A stretch of DNA of 17,970 nucleotides from a virus (IMGVR_UViG_2648501130_000005:1-17970), one strand, 5' to 3'; numbered from the stretch's first letter, positions 1-17,970 are shown. Numbers and translations are program-made. Notes: a model not told the origin generated them from the sequence alone.

Positions 1-2073
1 AGTTGCTAACAGTCTTGTATGGAGAATTCCACTAGATGTGTATGTATTGGTCGAATCACTATATCTATCAAGAAATAGACTGTTAAGTTGAGGGCTGTTG
101 TTCCTACCTAAGCCAAGATTCGTTCTGGCACCATCAACAGTTGCCGCATTAGTGCCTCCTTGTCCAATAGGTAATGGAACCCATGACGATCCGTTATGGC
201 AACCCCACAATCCAGATGTTGACACCTGAAGTCGTGGCGCTGATGGTGAGTAATTCGAATAAACGTAAGTAGTCGATTCGCCTTCTTCAATTCTTTCTGT
301 TAATACTATTTTTTTCCATACACTCCAACCTTGTGTGCTGGTATATATCCTTCTATAAAGAATTGATGAATTGTTATATACAAAATAGCTCTGGATACAA
401 CCATCACTACCATTAGCACCAGTTCTTTGCACTAACAATGCACCAGCAAGCTGTATCGGGTAATTTAGTTCTGGCTTTGCGTTGGCAGACATTGGTTGGT
501 AATAAAAACCGGCTGTAGTACCTTTTATATCGTTTAAGTTCGTATTCGCATCAAGGCCAGTTTTTGCTTCAAACATGACTTCAAGTTTAGAGCGCGCTGT
601 ACTTGCATCATTCGCCCCTGTGCCACCTTGCGCAACTGCGAGCGGTTGCCATCTACCAGCTTTAGGGTTAAATGCGCCCCACTGACCGTCAGCATCAACC
701 TGTAAGTAACAGCCGTCCGCCTGAACGTCAGTAGATAAAATGATGGTTCTTGTGTCGCTTGAACGCTGAAATCGGATAACCTCATCTTTTCTTGCGTGGC
801 GTGTCCATTGCGGGCCTATTGTCGGATTCCAGCGATAAGTATAAAGCGAGCGCGTAGCCCATCCCTGAAATACACCTGTATACGCTGGTGTTCCATCTAC
901 CTGACTAATAAACCCCGTAAGACTGCTTTCACCGGATGCAATCGATGGAAATCCTTTTGCATTACTCATAATGCGCATAAATCCGATATACCCTGATGGG
1001 TTGCCGGAAATATCAGGACAATCACGCGGGGCTGAGCCAAGACCGATATTATCGCCAACAATTAATTGCGCCTGGTTGCGATAATTAAGTGCGTCCGCCG
1101 CAGATTTCGCCGCGTTTGTTTCACTGGATTTAGCATTAGTTTCGCTGGCTTTAGCGTTTGTTTCGCTGCTCTTTGCTGCTGCCTCGCTATTTTTCGCGTT
1201 GGTTTCTGATTTTTTGGCTGCTGTCGCGGAGTTTGCCGATGCAGTTTGTGAGTCTGCTGCCGCCTGTGCGCTGTTACCCGCAATATAAAGGCGTCCGTCC
1301 TGCATCTGCTGCAGCTTCACTGCCCACATGCTGTTCAGGTTATTATTTGTATCAACCTGAACCTTCTGTATCTGCTGGATCGCTGCACTCTGGTCTTCCA
1401 GTTTCTTATTGACGGTCTGTGTTATTTCATTGCTGACATCCGTTATGGACGTCCTGATTTCAGTCAGGTCAGGCGCAAGCTGACCGTTATCAATCTGCGT
1501 CCACAGCTCCTGAGCCAGATGGGTTTTCCCTATCCGGATATTAAACGGGCGCGGCGGCAGGTTATCCACCACCACCGAGGCCAGATACTGCGAGGTGGTT
1601 TTGCCCTTAATGGTGATGTCTTTTTCCGTCACCCAGCCACCATTACGCTGTATCTGAACCAGCAGGCGAACTTCCGACGGATTCCGGTCCCCCTTTGAGG
1701 TGGTTTCCACCAGTGCCTGCACGCCGAAGGTAAAGCGCAGACGGTCGATGTTTGCAGACGTAATGGTGCGGGTGATCGGCGTGTCATATTTCACTTCCGT
1801 ACCCAGCACCGTCTCGGAGCCGGAGGATTCAAACCCCTCCGGCGGTGTCTGCTCCTGCTCACCGGCACGGAACACCACCGTGACACCGGAGATGTTGGTA
1901 TTCCCCTCAGTGTCCAGCACCGGCGTACTGTTCAGCAGCACGCTTTTTAATCCATCCACCGGACCTTCAACCGGCCCTTCGCTGATGGCATCGATCACAC
2001 TCAGCAGCTGCGTGGACTTCAGGTTGTCCTTCGCTTCGCGCGGGGTATGCCCCTTACTGCTGCCTTTACCCAT
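1..2073 (-). CDS. Tail tip / side tail fibre chimeric protein, 3'-partial (runs past window start): lambda J-like N-terminus (~186 aa) followed by fibre-type repeats
   Basis: ATG at 2073-2071, preceded by GGAG/GAGGA. I checked all 691 in-frame triplets down to position 1 and found no stop; it is missing from the ORF track only because no stop lies inside the window. N-terminus MGKGSSKGHTPREAKDNLKSTQLL... matches my recollection of lambda gpJ. Later SETNAK-type repeats and two QGGTGA/QGGTNA...AR.NLGL motifs are typical of enterobacterial side tail fibres. Confidence 0.8.
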   Translation of the reverse strand, partial: MGKGSSKGHTPREAKDNLKSTQLLSVIDAISEGPVEGPVDGLKSVLLNSTPVLDTEGNTNISGVTVVFRAGEQEQTPPEGFESSGSETVLGTEVKYDTPITRTITSANIDRLRFTFGVQALVETTSKGDRNPSEVRLLVQIQRNGGWVTEKDITIKGKTTSQYLASVVVDNLPPRPFNIRIGKTHLAQELWTQIDNGQLAPDLTEIRTSITDVSNEITQTVNKKLEDQSAAIQQIQKVQVDTNNNLNSMWAVKLQQMQDGRLYIAGNSAQAAADSQTASANSATAAKKSETNAKNSEAAAKSSETNAKASETNAKSSETNAAKSAADALNYRNQAQLIVGDNIGLGSAPRDCPDISGNPSGYIGFMRIMSNAKGFPSIASGESSLTGFISQVDGTPAYTGVFQGWATRSLYTYRWNPTIGPQWTRHARKDEVIRFQRSSDTRTIILSTDVQADGCYLQVDADGQWGAFNPKAGRWQPLAVAQGGTGANDASTARSKLEVMFEAKTGLDANTNLNDIKGTTAGFYYQPMSANAKPELNYPIQLAGALLVQRTGANGSDGCIQSYFVYNNSSILYRRIYTSTQGWSVWKKIVLTERIEEGESTTYVYSNYSPSAPRLQVSTSGLWGCHNGSSWVPLPIGQGGTNAATVDGARTNLGLGRNNSPQLNSLFLDRYSDSTNTYTSSGILHTRLLAT

Positions 2074-2095
2074 TCCTCACGCTCCATAAATGACA

Positions 2096-2115
2096 AAACC
2101 GCCCGCAGGCGGTTT
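2096..2115 (-). terminator. Hairpin between the I-like stop and J-like start (perfect 8-bp stem, 4-nt loop, T-rich tail on minus strand)
   Basis: AAACCGCC cgca GGCGGTTT; on the minus strand the stem is followed by TTTTGTCATTT. Same intergenic arrangement as I recall for lambda I-J; may be an attenuator or stability element rather than a full terminator. Confidence 0.4.
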
Positions 2116-2133
2116 CACATAAAACATTTTGCA

Positions 2134-3060
2134 TCAGCGACCAATCACCACAACCTGACCACCGTCCCCTTCGTCTGCCGTGCTGATCTCCTGAGAAACC
2201 ACGCGAGACCCCACGCGCATTTCCCCGTACAGAACAGGCAGAACATTGCCCTGGGCAACCATGTTATCCAGTGAGGAGAAATAGGTGTTCTGCTTACCGT
2301 TATCCGTTGTCTGTGTACGGGGAGTTCTGGCTTTCGGTGCCAGCATCTGCGCCACACCACCGAGCACCATACTGGCACCGAGAGAAAACAGGATGCCGGT
2401 CATACCACCGGTCCCAATGGCTGCCCCCCATGCTGCAAGGGTGGCTCCGGCGGTAAAGAATGATCCGGCAATGGCGGCAGCCCCCAGGACAATCTGGAAT
2501 ACGCCACCTGACTTGGCCCCGGCGACTCTGGGAACAATATGAATCACAGCGCCATCAGGCAGAGTCTCATGTAACTGCGCCGTTAATATGTGCTGTTTGA
2601 GTTGACTTTCTTTTGCCGCATAGCCGTCACTTTTGCCGCGATATGGCCCCTGGTAATGTTCAGCAAACAGAACGCGTTCTGTTGCGGGAAAATATGCGCG
2701 CAGACTTTCTTTATTACACCCGTTCCATCGTCCGGACGGCTTCGCCCAGATAATATGGTTAAGAACGTTGAAACGTTCACGCATCATGATCTCGATATCA
2801 GATGCGAGGCGATGTCCACAGAACAGGTAAAGGCTTCCGGCAGGTTTCAGCACCCGCCAGAACTGAGCCAGACAGTGGTCCAGCCACTTCAGGTAATCTT
2901 CGTCCCCTTTCCACTGATTGTCCCAGCCGTTGGGTTTCACCTTGAAGTACGGCGGATCGGTAACAATCAGGTCAATGGAATCATCAGGCAGGGACTGAAT
3001 AAAATGCAGGCAATCAGCGTTGATTAAATCAACACTGTTTATTTTTACAGTATTTTTCAT
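2134..3060 (-). CDS. Chimeric ORF: N-terminal ~165 aa of a beta-class DNA methyltransferase (DPPY motif, no AdoMet-binding motif) fused in frame to the C-terminal ~140 aa of tail assembly protein I
   Basis: N-terminus has DLIVTDPPYF (motif IV) but no FxGxG motif follows. From about residue 166 the sequence (TAQLHETLPDGAVIHIVPRVAGAKSGG ... GGQVVVIGR) matches my recollection of the lambda gpI C-terminus. Junction at about nt 2582/2583. Probably a non-functional fusion. Confidence 0.65.
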   Translation of the reverse strand: MKNTVKINSVDLINADCLHFIQSLPDDSIDLIVTDPPYFKVKPNGWDNQWKGDEDYLKWLDHCLAQFWRVLKPAGSLYLFCGHRLASDIEIMMRERFNVLNHIIWAKPSGRWNGCNKESLRAYFPATERVLFAEHYQGPYRGKSDGYAAKESQLKQHILTAQLHETLPDGAVIHIVPRVAGAKSGGVFQIVLGAAAIAGSFFTAGATLAAWGAAIGTGGMTGILFSLGASMVLGGVAQMLAPKARTPRTQTTDNGKQNTYFSSLDNMVAQGNVLPVLYGEMRVGSRVVSQEISTADEGDGGQVVVIGR

Positions 3061-3209
3061 GGATCAGTAAGCGTAACTCTGGTAGGCTCACTCTGCTTTT
3101 GCGCTAAAGCAGTGGGCCGTGGTTCGCTTGTGACCAGTAAGCATGAGCGAATGGCTGGCAGGTGCTACCAACACCCACCAGCCGCCCATTTTCACAAATT
3201 AAAAGCCCT

Positions 3210-3404
3210 TCATTGCTGAAGGCGTCTGTAACAGCCGAACTGGTAATCTGCCAGCCCCGCCATAACCAACTGGGTCAGTATTAACTGACAGCGTTCGCGT
3301 GAAAGGTATGTGTTTTGTGCAATCTCCCCGACTGTTGCCGGTTCGATGCTTAATTCATTAAAAACAACTTTCGCCGTTTCTGTCATATCTTGCTGTTTTA
3401 GCAT
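3210..3404 (-). CDS. Small putative winged-helix DNA-binding protein (64 aa), function unknown
   Basis: 64-codon ORF with AAGGT 11 nt upstream of the ATG; the central segment ATVGEIAQNTYLSRERCQLILTQLVMAGL looks like a helix-turn-helix. Divergent from the KAP NTPase gene. Start could instead be the internal Met at 3386. Confidence 0.45.
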   Translation of the reverse strand: MLKQQDMTETAKVVFNELSIEPATVGEIAQNTYLSRERCQLILTQLVMAGLADYQFGCYRRLQQ

Positions 3405-3527
3405 GTCTTTTTACCTTCATGGTTAACATGACATACCAATAACTCTTGTCTAAAAAGCCAGCAAGATAAAAAATCAGTATTCACTACCACCAGCGTGTTT
3501 ACCGTACTGCACCAGGTTTACAGGTAC

Positions 3528-3553
3528 AAAAAAACCCGCTCGACAGCGGGTTT
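3528..3553 (-). terminator. Intrinsic terminator on minus strand (8-bp perfect stem, 5-nt loop, U-run)
   Basis: Plus strand reads AAAAAAA-CCCGCT-cgaca-GCGGGTTT, so the minus-strand RNA has the stem followed by a run of U. No annotated minus-strand gene lies immediately upstream. Confidence 0.5.
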
Positions 3554-3676
3554 AAGCTGTGTGGCGAAGTAACCACTCTTAACAGATTACAAGAATTTTT
3601 GCGGACCGCGTTAATGATTTTTAATCCCAAAGTCGTATTATTCGTTTTTTACTGTAGGAGTTAATAGGTTTATATT

Positions 3677-5008
3677 ATGTTAGATACACTATCTTTCACT
3701 GAACGTGACGAGTTCCAACGAAGAAACATCGCTGAAAATATCATCAAGTTGCTAAAACCAGAGGCAGACATTTCACCACTGGTAATAGACGGCGCATGGG
3801 GAACAGGGAAAACAGAATTTAGTATCAAACTGAAAAATCTCATTATTGAGCAAGAAACTGAATCTAAAGTTGTTTATATTGATGCCTTTAAAGGGGATCA
3901 TGCAGAATCTCCATTACTTCTCATAACCTCTGCAATTGCCAGCATTTTGCCTGAGGAAGAAAAACAACACTTCATTAAGAGATCTCTTCCTGCAATTCGC
4001 TTTGGTTTAAAAACGGTACTAAAAGCTGGTGCAGGTTGGTTTTTACGACAGGAGGCTAGTGAAGTTGCCGAAGAATTCCAAGATGCGATGAAGAAAGCAA
4101 GCAATGCAGCAATAGATGGGACTATTGAAAATTTGCTTGAAGACCATATGGACTCAGAGAAAAACATAAATTCACTTAAATCCTGCATCGAAAGCATATC
4201 AAAAAATCAAAAAATCGTAATTATAATTGATGAATTAGACCGATGTAAGCCGAGTTTTTCAACAAATGTCATTGAAACAATAAAACACATTTTTGACATC
4301 AATAATGTCTTTTTTATTTTAGTTACAAACACAGAACAATTAAAAGCATCTATAAATCATATTTATGGTTATAGCATTAACTCACAAAAGTATCTTGACA
4401 AGTTTATAAAATATACCATCACGCTTCCAGATACATGTTTGATAAATGGTCACAACGTATGTAAAGCCTCTGTTATATATTGGGATTACCTTGTAGAAAA
4501 AACAAGGTTATTGAATAAAATCAATAGATTATCAGGTTACTTTATCCGTGATTTAATTCAACGAACCAACTTATCATTACGTGAAACACAAACATTTTCA
4601 CGCAATCTTAACATTTTCCAACTGTTAAACGACGATGAGAACAAAAGCAGTGATCCTTTAATAAATATGATCTTTGTCGTAGCTGCCTTCATACATTGCT
4701 TTGGTAACAAGGAAAAACTAAAACAAGAAATTACCGCTGAATCTATATCTTATTTAGCAGACCTGCTTAACATAAAAGAAATACCTTATTCTTATGAGAG
4801 AAGATCGCAAATCCCTGAAATATCGATTGTATTCTTCGGAATAATTAAAGACAGTATTACTCTTAATGAGCGATTTGCCCCTAAAAGTGATGAAGAACTT
4901 AAAAAATTCACAAATGTTTATACTGATTATGAACACATAAATTTTTGGAGTACTACACCCAGAGAGTTATTGATAAAATATATTAATCAAATGTCATTCA
5001 TCCAGTAA
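3677..5008 (+). CDS. KAP-family P-loop NTPase (443 aa)
   Basis: Walker A DGAWGTGKT and the KAP-typical Walker B region IVIIIDELDRCKP. Visibly AT-rich with long A/T runs compared with flanking genes. Ends at the hairpin at 5011-5035. Confidence 0.85.
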   Translation: MLDTLSFTERDEFQRRNIAENIIKLLKPEADISPLVIDGAWGTGKTEFSIKLKNLIIEQETESKVVYIDAFKGDHAESPLLLITSAIASILPEEEKQHFIKRSLPAIRFGLKTVLKAGAGWFLRQEASEVAEEFQDAMKKASNAAIDGTIENLLEDHMDSEKNINSLKSCIESISKNQKIVIIIDELDRCKPSFSTNVIETIKHIFDINNVFFILVTNTEQLKASINHIYGYSINSQKYLDKFIKYTITLPDTCLINGHNVCKASVIYWDYLVEKTRLLNKINRLSGYFIRDLIQRTNLSLRETQTFSRNLNIFQLLNDDENKSSDPLINMIFVVAAFIHCFGNKEKLKQEITAESISYLADLLNIKEIPYSYERRSQIPEISIVFFGIIKDSITLNERFAPKSDEELKKFTNVYTDYEHINFWSTTPRELLIKYINQMSFIQ

Positions 5009-5010
5009 AT

Positions 5011-5035
5011 AATACGCCCCATGCAGGGGCGTATT
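5011..5035. terminator. Bidirectional intrinsic terminator between convergent KAP NTPase and Q genes
   Basis: Perfect 10-bp inverted repeat AATACGCCCC / GGGGCGTATT with loop ATGCA, sitting exactly between the KAP stop (5008) and the Q stop (5037), with A/T-rich flanks on both sides. Confidence 0.6.
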
Positions 5036-5036
5036 A

Positions 5037-5402
5037 TTAAACGTCCAAATCTAATGTTAGATCTAGCATGGAAAGGCAGCCATCAATAAATCCTTCGGCT
5101 AGCTGTATTTCTATACGTATCAATTTCTCATCTTTTTTACGAGCCTTGGCGAGCTTTCTTTTAGAGATACCGTATAGGTAATGGGCAACAAGAAGCGAAT
5201 GTTCGTCCGGCCTTTTTTGCTTTAGATGAGCAAGACAACCTTCAATAATTAAGGCATCACTATCCGAACAAGCCAAGCGTTTCTTGCTTGTATAGGGAAG
5301 AAGTCCCTTAAACCCAGCGGCTATAGGTGAATAATCAACGCCTGAACTATCACTCGCCGCCCATGCCCCCCAACGCTCCAGAACCATCTGAATATCACGC
5401 AT
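5037..5402 (-). CDS. Antitermination protein Q (QuuD-like lambdoid late-gene antiterminator)
   Basis: N-terminus MRDIQMVLERWGAWAA... is the signature I recall for E. coli prophage Q/QuuD proteins. ATG at 5402 with GGTGGAGA upstream; the track's first residue is a TTG one codon earlier. Confidence 0.8.
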   Translation of the reverse strand: MRDIQMVLERWGAWAASDSSGVDYSPIAAGFKGLLPYTSKKRLACSDSDALIIEGCLAHLKQKRPDEHSLLVAHYLYGISKRKLAKARKKDEKLIRIEIQLAEGFIDGCLSMLDLTLDLDV

Positions 5403-5419
5403 CAACTTTCTCCACCAAA

Positions 5420-6415
5420 TCAGGCTAGCACACCAATTGCCAACACACGGTCGATAAAACGAAATATCAGCTCCAGCTGGGAGCCATACTTCTCTTCAAA
5501 TGCCACGGTATCCGCATGCAGCTCGTCGTGATGCTTTCTGCACAAAGGCAACACAAAGAGGTCATGCGCTTTTGTACTCATTCCCCCCTGACCGTGGCCT
5601 ATCAGGTGGTGGGGATCATCAGCAGGCTTTCCACAACATGCACACGGCTGTGTCTTAACCCAGCGCGTGTACTTTTCATTAACCCAGCGGCGACGTTTGG
5701 GGCGTAACATAAAAGACTCCGGCGACTCCGGTTCCACTTTCAGCGCCAGCACCTTTTTCGCTTTATCCTGCATGATGCTGGTGGCTGGAACCGAAGGCAC
5801 AAGGTCACTTTCCCGGGTGACAGACGGCACAACAGGCTTCGGTAATCTCAGTGCCTTACGGGCTGCGCTTTCCGGTAAGGCATCCGCCAGATCATTACGA
5901 ACCAGCCACCAGCACAGTTCCGGCATTGTCACAACGTGACTATCATCAAAACCGAGATCCCGACGCACAACAGACAACACCCAGCGGGCACAGTTATCCG
6001 TTGCCATTGATTCCAGCCGTTCCGTGAACTGATCGCGCAGTTGGTTATCGCAGTGCCAGCACAGACGGATTGCGCCAGGCGCGTGTCGCATTGTGGTCAT
6101 GTTCTCGCTGTGCCAGTTGGAATGAGGCCACTGGCAGCCTTTTTCACGAAGTAACCAGCTTTCAAGACATTCCACGCCACCAGCACGACGGATCACTGCC
6201 TCATTGCGGAACACGGCCCGAACGGCAGGATCATCCGCCAGCGGTTGTGATGCCGCCGGAACGGCACCACTGGCGAAAGATGAATAACGTTCCGGCTCAG
6301 GCTCCAGCAGTACACGCCCCTGCATAAACAGGGGCATCAACTCTGAACCTGGCCTGAACAATACGATCCCCATACGCGGGGCAATTTCAGGGGTCAGTAG
6401 TGCTCTCACGGTCAC
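5420..6415 (-). CDS. DUF968-like nin-region protein with C-terminal HNH-like Cys/His motif
   Basis: C-terminal CACCGKPADDPHHLIGHGQGG...LCRKHHDELH; placed between KilA-N and Q as in lambdoid nin regions. Start uncertain: GTG at 6415 or 6409, or ATG at 6373; none has a clean SD. Confidence 0.6.
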   Translation of the reverse strand: MTVRALLTPEIAPRMGIVLFRPGSELMPLFMQGRVLLEPEPERYSSFASGAVPAASQPLADDPAVRAVFRNEAVIRRAGGVECLESWLLREKGCQWPHSNWHSENMTTMRHAPGAIRLCWHCDNQLRDQFTERLESMATDNCARWVLSVVRRDLGFDDSHVVTMPELCWWLVRNDLADALPESAARKALRLPKPVVPSVTRESDLVPSVPATSIMQDKAKKVLALKVEPESPESFMLRPKRRRWVNEKYTRWVKTQPCACCGKPADDPHHLIGHGQGGMSTKAHDLFVLPLCRKHHDELHADTVAFEEKYGSQLELIFRFIDRVLAIGVLA

Positions 6416-6416
6416 C

Positions 6417-7226
6417 TCAATGAACGGTATCGAGCAGCTTTAACAGCTCAGGGAATCGGGATTCGAAGAAATGCGGCTGCGTCTCGCGCGGATTTGCAGG
6501 ACTGGTGATGTTCTTGCCGAACATGCAGCCTTTCGCCGTCAGCGACCAGAATTTTTTGATGTTGTTAATCGCTGTACGGCTGTATCGTTCGCGCTGTTCG
6601 ACGATCCCCAGCTTCGCCATCTGGTGATATGCCTGATTAGCCGTAAGGCGGATACCATACTGTTTCAGCAGTGCACTCAGCGACAGTGTCGGGCGACTTG
6701 AGCCATCAGGCGCGTCAGCAGGAGCATCAATGGCATAGCGCGGTGCCAGATTCGGTAAGCCAACAGCCTCCTGGAGTTTCTGACAGGCCCCAAGCACTGA
6801 AGAGTTAGACAGGTTTAACTCCCTGCGCATAAAGTCCAGCAGAATCACGCCAGCCTGCATCTTGTCAGCAGCCTGCCCGGATAATTTTTCCGGTGCGCTG
6901 GTTACCATATCGAAAGTACGGATCACCTTCAGATGGAATGACGGGCTGATCCACATTGCATAGGCATACACCAGTTCTTTGCAGACATACGTCCCCTGGT
7001 TATTTCCGCCATTAATGACGCTAACTGGTTGATTTTGTTCCAGAGGCGGAATTCCACCCTCGGTGAAAAGTTGTTCAATCAATTCACAGGTTTGCTTATT
7101 GGAGAGCCAGTATTTCGGGCGGTTTTTTTGTTCTCCCCCGGCTGCCCTGTGCAGATCGTTCAGGCTGTAACGCCCATAAGCATCACGACGAACTTCAATA
7201 CCATCAATGACCATCAGATTATTCAT
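6417..7226 (-). CDS. KilA-N domain protein
   Basis: N-terminal MVIDGIEVRRDAYGRYSLNDLHRAAGG...YVCKELVYAYAMWISPSFHLKVIR is KilA-N-like. ATG at 7226 with AGGAGA 9 nt upstream; the track's GTG at 7259 was rejected. Confidence 0.7.
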   Translation of the reverse strand: MNNLMVIDGIEVRRDAYGRYSLNDLHRAAGGEQKNRPKYWLSNKQTCELIEQLFTEGGIPPLEQNQPVSVINGGNNQGTYVCKELVYAYAMWISPSFHLKVIRTFDMVTSAPEKLSGQAADKMQAGVILLDFMRRELNLSNSSVLGACQKLQEAVGLPNLAPRYAIDAPADAPDGSSRPTLSLSALLKQYGIRLTANQAYHQMAKLGIVEQRERYSRTAINNIKKFWSLTAKGCMFGKNITSPANPRETQPHFFESRFPELLKLLDTVH

Positions 7227-7245
7227 ACTTCGTTTCTCCTCTTGA

Positions 7246-7635
7246 TCAGGCGGCTGCACCCGCCGTTTTCTCGTACTTACTGATAGTGATCTCGACCTTC
7301 CCTTCCGGGATAACCGGTCCCCACTCCACCAGCATTCTTTTCACCTGGCTGTCGTCTTCCCACACACCCGCGTGGGTCAGGGCGTCAAACAGCGCCTTGT
7401 TATAGTTGTCCAGATCGCGGATCCGGTTATCCGGAGGAAACAACACGATCTCCACTGAAGCAGGTGCCGACGTTGGTTTCGGCAGACGACGTAACTGCTC
7501 AACTATTGCTGTGCACGCCGCACTTTGGAATTTTCGCCCCGCCGCGCTTATCAGGCTCTTACCAGCAAATGCCCCTTTGTTGGGGTGTCGCCAGTAGGTG
7601 TTCACGCTGGGTGGAAAAGGCAGAATCAGCTTCAT
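7246..7635 (-). CDS. rusA: Holliday junction resolvase RusA
   Basis: LPFPPSVNTYWRH ... RDLDNYNKALFDALTHAGVWEDDSQV matches the RusA family signature. Start ATG overlaps the upstream stop (ATGA). Confidence 0.85.
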   Translation of the reverse strand: MKLILPFPPSVNTYWRHPNKGAFAGKSLISAAGRKFQSAACTAIVEQLRRLPKPTSAPASVEIVLFPPDNRIRDLDNYNKALFDALTHAGVWEDDSQVKRMLVEWGPVIPEGKVEITISKYEKTAGAAA

Positions 7636-7958
7636 ACTTTCAGCCCCCTCTCATGTAACCAGTGGGCTGCACGCAGCCTTGCGTTTTCCTCACCGGCAAG
7701 CAGTGAGCGGATAATCCCGACCGCCTCGCTGTCGTCGTCCTTCACCGCGGTATGAAGCGTGATCCCCCGGGCCACACCACGCTTTATCGTGATGACGCCT
7801 TTTTTCTCCAGTGCGCGAAGATGCTCCACCGCTGCATTCACCGAACGGTATCCCAGCATGGTTGCCACCTCCTGATTGGTTGGCGGGAAGCCGCGTTCTT
7901 TCTGATAAGAAATCAGCATATCCAGCACCTGCTGCTGGCATTGAGTTAACGTCGTCAT
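7632..7958 (-). CDS. LexA N-terminal DNA-binding-domain-like protein (no peptidase domain)
   Basis: LTQCQQQVLDMLISYQKERGFPPTNQEVATMLGYRSVNAAVEHLRALEKKGVITIKRGVARGITL aligns closely with the LexA N-terminal winged helix as I recall it (…RSPNAAEEHLKALARKGVIEI…). Only 108 aa, so no S24 cleavage domain. ATGA overlaps at both ends. Confidence 0.75.
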   Translation of the reverse strand: MTTLTQCQQQVLDMLISYQKERGFPPTNQEVATMLGYRSVNAAVEHLRALEKKGVITIKRGVARGITLHTAVKDDDSEAVGIIRSLLAGEENARLRAAHWLHERGLKV

Positions 7959-8608
7959 GCCGCCATCTCCCTGACCAGTTTTTCTGCCTGCTGGCGAATC
8001 TGCGCCAGAAAGGCCTCACCACATGCCTCAAGTTCATCGCGCCCGATGTAGCTGATTGCCGGTCCCTTCCAGGTCTTGTCGAAAACAGCAATAGCACCAG
8101 CGAAGAAAGCGCCTGTCGGCACCTGCTTCTCATCCTTCGGGATAAACCAGGCAGGCAGTTCAAAACCAATACGCCCGCGAATAAAAGCAATATGATCTAC
8201 ATCTTCCGGCCACCACACTTCGCTGGTGGCAGCTTTGATCAGGAAAACATAGCGCCCGCCTTTATCACGCATGGCACTGGCATGCTTCATGATGTAACGC
8301 ATGCCGGTGATGTATTGCCCCTCATGCTGACTGGCGCGGCTGTATGGGGGATTACCAAAGGCAGCACCTTTAAGCTCCGCAAGGCGTTCTGACCAGTCAT
8401 GCGCCAGCGCGTTGTCTTCCGCCGTGTAATACGCAGCACATTTGGCGTTATCACCGTCAGTGAACAGATCCAGAACAAACGGGCCAAACAGGGTGTTAAT
8501 TCCCCAGAAAATGTTGTCCGGCGTGCGCCACTGATCGCCCACTTCCTTCAGTTCATGGGCTGGTTTGTTCCGCAGTTCCACCAGCGCCTGGCAATATTTA
8601 TTACTCAT
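7955..8608 (-). CDS. Phage N6-adenine DNA methyltransferase (Dam-type)
   Basis: GNPPYS (NPPY catalytic motif). ATG at 8608 with GTGGGGG upstream, overlapping the upstream TAA (TAATG). The track's GTG extension to 8641 was rejected. Confidence 0.75.
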   Translation of the reverse strand: MSNKYCQALVELRNKPAHELKEVGDQWRTPDNIFWGINTLFGPFVLDLFTDGDNAKCAAYYTAEDNALAHDWSERLAELKGAAFGNPPYSRASQHEGQYITGMRYIMKHASAMRDKGGRYVFLIKAATSEVWWPEDVDHIAFIRGRIGFELPAWFIPKDEKQVPTGAFFAGAIAVFDKTWKGPAISYIGRDELEACGEAFLAQIRQQAEKLVREMAA

Positions 8609-9096
8609 TAAGCCCCCACGTAATTCCCTGAGAGATACCACTCTTCACCTGATGCAGCCCGCTTACTGCTTTTCCGTAAACACCGTTCACGACGCGCCAA
8701 AAAATTGTTTCGTTCTGGCAGGGAGTGGCTTTCACGGAATGCCGCCATCCACACCGTTGCAGCACGACGGTATAAGCCCCTGGACTCCAGTTCTTCCGCC
8801 TGGCGGGTCAGGCACAAAATCACCCGCGGGTCGTTAGTGCCGACATAGAAATTGCGCACAGGTCTGGTTTCACGAACTGGTTGTGGTTCCGGATCCTGCG
8901 CTCTCTCAGTCAGGCGCGGGAAATGTCTGTGTGTATCTCCTTCACAACGGTGAGCCACACGCCCACTCTGACGTAACTTGCTTGCTGACTGCAGAACGCG
9001 CTGCCGTGAGTAACCTGCAAAAGCATCCGCAATGTCTCCGGAAGTACAGCCCGGATGGGCTTCAATGAATTTCTGAACGTCATTCAAAAGACTCAT
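8608..9096 (-). CDS. Putative transcriptional regulator with PerC-like C-terminal region
   Basis: AEELESRGLYRRAATVWMAAF resembles the PerC/Pch core motif (LESAGFWRRAAARW type). ATG at 9096 with GGGGGTGA upstream, 2 nt after the replication gene stop. Confidence 0.55.
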   Translation of the reverse strand: MSLLNDVQKFIEAHPGCTSGDIADAFAGYSRQRVLQSASKLRQSGRVAHRCEGDTHRHFPRLTERAQDPEPQPVRETRPVRNFYVGTNDPRVILCLTRQAEELESRGLYRRAATVWMAAFRESHSLPERNNFLARRERCLRKSSKRAASGEEWYLSGNYVGA

Positions 9097-9098
9097 GC

Positions 9099-9869
9099 TC
9101 ACCCCCTGAATCCTGCCGGGATCTGGCTGTAGTCCACATTGTCGTAACTGGCTTTGAAGTACGGGTCTTCGCGTTTTTCTGTGTACGTGCTGACGGACGG
9201 CGATAAGCGCAGGGAAAGCTCATCCCATTTTTCCCGCAGCTTCGACGGGCTGAGCACGTTACGGCACCAGAACGGATCGCGGCTGACGCGGCTGTACATC
9301 TCGCAGATTTGTTTGTGAGTACGACCATCCTGCACACACATCAGGCGAATTTCGTTTGCCCAGGCTGTCCAGTTCGGTTCTTTGGGACGAACCACCTCGC
9401 CGTCACATTCGGCAGCCTGCTCGTACAGGGCGATGATTTTTTTCCAGAGCCACTGTGCGCAGGTCAAATCATCCTGCGTCCCCCACTGGCGCTTTTTAGG
9501 GCTGAATACAACCGCATCAGGATGGCGAGTTAAAAAATCCTGTTCATCCGTCTGCGTGTCCGGTTGCGAAGCGTCCGGACGAGAAGGTTTTTTATCTGAC
9601 GGATCATGTTTTGATTTTACTGACGGATCCCCGCCAGATTCTGACGGGTGAAAACCCGCTTTTTTGCCAGATTTCGACGCATCAAATTTTGACGGGTCAG
9701 ATTTTGATGCGTCAGATTTTGACGGGTCAGAATCTGACAGTTGAGAAAATGCCGCTGCCTGAAGCTTCGCAACGTTAAGCTGATAAACATTCGACGCATT
9801 GCGGTTACCCACGGTTAGCCTCATCGTTCTGTGGTTTCTGTTAATCGATTTATCCATTAGATTTTTCAT
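9099..9869 (-). CDS. Replication initiation protein (lambda O-like role) with internal iteron-encoded peptide repeats
   Basis: Sits directly downstream of cro. The central SDSDPSKSDASKSDPSKFDASKSG region is encoded by tandem DNA repeats. Start uncertain: ATG at 9869, 9857 or 9824; the track's first codon at 9926 is GTG and lies deep inside cro. Confidence 0.6.
   Translation of the reverse strand: MKNLMDKSINRNHRTMRLTVGNRNASNVYQLNVAKLQAAAFSQLSDSDPSKSDASKSDPSKFDASKSGKKAGFHPSESGGDPSVKSKHDPSDKKPSRPDASQPDTQTDEQDFLTRHPDAVVFSPKKRQWGTQDDLTCAQWLWKKIIALYEQAAECDGEVVRPKEPNWTAWANEIRLMCVQDGRTHKQICEMYSRVSRDPFWCRNVLSPSKLREKWDELSLRLSPSVSTYTEKREDPYFKASYDNVDYSQIPAGFRG
9590..9740. repeat. Iteron array (putative origin of replication) inside the replication initiator gene
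   Basis: At least seven tandem ~15-17 bp copies of a (C)AGATTTTGACGGGTCA-like unit, e.g. attttgacgggtcag / attttgatgcgtcag / attttgacgggtcag. Analogous to the lambda ori iterons inside gene O. Confidence 0.6.
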
Positions 9870-10050
9870 AAAGCTCAGGTTTAAATGGCAACCGTCCGCA
9901 AGTTCTATATGCAGCTTCTGCTGCACGTCCTTTTGGAATTAACTGGCCCGGACGGTTTCGCCACTGATAAACGGCTTCAGTTGTTATGCCGAAAAAAGCA
10001 GCAACTTTCTCAATACTGCCGAAGTAGCTTTCGATATCGTCAGTTGTCAT
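9850..10050 (-). CDS. Cro-like transcriptional regulator
   Basis: 66 aa, divergent from the repressor gene; KVAAFFGITTEAVYQWR is a Cro/YdaS-type helix-turn-helix. Confidence 0.7.
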   Translation of the reverse strand: MTTDDIESYFGSIEKVAAFFGITTEAVYQWRNRPGQLIPKGRAAEAAYRTCGRLPFKPELYEKSNG

Positions 10051-10147
10051 ACGCCCTCCAAACTAAGTTTTATTAGATGCTAATTACAAATCTATCTTTG
10101 GTCAATAAAAACTAAGATTACTTAGCAATTAAAGAAATGGTGCTCCT
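10051..10147. promoter_or_regulatory. Divergent promoter/operator region between cro-like and cI-like genes
   Basis: 97-bp AT-rich intergenic region with two 14-bp palindromes: CTAAGattaCTTAG (10112-10125, perfect) and CTAAGttttATTAG (10063-10076, one mismatch). Minus strand carries TTGACC and a possible -10. Confidence 0.55.
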
Positions 10148-10774
10148 ATGGAAACGGTTGGTCAGCGTATAAAAGCTCTGAGAAGAGTTACCAGAACGTC
10201 CCAGAAAGAATTGGGTAAATTTTGTGGAGTAAGCGACGTTGCTGTGGGGTACTGGGAGAAAGACATCAATACCCCTGGTGGGGAGGCACTTTCGAAATTA
10301 GCGAAGTTCTTCAATACGTCAATAGATTACATTCTTTATGGTGCTGAGTTTGAAGGCAAACTCGTCACAAACATGCGCAGAGTTCCTGTAATATCGTGGG
10401 TTCAGGCTGGGCAGTTTACTGAGTGCAGGGCAGCAGAAGTGTTTAGTGAAGTGGACAAGTGGGTAGATACATCATTAAAGGTTGGTGATAACTCATTTGC
10501 ATTAGAGGTTAAAGGTGACTCCATGACTAACCCTAATGGCCTCCCAACAATACCAGAAGGCGCAACAGTGATTGTAGATCCAGATGCAGAACCTCGTCAT
10601 GGAAAAATAGTCATCGCTCGACTTGATGGAACAAACGAAGCTACAGTAAAAAAATTAGTCATCGATGGCCCTCAAAAGTTTTTAGTACCATTAAATCCTC
10701 GGTATCCCAACATCCCTATCAATGGTAATTGCCTTATCATTGGTGTAGTCAAAGGAGTTCAATACGAACTCTAA
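10148..10774 (+). CDS. CI-like prophage repressor (HTH plus S24 LexA-type autopeptidase domain)
   Basis: N-terminal XRE-type HTH (QKELGKFCGVSDVAVGYWE); C-terminal GDSM and a downstream Lys (VKKLV) typical of S24 self-cleaving repressors. SD-like sequence before the ATG. Confidence 0.85.
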   Translation: METVGQRIKALRRVTRTSQKELGKFCGVSDVAVGYWEKDINTPGGEALSKLAKFFNTSIDYILYGAEFEGKLVTNMRRVPVISWVQAGQFTECRAAEVFSEVDKWVDTSLKVGDNSFALEVKGDSMTNPNGLPTIPEGATVIVDPDAEPRHGKIVIARLDGTNEATVKKLVIDGPQKFLVPLNPRYPNIPINGNCLIIGVVKGVQYEL

Positions 10775-10927
10775 GGCCTCTCTTCTCTAACTAAGGCACC
10801 GAACTAAGAAAAGTTTGGTGTTTTCTCTTGCCATGACAACTAAGTTAAGTTAGATTTTATATCAAAGATAACGAACAGGCAGGACGCCCACGAAGTAGCC
10901 GCCTGGGGCATATGAAGTCCAGGATGA

Positions 10928-10952
10928 TTCGTTAGCAACAAAAAAGCGCCCT
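10928..10952 (-). terminator. Intrinsic terminator on minus strand downstream of the 173-aa gene
   Basis: On the minus-strand RNA: 7-bp stem AGCGUCC / GGGCGCU (one G-U pair), loop UGUA, then UUUUUUGUU. The G-U pair forms only on the minus-strand transcript. Confidence 0.5.
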
Positions 10953-11004
10953 ACAGGACGCTTAGCTCTTTAACAATCTGGGTATCATCCAACCAATGCA
11001 AGAT

Positions 11005-11526
11005 TTAAGGAATCCAAGGCGAATTCAGATCTCGCCCCAACTCACGTAATGATCTTGGTCGTTCGTACATCGGATTTTTTTCCATAAGAAATTTATTTTC
11101 ACAGTGAAGGCAACGGCTTGTAAGAAAATGAGAAGTTTTACCTACTGGAAGCGGATGAAGTATCGATTTTATATTTTTGGAATAACAAAGTGGGCACAGA
11201 TGCACAGTTATTTCTTTTCCACTCACAATTTCATTTTTAGAGTAAACAAAAGCACCAGAGTCAAGCTGATCAAGGACATATCCTTCTACCTTGGCACAAA
11301 AATCTTCAAACTCTGCAATTTTTGCTTTGAGATGCATCACCTCTTCATCACGAAGGCGGATCGCATCGCCAAGAGAGAAGCATTCTGCCTGAAGCGTGAT
11401 TAGTTTGTTCTGGAGTTCAATGGTTGCAGCTTTAACTTCTGCATCCGTTTTCGCGTCATTAATAACCTTAGCAAGACCGGCAGTCTCCTTTATAGCGGCC
11501 ATAGCCGCAGACAGTTCAGCTATCAC
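11005..11526 (-). CDS. Hypothetical coiled-coil / zinc-ribbon protein (moron convergent with cI)
   Basis: 173-codon ORF; N-terminal half is Ala/Lys/Glu-rich helical, C-terminal part has CPLC ... CLHC. C-terminal half is visibly AT-rich. Start is GTG at 11526 or ATG at 11502; neither has a strong SD. Confidence 0.6.
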   Translation of the reverse strand: MIAELSAAMAAIKETAGLAKVINDAKTDAEVKAATIELQNKLITLQAECFSLGDAIRLRDEEVMHLKAKIAEFEDFCAKVEGYVLDQLDSGAFVYSKNEIVSGKEITVHLCPLCYSKNIKSILHPLPVGKTSHFLTSRCLHCENKFLMEKNPMYERPRSLRELGRDLNSPWIP

Positions 11527-11542
11527 GTTGAATACTCAGCTA

Positions 11543-11586
11543 GTTGTTGGGGATATCCAGATTAACCAAATCCTTGTTGTTGGGGA
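11543..11586. repeat. Two exact 11-bp direct repeats GTTGTTGGGGA, 33 bp apart, just upstream of the 173-aa gene
   Basis: Seen directly at 11543-11553 and 11576-11586; function unknown. Confidence 0.5.
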
Positions 11587-11848
11587 ATAACTAGGTCCAC
11601 CTCGCCTGATGTGGCTAAAAGCAGGCACATAACAGCTAAGTATTTTCAACCAGAGAGAATCCTTAGCGTTGTGGTGAATGCGGCTCAGCGCACGCGGGTT
11701 AAGGTTGAGGCTGACAGTCGACCTTCTGTGGATACCCACCCGCCTGGTGTGCAACCTTCGCCAGGCACCGGGAGGCACCCGGCACCACAACTTTATGCTG
11801 TGTGTAGTCCTCGCGGTACCAGTTTGTACACTTGCTTCCGGCTGGTAC

Positions 11849-11947
11849 CGCTCTTTTTACAAAACAGAGAAGAACATCACCGGACGACGGGCTCATAACC
11901 CAATCCATCCGGGCGGCTGCCACCGCAGGTGTTCTTCTCTGTTTTGT
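11849..11947 (+). promoter_or_regulatory. boxA-like motif followed by an 18-bp perfect inverted repeat enclosing 53 nt (nut-like site or structured leader)
   Basis: CGCTCTTTTTAC (11849-11860) resembles boxA. Arms ACAAAACAGAGAAGAACA (11859-11876) and TGTTCTTCTCTGTTTTGT (11930-11947) are exact reverse complements. Lies 49 nt upstream of the yfdP-like ATG. Confidence 0.45.
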
Positions 11948-11995
11948 GGAGAAACCAACCGACCTTGCAGGGTCGATATGATTAGGAGCAGAAAA

Positions 11996-12358
11996 ATGGC
12001 TAGCGAACGCAGTACTGATGTGCAGGCATTTATTGGGGAGCTGGACGGCGGCGTATTTGAAACCAAAATCGGCGCAGTTCTCAGTGAAGTCGCTTCCGGT
12101 GTGATGAACACGAAAACCAAAGGTAAGGTCTCACTCAACCTGGAAATCGAACCATTTGATGAGAACCGTGTGAAAATCAAACACAAACTCTCATATGTTC
12201 GCCCGACTAACCGCGGGAAAATTTCCGAAGAAGACACCACCGAAACGCCGATGTATGTCAATCGCGGTGGTCGCCTGACTATTCTGCAGGAAGACCAGGG
12301 ACAATTACTGACTCTTGCCGGTGAACCTGACGGAAAACTCCGCGCAGCAGGTCATTAA
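11996..12358 (+). CDS. yfdP: YfdP-like early-left protein (120 aa)
   Basis: ATG at 11996 with AGGAG 7 nt upstream; the track ORF from 11678 is an unsupported upstream extension. Length and position match the yfdP-yfdQ-yfdR order I recall from CPS-53. Confidence 0.55.
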   Translation: MASERSTDVQAFIGELDGGVFETKIGAVLSEVASGVMNTKTKGKVSLNLEIEPFDENRVKIKHKLSYVRPTNRGKISEEDTTETPMYVNRGGRLTILQEDQGQLLTLAGEPDGKLRAAGH

Positions 12359-12423
12359 TATCGTTCTTAATTAACCGATTATTTATCTCATCACTGAATA
12401 TCTTTATATAGTGAGGACTTATT

Positions 12424-13248
12424 ATGTCTCAGAACTTAGACGCAACCGCAATTAATCAAATCCATGCCCTTATTTCTGCTCAGGGTGTTAATGAAATTAT
12501 CAGTAAGATTGGTGCCGATGCTGTGGCATTGCCTGAGAATTTCCGCATTCATGATCTGGAAAAATTTAATTTAAATCGCTTCCGTTTCCGTGGTGCGCTT
12601 TCCACTGCCAGCATCGATGACTTTACCCGTTACTCTAAAGATCTTGCAGATGAAGGCACCCGCTGCTTTATCGATGCCGATAATATGCGAGCCGTCAGTG
12701 TGCTTAACCTGGGTACTATTGATGAACCAGGTCACGCAGATAACACCGCCACACTCAAACTGAAAAAGACAGCACCGTTCTCTGCTCTGTTGTCTATTAA
12801 CGGCGAGCGTAACTCCCAGAAGTCACTAGCAGAATGGATTGAAGACTGGGCAGACTATCTTGTGGGCTTTGATGCTAATGGTGACGCTATTCAGGCAACA
12901 AAAGCGGCTGCGGCTGTCCGTAAAATCACGATTGAAGCAAACCAGACCGCTGATTTTGAAGATAATGACTTCAGCGGCAAACGCTCCCTGATGGAGTCTG
13001 TCGAAGCGAAGACCAAAGATATTATGCCTGTGGCATTTGAATTTAAATGCGTTCCGTTTGAAGGCCTGAAAGAACGTCCGTTTAAATTACGCCTCAGCAT
13101 TATCACTGGCGATCGTCCTGTACTGGTTCTGCGCATTATTCAGCTGGAAGCAGTGCAGGAAGAAATGGCTAACGAATTTCGTGATCTGCTTGTTGAGAAA
13201 TTCAAGGACAGCAAAGTAGAAACCTTTATTGGTACTTTCACCGCCTGA
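12424..13248 (+). CDS. yfdQ: YfdQ-like protein (DUF2303 family, 274 aa)
   Basis: GAGGA 6 nt upstream of the ATG. Length and N-terminus [14 protein letters not shown]... match my recollection of K-12 YfdQ. Confidence 0.7.
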
Positions 13249-13260
13249 TTTCATTACTGC

Positions 13261-13282
13261 AAATGCCCCTGCGGGGGCATTT
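13261..13282 (+). terminator. Hairpin downstream of yfdQ-like gene (possible partial terminator or attenuator)
   Basis: AAATGCCCC tgcg GGGGCATTT: perfect 9-bp stem, but only a short T-run follows. Confidence 0.4.
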
Positions 13283-13375
13283 ATGGAAACGTAATTGACT
13301 CAATAATCGCCGGATGGTGAGGGCTTCCTTTTACCAGAATTCAGCGCGGTGCAGCGCATATACGTGGAGAACAAA

Positions 13376-13912
13376 ATGTCATTTATTAAAACTTTTTCCG
13401 GGAAGCATTTTTATTATGACAGGATAAATAAAGACGACATCGTTATTAACGATATCGCGGTTTCTCTTTCAAATATCTGTCGCTTTGCAGGGCATCTTTC
13501 ACATTTCTACAGCGTTGCCCAACATGCGGTGCTTTGCAGCCAACTGGTACCGCAGGAATTTGCTTTTGAAGCGTTAATGCATGATGCAACAGAAGCGTAT
13601 TGCCAGGACATCCCGGCGCCACTGAAACGCCTTCTTCCTGACTATAAACGGATGGAAGAAAAAATAGATGCAGTAATCCGTGAGAAATACGAGTTGCCCC
13701 CGGTTATGAGCACGCCCGTGAAATATGCCGATCTCATCATGCTGGCAACCGAACGCCGTGATCTCGGGCTTGATGATGGCTCTTTATGGCCTGTACTGGA
13801 AGGTATCCCGGCAACAGAGATGTTCAAAGTTATTCCACTGGCACCGGGCCATGCCTACGGGATGTTTATGGAACGCTTCAACGAGTTATCGGAATTACGC
13901 AAATGTGCATAA
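13376..13912 (+). CDS. yfdR: HD-domain phosphohydrolase (YfdR-like, 178 aa)
   Basis: H...HD motif (AQHAV ... LMHDATEAY). ATG at 13376 with GGAGA upstream; the track's GTG at 13349 was rejected. Its 3' end overlaps the next gene by 10 nt. Confidence 0.8.
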   Translation: MSFIKTFSGKHFYYDRINKDDIVINDIAVSLSNICRFAGHLSHFYSVAQHAVLCSQLVPQEFAFEALMHDATEAYCQDIPAPLKRLLPDYKRMEEKIDAVIREKYELPPVMSTPVKYADLIMLATERRDLGLDDGSLWPVLEGIPATEMFKVIPLAPGHAYGMFMERFNELSELRKCA

Positions 13913-14781
13913 CTCATGTAGTTAGTTTTTCTGGCGGGAGAACATCCGCATATCTTGTTCACCTGATGGAAGAACAAAGAAAGGCTGGCAATAACGTCTG
14001 CTACATCTTTATGGATACCGGTTGCGAACATCCGCTGACATACCGCTTTATCCGGGAGGTTGTGAAGTTCTGGGACATACCACTAACTGTGTTACAGGTC
14101 GATATAAATCCTGAGCTTGGGCAGCCAAATGGTTATACAGAATGGGAGCCAAAGGATATTCAGACACGAATGCCGGTGCTTAAACCGTTTATGGACATGG
14201 TTAAAAAGTACGGCACGCCATACATCGGCGGCGCGCTCTGTACTGATAGGCTAAAACTCATCCCTTTCACAAAATACTGCGATAACCATTTCGGGCGAGG
14301 TAATTACATCACATGGCTGGGTATTCGTGCAGACGAACCCCGTAGGCTGAAACCGAAATCGGGCGTCCGGTATCTTGCCGAGCTGTCAGATTTTGATAAG
14401 TCGGATGTTATCCGGTGGTGGCGAAAACAACCTTTTGATTTGCAAATCCCGGAGCATCTCGGGAACTGTGTTTTCTGCATCAAAAAGTCAACGCAAAAGC
14501 TGGGGCTTGCATGTAAAGACGAACCAGGTCTGATGCGAGTTTTTAATGAGCTGGTTACAGGCAAACACGTCAGGGATGGTCATCGCAGAACAGGTAAAGA
14601 CATTATGTACCGTGGTCACCTGACGCTTGACGGAATTGCCAGAATGTCTGCCAACAGCGACTACAGAAATTTGTATCAGGCGATGGTACAGGCCAGGCGA
14701 TTCGATACCGGCTCGTGTTCAGAGTCATGTGAAATCTGGGGTGATCAATTGGAATTGGAATTCAAAGAGGTAGGGGTATGA
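13903..14781 (+). CDS. PAPS-reductase-like PP-loop ATP pyrophosphatase family protein with C-terminal Cys cluster
   Basis: PP-loop VVSFSGGRTSAYL near the N-terminus; Cys pairs (CVFC, CSESC) near the C-terminus. ATG at 13903 overlaps the HD gene stop; the track's 13786 start is an upstream in-frame extension inside the HD gene. Confidence 0.8.
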   Translation: MCITHVVSFSGGRTSAYLVHLMEEQRKAGNNVCYIFMDTGCEHPLTYRFIREVVKFWDIPLTVLQVDINPELGQPNGYTEWEPKDIQTRMPVLKPFMDMVKKYGTPYIGGALCTDRLKLIPFTKYCDNHFGRGNYITWLGIRADEPRRLKPKSGVRYLAELSDFDKSDVIRWWRKQPFDLQIPEHLGNCVFCIKKSTQKLGLACKDEPGLMRVFNELVTGKHVRDGHRRTGKDIMYRGHLTLDGIARMSANSDYRNLYQAMVQARRFDTGSCSESCEIWGDQLELEFKEVGV

Positions 14782-15122
14782 CAACCGAAATTAACTACCA
14801 TGCACTGCTTGAGCGCGCACGGAATAAAGTGCAGAGCATTGAGTTCGCCTTAACACAGAGTGCATTCGCTGAGATTCGCGCTGAGCTTGAAAATGATTTA
14901 GAACTGGCACGGATTGCACTGGCATCTCTGGAAGTTGAGCCAGATGAACGCGCAGCCTATGAATTATTTATGGAAAAGCGTTTCGGTAAAACAGTCGATC
15001 GTCGGAGAGCAAAAAACGGCGATAACGAATACATGGCATGGGATATGACTCTCGGTTGGATCGTCTGGCAGCAACGAGCTGGTATCCATTTTTCAACAAT
15101 GTCACAGCAAGAGGTGAAATAA
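14778..15122 (+). CDS. Hypothetical early protein (114 aa)
   Basis: ATG overlaps the upstream TGA (ATGA) and its TAA overlaps the xis ATG (TAATG). GAGG/GGGG upstream. No recognisable motif. Confidence 0.6.
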   Translation: MTTEINYHALLERARNKVQSIEFALTQSAFAEIRAELENDLELARIALASLEVEPDERAAYELFMEKRFGKTVDRRRAKNGDNEYMAWDMTLGWIVWQQRAGIHFSTMSQQEVK

Positions 15123-15472
15123 TGGAGCCATACAGCCTCACACTCGATGAGGCCTGTCATTTTCTCAAGATATCCAGACCGACTGCCATTAACTGGATAC
15201 GCACAGGGCGTCTTCAGGCAACACGCAAAGATCCCACTAAGAATAAATCTCCTTACCTCACAACACGACAAGCCTGCATTGCGGCTCTTCAGTCTCCGCT
15301 GCATACTGTCCAGGTGAGCGCGGGTGATGGCATAACAGAGGAAAGAAAATGTCACTCTTCCGCAGAGGTGAAATATGGTACGCCAGTTTCACATTGCCGA
15401 ACGGTAAAAGATTTAAACAGTCTCTTGGAACAAAGGACAAAAGGCAGGCGACAGAACTCCATGACAAGCTAA
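15122..15472 (+). CDS. xis: Excisionase (Xis), 116 aa
   Basis: ATG at 15122 with GAGGTGA upstream. HTH-like [24 protein letters not shown]. Overlaps the int start as in lambda/P22 xis-int. The track's 15038 start is an unsupported extension. Confidence 0.7.
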
Positions 15473-16512
15473 AGGCTGAAGCATGGCGGGTCAGCAAACT
15501 TGGTGAAATACCTGATATAACGTTCGAGGAAGCGTGTGTCAGGTGGCTTGAAGAGAAAGCACATAAAAAATCACTGGACGATGACAAAAGCCGGATCGGA
15601 TTCTGGCTTCAACATTTCGCAGGAATGCAACTAAGAGACATTACTGAATCAAAAATTTATTCAGCAATGCAGAAAATGACGAACCGGCGTCATGAGGAAA
15701 ACTGGAAACTCAGGGCAGAAGCATGCAGAAAAAAAGGGAAACCTGTTCCAGAATACACGCCAAAACCAGCGTCCGTTGCAACGAAGGCTACGCATCTTTC
15801 ATTTATAAAGGCCCTACTAAGAGCCGCAGAGCGTGAATGGAAAATGCTGGATAAGGCACCAATTATTAAAGTGCCTCAACCAAAGAATAAACGGATCCGC
15901 TGGCTGGAGCCCCATGAAGCACAAAGGCTGATTGATGAATGTCCGGAGCCATTAAAGTCTGTTGTTGAATTTGCACTGGCAACAGGCTTAAGACGCTCGA
16001 ACATCATCAACCTTGAATGGCAACAAATAGATATGCAGCGCCGGGTGGCATGGATAAACCCAGAAGAGAGTAAATCAAACCGCGCAATCGGCGTTGCGCT
16101 GAATGATACTGCATGTCGCGTTTTGAAAAAACAAATCGGGAATCATCACCGTTGGGTATTTGTGTACAAGGAAAGCTGTACCAAACCAGACGGAACGAAA
16201 GCGCCAACAGTAAGGAAGATGCGGTATGACGCAAACACAGCCTGGAAAGCGGCGCTGAGACGGGCTGGTATTGATGATTTCAGATTTCACGACTTGAGAC
16301 ACACCTGGGCAAGTTGGCTGGTTCAAGCCGGAGTCCCGTTGTCAGTGTTACAGGAAATGGGAGGCTGGGAGTCTATCGAAATGGTTCGTCGATATGCTCA
16401 CCTTGCACCTAATCACCTTACCGAACACGCACGGCAAATAGACTCGATCCTGAACCCATCGGTCCCAAATTTGTCCCAGTCAAAAAATAAGGAAGGTACT
16501 AATGATGTGTAA
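15349..16512 (+). CDS. int: Tyrosine-recombinase phage integrase (P22-type, thrW-specific), 387 aa
   Basis: AGAGGAAAG upstream of the ATG. Catalytic HDLRHTW ... RYAHL motifs. Stops 14 nt before the tRNA-Thr 3' end. Confidence 0.9.
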
Positions 16513-16526
16513 CTTATTGATTTAAA

Positions 16527-16602
16527 TGGTGCCGATAATAGGAGTCGAACCTACGACCTTCGCATTACGAATGCGCTGCTCTACCAACTGAGCTATATCG
16601 GC
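16527..16602 (-). tRNA. thrW: tRNA-Thr (anticodon CGU)
   Basis: Reverse complement reads GCCGATATAGCTCAGTTGGTAGAGCAGCGCATTCGTAATGCGAAGGTCGTAGGTTCGACTCCTATTATCGGCACCA: 7-bp acceptor stem, GTTCGA T-loop, anticodon loop with CGT, encoded CCA. Confidence 0.9.
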
Positions 16603-16716
16603 CCTGAAAGGACATGTTCACGAACGTGAATCACGGTGGACAAGGTTAAAACTAACCGGGCGATGCGTCAATGGCCTTGTGAATCAAATGGCTACTTTTG
16701 CATCACCCGGTTTTAT

Positions 16717-17970
16717 TTACGCACGAATGGTGTAATCACCAATACCGATCCACTTGTAAGTGGTCAGTGCTTCCAGCCCCATTGGGCCACGCGCGTGGAG
16801 TTTTTGTGTGCTTACCGCCACTTCCGCACCTAGTCCAAACTGGCCGCCGTCGGTAAAACGCGTAGAGGCGTTAACGTAAACAGCGGACGAATCCACTTCG
16901 TTAACAAAACGCTGGGCGTTGCGCATATCGCGGGTCAGGATCGCATCGGAGTGTTGTGTGCCGTGTTCACGAATATGGGCGATGGCATCGTCAAGATCAC
17001 TGACGATTTTGACGTTCAAATCTAATGACAGAAACTCATCGTCATACTCTTCCGCTTTAACAGCCACCACCTTCGCGGGGCCTGTCTGCAACTGCGCCAG
17101 CGCAGCTGCATCTGCGTGTAATGCCACGCCGCTTTCCTCCATTTGTTTGCTTAATGCGGGCAGGAAGCTATCGGCGATGTTTTTATTCACCAGCAACGTT
17201 TCTACCGTATTACATGTGCTCGGACGCTGAGTTTTCGCGTTGACGATCACTTTTAATGCTTCAGCAATCTCTACACTTTCATCAACATAAATATGGCATA
17301 CGCCTATACCACCTGTGATCACCGGGATCGTCGACTGTTCGCGGCACAGTTTATGCAAACCAGCGCCACCACGCGGGATCAGCATGTCGATGTATTTATC
17401 CATACGCAGCATTTCACTGACCAGCGCACGGTCAGGATTATCAATCGCCTGCACGGCACCCACCGGTAAGCCACAGGATTTCAGGGCGTCCTGAATCACC
17501 GCCACCGTTGCCGCGTTAGTGCGACAGGTTTCTTTACCGCCACGCAGAATCACTGCGTTACCGGTTTTCAGGCACAGCGAAGCGACATCAACCGTCACGT
17601 TCGGGCGCGCTTCATAAATCACGCCAATAACCCCCAGCGGTACGCGACGACGCTCAAGACGCAGGCCGCTGTCCAGTACGCTGCCATCGATTACCTGCCC
17701 CACCGGATCGGCGAGGTTACACACCTGGCGCACATCATCGGCAATGCCTTTCAGCCGTGCGGGCGTCAGTGCCAGACGGTCAAGCATCGCTTCGCCAAGG
17801 CCATTGGCACGCGCGTCAGCAACATCCTGGGCGTTAGCGTTGAGGATGATTTCGCTTTGTGCTTCCAGTTCATCGGCGATTTTTTCCAGCACGCGATTTT
17901 TTTCGCGGCTGGAGAGTTGCGCTAATTTATACGAGGCTTGCTTCGCGGCAATGCCCATTTGTTCCAGCAT
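16717..17970 (-). CDS. proA: Gamma-glutamyl phosphate reductase ProA (417 aa, host gene)
   Basis: Full-length ORF starting exactly at the window end; [40 protein letters not shown]... matches E. coli ProA as I recall it. Confidence 0.95.

Follow-up and report, generated by a model that had tools for sequence, protein, structure and literature searches.

The overlapping yfdR and ninC genes of a defective Escherichia coli prophage: a probable cassette junction, and a possible DNA-directed role for NinC

Introduction

A gene order comparable to the one described below is found in the prophage CPS-53 of Escherichia coli K-12, which carries the cluster yfdP-Q-R-S-T (homologues: SfV orf29-31). The K-12 YfdR protein is homologous in structure to the 5'-deoxyribonucleotidase YfbR, although its affinity for nucleotides is far lower (PMC4776307, citing Zimmerman 2008). 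[quoted passage not shown] The minimal gene set that inhibits initiation at oriC in K-12, when present in multicopy, consists of yfdQ, yfdR and one other gene, yfdS or yfdT, and a role similar to that of lambda P was suggested for the ancestral phage (PMC4776307). The effect of YfdR on DnaA was seen upon over-expression only, and is considered by its authors to be a possible artefact (PMC4776307).

The second gene of interest here belongs to the family of ninC of phage lambda. Lambda ninC is dispensable (PMC10695390), and its product is counted among the poorly understood lambda proteins, showing zero interactions in the two-hybrid map (PMC3224144). In the literature searched, NinC appears in essentiality and interaction screens only, and no assignment of a function was found. 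A homologue with a phenotype occurs in Vibrio phages. When p0018, a fusion of NinC and Dam domains, was moved together with p0019 from phages of the 44E38.1 type into a related phage, the recipient was able to infect a host in which Dnd provides protection (Piel et al., bioRxiv 10.1101/2021.05.05.442762). This anti-Dnd activity was shown for the joint p0018 and p0019 cassette only, and the share of the PAPS-like domain was not separated (bioRxiv 10.1101/2021.05.05.442762). Within the Dnd system itself, the PP-loop ATP pyrophosphatase is DndC, in which three cysteines hold a [4Fe-4S] centre and a separate cysteine dyad serves to transfer sulfur (PMC10853773).

Results and discussion

Organization of the prophage

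The window, i.e. the whole stretch of 17,970 nt that was analysed, is a chromosomal segment of E. coli with a lambdoid prophage that is defective and belongs to the SfV / SfIV / CPS-53 type. No head or tail genes are present in the window. The attachment site is thrW, beside proA, while CPS-53 of K-12 uses argW; proA (nt 16717–17970) lies beyond the tRNA-Thr(CGU) gene of the thrW site (nt 16527–16602, minus strand). A leftward block of late-regulatory and nin-like genes encodes a Q antiterminator, DUF968/HNH, KilA-N, RusA and LexA-DBD proteins, a Dam-type N6-adenine DNA methyltransferase (nt 7955–8641, minus strand, in the nin-like region; Pfam Dam PF05869, 1.3e-45) and a PerC-like gene. A chimeric DNA-methylase / tail-protein ORF (nt 2134–3060, minus strand) and a KAP-family NTPase in a low-GC island (nt 3677–5008) are also present. 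Between the leftward block and the rightward block, which runs from yfdP to int, are cro-like and cI/LexA-like repressor genes.

All genes of the rightward block are on the plus strand. It begins with yfdP (nt 11996–12358) and yfdQ (nt 12424–13248; DUF2303, 2e-92 in Pfam), the upstream members of the yfdP-Q-R module, each 99% identical to its K-12 counterpart. These are followed by yfdR (nt 13376–13912, 178 aa) and, in another frame, by the ninC-family gene (nt 13903–14781, 292 aa), the latter annotated as 'PAPS reductase family protein'. Directly 3' of ninC, and overlapping it by 4 nt, is a yfdT-like gene (nt 14778–15122, PHROG 660), the C-terminal 81 aa of which are 83% identical to K-12 YfdT. 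An excisionase-like HTH gene (nt 15038–15472; coordinates from RefSeq) scores 9.2e-9 with Pfam HTH_17 and 4.2e-6 with TIGR01764 ('excise'), both values coming from the translated stretch nt 15110–15355. The block ends with a tyrosine integrase (nt 15349–16512), for which the annotation, as tyrosine recombinase, gives a later start, at nt 15394, and the thrW site follows. The region nt 11900–15400 is present as 100% identical sequence in many E. coli chromosomes, with all of its genes already annotated in RefSeq. Both genes of interest belong to named families and their exact sequence is already annotated, so they are already known; the initial annotation had not recognised them under their names, YfdR and NinC.

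The HD-domain gene is yfdR

The protein encoded at nt 13376–13912 had been described as an HD-domain phosphohydrolase, and this description is borne out. It matches K-12 YfdR (b2361) at 173 of 178 residues (97% identity), and PHROG 318, 'deoxyribonucleoside 5' monophosphate phosphatase', with E = 2.4e-108. The RefSeq label on the identical sequence is 'yfdR: 5'-deoxynucleotidase', and a solved structure, PDB 2gz4 (Atu1052, deposited as a hypothetical protein), is matched at 8.7e-12. The residues typical of the HD superfamily are present (R36, H50, H69-D70, E73, D78, D119), and align with the HDxxE...D...D pattern of YfbR. A GTG start at nt 13349 was ruled out by alignments of homologues and by the RefSeq annotation.

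E. coli YfbR shares its fold family and its metal-binding and catalytic residues with the YfdR of this prophage, but the two are only 26% identical, and Trp19 of YfbR (R18-W19) is replaced by Phe37. Orthology to YfbR, the housekeeping dCMP phosphohydrolase, was rejected, as the protein falls below the curated cut-offs of both models: 24.8 bits against a gathering cut-off of 25.9 for YfbR-like PF12917 in Pfam, and a score of 20 against a cut-off of 122 for the YfbR equivalog NF003009 in NCBIfam. Given its 97% identity to the K-12 orthologue, from which these properties are carried over, we infer that the protein is an HD-domain 5'-deoxynucleotidase of the YfdR family that would also bind DnaA. 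Action on nucleotides, which the initial annotation had suggested, agrees with its membership of a biochemically characterised deoxynucleotidase family (PMC4776307, citing Zimmerman 2008). During phage growth it may serve in host takeover or in the control of replication. The removal by YfdR of immune signals that are dNMPs, m6-dAMP for instance, is speculation, to which PMC12871103 gives no support.

The PP-loop gene is a member of the ninC family

The adjacent gene encodes a protein 79% identical to lambda NinC (Orf290, NP_040635) over 285 of 290 aa. Its start at ATG 13903 is backed by homologues, by the RefSeq entry of identical sequence (WP_024176184.1) and by the alignment with lambda NinC, while a longer N-terminus, corresponding to the mechanical start at ATG 13786, was ruled out by homologues and the RefSeq annotation. 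The two proteins are similar in length and have all invariant motifs in common, but differ at the N-terminus (MIN... in lambda, MCITH here, where it appears grafted) and in the location of their genes. Lambda ninC is part of the rightward operon, in the nin region between ninB and ninD, whereas the gene described here is in the leftward operon near int, between yfdR and yfdT, and is thus outside the nin-type location (between P/ren and Q, next to ninB). That location does occur in the ninC clades of 79% and 53% identity. Genomic position gives the NinC family its name but does not define homology. The family is large, with 387 clusters of homologues at 50% identity (E of 1e-30 or better in a representative search).

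The PP-loop reads S8-F-S-G-G-R-T-S15, and is accompanied by the motifs DTGxEH and GIRADEPxR; the SGGxxS loop and a GxRxDExxR motif are invariant among NinC homologues. Pfam PAPS_reduct (PF01507) is matched above threshold (1.3e-8), across residues 5–71 only. Five cysteines (C113, C189-x-x-C192 and C272-x-x-x-C276) do not vary among 32 homologues with 26–49% identity, and the C-terminal part (...DTGSCSESCEIWGDQ...) includes GSCSESCE. The earlier description of this protein, as a PP-loop enzyme of the PAPS-reductase superfamily with a C-terminal cysteine cluster, therefore stands: the PP-loop is genuine and the cysteines are conserved.

Likely chemistry of NinC

Among the defence families of PADLOC, the best match of NinC is to SspD (2.9e-14), followed by BrxP (3.9e-4) and DndC (0.015). 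The SspD match spans NinC residues 5–152, equivalent to positions 2–125 of the 277 in the model, and so covers the N-terminal half only. All three families share with NinC a PP-loop ATP-pyrophosphatase core of the PAPS-reductase superfamily and conserved cysteines, but the matches to DndC and BrxP are weak, and their models (468–779 positions) are much longer than NinC. Genes for a cysteine desulfurase, for an ATPase (DndD / SspC) or for a DNA-binding subunit (DndE / SspB) were found neither in the window nor among the neighbours of ninC in 148 related viral loci, and the window has no DndA/D/E or SspA/B/C genes. No solved structure resembles NinC closely (Foldseek TM-scores do not exceed 0.5), and the predicted structure has low confidence at residues 269–292. 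A role in a QueC or 7-deazaguanine DNA-modification pathway was also considered and rejected, as a QueC-like fold or sequence with DpdA, FolE, QueD or QueE neighbours was not found.

By analogy, the five invariant cysteines of NinC would fit an arrangement like that of DndC. C189, C192, C272 and C276 probably hold a metal centre (Fe-S or Zn), and C113 is a candidate for catalysis or for the relay of sulfur. The protein would then be an ATP-using PP-loop enzyme that adenylates a substrate, and is probably not a PAPS reductase of sulfate assimilation.

Association of NinC with DNA adenine methyltransferases

The nature of that substrate is suggested by the fusions in which NinC takes part. PHROG 33262 (495 positions) is a family of NinC-Dam fusions, and is matched by two separate genes of the window, NinC aligning with positions 2–279 (1.3e-89) and the Dam-like ORF at nt 7955–8641 with positions 283–492 (1.6e-95). 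A Rahnella fusion (P0122) shares 72% identity with this Dam in its Dam half, and 49% with the NinC of the window in the other. When ten long members of the NinC family were scanned, six proved to be fusions to N6-adenine DNA methyltransferases. The Dam domain is N-terminal in two of these (P0121, P0123) and C-terminal in three (P0122, P0127, P0150), and in P0128 the methyltransferase is of the D12 class (PF02086). In the 90%-clustered database, three entries (P0079, P0090, P0099) are fusions of NinC with PF05869. The NinC-methyltransferase fusions are found in Escherichia and Enterobacter (WP_172742652.1), Rahnella, Shewanella and Vibrio phages.

The Vibrio phage 44E38.1 protein p0018, of the anti-Dnd cassette described above, is one of these. 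Its NinC domain is 54–55% identical to the NinC of this prophage (~96% of the query), and its Dam domain and the product of the ORF at nt 7955–8641 fall into one Pfam family. It is a single fused polypeptide of a virulent podovirus, however, while here the two genes are 5.3 kb apart and on opposite strands. Its cassette partner p0019 is a DUF6475 protein; YfdR was considered as a relative of p0019, and shows no similarity to it.

Fusion in either order, and to two Pfam families of methyltransferase, is a classical sign that two functions are coupled, and suggests that NinC acts on DNA. A DNA adenine methyltransferase, and not YfdR, appears to be the recurring partner of NinC elsewhere. In the viral survey a Dam gene directly adjoins ninC in 15 of 148 loci, as it does in phage Oslo, but no more than 17 of the 148 have a Dam gene within 3–4 kb of ninC. 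As lambda encodes NinC and lacks a Dam-type methylase, the partnership would either not be obligatory or use the Dam of the host. The most likely role of NinC is to act on DNA in concert with an N6-adenine DNA methyltransferase (a Dam-type enzyme of the phage or host Dam), and in this prophage the separate Dam-like gene at nt 7955–8641 is its likely partner in trans. The two would make or supplement a protective modification, by an ATP-dependent and metal-assisted reaction, at or near the sites recognised by the methylase. Such a modification would blunt modification-dependent restriction, e.g. by Dnd or Ssp.

A more specific, and distinctly tentative, proposal is that NinC serves as the catalytic subunit of a minimal device for DNA modification, carried by phages, in which an N6-adenine methyltransferase gives site recognition and an Fe-S PP-loop enzyme derivatises the DNA. 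The methyltransferase could be fused to NinC, encoded by an adjacent gene, supplied in trans (as by nt 7955–8641) or be the host Dam. NinC would adenylate and thiolate, or otherwise derivatise, DNA at or next to the methylase sites, one concrete possibility being a phosphorothioate at Dam-type motifs.

Modification of RNA rather than DNA, for example tRNA thiolation or lysidine-like chemistry that tunes translation during phage growth, is unlikely. The methyltransferases to which NinC is recurrently fused or adjacent are DNA adenine methyltransferases, the sole known phenotype of a homologue concerns restriction that depends on DNA modification, and no THUMP, PUA or other RNA-binding domains were detected with Pfam profiles, including in the long members that were scanned.

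The overlap as a cassette junction

The initial annotation had regarded yfdR and ninC as a translationally coupled functional pair. That they overlap is correct: the last 10 nt of yfdR (nt 13903–13912, ATGTGCATAA) are also the first of ninC. In a DNA alignment, the window and K-12 are near-identical through yfdR as far as ...AAATG(T/C)GCAT(A/G)A, and are unrelated directly after. The same embedded ATG opens yfdS (DUF551) in K-12, a gene unrelated to ninC, with the same 10-nt overlap. As the start codon and overlap are reused in this way, the overlap is best seen as a feature of the 3' end of yfdR, i.e. a cassette junction. Within this NinC clade, the protein begins differently according to the gene upstream: with MCITH where this is yfdR, and with MSTHH or VSMHQ where it is another gene.

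Gene order is otherwise shared with the CPS-53 cluster of K-12, the slot after yfdR being occupied by yfdS there and by ninC here. This is consistent with an early-left accessory operon, yfdP-yfdQ-yfdR-X-yfdT-xis-int, in which slot X would be exchangeable and holds yfdS in K-12 and a ninC-family gene in this prophage. Recombination precisely at the stop codon of yfdR probably brought the two genes together, in which case the 10-nt overlap would be a property of the slot, and silent on any shared function.

The distribution of the two genes was surveyed in 5426 complete E. coli genomes and in 148 viral-contig loci with NinC homologues. Of the E. coli genomes, 2971 have yfdR and 429 have this clade of ninC; 72 of the ninC places are on plasmids of ~93–130 kb. 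Among the viral loci, a position of ninC behind yfdP-Q-R is limited to the clade with at least 94% identity (41 of 148). At 90–93% identity it follows divergent yfdP'/yfdQ' genes and either an unrelated ORF of 147–187 aa or an ASCH-like ORF, at 69–76% it follows exonuclease, SSB or other genes, and the 79% (lambda-type) and 53% clades have the arrangement ninB-[Dam]-ninC-ninD. No HD protein was found beside ninC in the 90–93%, 79%, 53% and 69–76% clades of the 148 viral loci. Conserved co-occurrence of yfdR and ninC across divergent lineages was not found in these surveys, and their adjacency is confined to one recent clade.

A dedicated two-enzyme pathway, in which the HD hydrolase provides the PP-loop enzyme with a nucleotide intermediate, or removes one, and translational coupling sets the stoichiometry, has in its favour the 10-nt start-stop overlap, the identical conserved arrangement in ~270 E. 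coli genomes and 41 viral contigs, and the handling of nucleotides by both proteins. It is nonetheless very unlikely. The overlap and start codon are shared with the unrelated yfdS, fewer than about 15% of yfdR copies have a ninC neighbour, the NinC clades at 90–93%, 79%, 69–76% and 53% identity are all without YfdR, and the long family members that were scanned include no HD-NinC fusion, while methyltransferase fusions are frequent. The two genes may still have a looser functional link, since co-transcription and the start-stop overlap would co-express them. On the sequence comparisons above, we conclude that yfdR and ninC appear to have been juxtaposed by ordinary lambdoid module exchange, and do not form a dedicated two-gene system; YfdR and NinC probably act independently. 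Of the proposed role in DNA modification or counter-defence, the part that concerns the PP-loop enzyme is partly supported, by the SspD match, the methyltransferase fusions and the anti-Dnd homologue, while the part that joined it to the HD protein as a pair is not supported.

Maintenance of the two genes

Both genes appear to be maintained, but independently of each other, since dN/dS is 0.045 for yfdR and 0.08–0.12 for ninC, indicating purifying selection on both. It could be argued that they do nothing at present and ride along as inert cargo in a prophage under decay, as the prophage is defective, has a chimeric methylase / tail-protein ORF and lacks head and tail genes in the window. This is most improbable, given that both ORFs are intact and under the constraint just described, and that both genes are widespread in E. 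coli genomes and in functional phages.

The PAPS reductase label

In assimilatory reductases the catalytic motif is ECG(L/I)H, with a C-terminal cysteine; the C-terminus of NinC has no ECGxH. A CysH function was rejected, as the similarity of NinC stops at the first ~70–100 residues (alignments to CysH in the PDB end at about residue 100) and the CysH equivalog model NF002537 of NCBIfam scores 20.4 bits against a cut-off of 154. That NinC is an auxiliary metabolic PAPS/APS reductase boosting host sulfate assimilation, as the database name says, is therefore scarcely credible, for although PF01507 is above threshold, APS and PAPS reductases are the best structural neighbours and the PHROG category is 'moron, auxiliary metabolic gene', the TM-scores with those neighbours are 0.5 or below, NinC retains the ATP-binding SGGxxS where the aligned CysH chains have S-S-S-F-G, its C-terminus is GSCSESCE, and its fusion partners are DNA methyltransferases.

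Conclusions

The account that we consider best, and reasonably probable as a whole, is that ninC entered an exchangeable slot downstream of yfdR, that YfdR is a nucleotidase, that NinC acts on DNA with a methylase, and that the two genes are independent. The locus itself adds nothing new: RefSeq already annotates the identical sequence, yfdR has been characterised, and ninC bears the name of a known lambda gene. The negative outcome is of wider use, as it indicates that a start-stop overlap in lambdoid accessory operons may be a reusable cassette junction, and should not be taken as evidence of a functional pair. For NinC, the methyltransferase fusions, the SspD-like similarity and the anti-Dnd homologue provide a testable lead, and point to a DNA-directed role in counter-restriction. 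The family is widespread, and is still labelled 'PAPS reductase' or 'auxiliary metabolic gene' in databases. If the proposed DNA-modification device were real, it would account for a gene that has been an orphan of lambda for more than 40 years, and temperate phages could use it to get past restriction of the Dnd/Ssp type.

Structure of the prophage remnant

The ORF at nt 2134–3060 (minus strand) is chimeric. Its N-terminal ~135 aa form an N6/N4 DNA methylase domain, while the C-terminal part is similar to lambda tail assembly protein I and the tail region. This ORF appears to be a deletion junction, and a sign that the late genes of the prophage have been lost.

A gene for a KAP-family P-loop NTPase (nt 3677–5008, plus strand; Pfam, 9.4e-71) adjoins the Q antiterminator gene, and is the sole occupant of an island of low G+C content (31–37%) within the prophage remnant. 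In PADLOC, its product matches the candidate defence family PDC-S20 (4.5e-177), and it looks like a defence candidate carried by the prophage.

Between the repressor gene and yfdP lies an ORF (nt 11005–11526, minus strand) encoding a hypothetical protein of 173 aa, with a coiled-coil-like segment in its N-terminal part and CxxC...CxxC (zinc-ribbon-like) motifs in its C-terminal part; no family match was found for it. The 127 nt gap between yfdQ and yfdR contains a perfect hairpin (nt 13264–13283, plus strand; ATGCCCC-TGC-GGGGCAT, followed by TTATGG), which looks similar to a processing site or a weak terminator and was not picked up by the consensus scan.

NinC variants, plasmid copies and associated genes

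Many NinC-family representatives of ~330–360 aa (P0124, P0129, P0130, P0132 and others) match the family profile in two stretches, with the break near profile position 150, which implies a variant of the family carrying an insertion of ~50 aa. P0021, an E. coli-type protein of 294 aa that is 86% identical to NinC of the window, combines PF04448 (DUF551, the YfdS domain) with PF01507. It is an apparent recombinant of the two alternative cassettes (yfdS and ninC) of the slot following yfdR.

Within E. coli, 72 of the 461 places at which the window-type ninC clade occurs are on plasmids of ~93–130 kb, which may be phage-plasmids. The plasmid copies, such as those of NZ_CP067430.1 (nt 7822–8689) and NZ_CP077484.1 (nt 497–1364), show a nucleotide identity of ~90–91%.

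The nin-like block of the window includes a Dam-type (PF05869) methyltransferase gene (nt 7955–8641, minus strand), the product of which PADLOC names 'Type II MTase' (8.6e-158). It is the counterpart of the second half of PHROG 33262, the fused NinC-Dam family, and shares 72% identity with the Dam half of a fusion protein from Rahnella.

Within the NinC clade of 90–93% identity, one branch encodes a protein of 190–240 aa directly upstream of ninC (viral loci L045, L047, L048, L053 and L081, about nt 3270–3997), with shorter relatives in L050 and L054 (nt 3419–3997). It shows only a faint match to the ASCH domain (E = 0.0041, under the Pfam cut-off). Since ASCH/PUA-like domains bind modified nucleotides, this neighbour of ninC may be a further hint of nucleic-acid modification.
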